DNA of 40,570 nt from a virus. Taxonomy: Duplodnaviria; Caudoviricetes. The DNA lies in IMG/VR virus record IMGVR_UViG_3300020043_004790, positions 1 to 40,570 of that record, one strand, 5' to 3'. Positions within the stretch are counted from its first letter, which is position 1; the number at the start of each line of letters is the position of its first letter. The position numbers and the translations under genes were made by a program. The notes beneath the pieces were generated by a model that was not told the origin of the DNA, searched no databases, and saw nothing but the letters and a program-made list of their open reading frames with translations. Positions 1 through 40,570 of the stretch are shown piece by piece.

Positions 1-166
1 GGGTCTCCGTTAACTATTCTGCTTATCTTCATACTGATAAGCTCAAGTGCTTCCTTTTGTGCGTCAGTACACTTATCCCAGCTCTTACCACCTCTAAACG
101 CTTCTTTTATTCTCTGAGAAACTTCTGCGTTGGTACTAAACTTCCCGTACCTACCACCTCTCTCCT
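1..166. repeat. Terminal direct repeat, left copy (circular assembly overlap or terminal redundancy)
   Basis: Matches 40405-40570 except T76 vs A40480. Confidence 0.97.
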
Positions 167-188
167 TCAGTACTTTCTGTATGTTCAT
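1..188 (-). CDS. DUF6378-like phage protein, 5' part (continues at 40404..40323 across the junction; 89 aa total)
   Basis: Hand translation MNIQKVLKERGGRYGKFSTNAEVSQRIK...KISRIVNGDPSYKDSWVDIAGY. ERGxxYG and DSWxDIAGY motifs; ATGA overlap with the upstream gene. Not in the ORF track. Confidence 0.8.
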   Translation of the reverse strand, partial: MNIQKVLKERGGRYGKFSTNAEVSQRIKEAFRGGKSWDKCTDAQKEALELISMKISRIVNGD

Positions 189-382
189 TTAAGTGTTTTA
201 GCGAGCTTTACCATCTCTTCTAGGTATTCTAATAATGTGTCTATATGAAAAACGCGAGGATCTTTCCCCGCTGGGTTACGTTCTATGCACCAATCTAGAT
301 GGCTATCTGCACTATCCCAATATTTACGGATAGCAGATACAGTGGCTTCTCGCTTTTGTTTGGTTGAAAGCTTCTGCGCCAT
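185..382 (-). CDS. Hypothetical protein (65 aa, MAQKLSTKQKRE...)
   Basis: 3' part of ORF 185..538. Start moved to ATG 382 because the upstream sequence folds as a leader; ATGA coupling to the next gene. Confidence 0.7.
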   Translation of the reverse strand: MAQKLSTKQKREATVSAIRKYWDSADSHLDWCIERNPAGKDPRVFHIDTLLEYLEEMVKLAKTLK

Positions 383-384
383 GT

Positions 385-542
385 GTGAAAACTGAGAACT
401 CACGATATTCTCAATTCTCACAAACGAGCACAAGCTCATTTGGTGGCGGGATTTTGGCTTACCCTTTGTGTGCTGATGTTTATGAAGTGGGTGAGCAAAC
501 ACGCATATCGAAAACAGATTGAATGTGACTTGGTACATCAGC
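385..542 (-). ncRNA. Structured 5' leader (three stem-loops)
   Basis: GCTGATGT/ACATCAGC stem (472-479 with 535-542), hairpin 421-442, hairpin 385-421 ending just before the ATG. Confidence 0.5.
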
Positions 543-544
543 CG

Positions 545-570
545 AAAGTACCACTTCTATAGTTTGTCAA
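545..570 (-). promoter_or_regulatory. Sigma70-like promoter
   Basis: TTGACA-N14-TACTTT with TGG before the -10; DnaA-type box TTATGCACA at 580-588. Confidence 0.5.
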
Positions 571-598
571 GAACTTGCGTTATGCACAAGGGTATGTA

Positions 599-627
599 TT
601 GGCAATGTGGGGATAACCGTCTAGTAT
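599..627 (+). promoter_or_regulatory. Sigma70-like promoter for the counter-oriented gene at 711
   Basis: TTGGCA-N17-TAGTAT; DnaA-like TGGGGATAA in the spacer (608-616). Confidence 0.5.
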
Positions 628-710
628 TATGCTAGTGGGTTAGTTTAGTTAAAACCTGCCCAGAGGGTAGAAGCTGGTAGAACCCAGCACCCACACCAAG
701 GAGGAAACAA

Positions 711-941
711 ATGGGAGTTGCAGATTATGCTAAAACTCTAAACCTCTCAGTGGAGCAATTCTTTCACTGGAGCTACAGTCGGGCAGGGCATCTTTATCAA
801 AAAGAGCTACCACCTGACAAAGCGTTTGAACAGTACAAGTTCTGGGGCAAACTCCCCATGTACGTTGTAAGTCAGATGCGCTCTCTCAAACTTGCAGAGA
901 CCTTTAGGAGGATTCGTGAAAAATACACACACGTTTCATGA
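711..941 (+). CDS. Hypothetical protein, moron-like counter-oriented gene
   Basis: 76 aa ORF with SD AGGAGG (699-704), its own promoter and a downstream terminator. Confidence 0.75.
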   Translation: MGVADYAKTLNLSVEQFFHWSYSRAGHLYQKELPPDKAFEQYKFWGKLPMYVVSQMRSLKLAETFRRIREKYTHVS

Positions 942-1012
942 GCAATACTGGTATCTGATGTTTGTTTAGAGAGGAGGTGATTCTCATCTCGCAGCCTAGG
1001 CGTTATTAGGCA

Positions 1013-1042
1013 AAGCACCTCGTCTATTGGGGTGCTTATTTT
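1013..1042. terminator. Intrinsic terminator, probably bidirectional
   Basis: AAGCACCTC-gtctatt-GGGGTGCTT followed by ATTTT, lying between convergent genes. Confidence 0.6.
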
Positions 1043-1044
1043 AG

Positions 1045-1347
1045 TTACAGTGTTGCAATAAACTCTTTTATCGTCTTGCCTTCTGCGAGGGCGTCTATCA
1101 TGCGGTGCATTCGGTTCTTCCAATCAGCGCACTCTTCCTTTGAATGCCCCCAAGAGCCGGGTTCGTCGCTGTTCTTGTGTACATCGCAGTACCACCCCTC
1201 CACCTTCCCCACGGCTTTCCATGCTTCGGGCTGTAGTAATATCCATGAAGGGTTAAGAGTTGCGTGCGACTTTTGTAGCACTGTGTCTGGTCCACGATAG
1301 ACCCACCCTCCCTCTATCGCCTTCTCGATGAATGTTTTTATTTCCAT
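1045..1347 (-). CDS. Hypothetical phage protein
   Basis: 100 aa, tightly packed in the leftward operon; 'IEKAIEGGW...PEAWKAVGK...MHRMIDAL' pattern. Confidence 0.8.
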   Translation of the reverse strand: MEIKTFIEKAIEGGWVYRGPDTVLQKSHATLNPSWILLQPEAWKAVGKVEGWYCDVHKNSDEPGSWGHSKEECADWKNRMHRMIDALAEGKTIKEFIATL

Positions 1348-1349
1348 AC

Positions 1350-1556
1350 CTACTTAATATTATCTGATAAGAATTTTTCTAGTTTGATTGGAGAAAGTAC
1401 ATAGTCTAGCTCTGTTGCTTGGATATTCTCTGTTTCAAGCCATAGTGGTGTTATATTATATCGGTAACTTCGTGTTTTCCAATTCACGTAAAAGGATATT
1501 TTTTTCTTCCACCACAACGCACCCACATATACATCCATTAGTTTTTCTTCCTTCAT
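1350..1556 (-). CDS. Hypothetical protein
   Basis: 68 aa, packed in the operon. Confidence 0.7.
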   Translation of the reverse strand: MKEEKLMDVYVGALWWKKKISFYVNWKTRSYRYNITPLWLETENIQATELDYVLSPIKLEKFLSDNIK

Positions 1557-1681
1557 ATAGATTGATGATTAGTATCCTCCTTCCATTCGGTGGAGAGGTG
1601 TTTAGGGCAAGCACTTGGAAACCCTATTTCCTGTTCGCGCCACTCACAAGCATCGCACCCCTTTGTATTCTCTGTGGTCAT
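1553..1681 (-). CDS. Small hypothetical protein (CxxC...CxxH, possible Zn-binding)
   Basis: MTTENTKGCDACEWREQEIGFPSACPKH..., ATGA overlaps at both ends. Confidence 0.6.
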   Translation of the reverse strand: MTTENTKGCDACEWREQEIGFPSACPKHLSTEWKEDTNHQSI

Positions 1682-1845
1682 ACGTTTGTTTGATTAGCTT
1701 TTAGGGCTAGCCACACTCCAAGCGCGACAACGGCTGCTGTGATTGTCGCATTTCCATCAGGTTCGTTTACTGCCACGAACCGATTCATAACGGCTGAAAC
1801 TTGTGCTGTAAGCGCGAACGCAATCAGTGTATATCCAGTTCTCAT
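1678..1845 (-). CDS. Small membrane protein (55 aa, two hydrophobic segments)
   Basis: MRTGYTLIAFALTAQVSAVMNRF...ITAAVVALGVWLALK; ATGA overlap. Confidence 0.6.
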   Translation of the reverse strand: MRTGYTLIAFALTAQVSAVMNRFVAVNEPDGNATITAAVVALGVWLALKANQTNV

Positions 1846-1851
1846 AGTGAT

Positions 1852-2409
1852 TTAGTTAGTTTTCTCCTCCTTCAAGGCTTCTATTCTTTGGAGGGTTTCT
1901 TGCTTTATATCATTTCCTGGCGCTTCGTAGGGCCAGCGATTCTCACTTACACGCTCGGTCTTTATGGCGCTAACCACCCCAATAACCTCATCCAATATCT
2001 TTTGTTTGTGGTCTTGGAGGGTTTCCTTAAAGAGGTTCTTTAGTTCGGACGCGCCTGGCTCTACATCGCCATAGCAAATATAGTAGGCAAGGTTATCTAT
2101 CTTCTCTGCCCACTCAGGCTGAATGTCTTGGTGGGGGCATTTCTTGTCGCGGAAAGCTTCGTCCGAGCAGTGGTACGTTTCTGTGCTTAACGGTTTTCCG
2201 TGGATGCTTTTCTCTTGGGGTGGAAGTTTCACATCAGGATAGTATTTTAGGACTTCTTCGCGCGACATAAGCTCCGATGTATTTACGGCTTCTATCTGGT
2301 CAGAACCCAATATCTTTGCAAAGTCATCAGAGTTCATCCAGTCAGTCCAAATCCCGTCCTTTTTGACGCGAAATTTCTTTTTGCACCCTCCCTGTATAGA
2401 GTTAGTCAT
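1852..2409 (-). CDS. Hypothetical protein
   Basis: 185 aa ORF in the operon. Confidence 0.75.
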   Translation of the reverse strand: MTNSIQGGCKKKFRVKKDGIWTDWMNSDDFAKILGSDQIEAVNTSELMSREEVLKYYPDVKLPPQEKSIHGKPLSTETYHCSDEAFRDKKCPHQDIQPEWAEKIDNLAYYICYGDVEPGASELKNLFKETLQDHKQKILDEVIGVVSAIKTERVSENRWPYEAPGNDIKQETLQRIEALKEEKTN

Positions 2410-2506
2410 AGGTTTTTGTTAAGGTAAAACATTTTGGCGGGAAATCTTGGTGAGAACCGAAGAGATACCCACACCACTCGCACCATATCCATTTAAAGAG
2501 TTTCAT
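2402..2506 (-). CDS. Small hypothetical protein (34 aa)
   Basis: MKLFKWIWCEWCGYLFGSHQDFPPKCF..., fills the operon gap. Confidence 0.45.
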   Translation of the reverse strand: MKLFKWIWCEWCGYLFGSHQDFPPKCFTLTKTYD

Positions 2507-2515
2507 ACATTCAAG

Positions 2516-2887
2516 TTAGTGTGAGTGGTTACTTAGGGGTTGTACATCGTTAAGAGTTATGATTAGTTCTCCTGGGATACTGAACGTATTGCTTCTCTGT
2601 TTGGCGATTTTCCAAGCACTTTCTATGTCGGTTGCTTCTATAATCTCAGTACCAGGAATTACCGTATCACCGAAGAATCCTAGCTTGGTACCCGTAAAAG
2701 AGACTTTGTATTTCATACGGTTAGTGTGAGTCTTTGGGGAGGTTTCTAGAGCTTGGCCGACCAATTCAACTCTAAAAGTCGCATTCTCTACTTCGTGACC
2801 GCCCTCTCGGATACACGCCTTAAGACCAAGGTTTGCGCGAATCTCGTCGGTTGCGGACACGACAACTATCAGTGCGTATTGTTTCAT
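2516..2887 (-). CDS. Hypothetical protein (possibly two fused small genes)
   Basis: 123 aa; internal ACTAACCGT-ATG resembles this genome's intergenic starts. Confidence 0.65.
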   Translation of the reverse strand: MKQYALIVVVSATDEIRANLGLKACIREGGHEVENATFRVELVGQALETSPKTHTNRMKYKVSFTGTKLGFFGDTVIPGTEIIEATDIESAWKIAKQRSNTFSIPGELIITLNDVQPLSNHSH

Positions 2888-2908
2888 AAGAATAGTTAGG
2901 TACGGTGG

Positions 2909-3070
2909 TTAGGTTGGTTCTCCTTCGTAAGGTGCATACTCTTCCAGGAAGTAAAGGAATTTTTCAAGGCACGCTTCACCGCGCATTCCCATACCTATCC
3001 AACGTTCGGTAGCTGTAATAAGGTCTTCCTCGGAAACTTTCCCAAGAGCAATAATTAGTTTTTCTTTCAT
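2909..3070 (-). CDS. Small hypothetical protein (53 aa)
   Basis: MKEKLIIALGKVSEEDLITATERWIGMG..., fills the operon gap. Confidence 0.6.
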   Translation of the reverse strand: MKEKLIIALGKVSEEDLITATERWIGMGMRGEACLEKFLYFLEEYAPYEGEPT

Positions 3071-3088
3071 ACAGTAATAGATAGTGGG

Positions 3089-3340
3089 TTAGAAGGGTTG
3101 ATCTGATAAATTGTTTTCAGGGTATTCCTGCTTTTTGGGCTTGAAGTCATTAACCACGAAGTAGAGCTTAGTACCGTCTTTTGATTGCAGGAGGTCTAGG
3201 TTTACCCACTCTCCTCCTTTTTCTCGGAGAAATTCGATAGCCTCCTCAACCTTAATAGACATAGAACCTTTCACGAAGTCGGGAACCCCTGGTTTAGGTC
3301 GTTTAAAAATAAACCCACGCGCAAATTGTTTTTCAGCCAT
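3089..3340 (-). CDS. Putative single-stranded DNA-binding protein
   Basis: Follows ERF; beta-rich 'PDFVKGSMSIK...WVNLDL' and an SSB-like C-terminal ...DQPF. Confidence 0.55.
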   Translation of the reverse strand: MAEKQFARGFIFKRPKPGVPDFVKGSMSIKVEEAIEFLREKGGEWVNLDLLQSKDGTKLYFVVNDFKPKKQEYPENNLSDQPF

Positions 3341-3344
3341 ATAT

Positions 3345-3782
3345 TTAGATTGTGAAATTGTCTTTTAATGGGTCGCCTACAGCATCTTGAACTCCTTTAA
3401 CCTTTTTAGGTGTTGCAGAGGCCGTATTGCCGTCATCATCTTCGTCCTCAAGTCCAAGCATAGCTATAAGAGCATAGCGTCGTGCGTAGGTAATAGCACC
3501 ACCTAGCTTTTGCATATCAGTAGCACCAACATAAGGAATAAATGATTCTATCTTTGTACCGTCTTTCACGTCTATAAGCTCTGTCATAAGCCCAGTAGTG
3601 CCTGATGTTGGACTTATCTCACCACGTTGGACTATCACCACCTCCATATCAGCTAGTGGTTTCTGCACCTTCTCTAGCACTTCGTTTAGTGAGGTGTACT
3701 TATTTTTAAAGAACGGGTTGGTTGCATCCTTCTCTATCGTGATATTGAGTGATTTGAACTTAAGTAGTTTTTCGTGAATCAT
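3345..3782 (-). CDS. erf: ERF family single-strand annealing recombinase
   Basis: KDATNPFFKNKY...Q.LGGAITYARRYAL..LGL...DDDGN signature. Confidence 0.93.
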   Translation of the reverse strand: MIHEKLLKFKSLNITIEKDATNPFFKNKYTSLNEVLEKVQKPLADMEVVIVQRGEISPTSGTTGLMTELIDVKDGTKIESFIPYVGATDMQKLGGAITYARRYALIAMLGLEDEDDDGNTASATPKKVKGVQDAVGDPLKDNFTI

Positions 3783-3784
3783 AG

Positions 3785-3964
3785 TTAGTATATTTGTTCT
3801 TCTGCGGTTAATAGTAGATCGTAGTATTCCTGTTCTTCTTCCTTGCTTTTGAATCCTTCGTTCTGGGTTGGTTTATCGTCTTTCGTTCTGTAGTCGTTTA
3901 GGCAACGGTCTGGGTGTAATGACCAGTAGTCTACTCTAGTAAGGTACTGACTTGGGTGTTTCAT
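3785..3964 (-). CDS. Hypothetical protein (MKHPSQYLTRVDY...)
   Basis: 3' part of ORF 3785..4042; ATGA overlap with the YopX stop. Confidence 0.65.
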   Translation of the reverse strand: MKHPSQYLTRVDYWSLHPDRCLNDYRTKDDKPTQNEGFKSKEEEQEYYDLLLTAEEQIY

Positions 3965-4341
3965 ACCTCCTTTTGAATTAGGTGTGGATGTTCGTATACG
4001 TTGCCGATAACTTCGCGCTCCGAGCAGTAGACAGCGTCCCATCCACCAATACGTGTTCCGTATGGCCCGATGGTGACCTCGCCAATTTGACGAACATATT
4101 TTGGTTCTCCTGCTCGTCCGCTTGCCTCTACATCGTGTCTAACAACATACCCCTCATAGATCTCAACACCGTTCTTGTCGTGCAGTCCTGTGGATTGCAT
4201 TGGTTTTATCATTGGATAGGCACCCAGTATTTCACAGTTTCCGTCTCCTCTTTCAGTAAACCATATTCCACGTCTTAAAAAGACATCACCATACATTACT
4301 CTATGAAGAGAGTCCCACGCCATGAATTTTATTGGTCTCAT
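3961..4341 (-). CDS. YopX family protein
   Basis: IKFMAWD...MQSTGLHDKNGVEIYEG...EVIGNVYEHPHL signature. Confidence 0.93.
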   Translation of the reverse strand: MRPIKFMAWDSLHRVMYGDVFLRRGIWFTERGDGNCEILGAYPMIKPMQSTGLHDKNGVEIYEGYVVRHDVEASGRAGEPKYVRQIGEVTIGPYGTRIGGWDAVYCSEREVIGNVYEHPHLIQKEV

Positions 4342-4481
4342 ACGAAACTAAAAGCTAGTAGTACAAGAATTACTCCTAGAGTAAGTACTGCGGTAAGTAG
4401 TGGACGTTCTTTCTTAACTTTCACGCTGGAAATCTCGTTCATATCTACTTTTCTTTGAGAGGGGAAGTTGTATTTTTTCAT
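4338..4481 (-). CDS. Small protein with C-terminal TM helix (47 aa)
   Basis: MKKYNFPSQRKVD...LLTAVLTLGVILVLLAFSFV; ATGA overlaps at both ends. Confidence 0.65.
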   Translation of the reverse strand: MKKYNFPSQRKVDMNEISSVKVKKERPLLTAVLTLGVILVLLAFSFV

Positions 4482-4585
4482 ATACCTAGTTCGTTAGTGA
4501 TTTCTTTTAAGATGGTTAGTGTTTTTTCTTGGTCTGCGCGAAGTGCTTTCAATTCCGCGAGTAGTTCTTCTAGTGCTTCGTTCAT
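4478..4585 (-). CDS. Small coiled-coil protein (35 aa)
   Basis: MNEALEELLAELKALRADQEKTLTILKEITNELGI; ATGA overlaps. Confidence 0.65.
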   Translation of the reverse strand: MNEALEELLAELKALRADQEKTLTILKEITNELGI

Positions 4586-4738
4586 ACAACACGCATCTTA
4601 TTTGCTAGTGACTTCTTCTCCTGAGAAAACCAGTGCATGAATCTTGCTTTATCACCTGATTTACAATCACAGTATTCAAGATCACCAGCTTCGGTAAACA
4701 CTACTCCTGATGCACATTCGTTTTTACAGTTGTTCATA
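4582..4738 (-). CDS. Small Cys-rich protein (MNNCKNECASG...YCDC)
   Basis: 3' part of ORF 4582..4782, ATG start near 4738 after AAACTT; first gene of the leftward operon. Confidence 0.6.
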
Positions 4739-4752
4739 AGTTTTCGCTTGAT

Positions 4753-4912
4753 TTGGCAGACGGCATGTGAGTCATCTGCCAAGTTAAACGCACATGCTTT
4801 TAATTTGTTCCTGTAAGTGCTTGCGGTGAGATAGATTTCTGCGGGAGTTCTGCCTCTCTCCTTCGCGCATTTAATTCCATACTATCTATCCCACTCCAAA
4901 CACTCAAGGAAC
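4753..4912 (-). ncRNA. Structured leader of the leftward transcript
   Basis: ~29 bp imperfect stem (4884-4912 with 4807-4836, three G-U pairs on the minus strand) plus 10 bp hairpin 4753-4782. Confidence 0.65.
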
Positions 4913-4938
4913 TGTACCGCTAAGGTGGGTACATAGGT

Positions 4939-4986
4939 ACTATACCTCGCTATCCACTTGCACGCAAGCACGCATAGTGCTACCCT
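4939..4986. promoter_or_regulatory. Divergent overlapping promoters
   Basis: Minus: TTGCGT-N17-TATAGT. Plus: TTGCAC-N17-TACCCT. Palindrome CTTGC-AC-GCAAG at 4957-4968; DnaA box TGTGTATAA at 4986-4994. Confidence 0.65.
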
Positions 4987-4995
4987 GTGTATAAC

Positions 4996-5112
4996 GTGAA
5001 AAAGACAGTAAATATACGGGTTTTTGAGGACTCTTGGAAACGACTTAAAATAAAAGCAACACGTTCCCGAAAGACCTTGATGGAGATTATTGACGAACTT
5101 TCAAAACAATAA
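4996..5112 (+). CDS. Putative ribbon-helix-helix transcription regulator (38 aa)
   Basis: (M)KKTVNIRVFEDSWKRLKIKATRSRKTLMEIIDEL shows a beta-alpha-alpha pattern and occupies the Cro-like position; GTG start. Confidence 0.7.
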   Translation: MKKTVNIRVFEDSWKRLKIKATRSRKTLMEIIDELSKQ

Positions 5113-5114
5113 AT

Positions 5115-6014
5115 ATGATTCCACGAGCATCTGAAAGTGAAGGATACCAAGTGATTCCTACTGGCTTGCCACAGCTAGATCACATTTTAGGTATTGGTGG
5201 TATTCCTTTTAAGAGGATTACAGAAATATCCGGCAAGTGGTCAGTTGGTAAGACTACTCTTGCGTACTCGATTGTGAAGTCTGCACAAGAGATGGGTGTT
5301 GAGTGTATCTGGGTTGATGCCGAATGGAGTTGGGAGAATCTATACGCGAAAGAGATGGGTGTTGATCTTGATAAACTTGGGCTACTACAAACACGACATG
5401 CAGAAGATTCGCTCGATGAGATTCTTAACTATTTAGAGAAAGGAGGGAAAGATACGTTGTTTGTTATTGATGCAGTAGGTGCTCTACATCCGCGAGAAGA
5501 AGCAGAGAAAGATTCAGGCTCAAGAACTATTGGTGCACAGTCGTCTCTTGTCGCTAGATTCTGTAGAAAGGTAGTACCACTACTTGCACTTAATAACTGT
5601 GCGTTGGTTGTTCTTAACCACGAATACACCCCGATTGAAGCAAATGGTGGACGACCACAAACTAAAACTTCAGGTGGAGCTAAACTTGAGTACCACAAGT
5701 CCATTTGGATTCGTTTGAAGAAGAACGGTGTATATCTAAAACAAGGAGATGAGTTTGTAGGGTTTAAAGTTGAGGCAGAGATTGGAAAGAACAAGCTCGC
5801 AGCAACACAGCGAAGAACCTGCACTATTGATATGTTTTATGGTAAAGGATTTAGTGCGGTATCTATGTTACTTGAACAGGCTATAGACAAGGGTGTTATT
5901 ACGCGAAGTGGCAACACTTTCTTTATCGGAGAAACGAAGCTCGGTATGATCTCTAAAGTTAGAGAGTGGATAGCAATTCCCGAGAACGCAGAAAAGGTTA
6001 AAAGTTTAATGTGA
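5115..6014 (+). CDS. recA: RecA/UvsX-like recombinase
   Basis: IPTG...LD..LGIGGIP..RITEISG..SVGKTTL, WVDAE, TSGG..L.Y, KNK motifs. Confidence 0.93.
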   Translation: MIPRASESEGYQVIPTGLPQLDHILGIGGIPFKRITEISGKWSVGKTTLAYSIVKSAQEMGVECIWVDAEWSWENLYAKEMGVDLDKLGLLQTRHAEDSLDEILNYLEKGGKDTLFVIDAVGALHPREEAEKDSGSRTIGAQSSLVARFCRKVVPLLALNNCALVVLNHEYTPIEANGGRPQTKTSGGAKLEYHKSIWIRLKKNGVYLKQGDEFVGFKVEAEIGKNKLAATQRRTCTIDMFYGKGFSAVSMLLEQAIDKGVITRSGNTFFIGETKLGMISKVREWIAIPENAEKVKSLM

Positions 6015-6168
6015 GAAAGCTCGATGAACGATTCCAAAAGTGCGATCTTTGCGGGGTAAAAACATACCCCCCAGCAGCAGGGGTATACAACAGAAACAAG
6101 GATTTATGGACATGCCTACGTTGTCCACAGTCAGATACTAGGAGTTTAGGTCTGTAGATTGTAGTATT

Positions 6169-6239
6169 GAGGTTAATGCACCGTCGGCATTACTTACGCA
6201 TTAACTTCAGTACCCATTTCCCGACGGTGGTGGGTACTG
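6169..6239 (+). ncRNA. Two-hairpin (kissing-loop) cis element upstream of the replication initiator
   Basis: Stems GTTAATGC/GCATTAAC and CAGTACCCA/TGGGTACTG; loops ACCGTCGG and CCGACGGT are complementary. Confidence 0.65.
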
Positions 6240-6256
6240 GATTTAGTACATAAGTT

Positions 6257-6994
6257 ATGGCAAACCGTCGGATGTTTAGTAAAGAAATAACAAACTCGTC
6301 TGAGTTTCAGATGATGTCTCCTTCTGCTCAAGCTTTGTACCTACATATAGGTATGAACTCTGATGATGATGGTTTTTGTGAAGTGTTCACTATTGTGCGA
6401 ATGACGGAAAGCAAACCAGACGATCTAAGGGCATTACATGAACGTGGTTTTGTCTACCTAGTAGATAGCAAGGTCGGTATTGTTAAAGATTGGCATACAA
6501 ACAACGATATACGTTCTGATAGGTATACCCAGAGTAAGTACCTAAATGACCCAAAGTACGGAGAGACATATAAGACAATTATGCAGGATAAGATACAGCA
6601 CCTTTCTAGGTACAAACCACTACTATCTGGTAGTACAAGTGGTATTACACAGGTTAGGTTAGGTAAGGATAGGTTAAATACTGGCGAAGTTGAAACTTCG
6701 CAGGAAATAATAGAAGTCAAAGAAGACCAGAAAGAACCTAAGAAACCAGCTAGGTACAAGAATGCTCGTACTGTCTTTTCGTGGTTCCCGAACCCTCAAA
6801 AGTCGTGGAATATGAATACTACCGAGCTTGAGTACGGCTTACTCCTTTTCGAGCGAGGTGAGGAGAAAGTAAAACAAGCCCTACAGTACGTTAAAAACCA
6901 CTCACAAGAGGAGTTCTTCCCTCAAGTGAATAAACCATCCGACCTTGAGAAGAAATGGTTGGACATAGCTACCTATGCGAAAAGAAACAGTTAA
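6257..6994 (+). CDS. Phage replication initiator / replisome organizer
   Basis: N-terminal MANRRMFSK.I..S..F..M..SAQALY.H.GM..DDDGF and QVRLGKDRL linker, typical of the family; directly upstream of the helicase. Confidence 0.85.
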   Translation: MANRRMFSKEITNSSEFQMMSPSAQALYLHIGMNSDDDGFCEVFTIVRMTESKPDDLRALHERGFVYLVDSKVGIVKDWHTNNDIRSDRYTQSKYLNDPKYGETYKTIMQDKIQHLSRYKPLLSGSTSGITQVRLGKDRLNTGEVETSQEIIEVKEDQKEPKKPARYKNARTVFSWFPNPQKSWNMNTTELEYGLLLFERGEEKVKQALQYVKNHSQEEFFPQVNKPSDLEKKWLDIATYAKRNS

Positions 6995-7784
6995 AATCCT
7001 CCCAATAGCAGTAGCTGCGGAGCTAGTAGGACAAGATACGTCTACTAAGTACCCTTCTGGTTTTGAGATGCTCGATAAGTGTATGGACGGTGGATTCCGC
7101 GAAGGAGACTTTACTATCGTTTCAGGTATCCCTGGGGATGGTAAGACAACATACTGCCGTATGCTCACACTCAATCTAGCTAAGAACGGGGTAGGTACTC
7201 TATGGTTCAGCTACGAGATGACCGTTCGTGAGTTGTGGGACAGTTTCGAGAAGATGGGTGCTGACACCTCACTCATTAGCTACGTCCCTATGTCACTAGA
7301 AGATGACTACGAGTGGATAATCGAACACATAGCAAGAGCAAGACAAAACTACGACATCAAGGCTGTGTTCATAGACACCCTAGGAGATGTGGTACGTTCC
7401 GTGAAGAAACAACAAGACCTAGGAAACTACGCAACCTACATAGCTCAGTTGTGTAAAGACCTACGTAACTACGCGGTTAAGGAGAAGATTATGATATTCG
7501 CGGTAGCTCACGCAACAAAGCAAACAAGAAGTAACACCAACGAGACTGACAACGCTGACATAGCTAACTCAAACGGTATTCCCGCAGCAGCAACAAACAT
7601 CTTCCACGTTTGGAGAGATAAGAAAGATGAAACATTGTCGTATGTGAAGATCGGTAAGTCCCGTAGAGACGGTACGAAGAAAGGTTGGAAGTTTCGTATG
7701 CGTTTCTCCGATAATAAATTACTACCAGAAGCTAAGGACAACGGTGAACGCTGGACTCCGTTGGAAGATGAGTTTCCAGGCTAA
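6975..7784 (+). CDS. DnaB-like (SF4) replicative helicase, C-terminal domain only
   Basis: SGF..LD...GGFR.G, Walker A GIPGDGKT, FSYEM, VFID, AH, K.R.G motifs. Confidence 0.88.
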   Translation: MRKETVKILPIAVAAELVGQDTSTKYPSGFEMLDKCMDGGFREGDFTIVSGIPGDGKTTYCRMLTLNLAKNGVGTLWFSYEMTVRELWDSFEKMGADTSLISYVPMSLEDDYEWIIEHIARARQNYDIKAVFIDTLGDVVRSVKKQQDLGNYATYIAQLCKDLRNYAVKEKIMIFAVAHATKQTRSNTNETDNADIANSNGIPAAATNIFHVWRDKKDETLSYVKIGKSRRDGTKKGWKFRMRFSDNKLLPEAKDNGERWTPLEDEFPG

Positions 7785-7787
7785 CGT

Positions 7788-7964
7788 ATGAACGAACTAC
7801 TAAACAGATGGGCGCAAGAGAGTAACAGAAAGCTACTCGCCCGTATTCCCTACTTCCATGAAGTATTTGCTAGAACTAAAGACCCAATAGCACTAGAGAT
7901 AGCTAAGAATCTGGGGATAGCAGTAAAAAACACTAAAAAGATAGAATATACTGAAACTATATGA
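7788..7964 (+). CDS. Small hypothetical protein (58 aa)
   Basis: MNELLNRWAQESNRKLLARIPYF...; ATGA overlap with the next gene. Confidence 0.65.
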   Translation: MNELLNRWAQESNRKLLARIPYFHEVFARTKDPIALEIAKNLGIAVKNTKKIEYTETI

Positions 7965-8284
7965 ACGATCTACTACCAGAACTTCTGAAGAAGCGTGTAG
8001 TGACACTTGGAGGGCATCATTACCTCCGTGTACGATTCGTCAATGACTACCTACATTTCCTGAAGAAAGGTGGTGCTGAACAGAAAGCTATACGTGCTTT
8101 TATGGAATGGGCAACTCCCGAAGAACATAAAGGGCAAGTTAAATACAAGGATGGTTTGCCGAACGAAGACGAACTCCTAGAAGTTACCAGAGATATGCAG
8201 AAAATCGCCGAAGGATACAATGCGTGCCGAAAAGAGTTCATACTGAACGCAGAGGAATATATAAAACTTAACTACAAAATATGA
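7961..8284 (+). CDS. Hypothetical protein
   Basis: 107 aa, ATGA coupled. Confidence 0.75.
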   Translation: MNDLLPELLKKRVVTLGGHHYLRVRFVNDYLHFLKKGGAEQKAIRAFMEWATPEEHKGQVKYKDGLPNEDELLEVTRDMQKIAEGYNACRKEFILNAEEYIKLNYKI

Positions 8285-8709
8285 ACGATCTAGCAATCCA
8301 AGACGTAGTAGCAGAAACTAAAGCACTGTGGCAAACAGGAAGGAAGGTAATGGTGCAAGTAGCGTTCAACCTTTCTCGGATAAAAAACAGTGACGTATGG
8401 AAAGAGTACGACAAATTCCCGAAGTATTGTGAAGAACAGCTAGAGATACAACAGTCACAAGTATCTAAACTCCTAACCATCGCCGAATATTATCTTGATA
8501 AATTCTCAGTAGAAGAAATAGGCTCAGTAGACTACGAGAAACTATACCAATCAGCACTACTCCCCGGATCGGTAGAGGTTAACCTAGCCAAAGCAAAAAC
8601 CCTCTCAAGAGTAGAGCTAAAGCAAGAAAAAGCAGAATACCAACCACACCCATACGAAGAGGTAGCGTACTGTAAAGTCTGCAAACTCTCTAAATCAAAC
8701 CATCCATGA
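8281..8709 (+). CDS. Hypothetical protein (possible HTH plus C-terminal HxxxxxxxxCxxC)
   Basis: 142 aa; Y..F..YCEEQL.I..SQVSKLL pattern. Confidence 0.8.
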   Translation: MNDLAIQDVVAETKALWQTGRKVMVQVAFNLSRIKNSDVWKEYDKFPKYCEEQLEIQQSQVSKLLTIAEYYLDKFSVEEIGSVDYEKLYQSALLPGSVEVNLAKAKTLSRVELKQEKAEYQPHPYEEVAYCKVCKLSKSNHP

Positions 8710-9200
8710 TAGAAGAGGTTAGATACAAGAAAAAGAAACGTAAGAAGACCAAAGCAGACATTTGGCGTGAATTTGGTCTAGAACGTCCTGCAAAACCAAG
8801 ATACTCAGGACTACGAGGAGTCCTCTGGTATGTATTCTCACAATACATTCGAGAACGAGACAAACACCTTCCTTGTATCAACTGCAATTTAATGAAACCA
8901 GATAGACATGCAGGACACTACATACCAACAGGACAGTGCGGATGGGATGGCCTAGTCTTCCACGAAATGAACGTACACAGCGAATGTAGCTCGTGTAACA
9001 TGCGCGACAAGAGAAAGCTAAAATATGGTCTAAATCTCGCTATACGTCATCCAGGTCAAAGAGAAGCAGTAGAATCGCTCTACGGGGCGTATAGAGCCTC
9101 ACAGGGGCACTTTAAAAACTACTCACAAGCAGAGTACCGAGAAAAAATAACACTATACACAACCCTACTCTCGACATTTTCTGTAAAAGAAGTAGGCTAA
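8706..9200 (+). CDS. ninG: NinG/Rap-family HNH recombination endonuclease
   Basis: FSQYIRERD...CINC...HAGHY...F.E.NVH.EC..CN signature. Confidence 0.9.
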   Translation: MIEEVRYKKKKRKKTKADIWREFGLERPAKPRYSGLRGVLWYVFSQYIRERDKHLPCINCNLMKPDRHAGHYIPTGQCGWDGLVFHEMNVHSECSSCNMRDKRKLKYGLNLAIRHPGQREAVESLYGAYRASQGHFKNYSQAEYREKITLYTTLLSTFSVKEVG

Positions 9201-9207
9201 ATATATC

Positions 9208-9399
9208 ATGGAGCAACTGATAGAACACGGAACGGTATCAGTAAAACTCACTAACCCAGAAGAGAATATGACCGACCTCCTGCACCTATTCGTTCATATG
9301 GGCTTTGTGGCGAAAATGAGCGAGCAGGAACTCATAGATAACTGCAAACGCGCCGCGGAAGACCAGTATTTTCAAGCAATCGTAACCAACCAACCCTAA
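9208..9399 (+). CDS. Hypothetical protein
   Basis: 63 aa in the operon. Confidence 0.65.
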   Translation: MEQLIEHGTVSVKLTNPEENMTDLLHLFVHMGFVAKMSEQELIDNCKRAAEDQYFQAIVTNQP

Positions 9400-9412
9400 C
9401 TCAAACTTATTT

Positions 9413-9619
9413 ATGGAAACTATTTCACTCAAACAGGCGATAGAAAAGTGTGGGTATGGGTTCCGTTCGCTGTCCCTACACTCGGACGGGCGTTGGATAG
9501 CAAAATCAGGTGCAAAGGCAAAACCACCCTCAAAGTTATTTACCGGCACAACTCCCTTTGAAGCCGTAGAAAAGCTCCTCAGCGCACTCGGGTATCCGGT
9601 AGAGATAAAAGAAGCCTAA
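9413..9619 (+). CDS. Hypothetical phage protein
   Basis: 68 aa; L...IE.CG..F.SL...W.A...G.TP.EAV.KL pattern. Confidence 0.75.
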   Translation: METISLKQAIEKCGYGFRSLSLHSDGRWIAKSGAKAKPPSKLFTGTTPFEAVEKLLSALGYPVEIKEA

Positions 9620-9636
9620 TCAAACTTATATTTCTT

Positions 9637-10035
9637 ATGGCGAATCTTTACATTGAATGCCCGAATATCGTTGCTTCTATGTACGCGCAAACTAAGTTGC
9701 GGGACGTTTTCGGCTTTCAGATTCTCCGAGAAAAACAGAAGCCCCACTTTTCCGACAGGTTCGTAGTAGTTTCACCGCCAAAATACTGTGCTCGCACTCT
9801 CGGTATGTACCCAAAAGAAGACGACCCTTTTGACTGGAAAAGCCGAGAATACCACTACGAAAAGGGGTGTAAGGATTGCGACAAAGTACGAAATGATAAG
9901 CCCGTAATCTGCTATACACCCTCAACAATAGACCAAGACGGCAACGAAACCTACGAGAAAAACCACAAGTGGATTCCGCTAATGGACGCTCTCGCGCTCA
10001 TAAAACTCACAGAAAGTCCCGCGCCAACCAACTAA
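9637..10035 (+). CDS. Hypothetical protein
   Basis: 132 aa in the operon. Confidence 0.7.
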   Translation: MANLYIECPNIVASMYAQTKLRDVFGFQILREKQKPHFSDRFVVVSPPKYCARTLGMYPKEDDPFDWKSREYHYEKGCKDCDKVRNDKPVICYTPSTIDQDGNETYEKNHKWIPLMDALALIKLTESPAPTN

Positions 10036-10065
10036 AACACCCCCCTTTAATTCTTTTTTGATGGT

Positions 10066-10350
10066 ATGGAAAGGAAACGCGCTCTTGCTCTTGAGAAAAA
10101 CGCACTTTCAATAGACGACTGGAGTTCAACCTGCGTGAATTGCGGTCAAGGTGCGATTCCTGAAGAAAAGACCCACGAAAGCGTAATAGGCTATGGTGTA
10201 GCAGACGGCACAAAAGGGTGTGGTATCAAATGGGAGTTTCTTACGAGCATGTACGGGAATAACATAAGCAGTAAGTACGCGGTAGAAATGCGCCCAGACC
10301 TAAAGTGGATTGACTTTACTGAACTCCTAAACCAAGAAATCACCCCCTAA
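10066..10350 (+). CDS. Hypothetical Zn-binding protein
   Basis: CxxC...H...GCG..W. Confidence 0.7.
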   Translation: MERKRALALEKNALSIDDWSSTCVNCGQGAIPEEKTHESVIGYGVADGTKGCGIKWEFLTSMYGNNISSKYAVEMRPDLKWIDFTELLNQEITP

Positions 10351-10387
10351 GAAAAAAGAAACATCTATAGGGGGTAGTGGTTTTTGG
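10332..10387 (+). terminator. Long hairpin, possible terminator
   Basis: ACCCCCTA/TAGGGGGT core with flanking CCAAGAAATCAC/GTGGTTTTTGG pairing. Confidence 0.4.
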
Positions 10388-10390
10388 GGT

Positions 10391-10435
10391 TTATACACAG
10401 GGGTGCTTGACAACCTAAACGCTTGGGTATAGGAT
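10391..10435 (+). promoter_or_regulatory. Promoter with DnaA box and palindromic operator
   Basis: TTATACACA, TTGACA-N17-TAGGAT, spacer ACCTAAACGCTTGGGT; ATG 7 nt after the -10 (leaderless). Confidence 0.7.
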
Positions 10436-10441
10436 ATAGAT

Positions 10442-10663
10442 ATGAAGAAAACAGAATGGATTGCAGAAACCACCCTTACCAAGATTATGAACAACGTAAA
10501 GGTTGTAGACGGAAAAACGATAGCGTGTGTCATGTTTCATAATCGCCCGTGGAAGGTCGTTGCTCATGGTACCGATTTCGCAACGGTTGCAGACCGCGCG
10601 TATGAACCTATTGCAGAATTTAGAACCCGCGAAGAATTGTGGAAGCACCTAAAAACTGTATGA
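10442..10663 (+). CDS. Hypothetical protein
   Basis: 73 aa, probably leaderless. Confidence 0.7.
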   Translation: MKKTEWIAETTLTKIMNNVKVVDGKTIACVMFHNRPWKVVAHGTDFATVADRAYEPIAEFRTREELWKHLKTV

Positions 10664-10950
10664 GATGGTGGCTAGTAATCCGCGAGGAATCTAGTGGCTA
10701 CGACTCGTACCCGATAGAAGTACGTCATGTGGTTGCGGCTAATACTGAAGCAGAGATTTATTCGTTGTTTAACGAACCGGAGCGTCCGGAGTACGGAAAC
10801 CATATTATTCGGGTCTTACCATTCCCGGAACTTCCAAATCTCTCCCGGAAGAAAAAGCCTTATATACTTGCGATAGGAGATTTATGTTTCCGTTGTGAGA
10901 GAGTCCCTGGGGGAATTGTTTATACAGTACCTTGTAGAATTCATGATTAA
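10660..10950 (+). CDS. Hypothetical protein (MRWWLVIREE...)
   Basis: ATGA overlap; C-terminal CxxC...CxxH. Confidence 0.65.
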   Translation: MRWWLVIREESSGYDSYPIEVRHVVAANTEAEIYSLFNEPERPEYGNHIIRVLPFPELPNLSRKKKPYILAIGDLCFRCERVPGGIVYTVPCRIHD

Positions 10951-11089
10951 GAACCCATCAGCAGTAGCACTCGGAAAACTCGGCGGCTCTAAATTATCCG
11001 AGAAAAAAGCTAAAGCCGCCCGTGAAAACGGCAAAAAGGGCGGAAGACCAAAGAAATTAAAAACCCCACACCACAACAAAATAACCTAA
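10943..11089 (+). CDS. Small basic putative DNA-binding protein (AVALGKLGG...ENGKKGGRP)
   Basis: Recurrent phage/MGE motif with an AT-hook-like GRP. Confidence 0.75.
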   Translation: MIKNPSAVALGKLGGSKLSEKKAKAARENGKKGGRPKKLKTPHHNKIT

Positions 11090-11095
11090 CCTAGT

Positions 11096-11266
11096 ATGGA
11101 AATTAAAGAACAAAGAGAATCTGAGTTTTGTGAACATATGAAGGAGCTTGTGGCTATTTGCCGCGAAAAGGAGGTCTTCTTTGGAGGCTGTGGCGATTGT
11201 GGGTCTCCTTGGCTTACCTGCAAAAAGTGCGGTAAGTCAGTAGACAACGCAGGTGATGTATTTTAA
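11096..11266 (+). CDS. Small Cys-rich protein (GGCGDCGSPWLTCKKCG)
   Basis: 56 aa ORF found by hand, two CxxC. Confidence 0.7.
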   Translation: MEIKEQRESEFCEHMKELVAICREKEVFFGGCGDCGSPWLTCKKCGKSVDNAGDVF

Positions 11267-11287
11267 ACCTAATCTAATATAGATGTT

Positions 11288-11803
11288 ATGGAAGAAGACC
11301 AAATCGTTAAGTTGTTTGCGCTGAAGAATGGGTGGCTTTCTGGGTGGCTTAGAAACCAAAAGGAGGCAATGGTTTCTCTTTATGACCGCGAATTCACAGA
11401 CGAGGAGGTTGCTATGCACTGCGTCCGTTTGTCTTCATTTGAGATGAACACGAAAGAGTATCTTCGCCCCGACTTCCTTATGGCGTTCTTTAGTCCGTTC
11501 CCAAAGATAGAGATACTTACCTACCCTGAAATAAGTGCAATTATTGCGGAAAGCCCGATGGTTTCGCCAAAGGTATACGAACAGTCGCGGTATGAAGACG
11601 CTTGGAAGTTCCACATTCAAAAGATGGTCTTGCTCGGAGAAAAACGCTACGACTTTGAAGCAGAACGCCTCAAATACCTCTACCAATTCGTGCCGAAGCA
11701 AGTAATTACACGTTTTGAGGAGTTCAAGAAGGAACAGCGCGACAGAACCTTGGAGAAAATGCGAAAAGAAAACAAGCCACCTAATCCAACCGTAGAGAAA
11801 TAA
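11288..11803 (+). CDS. Hypothetical protein
   Basis: 171 aa. Confidence 0.75.
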   Translation: MEEDQIVKLFALKNGWLSGWLRNQKEAMVSLYDREFTDEEVAMHCVRLSSFEMNTKEYLRPDFLMAFFSPFPKIEILTYPEISAIIAESPMVSPKVYEQSRYEDAWKFHIQKMVLLGEKRYDFEAERLKYLYQFVPKQVITRFEEFKKEQRDRTLEKMRKENKPPNPTVEK

Positions 11804-11807
11804 CTTA

Positions 11808-11927
11808 TGAAGAAGAAGAAACATGACTGTCGGTTTAAACATTTTGACCCATTCACAGCGCTATATATGTGTCATAAACGCTGTGGAGCAACCAGAACTG
11901 ATGTTCAGCGCGCATGGTACAAGTAAC
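11808..11927 (+). CDS. Small His/Cys protein (39 aa)
   Basis: MKKKKHDCRFKHFDPFTALYMCHKRCGATR... Confidence 0.5.
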
Positions 11928-12028
11928 CACCAACCCTATGAGTAAGAAGAAAGTTGGGGATAACAAATAAAACATCCCAAAAGTATGCTTTAATAAATAC
12001 AGTACCTTGAAAAGAAACATATAGAGGA

Positions 12029-12425
12029 TTGAGAGTGGGTGGGGGAAGCTGAGCGTACGGGGTGCGTTAACACCTGTCAGCCCCCTCCACCTGCTCTTAA
12101 TATCTAGGATGTTGTTGGGGCGCGATTTGTAATCGCGTGGTGAGCGCAAAGCTAACTCACCAGCTTGCTGAAAAACTAACGCTAGGACAAAGCAAGTCCC
12201 GCTCCACCAGCACCTTAGAACCAGTTTGAGCATAGAGAGGGGGAGTATAGTTTGCAAAACACACGTTCGTCATGCCGATTTCTAGATAGGAGACGAGAGA
12301 CCTTCGGGGACGTGATGGTGGTGTTAATAGCCACATCTCCCTCTCTGTGCTTAGAACCTTACATCCTGTTCGTGCCTTAAATTCATCAGGAAACTGGTGG
12401 AACTTGGACAGGGCGTGAACAGGAT
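12029..12425 (+). ncRNA. Tandem array of four long-stem structured RNA domains (unknown family)
   Basis: Domains 12029-12100, 12104-12218, 12226-12354 and 12363-12425, each closed by a 16-19 bp stem whose non-Watson-Crick positions are nearly all G-U on the + strand; internal UUCG and GAAA hairpins; no + strand ORF in the track. Confidence 0.75.
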
Positions 12426-12449
12426 ATAGAGTTTTAATCAGATAAAAAG

Positions 12450-12599
12450 ATGATATATACCTGTACAAAATGCGATAAAGAAACAAATACCATCTACTCA
12501 TGGCCTCTTCCTGGAGACCCAGGCCCTAAAGAAGCCCTATGTCCAAGATGTATGAGTATGACCGACCATGTATGGAAAAGACAGGCGGACGGTATATAA
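12450..12599 (+). CDS. Small Zn-ribbon protein (49 aa)
   Basis: MIYTCTKCDK...LCPRCM. Confidence 0.6.
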   Translation: MIYTCTKCDKETNTIYSWPLPGDPGPKEALCPRCMSMTDHVWKRQADGI

Positions 12600-12606
12600 A
12601 TACAAC

Positions 12607-12645
12607 TGTGGATAAACATTGACAATATGTAATGTTATATTTAAT
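12607..12645 (+). promoter_or_regulatory. groEL promoter with perfect DnaA box
   Basis: TGTGGATAA 3 bp before TTGACA; AT-rich TG-TTATATTTAAT -10 region. Confidence 0.6.
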
Positions 12646-12664
12646 ACATAATCAACCATAAAAC

Positions 12665-14170
12665 ATGTATCTAGGAAAAAAGATTTCAACAGGTGTTGAG
12701 GCACGAATGAAGGTAAAAGCAGGTGTTGATAAGCTTGCAGACGCAGTAAAGTCAACACTAGGCCCGTTTGGAACCAATGCTCTCATTGAGAAAGGACTAC
12801 GTGTCACAAATGACGGAATTAAGATCACACAGGAGTTTACTCTAAGTGATGAGATAGAAGATTTGGGGGTACGTAAAGTAAAGGAAGCAGCAGCTAAATC
12901 AAATGACGAGGTAGGAGATGGATCAACCACTATCGTTACCCTAATCCAATCTATCCTAAAGGAAAGTCAAAGAAACCTAGGAACAGACAAAACTGTAGGT
13001 GGAAAAATGAGTACTGCAGATTTCATACGTAAGATTAAGGCAGAATGTGCAGAAGTAATCGAGAAACTAAAAGAACAAGCAACTCCAATTAACACAGAAG
13101 AAGAGCTTATTCGTTCTGCAGTAGTATCTGTAGAGGATGAAGAGCTAGGTAAGCTTATTGGTTCTACACAGTTTGCTATTGGCAAGGAAGGATACTTGAT
13201 TGCTGAGGAGGTACCAGAGCGCGAATGTTCTGTAGAGCGTGTACACGGTGTACGTATAGACAATGGTCTAGGAATGACACAGGTAATGAACAATGTAGAG
13301 AAACAAATGCTCGAAGTGGAGGATGTACGTACTATCCTAACCAGCCACACAATCCAGTCTCTTGAGGCTCTGAAGCCTATTCTCGAACAGCTCCTAAAGA
13401 ACAAGCAGACAAAGGTAGCTATTATTGCCCGTGGATTTACAGACAAAGCAATCCAAGACTGTGCAGCTAACATCAAGCAAGGCTTTGAAATTTATCCGAT
13501 AAACGCACCATACACAGACTCACGAGAGGTAATGCTAGACCTAGCCTCAGTACTTGGAGGACAGTTCTACGATAGTGAGACCCACGATCTCGATGACATG
13601 CAACTCTCAGATGTTGGACTAGCACAAAAGATCCGAGCACGTAGATACGATGCTATCTTCACAGGAAAACACGGTGCTGACAGTGACAAAGTACAAGAAC
13701 GAGTAGCCAAGCTAGAGGAACAACTTGCAGGATCAAACTCAGACTTCGAGAAGAAGATGCTAGGAGGTAGAATTGCCCAGCTAAAGAATGGTTTTGCCCT
13801 AGTCAAAGTAGGTGCTTCAAGCGACACAGAACGAAAGCGTATCTTCGACAAGGTAGAAGATGCTGTAAACGCAGTACGCGCAGCCCTACAGGAAGGAACA
13901 GTAAAAGGAGCCGGTCTAGCATATAAAGAGATTGCAGACGCTATGCCAGATGACTACATCCTTAAACGACCACTCCTTTCAATCCACGAACAAATAATGG
14001 CAAATGCCCCAGCAGACTTCGTAGTAGAAGATTGGGTACGAGACCCTGTAAAGGTACTTCGCGTAGCACTAGAGCAAGCATGTTCAGTAGCAGGAGACCT
14101 AGCAACAGTATCCGTAGCTATCCACACCGAACGAGACAGGGGTTGTAAACACGACAATAGTGTAGAATAA
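12665..14170 (+). CDS. groEL: Chaperonin GroEL/Cpn60 homologue
   Basis: GVDKLADAVKSTLGP, VTNDG, GDGSTT, R.A.L..G.A..KVGA, VEDAVNA.RAA..EG.V.G.G, V.DP.KV.R.AL..A.SVA. Confidence 0.96.
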   Translation: MYLGKKISTGVEARMKVKAGVDKLADAVKSTLGPFGTNALIEKGLRVTNDGIKITQEFTLSDEIEDLGVRKVKEAAAKSNDEVGDGSTTIVTLIQSILKESQRNLGTDKTVGGKMSTADFIRKIKAECAEVIEKLKEQATPINTEEELIRSAVVSVEDEELGKLIGSTQFAIGKEGYLIAEEVPERECSVERVHGVRIDNGLGMTQVMNNVEKQMLEVEDVRTILTSHTIQSLEALKPILEQLLKNKQTKVAIIARGFTDKAIQDCAANIKQGFEIYPINAPYTDSREVMLDLASVLGGQFYDSETHDLDDMQLSDVGLAQKIRARRYDAIFTGKHGADSDKVQERVAKLEEQLAGSNSDFEKKMLGGRIAQLKNGFALVKVGASSDTERKRIFDKVEDAVNAVRAALQEGTVKGAGLAYKEIADAMPDDYILKRPLLSIHEQIMANAPADFVVEDWVRDPVKVLRVALEQACSVAGDLATVSVAIHTERDRGCKHDNSVE

Positions 14171-14175
14171 CTACC

Positions 14176-14346
14176 ATGGACATCTTCAAAGCAAAGAAAC
14201 GTGCAGAGAACTCCCTACAGAAATTCGGTAGAGGTCTAGCAAAACTAACCAAACGATCTCCTGAATCACGTCTCAGAGGAGCAATGAAAGCATATTACGA
14301 AGGAGGAGGTGGCGGAAGAAAACCACGCCTCACAGACTACAAATGA
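14176..14346 (+). CDS. Small basic protein (56 aa)
   Basis: MDIFKAKKRAENSLQKFGRG...; ATGA coupling to a further 31-aa ORF. Confidence 0.55.
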   Translation: MDIFKAKKRAENSLQKFGRGLAKLTKRSPESRLRGAMKAYYEGGGGGRKPRLTDYK

Positions 14347-14422
14347 AAAGAAAACGCAAGATAGGTAAACAGTTTCATGCAACAAGAGCAATGATTCGAG
14401 ACTATCTTGCAAGAACTAAGCC

Positions 14423-15562
14423 ATGGAAAGAAAACTAGACGAGGTAAAACCCTATGAAAAGAACGCCAAGAAGCACCCTAAGAAACAGGTGGAGCAGGTA
14501 GCCGCATCTATTAAAGAGTTCGGCTTCAACCAACCGATAGTAGTAGATAAAAACGGCGTAATCATAGTAGGCCACGGACGCTACGAGGCCGCGAAGTCTC
14601 TAGGAATGACAACAGTACCAGTCCTAGAGGTAGACCTAACGGAAGAACAGGCAAACGCCTACCGTCTTGCAGACAATAAGCTCAACGAGTCCGAGTGGGA
14701 TATGAAACTCGTGGTAGAGGAACTCAAAGGACTCTCCGAGCCTATGCTAGAGCTAACGGGCTTTGATAAGGATTTGATACTAGAACCAGAGGAAAAGGAT
14801 GACGAGATACCTGAAAACGTGCCACCACGGGCAAAATTAGGCGATTTGTGGCTCTTGGGCGAGCATCGGGTACTTTGTGGAGACTCTACTAAAATGGAGG
14901 ACGTAGAGCGGCTTATGGATGGGAAGAAGGCGGATTGTGTAGTTACTGACCCGCCATACAACACTGGAATGGAAGGAAAGCCAGAGGATGAGAAAGCCTG
15001 GCTTTCTCATATGTTCAACGACAAAATAGAAAATTGGCCTGAGTTTTTATCTGATGTATTTGGCAACTACTTTGCGGTAACAAAAGGGGATTGCGCTTAT
15101 TATGTGTTTATAGACTGGCGTAGGGTAAACGACATACGCTCCGAGATGGAAAAGCATATGGACGTAAAGAACGTCATAGTATGGGATAAGAAAGTTCACG
15201 GCCTCGGCAGCGACTACAAATCAACTTATGAGCTATGTATTGTAGGTAAGAAGGGCAAGCCCGAAATAAACAACCGCTTTGGGCTAGATTACCAAGACAT
15301 ATGGCGACTACAGCGTGAGATGGGGCGCAACAAAGACCACGCAACAGCAAAGCCTGTAGAACTACTAGAGAAGCCCATTACCCACGCAAGCAAGGCAGAC
15401 GACATAGTCCTCGACCTATTCCTCGGTTCTGGCTCTACCGTCATAGCAGCAGAGAAGACAGGACGTATATGCTACGGTATGGAGTTAGACCCAAAGTACG
15501 TAGACGTAATAGTAAAACGCTGGGAGGAGTATACTGATAAGACCGCAGAATTATATGGCTAG
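14423..15562 (+). CDS. ParB-like nuclease domain fused to N6/N4 DNA methyltransferase (beta class)
   Basis: N-terminal PY.KNAK.H...SIKEFGF.QPI...GHGR...ADNK; DPPY catalytic motif, H...KP, DLFLGSGST. Confidence 0.93.
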   Translation: MERKLDEVKPYEKNAKKHPKKQVEQVAASIKEFGFNQPIVVDKNGVIIVGHGRYEAAKSLGMTTVPVLEVDLTEEQANAYRLADNKLNESEWDMKLVVEELKGLSEPMLELTGFDKDLILEPEEKDDEIPENVPPRAKLGDLWLLGEHRVLCGDSTKMEDVERLMDGKKADCVVTDPPYNTGMEGKPEDEKAWLSHMFNDKIENWPEFLSDVFGNYFAVTKGDCAYYVFIDWRRVNDIRSEMEKHMDVKNVIVWDKKVHGLGSDYKSTYELCIVGKKGKPEINNRFGLDYQDIWRLQREMGRNKDHATAKPVELLEKPITHASKADDIVLDLFLGSGSTVIAAEKTGRICYGMELDPKYVDVIVKRWEEYTDKTAELYG

Positions 15563-15944
15563 ACCCACAGTAATCACACCAGAGGTTATCGCTAAACTAG
15601 AGCAAGCATTTGCTATAGACTCAACCGTTGAAGAAGCGTGTAGTTACGCGGATATTTCGAGGGATGCGTTCTATGACTACCTAAAGAAAGAGCCCGAGTT
15701 TTCCGACAGAATAGCCGACTTACGACAACGCCCCGTATTAAAGGCTAGAGAGACTATAGTTAAAAGCCTTACTGACCCACATCATGCGTTTAAGTACATG
15801 GAGCGTAAGCGTAAGTCAGAGTTTGGCCCGAATGTAGATGTAACCTCAAATGGGGACAAGATAACTTTCGTTCCTTCGGAACTCCTTGATAAGCATGCAA
15901 TCACAGAGCAACATCCTTCATCCGAGCCAAGCAATAATAGCTAA
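15555..15944 (+). CDS. terS: Terminase small subunit
   Basis: ARPT..T...KLE.AF...EAC.YA.IS...FY HTH; located upstream of TerL. Confidence 0.8.
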   Translation: MARPTVITPEVIAKLEQAFAIDSTVEEACSYADISRDAFYDYLKKEPEFSDRIADLRQRPVLKARETIVKSLTDPHHAFKYMERKRKSEFGPNVDVTSNGDKITFVPSELLDKHAITEQHPSSEPSNNS

Positions 15945-17112
15945 GGATACCCACAGGTTCCGGGTAGTCTGTTGTGGTAGACGCTTTGGTAAAACCCTCC
16001 TCTCAGCATGGGAGATGTTTGCCTTTGCGGTAGCAAGGGACAATGCACGAATAGCCTATATAGCTCCCACCTATCAACAAGCGCGAGACATTGCCTGGAA
16101 CGAACTCAAGCGTATTTGCCAGCCAGTGATAACGAATACTAACGAAAGCAGGCTAGAACTCACACTACAGAATAAGTTTGGCGGTACTTCCCTAATATCA
16201 CTTCGAGGGTGGGAAAGTATTGAAACCCTGCGTGGGCAAAGTTACGACTTCATAGTATTAGATGAGATCTCCTCCTACCGAAACTTCTGGGAGCATTGGC
16301 AAGAGGTTATTCGCCCTACCCTCACCGACAGGAAGGGAGAAGCATTGTTTATCTCTACCCCCAAAGGCTTTAACCACTTCTATGACCTCTATAACCTGGA
16401 GAATAAGGATACGGACTTTAAGAGTTTTCACTTCAGTACCTACGACAATCCACACATTCCCCGCGAAGAAGTAGATAAGGCTAAGGTAGAGCTTACAGAA
16501 GATAGATTTGCTCAAGAATACCTAGCAGACTTTAGAAAGACAGAAGGTCTGGTATACAAAGAGTTTAGTAGGGATAGGCACGTTTTCTCAAAAGAAATAG
16601 ATAGAGTGGTTAAGACTATTGCTGGAGTTGACTTCGGATTCACTAACCCAGCAGCTGTACTAACAATCAAAAAGGACGATGATGGACGCTATTTCGTGGT
16701 GGAAGAGTGGTACAAGAGAGGTAAAACAGACGCACAAATAGCAGATTACGTATCCGCATGTGCCTTTAACGAGGTATATCCTGACCCTGAATCAGCATCA
16801 GGTGTAGCAGAGCTAATGCAAAGAGGAGTAAACGTACGAGATGTAATCAAAAACAGGGACAGTATAAGAAACGGCATAAACACCGTACGAGAACTATTCA
16901 AAGCAAACAGACTATTCATACACAAAGACTGTATAAATCTTATATGGGAGCTAGAGACATACGCATACCCAGATAAGAAACCAGACCATAACGAAGAGGA
17001 GAAGCCTATCAAAGAGAACGACCACGCACTAGATGCACTACGATACGCTCTAATGATGGAAGGTGGTATTGGAGAAGGAACAACAGTACGTGTGTTCATA
17101 CCAGACTTATAA
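15895..17112 (+). CDS. terL: Terminase large subunit
   Basis: GRRFGKT Walker A, YIAPTY.QA, LRG..YDFIVLDE, ISTPKG, GVDFG, DHALDALRY. Confidence 0.96.
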   Translation: MQSQSNILHPSQAIIAKDTHRFRVVCCGRRFGKTLLSAWEMFAFAVARDNARIAYIAPTYQQARDIAWNELKRICQPVITNTNESRLELTLQNKFGGTSLISLRGWESIETLRGQSYDFIVLDEISSYRNFWEHWQEVIRPTLTDRKGEALFISTPKGFNHFYDLYNLENKDTDFKSFHFSTYDNPHIPREEVDKAKVELTEDRFAQEYLADFRKTEGLVYKEFSRDRHVFSKEIDRVVKTIAGVDFGFTNPAAVLTIKKDDDGRYFVVEEWYKRGKTDAQIADYVSACAFNEVYPDPESASGVAELMQRGVNVRDVIKNRDSIRNGINTVRELFKANRLFIHKDCINLIWELETYAYPDKKPDHNEEEKPIKENDHALDALRYALMMEGGIGEGTTVRVFIPDL

Positions 17113-17147
17113 ACACCATTGACTTTACATAATCGTGGTAGTATGCA
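17107..17147 (+). promoter_or_regulatory. Putative portal-operon promoter
   Basis: TTATAAACA box, TTGACT, TGG-TAGTAT. Confidence 0.5.
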
Positions 17148-17168
17148 AGCAAATAACCTCTATATAAA

Positions 17169-19211
17169 ATGATTAGCGGCGTTGTAACCGGAAAAGATGG
17201 TAATCCTGTAGACGGAGATGGCAAGTCTCTTTCACCTTCACCATATGCTCCTGGAAAGGAAGTAATGGATTTGTTCGCGCAAGTACAAAATGACTATATC
17301 CAAGCGTACTCACTGCAGCATAAAACTTTTGATGAGTTCGATGGTATCTCCCTACTAGACCGAGCACGAGTAGACCAGCAGACATTTGCAGCGTATGTAG
17401 GAGCTGAGTTCATCCCTTCACAGAAACGTTGGCGTTGGCGCGGTAGAAAGAATACTGCCCGTAACCGTCTCATAGGTATCCTAGCTCACATGCTTAGTGC
17501 CATGCTCTTCCCTTACGTACGAGCAGTTAATGCAGAGAACGAGGAGGAAAAGGACACAGCCCGTGTAATGCAAATCCTAGTAGAAGACCACCTACGTAAT
17601 GCCGGATATGAGATGAAGTTCTTGTATATGGTTATGTCAGCATTGGTAAACCCCGCAGTATTCGTGGGAGTAGAGTACGTACAGGCTACCCAGAAGATCA
17701 AGCAAAAGCTACAGGATGGAAGTATAGAGATTCTTGAGGCAGTAGATGACTTCCTTTCAGGTCTAAACATAAACATTATCCCCGTAGATGAGATCCTACT
17801 AGCAGACTTCTATACATTCGAGCTACAGCGACAGCCATATATCGTACGAGTACGACGTATTCCATGGGATGAGGCACGTAAGATCTATGGAGGAAACCCA
17901 GACTTTAAGTACGTACGTGCAGGAATGACCAAGATCTTCATGACTGGTAATGAAAACCAGACACTATACGACATTGACTGGACAGAAGCAGATAGAAACT
18001 ACGTACAAGAGATAACGGTGTACTACCGTTCAGAAGACCTGCAAGTAACATTCGTTGGAGGTGTATTCATGGGCAACAAAGAGGATATTTACAACAACAA
18101 TCCTTTCGAGCACAGACGAATGGTATACACAGAAGGAGGTTGGGCATCAGCACCTATCTACCCATTCGCTAAAGGAGGATTCGAGCCAATGGATCCTACA
18201 GGTAGATTTGCGTACTACAAGTCAGCAGCCTTCAAAGCATATTGGGACGACGCAAGTATCAACAAGGCATACCAGCTCCTACAGGACGGAATGTATCTTG
18301 ACGTATTCAAGCCAAACTTCATTTCAGGCGTATCTAAAGTAGACGGAACTGTTATTGCTCCAGGAGCATCTGTAGCCCTTCCAAAAGACGCATCAGTAAC
18401 TCCATACCAGCTAGGGCCAAACCTTGCAGCAGCAATGGATGTTCTTAATGAGAACAAAGAAGACCTAGCAGAATCAACACAAGACCAGACTCAAGGTGGA
18501 GTAGTTGAGCCTAATGTAACCCTAGGTGCAACACAGATAGCAGAACGAAATGCAAAGCTTATTCTAGGTGTATTTGGTCTGATGCTTGCAAACCTTGTTG
18601 AACAGGTTGGATCACTTACCATGGACTGTGTTATCCAGCACTCAACCACTGGAGAGATAGACGATAAGGTACCAGAAGCCTTGAAAGTACGATACCGCAC
18701 CTTCCTTGCTAAGGGAGAGGAACGAGGCATGAAAGTCACAAACCGGATTGTATTCACAGACGAATACATGGGTAGAAACATGACTGATAAGGAGAAAGAG
18801 AAGGAAGAATGGAAGCTATACGAACAGACAGGTAAGGATGGTAAGGAGCGCGAGAAATCAGACCAGCGTATATGGAAAGTTAACCCATACCAGTTCGCTC
18901 GTATGCGATACACTATGTACATGGACGCAGACCAGATTGTTTCACGTTCTATGGGTACAGATAAACAGCGTAAGATGCTTGCCTTCCAAATGATGACCGA
19001 TCCACGAGTAGCACCATTTACCGACCAAGAGGCAGTTATCGAGGACTTTGTAATTGAACCGTTCTCAGAAGGAGACCCAGAACGATACCGACGTAAGGAA
19101 CAAGCAGGACAGAATGTTAATGACATGCTCGGTGCAGTCATGGGGCAGCAGAATCCGTCAGCCGTTGCCCCTCAAACAATGGCGGGTTTACAAGCTAATC
19201 AAGTAGCATGA
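17169..19211 (+). CDS. Portal protein (P22-like size)
   Basis: 680 aa directly after TerL; 'T.G..QIA..NA' helix and Q-rich tail typical of podovirus portals. Confidence 0.8.
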   Translation: MISGVVTGKDGNPVDGDGKSLSPSPYAPGKEVMDLFAQVQNDYIQAYSLQHKTFDEFDGISLLDRARVDQQTFAAYVGAEFIPSQKRWRWRGRKNTARNRLIGILAHMLSAMLFPYVRAVNAENEEEKDTARVMQILVEDHLRNAGYEMKFLYMVMSALVNPAVFVGVEYVQATQKIKQKLQDGSIEILEAVDDFLSGLNINIIPVDEILLADFYTFELQRQPYIVRVRRIPWDEARKIYGGNPDFKYVRAGMTKIFMTGNENQTLYDIDWTEADRNYVQEITVYYRSEDLQVTFVGGVFMGNKEDIYNNNPFEHRRMVYTEGGWASAPIYPFAKGGFEPMDPTGRFAYYKSAAFKAYWDDASINKAYQLLQDGMYLDVFKPNFISGVSKVDGTVIAPGASVALPKDASVTPYQLGPNLAAAMDVLNENKEDLAESTQDQTQGGVVEPNVTLGATQIAERNAKLILGVFGLMLANLVEQVGSLTMDCVIQHSTTGEIDDKVPEALKVRYRTFLAKGEERGMKVTNRIVFTDEYMGRNMTDKEKEKEEWKLYEQTGKDGKEREKSDQRIWKVNPYQFARMRYTMYMDADQIVSRSMGTDKQRKMLAFQMMTDPRVAPFTDQEAVIEDFVIEPFSEGDPERYRRKEQAGQNVNDMLGAVMGQQNPSAVAPQTMAGLQANQVA

Positions 19212-19299
19212 AAAAACTAAGATCAGCAGGTAAAGGAGCAGCTAAACTAATGCCACTTCACCAGCGTATTGCTACAGGGAATCGTCCAATCAAGAAACC

Positions 19300-19503
19300 A
19301 TGAACGCATATCCTTGGGCACAGAACCGTTTGAAGCTCGAACGAGCAATCGAAGCAGTACGCCTTGAAAACAAGGACTTCACTGCAGAAGATGTTAAACG
19401 ATATTACGTAGACGTTCTTAAAGGTGCACTCCAGTTCGTGGATGAACCTAAGAAAGACGTTGAAATAGTAGTTAAAAAAGATAAGAAATCAAAGAAAAAA
19501 TGA
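19300..19503 (+). CDS. Hypothetical protein
   Basis: 67 aa, ATGA coupled (preceded by a 31-aa ORF at 19208-19303). Confidence 0.7.
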   Translation: MNAYPWAQNRLKLERAIEAVRLENKDFTAEDVKRYYVDVLKGALQFVDEPKKDVEIVVKKDKKSKKK

Positions 19504-19898
19504 TATTGTCGCTTGTACTGTGGTTCATCAGGAGAAAAAACCTGTCAGACAAAGACAGGAACAAGGTAGTTACTACTCTTTTAGAGAGTATTGATGCACC
19601 ACCATTACAAGCACTTATCAGCGTAGACGAAAATAGGCGTGTTTTAGTGAAAGGTAAGCCACTTTCTGTCGAGCAGATACAAGCTCTTCGTGAGAGTGCC
19701 TCAGCCGTACTAAACTCAACAGCCCGTAATCTTATCCATGAACAGGTCAGATATGCAGCAATAGACACAGGGTTCCTAAAGAACGGTACCGGAGACTTAT
19801 ACAGTCAATTGTTCTACAAAGCTGCACTTTGGACTGCACAAGAAGAAGATAATCTACTACGCGCACTCGCCTCAGAGGATATACACACCTTGACGTAA
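19500..19898 (+). CDS. Hypothetical head-region protein
   Basis: 132 aa. Confidence 0.75.
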   Translation: MILSLVLWFIRRKNLSDKDRNKVVTTLLESIDAPPLQALISVDENRRVLVKGKPLSVEQIQALRESASAVLNSTARNLIHEQVRYAAIDTGFLKNGTGDLYSQLFYKAALWTAQEEDNLLRALASEDIHTLT

Positions 19899-19916
19899 CA
19901 CTTTCGGTGGTATACT
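19879..19916 (+). promoter_or_regulatory. Putative capsid-operon promoter
   Basis: ATATACACA box, TTGACG-N15-TATACT with extended -10 TGG. Confidence 0.6.
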
Positions 19917-19980
19917 CGAAGCAAAGGAATCCACCCTCTAGCTGGAATATCAATAACGCACCGTTTGCTATAAAACGATT

Positions 19981-20580
19981 ATGGAAAATGAAAATCAGGT
20001 AGATACAATCGTCTCACCTACCGAGACAAACGATGAGACTCAGGTCACATCAACCCCTTCATCAGAGAAAAGCCCAGTTGAGGCAGAACTTGAGAAGGTA
20101 GAAACACGTAAGCGTAGTAAGCTTGAAAAGCTTGAGTTTACTAAGAAACGTATTGAAGATCAGATTGCTCAGGAACGAAAGGAGCAGGGTATTGAGTCAA
20201 ATGACTTGGACAAACCACTCACTTTGGCAGACCTGCAAGCCTTCGAGAATGAGAAAGCAATCACTTCAGCTCTATCTTTGGCAGATGATATTGAGAACGA
20301 ACACGAGAGAAAGCTTACTCGATTCCATCTTGAGAACACCATCAAGCCTTCAGGAGATCCTCAAACTGACTTCCGAAATGCAAGACTGCTCGTCGAGTCT
20401 GTTAAAAACAAACAGCTCCTTGAAGAAGTAGGACGCGCTTCAAAGCCAAAAGGTCATTCCTCAGCCCCAAGTGCCCCTATGAAACAAAAAGCAAACGACG
20501 AACTAACCAAAGAAGAGACAGACCTTATGAAAGGTTTTGGACTCACTAAGGAACAGGTCATTGCAGCTCGCGGAAAGTAA
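19981..20580 (+). CDS. Capsid scaffolding protein
   Basis: Acidic N-terminus, coiled coil, C-terminal LT.EE...MKGFGLT.E; located upstream of the capsid genes. Confidence 0.75.
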   Translation: MENENQVDTIVSPTETNDETQVTSTPSSEKSPVEAELEKVETRKRSKLEKLEFTKKRIEDQIAQERKEQGIESNDLDKPLTLADLQAFENEKAITSALSLADDIENEHERKLTRFHLENTIKPSGDPQTDFRNARLLVESVKNKQLLEEVGRASKPKGHSSAPSAPMKQKANDELTKEETDLMKGFGLTKEQVIAARGK

Positions 20581-20627
20581 CCCTTTTCTTACATGAAGGA
20601 TTAGTAAAACCCTAATCCCGACATACC

Positions 20628-21146
20628 ATGCGTGGTGACATTTCAATCTATCGCGCCCCAGCAGCTCTGTTCTCAACAGTAGCTTCTGTAGCGTCAGGAA
20701 CCTCTGCTTCTATCTCAGCCGGTGAACCAACCACACCAGCAGGAGCAACAGGTTCAGTCACGGGTGTTGTTGCACTTTCAGCAGACGGATCACCTACAAC
20801 TGTAGGAACCGCTACTAACGTGCACTTTGCTGGTCTTGCTAAGTCTGACTCAAACGAGACAGCTTCAGCAGCAGGAAACGTAACACTCTGGGCACCAATG
20901 CCAGGTATCCTATATGCAGCAAAGGCTAAGTCAGCCGCAGCTGTGGATACTGCAGCAGAAATTATTGCACTCCTTAACAAGCGAGTTGTACTTGACCTTA
21001 CTGCAACAGTTTGGACAGTAGATACCGCTGCAACGGATGCTATTACTAACGGCGTAATTATCTTTGGAGGCGATCCACAGGCAAACCTTGTGTACTTCGC
21101 TATCTCACAGAACGTTACCGTCTTCAGCACAGGAGCTGGAACCTAA
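20628..21146 (+). CDS. Capsid cement/decoration protein
   Basis: A/T/G-rich beta protein immediately before the major capsid gene. Confidence 0.6.
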   Translation: MRGDISIYRAPAALFSTVASVASGTSASISAGEPTTPAGATGSVTGVVALSADGSPTTVGTATNVHFAGLAKSDSNETASAAGNVTLWAPMPGILYAAKAKSAAAVDTAAEIIALLNKRVVLDLTATVWTVDTAATDAITNGVIIFGGDPQANLVYFAISQNVTVFSTGAGT

Positions 21147-21158
21147 TCTTTCTAATTT

Positions 21159-22088
21159 ATGGATGGTCTTACTCAAGATAGTGGCCCAAGTCTAAATCTA
21201 GTAAAGACAGGACTTGACCACCTCTTCAATCAAGCAGAAATGCAAATTGCAACGCCAGGAAAGGCGACTGCAACAAACCCACTTGTATTCGTTCAAATGC
21301 CAGCTGGCTCAGTAGCCGCAGTGCAGTCAACAATTATCGGTGGTGGTGGATACTTCGGACAGTCAACTGACGACGTTCCTCCTACTAAGGATGCTGCGAA
21401 GCGTGCATACGCTACTCGCCAGTCTCAGGTCATCAACTTCTACGAGAACCTTCCAATCTCTCGTACGTTCATGGAAGACCAGCAGCTCGGTGCAGTATCT
21501 AAGTCTGTACAGCAATTCGCTCTAGCATGGAAGTCCTCACAGGATCGCAATGCTTTTGCGGTGTACAACAACGGATTCACTACCCAGACTACAATCGACA
21601 ACGTAGCTCTGTTTAGCGCATCTCACGTAAACCTTAACGGTGACACTGTTGATAACCTTGAATCAGGAGCACTCACTACAGACACACTCAATGCGTCTAT
21701 CGTGAACCTCCGGGGTCAGGTAAACCAGACTGGTGTTATCGCAGGGTACGAACCTAAGTTCTTGCTCTGTTCTTCAACCCTTCACTTGACTGCAATGGCA
21801 ACTGCCAAATCAGTTCTTCGTGCAGGAACAGGTAACAACGACCTTAACTACTTCTCTGAACTCTACCCAGGAATGGAAGTACTTTACAGTCCGTTCATTA
21901 GCTCAACCACAGCATACTTTGTTGGTTCTTTCACTCACGGCGTAACTCGCTTTGAACGCGAAGGACTCTCAACAACTCTTGTGCCTTGGCAGAATCAGGC
22001 TACCGACCAGTACATCTACAAGATGCGCGCTCGTGAGGTAGTTGACTCTATCGACTTCGACGGACTTGTTGGATCAACAGGTGCTTAA
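21159..22088 (+). CDS. Major capsid protein (HK97 fold, Mu gpT-like)
   Basis: ISR.F.ED.Q.G, D.VALFSASH, P..LL...L...A...L, final DFDGLVGS.G. Confidence 0.85.
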   Translation: MDGLTQDSGPSLNLVKTGLDHLFNQAEMQIATPGKATATNPLVFVQMPAGSVAAVQSTIIGGGGYFGQSTDDVPPTKDAAKRAYATRQSQVINFYENLPISRTFMEDQQLGAVSKSVQQFALAWKSSQDRNAFAVYNNGFTTQTTIDNVALFSASHVNLNGDTVDNLESGALTTDTLNASIVNLRGQVNQTGVIAGYEPKFLLCSSTLHLTAMATAKSVLRAGTGNNDLNYFSELYPGMEVLYSPFISSTTAYFVGSFTHGVTRFEREGLSTTLVPWQNQATDQYIYKMRAREVVDSIDFDGLVGSTGA

Positions 22089-22110
22089 CTAACAGTAATT
22101 AGCAACCAAC

Positions 22111-22440
22111 ATGAAAGCAAATTTCGCTATCGGTCTGGCTCTGGTTGCTGTTGTTATAGCAATCTTCAATCCATTCCAAAATCTTTCTTTCGGAGCTGCA
22201 ACATCTGGTAACACAACCAACTTTGACGCAGTAACGTTAGATAATGGAAACCTAACACTTACAAACGGTAGTATCTCAATTGCGGTTCCTACTTCTGGAA
22301 CATCAACTGTAGGCACAATCGGTTGTATGCAAGCAAACGCAACTTCATCTGCAACCAAGATTAAGGTGGTGTTCTCTCCTCTAGGAGCTACATCAACCTT
22401 CTCTGGAACTGCATACTGGAGTTACGGTACCTGCCCATAG
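22111..22440 (+). CDS. Head-region protein with N-terminal signal/anchor
   Basis: MKANFAIGLALVAVVIAIF; T/S-rich, ATSSAT motif, C-terminal Cys pair. Confidence 0.75.
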   Translation: MKANFAIGLALVAVVIAIFNPFQNLSFGAATSGNTTNFDAVTLDNGNLTLTNGSISIAVPTSGTSTVGTIGCMQANATSSATKIKVVFSPLGATSTFSGTAYWSYGTCP

Positions 22441-22441
22441 C

Positions 22442-22486
22442 GTGTCCTCCCTTTCTCCGATAAATCGGGGACGGGAGAGGGCGCAC
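22442..22486 (+). other. Long intergenic hairpin after the capsid genes
   Basis: GTGTCCTC.../...GAGGGCGC with inner TCTCCGA-taaa-TCGGGGA; no U tract. Confidence 0.6.
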
Positions 22487-22510
22487 TAACCGCCTCTAAC
22501 CAAACAATAT

Positions 22511-22795
22511 ATGTCTGATCTAATGCGCGACGATTACAAATTCACAAACATCACAACCGCAACTACCACACAAGTAGTATCTGGGCCAGTACGTCTAATT
22601 CGAGTAGTTCTTAACGAGACTACAGATGGTGCAATTACTATCTCAGATAGTACTTCTGCCGGTACACCAGTTGTAGCGGTTATTGCTACATCTGTAACAC
22701 CACAGACCCTATACTACGGCGTACGACTAACCACAGGACTACGTATTACCACTGCAGGTGCTTCTGATATTACTGTCGTTTGGACAGCAAACTAA
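22511..22795 (+). CDS. Small beta-sandwich virion protein
   Basis: 94 aa, T-rich, 'G.ITI.D...Y.V..TTGL.I...ASDITV'. Confidence 0.7.
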   Translation: MSDLMRDDYKFTNITTATTTQVVSGPVRLIRVVLNETTDGAITISDSTSAGTPVVAVIATSVTPQTLYYGVRLTTGLRITTAGASDITVVWTAN

Positions 22796-22798
22796 CGT

Positions 22799-23989
22799 AT
22801 GGCTTTGCGAAATGTCGCACAGCTAAAAGAGGGGGTTGCTGGACTTCTCACAGGAACTAACCTAAATAACGTCACCAACCTTGACGTAGCACTGTCTCGC
22901 GCGGCTAGATATGTAGCCCAGAAGATGGATGCACCAGAAGCGGTAGGACGTGAGCCTATTACGCTTTACGATGGCGTATATTACTACAACGCACCAGAAA
23001 TATTGTTTGGAACAGCGGTTAACTTAATCAGACCACAAGGGAACACAAGTGGCGCAAACCTATACTCCTATAAAGTACCCATTGATGTGTTCACCAGAGG
23101 CAAGTTTCACTTCCCTAATGGGTACACTCTCGACCTAGAGTACGATAAGGGCGACGGTATTATCGGTATCTCATCAAACGTACCTCTTCCCCGCGTGATA
23201 CTAAGCTCAATGTCAGATGCAGATGACTGGACAGCAGGAGGCTCAGCATCAACACCAATCACAGATACGGTAAACTTCTACCAACCACCAGCGTCCATTC
23301 GTACTACGCTCACAGGAAGCTCAACAGGAACACTAACAAGCACCATAGACGCTGTAGACCTATCAGATTATGAGAATGTAGGTGTAGTTTTCCTAGCAAT
23401 ACAGACACCATCTGCTACAGACCTAACGTCAATCGCAGTTCGCGTAGGCTCGAGTGCCTCAGATTACGTATCTGTTACAGAAACAGAGGGCTTCTTGGGT
23501 GCTTTCCAGGCTAATAACTGGCTTCTAGTAGCATTTGACTGGGCTGGAGCTACAGAAACAGGTACTGTTGACTACGAAAACATTGATTACCTACAAGTAC
23601 GTGTAAATCACACAGCAACACTAACCAACTTTAGGCTTGGAGGTCTTTGGATTGCACAACCATCTATAAACGAGATCATCTACCAGACAGCAGCACTGTT
23701 CAAAAACAGCACAACAGGTGTTTTGTCACAAACTATTGGTAGTGATAACGACCTTATCATCCTAAATGATGCTGCATACTCAATCTTGGAAGTAGAAAGC
23801 GCAAAGACTATCGCAATGCAGATGTCAGGAGGTAAGTACACCTCAATGATTAAAGGATTTGATGAAACTCTATATGGAAACCAGTCAAGTGAAGGTCTAT
23901 ACGCACGATACACAGCAAATAACCCATCAAATCAGCTAAGACAGATAGATTCGTACTACGATACAGGTTGGCAGGATAGACAATACTAA
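22799..23989 (+). CDS. Putative head-tail adaptor with inserted beta domain
   Basis: Position before the nozzle gene; helical termini with a beta-rich core. Confidence 0.5.
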   Translation: MALRNVAQLKEGVAGLLTGTNLNNVTNLDVALSRAARYVAQKMDAPEAVGREPITLYDGVYYYNAPEILFGTAVNLIRPQGNTSGANLYSYKVPIDVFTRGKFHFPNGYTLDLEYDKGDGIIGISSNVPLPRVILSSMSDADDWTAGGSASTPITDTVNFYQPPASIRTTLTGSSTGTLTSTIDAVDLSDYENVGVVFLAIQTPSATDLTSIAVRVGSSASDYVSVTETEGFLGAFQANNWLLVAFDWAGATETGTVDYENIDYLQVRVNHTATLTNFRLGGLWIAQPSINEIIYQTAALFKNSTTGVLSQTIGSDNDLIILNDAAYSILEVESAKTIAMQMSGGKYTSMIKGFDETLYGNQSSEGLYARYTANNPSNQLRQIDSYYDTGWQDRQY

Positions 23990-23990
23990 T

Positions 23991-26282
23991 ATGCCAGGCC
24001 CAGGAACTGACAACTACAAGTTTAACCTCATAGGAACTTCAAAAGCTCCTTTTGTTGGCTATGTATCTTCTGAGGATCCTACCCGCGTAAGCCCACAAGC
24101 GCTAGTTCGTGGCTCTAAGAACGTACTACTAAGAGATACAGGTAACATTGAGGTACGCCCAGGTATCAAGCTATACGATGAGGCAGATGGCGAACAGGAC
24201 GCTGTGGTTCAATCATTTGACTGGAACGATAAGCAGGGAAACACACTACTAATTCGTGTACTTGAGAGTGGAAAACTACAGTTCTATAACCGAGCAAGCG
24301 ATACATGGTACTTACTTGAAGAGTATGATTCAAACGCCTTCTTCTTTGCAAAGTGGTGGGATGACGTAGAAAAACAGGAGTTACTTATCATGTGTAATGG
24401 TACCTCTAGCCTATATGAGTGGTCAGGAGCCATGGTAGATGGTGTAGGTGATGTTGATAACTACAACACTATCGCTATTGCAAACACAGGTATCGTCAAC
24501 GCCATTTCTTTCGGAAGTACCTCTAACGAGCCAGTGATACCATTCACAACAGCAGTATCAAACGCAGCATCAGCCACGAACAGAAAGAGCGCAATTGTCC
24601 TTGATGCAAACCCAACCGGTTCAAGTACATTACTAAGTGTAACAGTGTCTTCAGACGCACCATTCGTCTCAGGTACGTTCTGGGTACAGTTTGTAGATGC
24701 TCTCTCTACACCTATTAGTGATACATTCTCTCAAGTACTTATCGGCCCTACTAAAGAAGATACGGTACAGAGACTCCTGTCGTTGTTTAATGATCCTAGT
24801 GCCAATACCGCAACCCAGAAGGGCTTTGTAGACTCAGACATACTAACAATCATCAACGACTACCTTACGTTTACGGCAGTCCCATCTCTTGAATCAGCTA
24901 CTGAGGATACATTTGCAGAAGCTGGCTTTACTGACAGAGGAACTATTGTTGTTGGTAACACAACCTACACCTACGATCTTGTGGCTGGTAGATGGTTGGT
25001 GAACATAAGTGGTACCCCAGATACAAACGATTTTGCGTACGCGGGTGTAGTTGAGACAACAAACACACCAGATGCTGACTTTGAGAACGACTTTATTCTA
25101 GTACTCAATAACCAGCTCATCTGTTGCTCGTTCATGTCGCGTATTATCTACATATCAGCAGACGACGACTACACAGACTTCACTAACTCAGGAGACCTTG
25201 TCCCTGGAGACCCAGACTTTGCCATATTGGACGAATACCCTACTGGTGGAATTACCAGAGGAAGCTCCGCATATATTGGTGGAGGAAAGTCTACATGGTA
25301 TGAGGTAACTCCAAACACACCAACTACCTACGTTGCGTCTGTAGGTGCTACCGTTATTACAGAAGTAAAGAAGTTTGTTGGTTCTGGTCTTACCGCTCCT
25401 CTTGGCGCAAACTTTGTGACCTCTTTCGGGGAAGATATTGTATATCTAGGACAAGACCATCAGCTTAGAACCCTAGGTTTCTATAGAAACTTCTCAGCAC
25501 AGAAGTCTCCATCTCTTTCACTAGCTGTACGTCAAGAGCTTATCGAGGAGGACTTCACAGGAGGTTGTGTACGAGCAATCGACGAATATATCTACATTGT
25601 TGCCCCTGTATCTGGCCGTACATACCTATACGAGATTAAAGACGACGTAGACGAGGTAGGAAACATCACTTCAAGAAAGAACTGGCAACCACCGCAAGAT
25701 TGGAATATCTCACGCCTAGCTATTGTTGATGGTATCGCACATGGATATAGCGCGGAAAACCCACAACTATACCAACTTTGGGACACAAACCAATGGCATG
25801 ACGATACGTCAGATGCTAATACATTCGCTCCATATACCTGTGTTGCCAGATTCGGGTATAGACAATTTGCAGATAGAGACGACCTAGGGAGCTTCGATAA
25901 GGTCTATTACGAAGGGTATATCCTGCCAAATTCAGACCTTCAAGCAAATGTGTACTACGACTATCGAGGTGCAACCGCAATAGAAGAATCAGTACTGTCA
26001 AGCGAGACAGTAAACCCAGTACTATTCGGTAATACCGGAGTTGTAACTATTGGTGGAGATTTGATCGGAGAAACTACCATTGGTGGTGGACTACGAGATG
26101 TCGATTACGCGAATAACCTACAGAAGTTTAGAGTAATAACAAACGTAGAAGTGAAGGACTGTTTCGAGTATCAAATAGAGCTAGTATCAGAAGCACCGGA
26201 CTCACGATGGGAGCTTATTGCAACTGGTGCAAACGAGTCTCTATCCACAGATGAACCAGTCAATTTACAGTTGACAACGTAG
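23991..26282 (+). CDS. Putative tail nozzle / P22 gp10-like stabilization protein
   Basis: 763 aa; N-terminal G....DP.......L....NV......G.I..RPG, beta-propeller-like; typical position. Confidence 0.65.
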   Translation: MPGPGTDNYKFNLIGTSKAPFVGYVSSEDPTRVSPQALVRGSKNVLLRDTGNIEVRPGIKLYDEADGEQDAVVQSFDWNDKQGNTLLIRVLESGKLQFYNRASDTWYLLEEYDSNAFFFAKWWDDVEKQELLIMCNGTSSLYEWSGAMVDGVGDVDNYNTIAIANTGIVNAISFGSTSNEPVIPFTTAVSNAASATNRKSAIVLDANPTGSSTLLSVTVSSDAPFVSGTFWVQFVDALSTPISDTFSQVLIGPTKEDTVQRLLSLFNDPSANTATQKGFVDSDILTIINDYLTFTAVPSLESATEDTFAEAGFTDRGTIVVGNTTYTYDLVAGRWLVNISGTPDTNDFAYAGVVETTNTPDADFENDFILVLNNQLICCSFMSRIIYISADDDYTDFTNSGDLVPGDPDFAILDEYPTGGITRGSSAYIGGGKSTWYEVTPNTPTTYVASVGATVITEVKKFVGSGLTAPLGANFVTSFGEDIVYLGQDHQLRTLGFYRNFSAQKSPSLSLAVRQELIEEDFTGGCVRAIDEYIYIVAPVSGRTYLYEIKDDVDEVGNITSRKNWQPPQDWNISRLAIVDGIAHGYSAENPQLYQLWDTNQWHDDTSDANTFAPYTCVARFGYRQFADRDDLGSFDKVYYEGYILPNSDLQANVYYDYRGATAIEESVLSSETVNPVLFGNTGVVTIGGDLIGETTIGGGLRDVDYANNLQKFRVITNVEVKDCFEYQIELVSEAPDSRWELIATGANESLSTDEPVNLQLTT

Positions 26283-26299
26283 TATAATACAATCAATTT

Positions 26300-28261
26300 A
26301 TGACCCAATCTATTCCAACAACAGCAGCAGACTTCGAGACAATACTTGCAGCACAAGCAAGTGCAGGAGACACAGAGCTAACACTAGCTTCAGTAGAAGA
26401 TACAGACGGCAACAACCTAGCTGCGGGTCTATATGGCTTTACTCTTAGTGGAGACGAGGAAAACTACAAAGAGTTTATCGTTGGTGTACTCTCAGGAACC
26501 TCTGTAACCTCAGTACGATCTATCTCAGCACAAGGTGTGTCTACTGTAGGACTATCTAAATACCACAGACGAGGTGCCTCTGTAGCTATTACAGATTGGG
26601 TAGTAATTGGAAGACTTGTAGGTGTAGCATCAGGGACGACAGGCTTCGATTCAGCTGCTCCACTATTTTATGATGCAGACCCAGGGAACTTCACAGGAAA
26701 CGAGATCCCAACAGCAGACTGGGTATCAGCTCTTGTAAACGGAGGTACCGTATCTTTCAATCCACAGATCCTAACGACACAGGTAGCTGGGGAAAACCTC
26801 ACTGCTAACCAAGCAGTATATTTCAAGGAATCAGATCAACGATGGTATAAGATTGATGCAGATTCAACCTCAACCTATCAGATGTTAAAGCGTGGATTTG
26901 CCAACGCTACTCAGACAACAGGTGGAACACTAGGTATCTTGGTAACCGGTCTTATGTCTGGTTTTTCAGGACTTACTCCAGGATCAAAATACTACGCAAG
27001 CAACACCGCAGGAGACATTTCAACTACCCCAGGTACTAATACTATCTATGTAGGAACTGCGTTTAGCGCAACACAACTTATCGTAGACCCGTATGTACGA
27101 GATATACCGTACGGGAATGAGAAGGACGCACTTGCTGGTTCTCTAGGTACACCAAGCTCATCTAACCTATACCTGACACAACTTAATACAAGCGATGGGC
27201 AAGCAGACCAATCTCAAACAGCACAAGACGCAACACAGGGAGTAGGTCTAGCAAACACCACAGGCTTAAACAATAAGCTGGCACAGTCGTTTATCCCAAC
27301 AACAACTAAGATTCGCGGTGTCTCTTTGTTTAAGACAACAAACACAGGAACATTCACTGGAACCGTAACAGTAGCACTTCAAGCAGATTCAGCTGGTTCT
27401 CCTTCAGGTTCTAACCTAGCATCTGTAACTATCACAAACGCTCAGTGGCTTGCATTGGTGAACGGAGAGTTCGATGCGATATTCTCTACAGAATACACAT
27501 CAATGACCGTAGGAAGTCTGTACTGGATAGTAATAAGCACATCTACATCAGATACCGCAAACCATCCAAACGTACGTTCTAACAGTATTGGTGGGTATGC
27601 AAACGGGTCAGTAAAATACAACAACACTGCAGATGGATGGGTCGCAATCGCTACAATCGACCTATACTTCAAGACACTAGAAGGAAATACTAGTCAGGTA
27701 ATTACGTCTGGTGCTGATGGATATATTGGTGCTTCTCTAGTACCACAAATGATTGATTCAAACACTACAGCGATCACCATTACTAACGGTGCCAGTTCAA
27801 CAGAAACAACACTGTACACAAAGACACTTCCAGCTAACCTTCTTGGAAGAAATAACGTAGTGAGAGGAAAGGTATACCTAAGTTCGTTCGGGCGATCTAA
27901 CACAAATAACCCTGTATTTCGTCTAAAGTATGGTGCAACTACTGTAGCAACTATAACTCTCGGAACAGGTACAGGCATCAGTCCAGCTTGTAGCGGTTTC
28001 CTATACTTCGAGCTTATAAATGCGAACTCAACCATCTCACAGATAGGAACACTTGAGTTCATTGCAAGTATTGGTGGTGCTGAAGCTACTGCGGATACCA
28101 ACGTAGGTTTCAGTAAGGCGCTCCAGTTTGCTAACGGAACTGCAGCGGAAGATTCAACTGGCGCACTTGAAGTGAGTGTGACTGTTGATTATGCAAACAC
28201 CAACGCGGACGACGACCTAGTAACATTATACGGATACATGGAAGTAATCCGCCAACTCTAA
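26300..28261 (+). CDS. Tail fibre/spike-like protein
   Basis: AGENL....VY.......W..., SGLTPG..YY.S.TAG.ISTTPG motif; KLAQSF...L..DSAGSPSG domain; TATAAT at 26283. Confidence 0.7.
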   Translation: MTQSIPTTAADFETILAAQASAGDTELTLASVEDTDGNNLAAGLYGFTLSGDEENYKEFIVGVLSGTSVTSVRSISAQGVSTVGLSKYHRRGASVAITDWVVIGRLVGVASGTTGFDSAAPLFYDADPGNFTGNEIPTADWVSALVNGGTVSFNPQILTTQVAGENLTANQAVYFKESDQRWYKIDADSTSTYQMLKRGFANATQTTGGTLGILVTGLMSGFSGLTPGSKYYASNTAGDISTTPGTNTIYVGTAFSATQLIVDPYVRDIPYGNEKDALAGSLGTPSSSNLYLTQLNTSDGQADQSQTAQDATQGVGLANTTGLNNKLAQSFIPTTTKIRGVSLFKTTNTGTFTGTVTVALQADSAGSPSGSNLASVTITNAQWLALVNGEFDAIFSTEYTSMTVGSLYWIVISTSTSDTANHPNVRSNSIGGYANGSVKYNNTADGWVAIATIDLYFKTLEGNTSQVITSGADGYIGASLVPQMIDSNTTAITITNGASSTETTLYTKTLPANLLGRNNVVRGKVYLSSFGRSNTNNPVFRLKYGATTVATITLGTGTGISPACSGFLYFELINANSTISQIGTLEFIASIGGAEATADTNVGFSKALQFANGTAAEDSTGALEVSVTVDYANTNADDDLVTLYGYMEVIRQL

Positions 28262-28262
28262 T

Positions 28263-29903
28263 ATGGCAAAACGTCCACTACTTACTGCAAAGACGAAGCT
28301 TGTAGATGGTATTCGTAGGAATATCGCTGATGACACTGTAGCAGCACCCTCTACAATTTCGCAGGATAAAAAGATAAAAGAACAGGGGTACACTGTAGGA
28401 AAAACACCTACAGTAGTCTCAGATACAAACGTACGAGAGAACCTAATCCCTGGCATCAAAAGCGATGCACAGCAACTGCTAGCACCTACACAAGATCAAG
28501 TACAGCAACAGCAAGCTCAGCAACAACAGCAAACAACTACACCAGACGATAACGAATACTCTCAACTATACGAGAGCATTGTCGGGTCATCTCCTTCTGA
28601 GGATCCCTACTATGATACCGAAATGAAGCTTCTCGACGACATCAAGAAGACATCTGATGTACAGACACGATCATACCTAGACTCTCTTTCACAGGTGTAT
28701 AACACCCGTAGAGCAGAACAACAGGCACTAACAGGTGCACAACAGCAAGGCGCACAACAGCTTCTTATGCGAGGCGGTGGTGCACGATCAGGTTCAGGCT
28801 CCCAACTACTCTCAGGTATTGAACGCCAAGGAATCCGTGAACTCTCTATGCTCGATGCAGAAGAACAGCAACTAAAAGCATCTGCCCTAGCAGCACAGAC
28901 AGACCAGAACTACAAGCTTCTTGGAGACAAACTTGCGCTAATGAAAGAAAAGCGTACAGAAAAACTAGAGACCGTGTCTTCTATGTGGCAAGCAATCGTA
29001 GACGAGAAGAAGGAGACGCAAAAAGCTATTGATGAAGTTATAGAGAGTGCTTCTAAGAATGGTGCACCAGCATCAGTTATAAATGCAATTAGTAGTGCTA
29101 CAGACAAGGGTGCTGCTATTCAGGCAGCAGGAGACTACTTACAGGAAGGAAGTGGTACTGTCGGTGAGTATCTATTCTATAAACGCGAAGCACAAGCTGC
29201 TGGGCAAGTACCTATGTCATATCAGGCGTATGCAGATATGGACGCAAACCGTAAACGTTCAGTAGTAAATATAGGAGGAAATGGTATCTATTCTCCAAAC
29301 CAAGAGAAAGTCATAACCCGTGTTGATAATGCAATATCAAACAACCCAATGTACAAGAAGTACAACTCGATGATCACATTTGCTAATAACGTAAATACAG
29401 CACTCGACTCAGGAAACGGAGTGTCTGACATTGCTGCAATCAACCAGTTCCAAAAGGTTATCGACGAAGGTGCAGTCACAAGAGATCAAGACGTAAAGCT
29501 CATACAGAGCGCACAGTCACTCTCTAACCAACTCTCACTCATGACGAATAGACTCAAGAGCGGACAGCAACTCTCACAGACTCAGCGTGACCAGATGCGA
29601 ACAATGACAAATGAAATGCTTGCCGCACAAAAGAATGCTGTAGACAACGATCCGTTTATCCAATCTAAGAGAAAAGAATTGGAACGCAATAGTATTGATG
29701 TTGCAGACACAATTATAGGAGGTATAGACGAAGCAACTGTTGGCACAGGTGGAGATTTAATTAAGCAGGAACGTGATGCTGAAAATAGGGTTGTAGACAT
29801 CGCAGCATCAAACCCAGAAGCAGAAGCAGCTATACGTCCTCTTCTAGAGGCAGACGTACCGTTTATTGAGATTGTTGAGGCATTACCAGAATATTTTAAC
29901 TAA
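28263..29903 (+). CDS. Putative internal virion / DNA ejection protein
   Basis: Helical, Q/A-rich, 'D.A.I..F.K..D.G.V.R..D' motif; follows the tail genes. Confidence 0.6.
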   Translation: MAKRPLLTAKTKLVDGIRRNIADDTVAAPSTISQDKKIKEQGYTVGKTPTVVSDTNVRENLIPGIKSDAQQLLAPTQDQVQQQQAQQQQQTTTPDDNEYSQLYESIVGSSPSEDPYYDTEMKLLDDIKKTSDVQTRSYLDSLSQVYNTRRAEQQALTGAQQQGAQQLLMRGGGARSGSGSQLLSGIERQGIRELSMLDAEEQQLKASALAAQTDQNYKLLGDKLALMKEKRTEKLETVSSMWQAIVDEKKETQKAIDEVIESASKNGAPASVINAISSATDKGAAIQAAGDYLQEGSGTVGEYLFYKREAQAAGQVPMSYQAYADMDANRKRSVVNIGGNGIYSPNQEKVITRVDNAISNNPMYKKYNSMITFANNVNTALDSGNGVSDIAAINQFQKVIDEGAVTRDQDVKLIQSAQSLSNQLSLMTNRLKSGQQLSQTQRDQMRTMTNEMLAAQKNAVDNDPFIQSKRKELERNSIDVADTIIGGIDEATVGTGGDLIKQERDAENRVVDIAASNPEAEAAIRPLLEADVPFIEIVEALPEYFN

Positions 29904-29904
29904 C

Positions 29905-31479
29905 ATGGCAACACCAGAAAGAATTGCAGAAATACGACAGATGGCAGGTCTATCCCCAGACGTACCTCCTGGCTCTAGCGTCAACAGTAAAGCGCGACTT
30001 AGTGCTTTCGATTCTAAACTTGAGGCAGCAAAAGAAGCAAAGCGTTCTGGTGCTGAAAGGGTGGTACGCGGTGCTTATGATGTAGTTAAAGATGTTGCAA
30101 CTGGTGTGTCTAAAGGTGGCACAAGTACTATCTTGGGTTTAGGTAATATAGGGCGTGAAATACAACAAGGTCTAGGAAAAGGTATAGATACACTCACTGG
30201 TGGAGCAACGAATCTAGAGGCTACTGCTAAGGGTGGTGTTTTTGACCCTGAAAGCGCAGCTGGAATGAAAGCACGAGAGATAGTAACCCCAGAAGGCACT
30301 GGTGAGGAAGTTGGCTATGCAGCAGAACAATTAGGAGAGTACTTCTTACCAGCAGGAGCTGCGAGTAAGGCAGAAAAGGCAGTAACAACTGCTACAAAGG
30401 CAGTAACTAGCCCATTTCTCTCAGGTGCTCTACGAGTTCTTGGTACAGGACTTGCACAAGCATTTCCTGCAGCTGGTGTTAAATATGCTCAGACTGGTGG
30501 CGACGAAAAGGCTGCATTTGATACTGGTGTACTAGCTGGAGCAACGAGAGGTGCTCTACAGGTTATCGGTGAAGGTGCTAAGGCAATGAAAATACCTGAA
30601 AAGCTATACTCAACTATCTTTAAGAATACGAAGAAGGATATGCTTGCCGAGCTAAAGGCAAATGGACTAGAAAAGATACGATCAGCAGACCCACAGCTAT
30701 ATCAACAGTTGGTAGATGATGGTGTAGTACAGATAGGAGATAAGGGTAAGCAAATAGTAAATGAGACACTAGCAGAACAGGCGTTGGCACGCGGTCTACA
30801 AGGAAGTGTGGACTCTATGGCAGACGAGGTTGTTCGTGGCACGATGAAATCAGAACAGGCAGTCAGAAATATTGCATCAACATATAAGGGTACAGTGGAT
30901 CTACCAGAAGAACAATTCCAAAATGTTTTGAGAGAGCTTGCACAAGAGTACGACAACGTCGGTTTCGGTGAGATAGGTAAGGAAGCAACACAACTTGCAG
31001 ATGCACTAAAAGCCACTGAAGGTAAAGTAGATGCAAATACAGCACTGAAGATTCGCCGATTCCTAGACAAGATGCGTATTGCAGCGTCGTTCGACAAACC
31101 AACAAACAAGCTGTCTACAGCACAGGGTAATCTAAAAACATTAGCAGATTCTGTACGTCAACGTATAAACAAGATCCCTGAAATGGGTGGTGTTATGAAA
31201 GAGTACTCATTCTATATAGATGCACTCGATGCCCTTGCTGCAGAAGCTGCACGTTCTGGTAACAGACAAGTACTATCACTCATTGATAGTGTCTTCCTTG
31301 CAGGTGCTGCTGGCCCAGGTGGTGCTGCAGTGCTACCTATCGCAGTGATAAGTAAGTTGCTTCGTGGGTCTGCTGGAACTACAGGACTAGGACAAGCCCT
31401 TGAAAAGGGCGTTGCTGGCCCACTTATGGGTGGAGGTATTGGATCTGCTAGTGGTTCGATAGCTGCACCAAACCAATAA
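29905..31479 (+). CDS. Putative DNA ejection/transfer protein
   Basis: G/A-rich, 'E.VG..AEQ.GEY..P' motif; start moved to ATG 29905. Confidence 0.6.
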   Translation: MATPERIAEIRQMAGLSPDVPPGSSVNSKARLSAFDSKLEAAKEAKRSGAERVVRGAYDVVKDVATGVSKGGTSTILGLGNIGREIQQGLGKGIDTLTGGATNLEATAKGGVFDPESAAGMKAREIVTPEGTGEEVGYAAEQLGEYFLPAGAASKAEKAVTTATKAVTSPFLSGALRVLGTGLAQAFPAAGVKYAQTGGDEKAAFDTGVLAGATRGALQVIGEGAKAMKIPEKLYSTIFKNTKKDMLAELKANGLEKIRSADPQLYQQLVDDGVVQIGDKGKQIVNETLAEQALARGLQGSVDSMADEVVRGTMKSEQAVRNIASTYKGTVDLPEEQFQNVLRELAQEYDNVGFGEIGKEATQLADALKATEGKVDANTALKIRRFLDKMRIAASFDKPTNKLSTAQGNLKTLADSVRQRINKIPEMGGVMKEYSFYIDALDALAAEAARSGNRQVLSLIDSVFLAGAAGPGGAAVLPIAVISKLLRGSAGTTGLGQALEKGVAGPLMGGGIGSASGSIAAPNQ

Positions 31480-31527
31480 TAACTAGCACGATAAAACCTA
31501 GTATTACAAGCATGAGACTACTATACC

Positions 31528-32262
31528 ATGAAACCTAAACCAATCAAGTCACCAATGCAAGCACCACCAGGAAGTCCACTCTTTCTGGTTAAGCTCGGTG
31601 CTGATCTATTGAAAGTACATAAAGATTTCATGAGTAAGGTTGACTTGTTTATTGCAGGTCAAGAAGAGCTACGAGAACAGGCAAAACGAATACAGAAGCT
31701 TCCTAGAGGCGATAGGGGTGCTACAGGGCCACAAGGACAGAAGGGAGATCCTGGTAAAGATGGTGAGAACGGGAAAGACGGGAAGGATGGAGAGGTGCCA
31801 GACCTTATGGCGATAGTAGATATGGTTATAGAGAACCTACCAAAGAAACCTGAGATGGTTCCACCAGCAATATCAGACATTGTAGTAGCTGTTAAAGAGG
31901 CTATCAAAGACATGCCTATCTCTGAGTTCCCAGCAATCTCAAGAGAGATAGCGTCATACCGCAACCAGCTTGCAATGAGAGAGGGACAACCACTTGCAGG
32001 TAAGGTGTATGGCAAGAATACATGGGCACGAGGTGGAGGCTCTTCATCTTCAGGAGACGGAATTGCATACGAGATTCCAACAGGAGATGTAGATGACTCA
32101 AACCTAGTATTCACAGTAGCAAACGACCCTGTGTACATTATAGTAAACGGAGCACAGTATCTTGTTGGTACCGGAACATTTGCAACATACGCAGCAGGAA
32201 CCATTACCCTAACATCACCAGTCGGCGTTGGTGGATTCATAAGATCGGCATATGTACCTTAA
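31528..32262 (+). CDS. Collagen-like (Gly-X-Y) protein
   Basis: [28 protein letters not shown]; C-terminal 'E.PTG.VD.SN.VFT' domain. Confidence 0.8.
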
Positions 32263-35182
32263 ACTTCTTACACTACTCATAGCGTCACTTCTACCACTTT
32301 CAGCAAGTGCTCAATTAACCGTCCCACAAGGAGGAACGGGAACAACTACTGTACCTGCAGGATGGTTTGTTGTTGGTTCAAACTCACTACGCGTAACAGC
32401 ACAGCAGTTTGTTGATCTAGTATCTGACGTAACTGGAAACCTACCTGTAACTAATCTCAATAGTGGTACTAACGCGTCTGCGTCTACATTTTGGCGTGGA
32501 GATGGCACATGGGCCACTCCAGTAGGCGGTGGAACTGGGACTGTCTCTACATCAACAAACGAGACAGCAGGATTCTTGTCATATTGGACTACCACATCAG
32601 GTACACCAGCAAGACTTGGACAAGTAGCTACAACTACCCTATCAGGAACCGCTAATCAGGTATCAGTATCAAATTCTCCGATAATAATAGGGGGTACACC
32701 AGCAGTGCTTACTCTTCCAAGCCACGTAATCTTCCCTAACTCATTCTTCGCTACTAACGCGTCAACAACTAACGCAACTACAACCAATCTTGGTGTGACT
32801 GCACTATATGCAATAGGTTCAGGAGGTATTGATTTTCATTCAAATAACGGAACGCACGTTGCAGAGTTTGGTCAAGGTGGAGGTTCAAACGCAACCTTTA
32901 GTGGAGGTGTAAACATTGACGGTGCAACTAGACTTGCAACCTCTTTGACAGGACTACTACAAGCTATGTCAGGAAGTGTAACTGCACTAGCTACAACCTC
33001 TGTAACATGTACGGGAACAGTAACCTGTAGCTCATTTACCGCTATTGGCCCTTCCCCTATTACTATCAACGGTTCAGGAAGTGCATCTAATCCATACGAG
33101 ATTGCTACCACTTCAAGTATCGCGCAGAGCCAGCTCGCCTACTACACCCAAGCATCAGGCAGAACGACTATTGGCGGTGTAGCAACAACCAGCCTCACCG
33201 CATCAGGCGCACTATCACTATCTCAGCCGATAGTAGTCTTGGGTACATCTGCATCCGCTCTTTCAATCACAGACGCAGTAGCAGACGGCACAACAAAGGG
33301 CGCAGCATCATTTACCGCAGCCGACTTCAACTCATCTGCTGGAAACATCTCAATTGATTACACCAACGGGCAAGCAGCGAGCGCAGGAGCTAAAGGTTTT
33401 CTAACATCAGCAGACTGGTCACTCTTCAACGGAAAGGAAAGCGCACTCACCTTCACCTATCCACTTGTACGCTCAACAAACACCATCTCACTCGCCTTCG
33501 GAACGACTACATCAAACACATGGGCTAACACTCAGACATTCACCAACTCACCTGTCTTCACATCATTGACTGGTGGCTTGGTCTATTCAAACGCTACAAG
33601 CGACACAGTAGCCAGTGTCTCAACCACGACCCTTGCACTGTCAGGGCCGTTCACCACAACCGCAACACTTGGGACGCTTGTTGGTGGTGCTAACGCGACA
33701 ATCAACTGGACAGGTCTTTCAACAACAACTCAACCAGCCATCTCTAACCTTCTAGTATCAAACGGCGCGGCTGGTGTGTTTGGTGTAGCAACTACATCAG
33801 TAACCTGTACTGGTTCTGTAACATGTACCACCTTCTCAGCAATTGGATCATCTCCAATCACAATCAACGGAACAGGAGGTGGTGGAGCAGGATCAACCGC
33901 ATGGGCAACCACAACTGGATCAGGAGGCACAATTCTCCAGTACCCATCTGATACATCTGCCGATCTTTTGTTTGGTGGAAGCTCAACATCAACCGCACCG
34001 TTCTGGTGGGACGTATCTGCATCTAAGTCATACGTAGGTCAGTACGCAGCCAATGACGCATCAATTACGTTTGGCCCTAATGGAACTGCTACGACCTCTA
34101 TCGGTATAGACTACTCAAACAGTGAAGCGTTCAGCATCTCAGACTCCGACACACTTGGTACGAGTGAGTGGTTCACACACCTAAGAAGCGGACTAAACGG
34201 TTTTGGTAGCTCTACGCCGTGGGGTATTCTTTCTGTCGCCTCTTCAACGTACGACTACCTACGTCCAATGTTCACGGTAGGTACAACGACAAACTCTTTG
34301 TTCGGTGTGTTCTCAACCTCAACTAACCAGCGATACAACGGCGCAGTTTCTAGTGGCGTAAATGGTGCTGTAAACGGAGCACGAGTAGTTATCGGTAACA
34401 ACGGGCCGTTTGGCTGGCTCGCTGGTATGGAGCAGTTGTGGATTAACGGATGGTGGAATCAGCGCGACTTCCAACAGTTCTGTGACAACCCAGTTGGAGC
34501 TACTGCGATTGCGGCAGATGGTATTGCACCATGTGGTGGCTTCTCATTTATGGAAGACGGAACCGGCACACTCACCGCATCAACAACCCCAGCAGCATCA
34601 GGTGGACAGGCGTTCGGTGCAATCACAACAGCGGCAGCAAACGATGGAGCTGGAGTATTCCTAAACAGCACATCAGCAGGATTCCTCACACTCTCAACGT
34701 CTACACCTTCAATGGAAGTGTATGCTCGTATTGGAAACTCTCAGACAGCATCTACAACCGCATCTGGTAACACTGGATACGTGATTGGTTTCACGAACCT
34801 TGCCACAGCAGGTACCGCATACGAGACTGCACCAACAGCCGGAGCATTCTTCCAAGCAACCTCAACAAACAACTGGCAAGCTATTACACGCACCGCCAGT
34901 GCATCTACACAGACTGACACGGGAGTATCCTCAACAACTGCTCTTACAGGTTCAGGAAACTTCAGACACTTCAAGATTGTTGCTGATGTTGATGGTGTGG
35001 ACTTCTACATCCGTACTACAGAAAGCGGCCCTCTAAACAAGGTTGCAAGACACACTACGAACCTTCCTACCGTTGTACTAAACGCTGGAGTACACATGGG
35101 ACGTGTGAACGTGGGTGCTATGTACGCAACGCTTGACTTCTATCGCCTACGCGTCTGGTGGAAGAGTGTGCTCATGCAATAA
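32252..35182 (+). CDS. Large Ser/Thr/Gly-rich fibre/adhesin-like protein with signal peptide
   Basis: 976 aa; [26 protein letters not shown] fibre motifs, ATTS repeats, lectin-like C-terminus. Confidence 0.8.
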
Positions 35183-35183
35183 C

Positions 35184-36287
35184 ATGAACCTAAAAACACT
35201 CGGCACTGGAATAGTGATACTGAGCGCGGGGTTCGTGCCATTCGTCCCAAACGATATGACGTTCCTGTACGCGTATCAGACTACTCCTCAAGCAATCGAA
35301 GAAGCTACAGCACTAGCAAACGCACCTAAAGCTCCTGACGCGCCTGAGTATCTAAAGAACGTACAAGCACCACCGTTTTTCGAGGATGACGACAAGAACG
35401 GGATAATCTCCGTTGCAGCATTCCAAGACACAAACGGAAGTGTTGTGTTTGTACGCATTCCTGACGAACAGTACGGACGCATGGGAGAGAAGAATGCACC
35501 TACTAAGGGTGTCTCTGCTAATCCCGAAAAAGAAGAATACAAGTCTCTCATTGAGACCCTTCTTGTAGAGGAGGCTAGTGCCGCTGTTGCTACAGGCAAC
35601 ACATCAGGCATCACGTACTCTGCTAGTGGTGCAACATCCTACACCGTCTCCCAAACTACAGCCGTTGGTGATACGTACCTTGTAAGCACTGTCTCTGACT
35701 GGTCAGGTGACAATACAACTGGTTGCACCTTCAATGGAGATTCCTATACCCAGCTTGTAAAAGAGACACGTACGCCTGACTCTGGCTCACTCGAAGTCTA
35801 TCTATACGGTCTTCAAACACCTGACATCACCACAGCTAATGTGCAGTGTGATCGTTCCTCTTCAACGCTATGGATTGGTCTTGGTAGTGTATCGGTATCA
35901 GGTACGGACACTACTAACGCTGTAGATGCTACGGCGACTGAACCTGGACTTGCTGGGCAGTCATCAGACACCATCACCATCACAACTACCGCAGACAACA
36001 CTGGGGTTATTATCGCTGCGGTTGCCGACAACTGTAATATCGCAGCATCAACAAACGCTACTGAACTTGTTGCAGGAACAGGTACGCCTGGGGACTGTCA
36101 TATCCTTATGCGCTCTTCAACCTTCCCAGAAGGGGCTGCTGGAGCATATGCCTACACATACACGTTTAACTCTAACTCTGGTCACGCTGCGGTTGCTGTG
36201 TCTTTGAAACCCCCAGCTCTTGTACAAACCGAGACACTAATCAGGTCGGGAGGGTTTATAATTAGGAATCAAATGATCCTAAAATGA
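35184..36287 (+). CDS. Secreted or anchored beta-rich protein
   Basis: Start moved to ATG 35184; hydrophobic N-terminus, T/S-rich C-terminal domain. Confidence 0.75.
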   Translation: MNLKTLGTGIVILSAGFVPFVPNDMTFLYAYQTTPQAIEEATALANAPKAPDAPEYLKNVQAPPFFEDDDKNGIISVAAFQDTNGSVVFVRIPDEQYGRMGEKNAPTKGVSANPEKEEYKSLIETLLVEEASAAVATGNTSGITYSASGATSYTVSQTTAVGDTYLVSTVSDWSGDNTTGCTFNGDSYTQLVKETRTPDSGSLEVYLYGLQTPDITTANVQCDRSSSTLWIGLGSVSVSGTDTTNAVDATATEPGLAGQSSDTITITTTADNTGVIIAAVADNCNIAASTNATELVAGTGTPGDCHILMRSSTFPEGAAGAYAYTYTFNSNSGHAAVAVSLKPPALVQTETLIRSGGFIIRNQMILK

Positions 36288-36874
36288 AAACCGCACTCAA
36301 ACTATTTCTCAATAAGGGCGTACGCAAAAGCTACGGACAATTTGGCGAGGATGCAGTCATTCAGGCTGCTCTCAAACACATCAAGAAGGGTAAGTATGTA
36401 GACGTGGGTGCATACGACCCAGTGCTCTACTCAAACACATACGCGCTCTACAAGAACGGATGGAGCGGTGTGGTGATTGACCCTAACGGCTCTAAGGAGT
36501 CTGCGTTTCGTCTCTACCGACCACGCGACACCTTCGTGAAGGCCGGTGTGGGACACAAGGACGTGCGCCGATACTACATCTTCAAAGATGGAGCTTATAA
36601 CTCATTTGAACGCCCTGACGGTTCAATCGCCAGCGAGCTAGTGAGTATCCGACCTCTACAAGACTTCATGGACAAGGACGTATCGTTCTTGAACATTGAC
36701 GTTGAGGGTATGGATTTAGAAGTACTGAAATCATACGACTGGTCACACAAGCCACTACTCATTGCTGTGGAAGCGAAGATGGGAAGTGAGTGCCAGCAAT
36801 TGTTAGAAACACAGGGCTACACCCTAAGCGCAATGGCGGGATGTACCCTCTTATTCAGTTATGAAGCCCGATGA
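36284..36874 (+). CDS. FkbM family methyltransferase
   Basis: SYGQFGED, YVDVGA.DP..SNT, GW.G..IDPN, FLNIDVEG.D..VL. Confidence 0.92.
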   Translation: MKTALKLFLNKGVRKSYGQFGEDAVIQAALKHIKKGKYVDVGAYDPVLYSNTYALYKNGWSGVVIDPNGSKESAFRLYRPRDTFVKAGVGHKDVRRYYIFKDGAYNSFERPDGSIASELVSIRPLQDFMDKDVSFLNIDVEGMDLEVLKSYDWSHKPLLIAVEAKMGSECQQLLETQGYTLSAMAGCTLLFSYEAR

Positions 36875-37139
36875 ACTAGATATTGTTAAAGAACATATTG
36901 AACTTGTTATACAAAAAACAGTCAATGGAAAGATAGATAAGCTAAACGACAAGATGGAGGAGCATAATCGTGTACACGAATCTCACATGCAAGTCGTAGT
37001 GAAGCACATGGAGGAGACCAAGCCTATCCTCGAAGCGTACAAAGGTGCCAGTACTATAGGTAACTTAGTTAAGTGGCTTGCAGGACTTGGTACCGCAGTA
37101 GGTGTGTTGTGGGCAATCATTAGAGGACTTTTCCCATGA
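36861..37139 (+). CDS. Coiled-coil membrane protein (holin-like)
   Basis: VNGKID coiled coil plus C-terminal TM helix; first gene of the lysis region. Confidence 0.6.
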   Translation: MKPDELDIVKEHIELVIQKTVNGKIDKLNDKMEEHNRVHESHMQVVVKHMEETKPILEAYKGASTIGNLVKWLAGLGTAVGVLWAIIRGLFP

Positions 37140-37185
37140 ACTTACTCTCTGTACTTATTTGCGCGGTAATCTGTAACTATTTCAT

Positions 37186-38046
37186 ATGGAAAAAGTAGGA
37201 CATGGCTTTAAGTTCAAGCCCAGCGAAGAAGGTGAGTGGCACCTAGGCTCAGGTCTTGCAACAGAACGATTCGGCGCAACTACCCTAAACCCTGGAGGTC
37301 AATGGGACAAATGGGTACCAAAGGCAGAGAAACAACGCAGACGACTAGAGACACAAGGCTGTACTATCTACCACTCTCTAAACGCGTGGGAGACACTTGC
37401 TAACTTCTATGGGTACAAAGACTTTCCACCTAACTGTTCAGAACGATACAATGGTGTACTTGCTAATATAGGGCCAGACGGTCAAGACCCGCATACATCT
37501 TGTGAGGCAATACGTAACTTCGGGGTGATACCAGAAGCTACCCTACCTTTTAGTGAAGACATCTATGATTGGGCGCAGTTCTACTCACCTAAACCAATGG
37601 ACGAAGACTATGTAAAGCTAGGACAGTCTGTTATTCGTCGCTATGAGCTAGGACATGAATATGTATTTAACGGTGGTATTGGTGTCACCTCAAAGGCACA
37701 CCTACTAATGAAAGCTCTTGAGAGAGGTACGGTATGTGTATCAGTCCACGCGTGGAAGCAAAAGAACGGGATATACTATAAAGACGAAGGAGATTTTGAT
37801 AATCACTGGACACACGTAGTTGGGTATAAAGAAGGCAAGTATTGGCTAATCCGCGACTCTTACGAACCATTTGAGAAGAAGGTTGCATGGGATACTAACT
37901 TCCAAAGCGCGAAGTTGTACTTTATGAAGCCTAACTATGATGGGATACTACCTTCTGAACGAAACACCCTAATTTATCTGATAAAGAAACTTATTAGCGC
38001 ACTTACTAAGAAACTAGGCTCATGGATAAACTTGCAACAGAAGTAG
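37186..38046 (+). CDS. Papain-like (C1-fold) cysteine peptidase
   Basis: Q...GC catalytic Cys, SERY, NHW..VVGY, W.I.DSY. Confidence 0.75.
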   Translation: MEKVGHGFKFKPSEEGEWHLGSGLATERFGATTLNPGGQWDKWVPKAEKQRRRLETQGCTIYHSLNAWETLANFYGYKDFPPNCSERYNGVLANIGPDGQDPHTSCEAIRNFGVIPEATLPFSEDIYDWAQFYSPKPMDEDYVKLGQSVIRRYELGHEYVFNGGIGVTSKAHLLMKALERGTVCVSVHAWKQKNGIYYKDEGDFDNHWTHVVGYKEGKYWLIRDSYEPFEKKVAWDTNFQSAKLYFMKPNYDGILPSERNTLIYLIKKLISALTKKLGSWINLQQK

Positions 38047-38555
38047 CTCAACTCATTATGTGGATAATTAACCTATTTCGTGGTAAACAAGAGGACGTGC
38101 CAAGCACCGATAACCAAACAGATATAGTGCTGGAAGCCCCAGATTTGCCCGTGGTTGAGAGTAATCGGGAGAAACTATATAAGTATGCCTACTCTAAATT
38201 AGGGGTAGATATGGCACCTACACAGGACAGTCTAGGATGTGCAGAAAGTCTCTCCTACATCCTTAAAGGTTCTGGCCTAACTAACCTCACAGGTATCTTC
38301 ATAGGTACATACCAGCTTAATGAGTGGCTTTCCAAGAACCTAGAGAAAGTAACAGAACCACTACCAGGGGACATTATTATGTCAGAGACAGGTAGCGGAC
38401 GTATTAGAGGCCACTGCGGTATCGTTGGTAAGCATAAGATTATGAGCAACAACAGTGCTTCTTTCTTGTGGGACGATCACTGGTCACTAGCTAAGTGGAA
38501 GGAGTATTACGGCCAATATGGAGGATTACCAATACGTTTTTACCGCGTAAAATGA
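38022..38555 (+). CDS. NlpC/P60/CHAP-like peptidoglycan amidase
   Basis: GCAES.S, P.PGDII, GHCGI, MSNNS. Confidence 0.75.
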   Translation: MDKLATEVAQLIMWIINLFRGKQEDVPSTDNQTDIVLEAPDLPVVESNREKLYKYAYSKLGVDMAPTQDSLGCAESLSYILKGSGLTNLTGIFIGTYQLNEWLSKNLEKVTEPLPGDIIMSETGSGRIRGHCGIVGKHKIMSNNSASFLWDDHWSLAKWKEYYGQYGGLPIRFYRVK

Positions 38556-38573
38556 TTGACGAAGAACAAGAAG

Positions 38574-38619
38574 CTATCCACAGGGAGCTAGTTGCTCTCT
38601 TTAGTGAGGTTGATACAAT
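38574..38619 (+). promoter_or_regulatory. Putative holin promoter
   Basis: CTATCCACA box, TTGCTC-N16-TACAAT with TG extension. Confidence 0.45.
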
Positions 38620-38627
38620 ATCTATCT

Positions 38628-38882
38628 ATGGCAAATAGAAAACTATCAGGATTTTTGGCCTCTTCATCTAACCCTGAAGAAATCTCAAATCGTGTAAAAG
38701 GACTTGTATTGGCATTCTCATCAGTAATCATTTTTGCAGCTGCACAGCTTTTCGGTGTACAGCTATCTGCTGGTGACGTAGTATCACTTGCTACACAACT
38801 TGGTGCTGTTTCAGGTTTGCTCTGGTCACTATACGGAGCACTCCTAGCACTAATTCGCTTTTTCGGCTCAAAGGCCGTCTAA
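38628..38882 (+). CDS. Putative holin (two TM helices)
   Basis: MANRKLSGFLASSSNPEEISNRVKG followed by two hydrophobic helices. Confidence 0.7.
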   Translation: MANRKLSGFLASSSNPEEISNRVKGLVLAFSSVIIFAAAQLFGVQLSAGDVVSLATQLGAVSGLLWSLYGALLALIRFFGSKAV

Positions 38883-38912
38883 ACGCCTATTTTAACCCTA
38901 CTGATACTAGGG

Positions 38913-39314
38913 TTGACTGGTATTAGCGCACCTTTCACACCCTACATACCGCCTGTGGCAGAGGCACATGAATTGACTCTTATGGAGGAAGCGGAACTAA
39001 ACATCCGCACCTTCACACCAGAAGAGTTGCGGTCTATCGCTGAATCTATACAAGAAGAGTATGGTCTTGATTCGCGTTTTGTAGAGACCTTATCAGGAGA
39101 AAGTATGGCTTTCACGTGGAACGACCAAAGCCTTATCCCTGCAAACGGCCCTAATGGACGTGAAGACTCTTGGGGTGTTTGCCAGATCCATCTACCTTCG
39201 CACCCTAATATATCTAAAGAAGAAGCATTAAACCCGTACTTCTGTATGCGCTGGACTGCTGAACAGTTTAGGCAAGGTAATGCTCACATGTGGACGGTGT
39301 ACCGTAACCTATGA
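38913..39314 (+). CDS. Lysozyme-like / SLT transglycosylase (start uncertain)
   Basis: ES catalytic motif, SWGVCQI, A.NP, W..Y. Confidence 0.75.
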   Translation: MTGISAPFTPYIPPVAEAHELTLMEEAELNIRTFTPEELRSIAESIQEEYGLDSRFVETLSGESMAFTWNDQSLIPANGPNGREDSWGVCQIHLPSHPNISKEEALNPYFCMRWTAEQFRQGNAHMWTVYRNL

Positions 39315-39493
39315 AAGACGCACTGATAGCAAGTTTGGAGTGGAGATTATGGGCTATCCTACTTACTGCTATTGTTCTTTCTATTAACGGGCATTCTGCA
39401 TGGGAAGTTTTTAATCTTTCGTTACAGCTACAGGCTATTTTATTTATTGGTCACGCTGTTTGGCTCTATATACGACGAAACCGCCCTATTTAG
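39311..39493 (+). CDS. Small two-TM membrane protein
   Basis: 60 aa hydrophobic ORF; ATGA overlap. Confidence 0.7.
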   Translation: MKDALIASLEWRLWAILLTAIVLSINGHSAWEVFNLSLQLQAILFIGHAVWLYIRRNRPI

Positions 39494-39621
39494 GCGGTCT
39501 GCCTCTTGCGTAGATTCAGTGTCTCGGTAGCAAGATTTTACAACTATCGGCACTTCGGTTAGGTTGTGCAGTCAAGTGTAAGCGCTGTTGATAAGGTATA
39601 CTACAACACGTTTTCTGTCAA
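39475..39621 (-). ncRNA. Putative stand-alone small RNA with its promoter
   Basis: TTGACA (39621-39616)-N17-TACCTT, then ~110 nt with two hairpins and the terminator; no ATG-initiated ORF seen. Confidence 0.55.
39480..39498. terminator. Hairpin terminator at the convergence point
   Basis: ACCGCC-ctattta-GGCGGT; followed by TTTCGTCGT on the minus strand. Confidence 0.6.
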
Positions 39622-39628
39622 GTTGTTA

Positions 39629-40348
39629 TTACCAGCCTCGCAAGAAGTGGTATGGTTGATGTTTATTGCAGTCTTTACAATGAACCATCTCGTAGATACC
39701 TTCTGAGAATGGCTTCTCGCCTCTAAAATTAACGTTGTGACCACCGCACCGTATACAACCTTCTTTGCCGTAGCACTTTCTATTGCGTTCTTGTACCCAT
39801 CCCTTATCTCGTAAGTATAGATACAGTAACTCAGTTTGAACCGTATCGTTCTCGTTGTACTTAAGGAAGTACTTTCTCGCTTTGGGGTCTCCGTCCTCTA
39901 CATCAAACCAAAGTACTTCACCACCCGTCTCCAACTTGTGGCCTATCTTGAAAAACTGTAAACAATATTTGAGCTTGTAGCTAGGTAGTCGAAACTTCTT
40001 TTTAATGATTGAGAGAGTATCTATAATCTTTACGTTAGTATCAGGTAGGTCATACATGGCAAAGAACGTGTTGCTCTGTTTTAGATCGAAGGCTTTTGCG
40101 TTGTGTCCTATAAGCTCCTCATTCTCAGAATAGACGCGGTGCATGTCTTTCACGAACTCTTTTTCGTTCTTAAACTCCCAAACACCACGGGTATATGGCT
40201 TACTTTTACCCAGTTCTTTGTATGAGAATGATGCTGGTTTAATTGGTACGGTCTCCTTTAATAGACGTGACTTCCACATCTTGTCCACAAATCCCCTGTA
40301 ATGCCCAGGGAATGACTCTATATCAATCGTTCCTCGTTTCTTTTTCAT
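39629..40348 (-). CDS. DnaQ/RNase H-superfamily (YprB-like) 3'-5' exonuclease with C-terminal Zn ribbon
   Basis: IDIES, GHN..AFD, IDTL, YN.ND; CxxC...CxxC. Confidence 0.88.
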   Translation of the reverse strand: MKKKRGTIDIESFPGHYRGFVDKMWKSRLLKETVPIKPASFSYKELGKSKPYTRGVWEFKNEKEFVKDMHRVYSENEELIGHNAKAFDLKQSNTFFAMYDLPDTNVKIIDTLSIIKKKFRLPSYKLKYCLQFFKIGHKLETGGEVLWFDVEDGDPKARKYFLKYNENDTVQTELLYLYLRDKGWVQERNRKCYGKEGCIRCGGHNVNFRGEKPFSEGIYEMVHCKDCNKHQPYHFLRGW

Positions 40349-40570
40349 CTTCGATAATTAGATTTACGTACCCGGCAATATCTACCCAAGAATCTTTATA
40401 TGAGGGGTCTCCGTTAACTATTCTGCTTATCTTCATACTGATAAGCTCAAGTGCTTCCTTTTGTGCGTCAGTACACTTAACCCAGCTCTTACCACCTCTA
40501 AACGCTTCTTTTATTCTCTGAGAAACTTCTGCGTTGGTACTAAACTTCCCGTACCTACCACCTCTCTCCT
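40323..40570 (-). CDS. DUF6378-like protein, 3' part
   Basis: ...KISRIVNGDPSYKDSWVDIAGYVNLI...; joins 188..1. Confidence 0.8.
   Translation of the reverse strand, partial: ERGGRYGKFSTNAEVSQRIKEAFRGGKSWVKCTDAQKEALELISMKISRIVNGDPSYKDSWVDIAGYVNLIIEDEKETRND
40405..40570. repeat. Terminal direct repeat, right copy
   Basis: 165/166 identical to 1-166. Confidence 0.97.

What the first reader, a model, noticed from the sequence alone, without database searches (positions are those of the whole stretch)
12029..12425. Cassette-like array of four long-stem-closed, branched RNAs upstream of groEL
Seen: four back-to-back domains separated by only 3-8 nt. D1 (12029-12100): TTGAGAGTGGGTGGGGG pairs with CCTCCACCTGCTCTTAA, 17 bp, 4 G-U, no mismatch. 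D2 (12104-12218): 19 positions, 3 G-U, 2 mismatches, enclosing three hairpins (CGCGAT/ATCGCG, TGGTGAG/CTCACCA, CTTGCT/AGCAAG) in a four-way junction. D3 (12226-12354): 19 bp, 4 G-U, multi-branched with a C-UUCG-G loop. D4 (12363-12425): 16 bp, 3 G-U, with an inner GAAA tetraloop. Of 16 non-Watson-Crick positions, 14 are G-U on the + strand, which argues for selection on RNA rather than on DNA palindromes. D2 and D3 both end in CTTAGAACC. The cores share no obvious sequence and I recognise none as tRNA, tmRNA, CRISPR or a known ribozyme. Inference: a polycistronic precursor cut at the long stems (RNase III-like) to release several distinct small RNAs, such as decoys or sponges for host defence or RNA-binding proteins. 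This is the best candidate for an undescribed system in the window.
Basis: partly seen in the sequence, partly recalled or inferred. Interest (0 to 1): 0.85.

Follow-up and report, generated by a model that had tools for sequence, protein, structure and literature searches.

The report
Swappable stem-clamped RNA modules in phage
An uncultured 40-kb phage carries four side-by-side stretches predicted to fold into separate RNA modules, each shut by a long helix; close relatives have lost or replaced single modules, and the modules are likely cut apart by a host enzyme into small RNAs that match no catalogued family.

Summary
The four stems are real, far beyond chance, and favour the + strand: fold z -6.7, 14 G-U pairs among 16 non-Watson-Crick positions. 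The window is a complete 40.6-kb phage, probably of Patescibacteria. The array lies between a variable block of small accessory genes and the groEL-terminase block. Near-identical relatives show modular turnover: in one contig D3 is absent at a 9-nt repeat, D2's core is replaced by one of equal length and D1 by 246 other bases; in D4 the closing helix changes only between U-A and U-G. D4's inner GAAA hairpin recurs in five unrelated phage records, in three inside closing stems of wholly different sequence. D1-D3 and a fifth unit (4906-4814) end in a motif resembling the RNase III proximal box, but only under a relaxed definition, without enrichment in related phages, and one relative breaks it. 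There is no Rfam hit, no tRNA, and no expression data. Best reading (0.4): RNA cassettes released by host RNase III that likely act as protein-binding RNAs. Main rival (0.3): uncut cis-acting mRNA elements. The architecture is well supported; processing and function are untested.

The parts
12028..12101 (+). Module D1: 18-bp closing helix around a short irregular hairpin; replaced by 246 other bases in a near-identical relative that keeps its last 8 nt
12103..12219 (+). Module D2: closing helix with 2 mismatches around a four-way junction; a relative keeps the 5' arm and has a different 92-nt interior (93 nt here)
12225..12355 (+). Module D3: 20-bp closing helix, ambiguous multibranch interior; absent from this position in two relative contigs
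12363..12425 (+). Module D4: 16-bp closing helix, asymmetric internal loop, GAAA-capped hairpin
12383..12400 (+). D4 cargo hairpin (18 nt), found identical at 6 sites in 5 unrelated phage records
12214..12222 (+). First copy of the 9-nt junction repeat CTTAGAACC
   Evidence: junction used in relatives
12350..12358 (+). Second copy of the 9-nt junction repeat; the relative lacking D3 rejoins the window exactly at 12350
10407..10435 (+). Sigma70-like promoter match (10 of 12), candidate start of the transcript that would carry the array; such matches are not above chance in number
11986..11994 (+). Extended -10-like site, alternative and weak promoter candidate just upstream of D1
11807..11970 (+). 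Two tiny Lys-rich ORFs (39 and 10 codons) directly upstream of the array
12450..12599 (+). 49-codon CxxC..CxxC ORF directly downstream of D4
   Evidence: no Pfam family over its cut-off
12613..12641 (+). Promoter-like site in front of groEL, separating groEL from the array
12665..14170 (+). Phage GroEL-like chaperonin gene (context)
4814..4906 (-). Fifth stem-closed unit (E) at the head of the leftward gene block, with the same UGAG/CUUA helix end; a 264-nt stretch containing it is skipped in a relative contig

Best explanation
This is a gene-free array of four modules, each predicted to fold on the + strand into its own RNA domain shut by a 16-20 bp helix, that relatives lose or exchange one at a time and that is likely cut apart by the host's RNase III into separate small RNAs, which would act by binding proteins. 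Shown: the pairing, its strand bias, and loss or replacement of single modules at shared junction sequence in near-identical phages; the D4 hairpin reused inside unrelated clamps in other phages. Inferred: transcription as part of the rightward message from the accessory-gene block (promoter-like site 10407-10435); exchange by recombination at shared arms and the 9-nt repeat; cutting two pairs inside the outer end of D1, D2 and D3 (after about 12029/12101, 12104/12219 and 12226/12355), which would leave end-protected RNAs of about 72, 115 and 129 nt; D4 freed by the D3 cut or left as leader of the 12450 ORF. Most speculative: the cargo are fast-turning decoys for host or rival-phage RNA-binding proteins, the RNA equivalent of the small accessory genes beside them.
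For: Fold statistics and strand bias. One search, run X1 contig 1: identical over 11850-12016, 246 other nt in place of 76, identical over 12093-12120, 92 other nt in place of 229, rejoining at the repeat at 12350. X1 contig 2: a D2-like 3' arm sits directly before D4. D4 closing helix: listed changes 12410 A>G (X1 contig 1) and 12419 A>G (X2 contig 5) turn U-A into U-G; the loose end of X1 contig 2 differs at four helix positions, all A/G opposite a U of the window's 5' arm (read by hand), while the internal loop varies freely. The neighbouring ORF block shows joints that skip whole ORFs. D4 core: of 95 exact 16-mer loci only 3 have an enclosing stem of 11 bp or more, and these are 3 of the 4 that extend to the 19-mer; random positions reach such a stem score in 0.9%; their stems differ on both sides at 10 of 14, 12 of 12 and 4 of 11 pairs. 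In phage G051 a comparable stem encloses a tRNA. Relaxed proximal-box motif two pairs from the outer end in D1, D2, D3 (per-stem shuffle probability 0.028, 0.007, 0.030) and at the base of the upper helix of E (0.023) against 2 of 93 other phage stems. Box definition from PMC1540722 (passages); the distal box is dispensable for Aquifex RNase III (PMC3074117, passages). RNase III is present in 5 of 5 Patescibacteria genomes checked. Their class's pre-16S stalks carry a central W-W-W-GC motif in 18 of 26 against 10.4 in shuffles.
Against: No RNA ends or strand data. The box definition was relaxed (G-U allowed) after seeing the stems; 0 of 5 stems meet the strict version and D4 fails even the relaxed one. 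No enrichment among 93 stems of related phages (2 seen, 1.26 expected, p 0.37). D1-D3 arms are partly similar to each other, so the three matches are not independent. In X1 contig 2 the D2-like 3' end has G where the box needs U; a C-G pair there blocks E. coli and Aquifex RNase III. The helices stop two pairs beyond the box, whereas typical substrates have two helical turns. Host-type stalks mostly have U-A at the position where the phage has G-U. The D4 hairpin sits between late genes in G051 and G052, a cis-type position. The three closest IMG/VR relatives inspected lack the array upstream of groEL, so it is dispensable. No protein partner was identified.
Confidence: 0.4

Rival explanations
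1. The array stays uncut and works in cis inside the long rightward message: stacked helices act as exonuclease roadblocks, antitermination or translation-control elements that set expression of the downstream CxxC ORF and the groEL-terminase block. The D4 hairpin would be a protein-binding or stabilising element.
For: The D4 hairpin lies directly after stop codons between late genes at three sites in two other phages, and right after a TATAAT in a third. No terminator-like site follows D4. Analogous stem-closed domains in relatives precede small ORFs.
Against: Interiors are swapped wholesale for unrelated sequence while the flanks stay identical, which is unexpected for one regulatory leader. 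groEL has its own promoter-like site. Three close relatives have no array there.
Confidence: 0.3
2. The modules are released as separate RNAs, but by single-strand endonucleases or trimming in the short A/U-rich linkers; the helices only clamp and protect the ends, and the shared UGAG/CUUA ends reflect common descent of the arms.
For: Strict RNase III box not met, no family-wide enrichment; D1 and D2 3' arms and the D2/D3 ends share sequence; stems in other arrays end in other motifs.
Against: The linkers are very short (one unpaired base between the extended D1 and D2 helices). The same end motif recurs in unit E, 7 kb away on the other strand, and in a G051 domain.
Confidence: 0.17
3. The modules are Y-RNA-like or tRNA-like decoys for a Ro60/RNA-repair pathway of the host.
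For: Paired 5' and 3' ends. In G051, which carries two D4 hairpins and a D1-like stem end, the array lies directly upstream of a Ro60 (TROVE) and a Band-7 gene; the G053 array follows a Band-7 gene.
Against: No GNCGAA(N)G or GGUCCGA motif on the + strand and no T-loop motif; no tRNA; no TROVE among 47 ORFs of this phage; TROVE in only 1 of the 5 D4-hairpin records.
Confidence: 0.07
4. The stems are DNA palindromes, chance, or by-products of the two minus-strand ORFs.
For: Two open frames of 134 and 114 codons overlap the region on the - strand.
Against: G-U pairs on + become mismatches on -; changes in relatives keep U-G pairs; neither ORF has a Pfam, PHROG or locus match; the 114-codon ORF has no homologue.
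Confidence: 0.04

Closest known systems
RNase III processing signals of phage T7 early mRNA (R0.3-R1.3) and the minimal substrate uR1.1 (PMC1540722, passages; PMC3867540, passages)
   Same: Phage intergenic helices in a polycistron; at least 11 bp of helix next to a proximal-box-like W, R-U, W, G-C run; D4 has the same overall shape (GNRA-capped upper stem, asymmetric loop, lower stem) as the T7 hairpins folded from V01146.
   Different: T7 sites are simple hairpins between protein genes; here the helices enclose 30-90 nt of structured cargo, abut each other and are exchanged between relatives. The strict box and the distal box are not met; D4's upper stem (8 bp) is shorter than the 11 bp minimum.
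Leader-trailer processing stalks of bacterial pre-16S rRNA (examined here in 29 Paceibacteria-class genomes)
   Same: A long helix formed by the two flanks of an RNA cargo; W-W-W-GC motif within the helix.
   Different: Stalks are 21-39 bp with the motif central and a fixed cargo; the phage helices are 16-20 bp with the motif two pairs from the end and variable cargo.
Bacterial Y RNAs (YrlA), also phage-encoded (PMC4201824, passages)
   Same: Small RNAs with paired ends; one D4-carrying phage has its array next to Ro60.
   Different: No Ro60-binding motif, no tRNA-like arms, no Ro60 gene in this phage.
Large ornate phage-associated RNAs GOLLD/ROOL (PMC12286853, search listing and start of abstract only)
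   Same: Structured non-coding RNA in phage-type DNA, function open.
   Different: Those are single conserved RNAs in Rfam (recalled); this is a chain of independent, exchangeable modules with no Rfam match.

Membership tests
RNase III substrate | Helix of at least 11 bp beside the cut site | tested here: met
   16-18 bp inside the predicted cut for D1-D3; minimum from PMC1540722
RNase III substrate | Strict E. coli proximal box (A-U/U-A, A-U, A-U/U-A, G-C counted from the cut) | tested here: not met
   0 of 5 stems; each of D1, D2, D3, E has one G-U in place of an A-U. Box order is my mapping of the paper's numbering onto T7 sequence
RNase III substrate | Relaxed proximal box (G-U tolerated) at a fixed register | tested here: inconclusive
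   D1, D2, D3 at offset 2 and E match, D4 does not; 2 of 93 other stems; definition set after seeing the data; broken in one relative
RNase III substrate | Distal box U-G/U-A at pairs 9-10 | tested here: not met
   Pair lists; dispensable in Aquifex
RNase III substrate | About two helical turns around the cut for double cleavage | tested here: not met
   D1-D3 helices end two pairs beyond the box; half-sites are cleavable in vitro
RNase III substrate | Host encodes RNase III | tested here: inconclusive
   5 of 5 Patescibacteria genomes that hold terminase relatives have it; the true host is only inferred (7 of 18 loci)
RNase III substrate | Enzyme-dependent cleavage with 2-nt 3' overhang | not testable with these tools
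   No raw RNA reads laid
Bacterial Y RNA (YrlA) | GNCGAA(N)G motif near the 5' end | tested here: not met
   None on +, one on - at 12271; motif from PMC4201824
Bacterial Y RNA (YrlA) | Ro60 gene within 4 kb on the same strand | tested here: not met
   No TROVE among 47 ORFs scanned
Bacterial Y RNA (YrlA) | tRNA-like D and T arms | tested here: not met
   ARAGORN 0 genes; no T-loop motif
Known Rfam families (ribozymes, riboswitches, tRNA, tmRNA, 6S, SRP, GOLLD etc.) | Score at the family's gathering threshold | tested here: not met
   0 in the window; 4 sub-threshold eukaryotic matches at E 0.046-7
Repeat-spacer guide arrays (CRISPR, TIGR; definition recalled) | Conserved repeats separating constant-length spacers, with an effector gene nearby | tested here: not met
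   Only a 9-nt two-copy repeat; modules 63-131 nt; no repeat family for the array among the 20 largest; no effector domain
CsrA/RsmA sponge sRNA (motif recalled) | Several ANGGA motifs in loops | tested here: not met
   None on +

The most novel reading that the evidence does not exclude
Phages of Patescibacteria keep a cassette system for non-coding accessory genes: standard double-stranded clamps, read by host RNase III, into which unrelated RNA cargoes are swapped by recombination at shared arms. The released RNAs are a pool of decoys against host defence or RNA-binding proteins, and the D4 hairpin is one cargo that circulates among unrelated phages.
Probability: 0.25. Interest if true: 0.85.

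Novelty: new variant of a known kind. Interest (0 to 1): 0.58.

Why it matters
Phage accessory regions are mined for small anti-defence proteins, while their non-coding stretches are ignored. Here near-identical phages exchange folded RNA modules as units next to exchangeable small genes, which marks the RNAs as selected accessory functions. The clamp-and-cargo layout gives exact, testable cut positions and a short conserved hairpin to use as bait for its protein partner. It would also be among the first RNA-level mechanisms for phages of Patescibacteria, if that host inference holds.

Tried and rejected
Expression: no RNA holder is on record; raw-read runs X7 and X8 laid 0 reads from about 1% of each run, which is no test. 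The 212-nt X1 contig at depth 84.5 that covers only array sequence is not evidence of expression, since contigs break at branch points and X1 may hold DNA. Homologues of D1-D3 cores: none by blastn in cultured phages, in fetched loci or in 50 related virus records (50 of 69 intended; best E 0.009, short matches). Pattern for the D4 closing stem: 0 loci. Pattern for D2 arms: 119 loci, none resembling D2 beyond the pattern. Pattern for D1 ends: 2 loci, one coding chance match and one already known G051 domain. Degenerate D4-core pattern: 73 loci, 46 distinct contexts; beyond the three D4-type hits they are coding matches, terminator-like hairpins or plain intergenic hairpins, so core invariance is partly built into the search. 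No compensatory variants of the core in 1.58 Mb of related loci. D4 core as a host element: 2 of 401 Patescibacteria genomes at one mismatch, not inspected further; no match to 30 16S loci in either sense; in cultured phages 17 short matches, all in coding genes or unannotated records. Antisense targets in the phage's own genome: only 10-14 nt chance matches. GroEL scans of viral and metagenome collections gave 0, 21 and 8 loci, none with the array. In PMC10690425 the main text (find) and 6 supplementary files lack the motif, but files 1, 2 and 4, which may hold the alignments, could not be searched, so prior listing as an anonymous candidate is not excluded; its groEL-adjacent candidate DNAVirus_8400 lies within 25 bp of groEL, unlike this array. 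The 134-codon minus-strand ORF was not searched against the large protein database.

Full report
Setting. The window is a whole virus record of 40,570 bases, 100% complete by CheckV. Pfam and PHROG scans of 47 ORFs give a phage plan: ERF, RecA, DnaD-like, DnaB and NinG genes, a block of small unknown ORFs at 9.3-11.9 kb, then GroEL (12665), ParB-methylase, terminase and capsid genes. The terminase has at least 250 relatives in IMG/VR and the GroEL 613. Of 18 terminase loci in genome bins, 7 are in Patescibacteria-labelled bins and the rest are scattered; the host is therefore inferred, not shown.

Observation. The region folds at -171.5 kcal/mol (z -6.74; 0 of 100 shuffles as good) on + and z -3.05 on -. 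Each domain alone gives z -4.0 to -5.7 on +. The four stems are the best four of the window; 296 of 300 shuffles hold no comparable stem. The 14 G-U and 2 mismatch tally is exact. Helices and the D2 junction are well defined, D3's interior is not, and its UUCG hairpin has about 2% probability. There is no Rfam hit at gathering score, only four weak eukaryotic matches, and no tRNA or tmRNA. The minus-strand ORFs match no family or locus, and the 114-codon one has no homologue.

Close relatives show modular exchange. Four public runs hold near-identical phage DNA. On 11850-12750, one X1 contig is identical to 12016, has 246 other bases in place of 76, is identical again over 12093-12120 (D1's last bases and D2's 5' arm), has 92 other bases in place of 229, and rejoins at 12350, the first base of the second CTTAGAACC. 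The distance from 12121 to the first copy is 93 bases, so the simplest reading is a D2-type clamp with another interior and no D3. A second X1 contig has a D2-like 3' arm directly before D4, again without D3. I could not see the replacement letters. In D4 the listed changes in the closing helix are U-A to U-G; the second contig's 3' arm differs at four positions, all A/G opposite a U of the window's 5' arm, although six of its seven differences in 12352-12399 are not listed, so partner changes cannot be excluded. The internal loop varies heavily while 12384-12399 shows no listed change in the two contigs that span it. Joints in the adjacent accessory block skip whole ORFs, so RNA modules and small genes turn over alike. 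The three closest IMG/VR relatives inspected lack the array upstream of groEL.

The D4 cargo travels. An exact 16-mer scan gave 95 loci. Three have an enclosing stem of 11-14 bp at D4-like spacing, and these are 3 of the 4 that extend to 19 bases; random positions reach that stem score in 0.9%. Their stems differ from the window's on both sides at 10 of 14, 12 of 12 and 4 of 11 pairs and share an A/U-rich 5' loop; as the clamps may be of separate origin this is not covariation in the strict sense. Two of these (L285, L294) lie in arrays of further stem-closed domains, one (L234) follows a TATAAT. The same 18-mer tops intercistronic hairpins between late genes in G051 (twice) and G052. The five records have no terminase match to this phage; four share a distant protein. 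The motif is not a common host element (2 of 401 genomes at one mismatch). Because the scan demanded the motif, its invariance is partly built in, and variants occur in ordinary terminator-like hairpins.

Same layout, other content, in the wider family. Unrelated stem-closed domains lie upstream of groEL or the terminase in L068 (two abutting domains with near-identical clamps), L022, L021, L012, L050, L333, L342 and L347; ten loci scanned gave no Rfam hit. By a strict score, abutting pairs occur in only 3 other loci of the 136 examined, so four in a row is unusual. In G051 an array includes a tRNA inside a closing stem and a domain with D1's helix end, upstream of Ro60 and Band-7 genes.

Mechanism. 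PMC1540722 (passages) defines for E. coli RNase III an 11-bp helix with a proximal box of G-C, A-U/U-A, A-U, A-U/U-A and a distal box, and a C-G pair at box position 2 as inhibitory; PMC3074117 (passages) shows the distal box is dispensable in Aquifex; the B. subtilis preprint 10.1101/2023.03.12.532304 (passages) finds similar preferences. Mapping that numbering onto T7 sequence, D1, D3 and unit E read U-A, G-U, A-U, G-C and D2 reads U-A, A-U, G-U, G-C; in D1-D3 exactly two more pairs follow, as a staggered cut would need. Per-stem shuffle probabilities are 0.007-0.03 and only 2 of 93 other stems match, both in D4-hairpin phages. Against this: the definition was relaxed after the fact, no stem meets the strict box, the 93 stems show no enrichment (p 0.37), the arms are related to each other, and one relative has G at the critical position. 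Candidate hosts have RNase III (5 of 5), and 26 of 29 pre-16S loci have 21-39 bp stalks with a central W-W-W-GC motif in 18 of 26 (10.4 expected, p 0.001, genomes not independent), similar but not identical to the phage motif. I put RNase III release at 0.4, an uncut cis role at 0.3, other release at 0.17, Y-RNA-like decoys at 0.07 and artefact at 0.04. The decoy function is inference from turnover and position only.

Novelty. No described family matches, and nine paper searches found no account of such arrays or of the D4 motif; three supplementary files of the largest viral RNA catalogue were not searchable. Earlier notes of this scan report similar clamp-and-cargo arrays in other phages; they are unchecked leads and share no sequence with this one, but suggest a recurring uncatalogued class. 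It works like a processing-stalk system and is not shown to be a member of any RNA family. Verdict: real, modular and undescribed; processing plausible; function open. Interest 0.58.

Noticed in passing
L430 6422-5743, - strand (G051): Array of stem-closed RNA domains upstream of Ro60 and Band-7 genes; one stem encloses a tRNA with UCA anticodon (6147-6221), and its flanks look like a circularly permuted tRNA (T arm before, D arm after). The same phage has 19 tRNAs at 463-2866.
   Followed up: partly
window 4906-4745, - strand: Fifth stem-closed unit plus a 20-bp hairpin at the head of the leftward genes; second-best structured window of the genome (z -6.5); skipped in a relative contig.
   Followed up: partly
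window 9300-11950: Block of small ORFs whose relatives skip single ORFs at short shared junctions: a cassette-like accessory-gene region.
   Followed up: partly
window 608, 11955, 12607; L002 2807, L004 662: DnaA-box-like 9-mers (label recalled) just upstream of promoter-like sites in this phage and relatives.
   Followed up: no
L002 2851-2901 and L004 710-756: In two relatives the equivalent position holds a single long hairpin whose 5' arm overlaps a -10-like hexamer 17 bases after TTGACA.
   Followed up: no
window 11938-11970; L012 about 6953-6988; L021 about 6672-6704: Tiny Lys-rich ORFs of about 10 codons directly upstream of stem-closed domains in three phages.
   Followed up: no
window 6164-6263 and 19501-19620: Overlapping alternative long stems just before the DnaD-like gene, and a strong both-strand hairpin region at the start of ORF 19500.
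   Followed up: no
window 600-1040, + strand: A 76-codon rightward ORF with a strong ribosome-binding motif and several hairpins, running against the leftward gene block.
   Followed up: no
L342 4000-4166: Stem-closed domain holding two near-identical inner hairpins.
   Followed up: no
window 12665-14170: Divergent phage GroEL family of about 500 aa; no GroES gene was detected among the 47 ORFs scanned.
   Followed up: no
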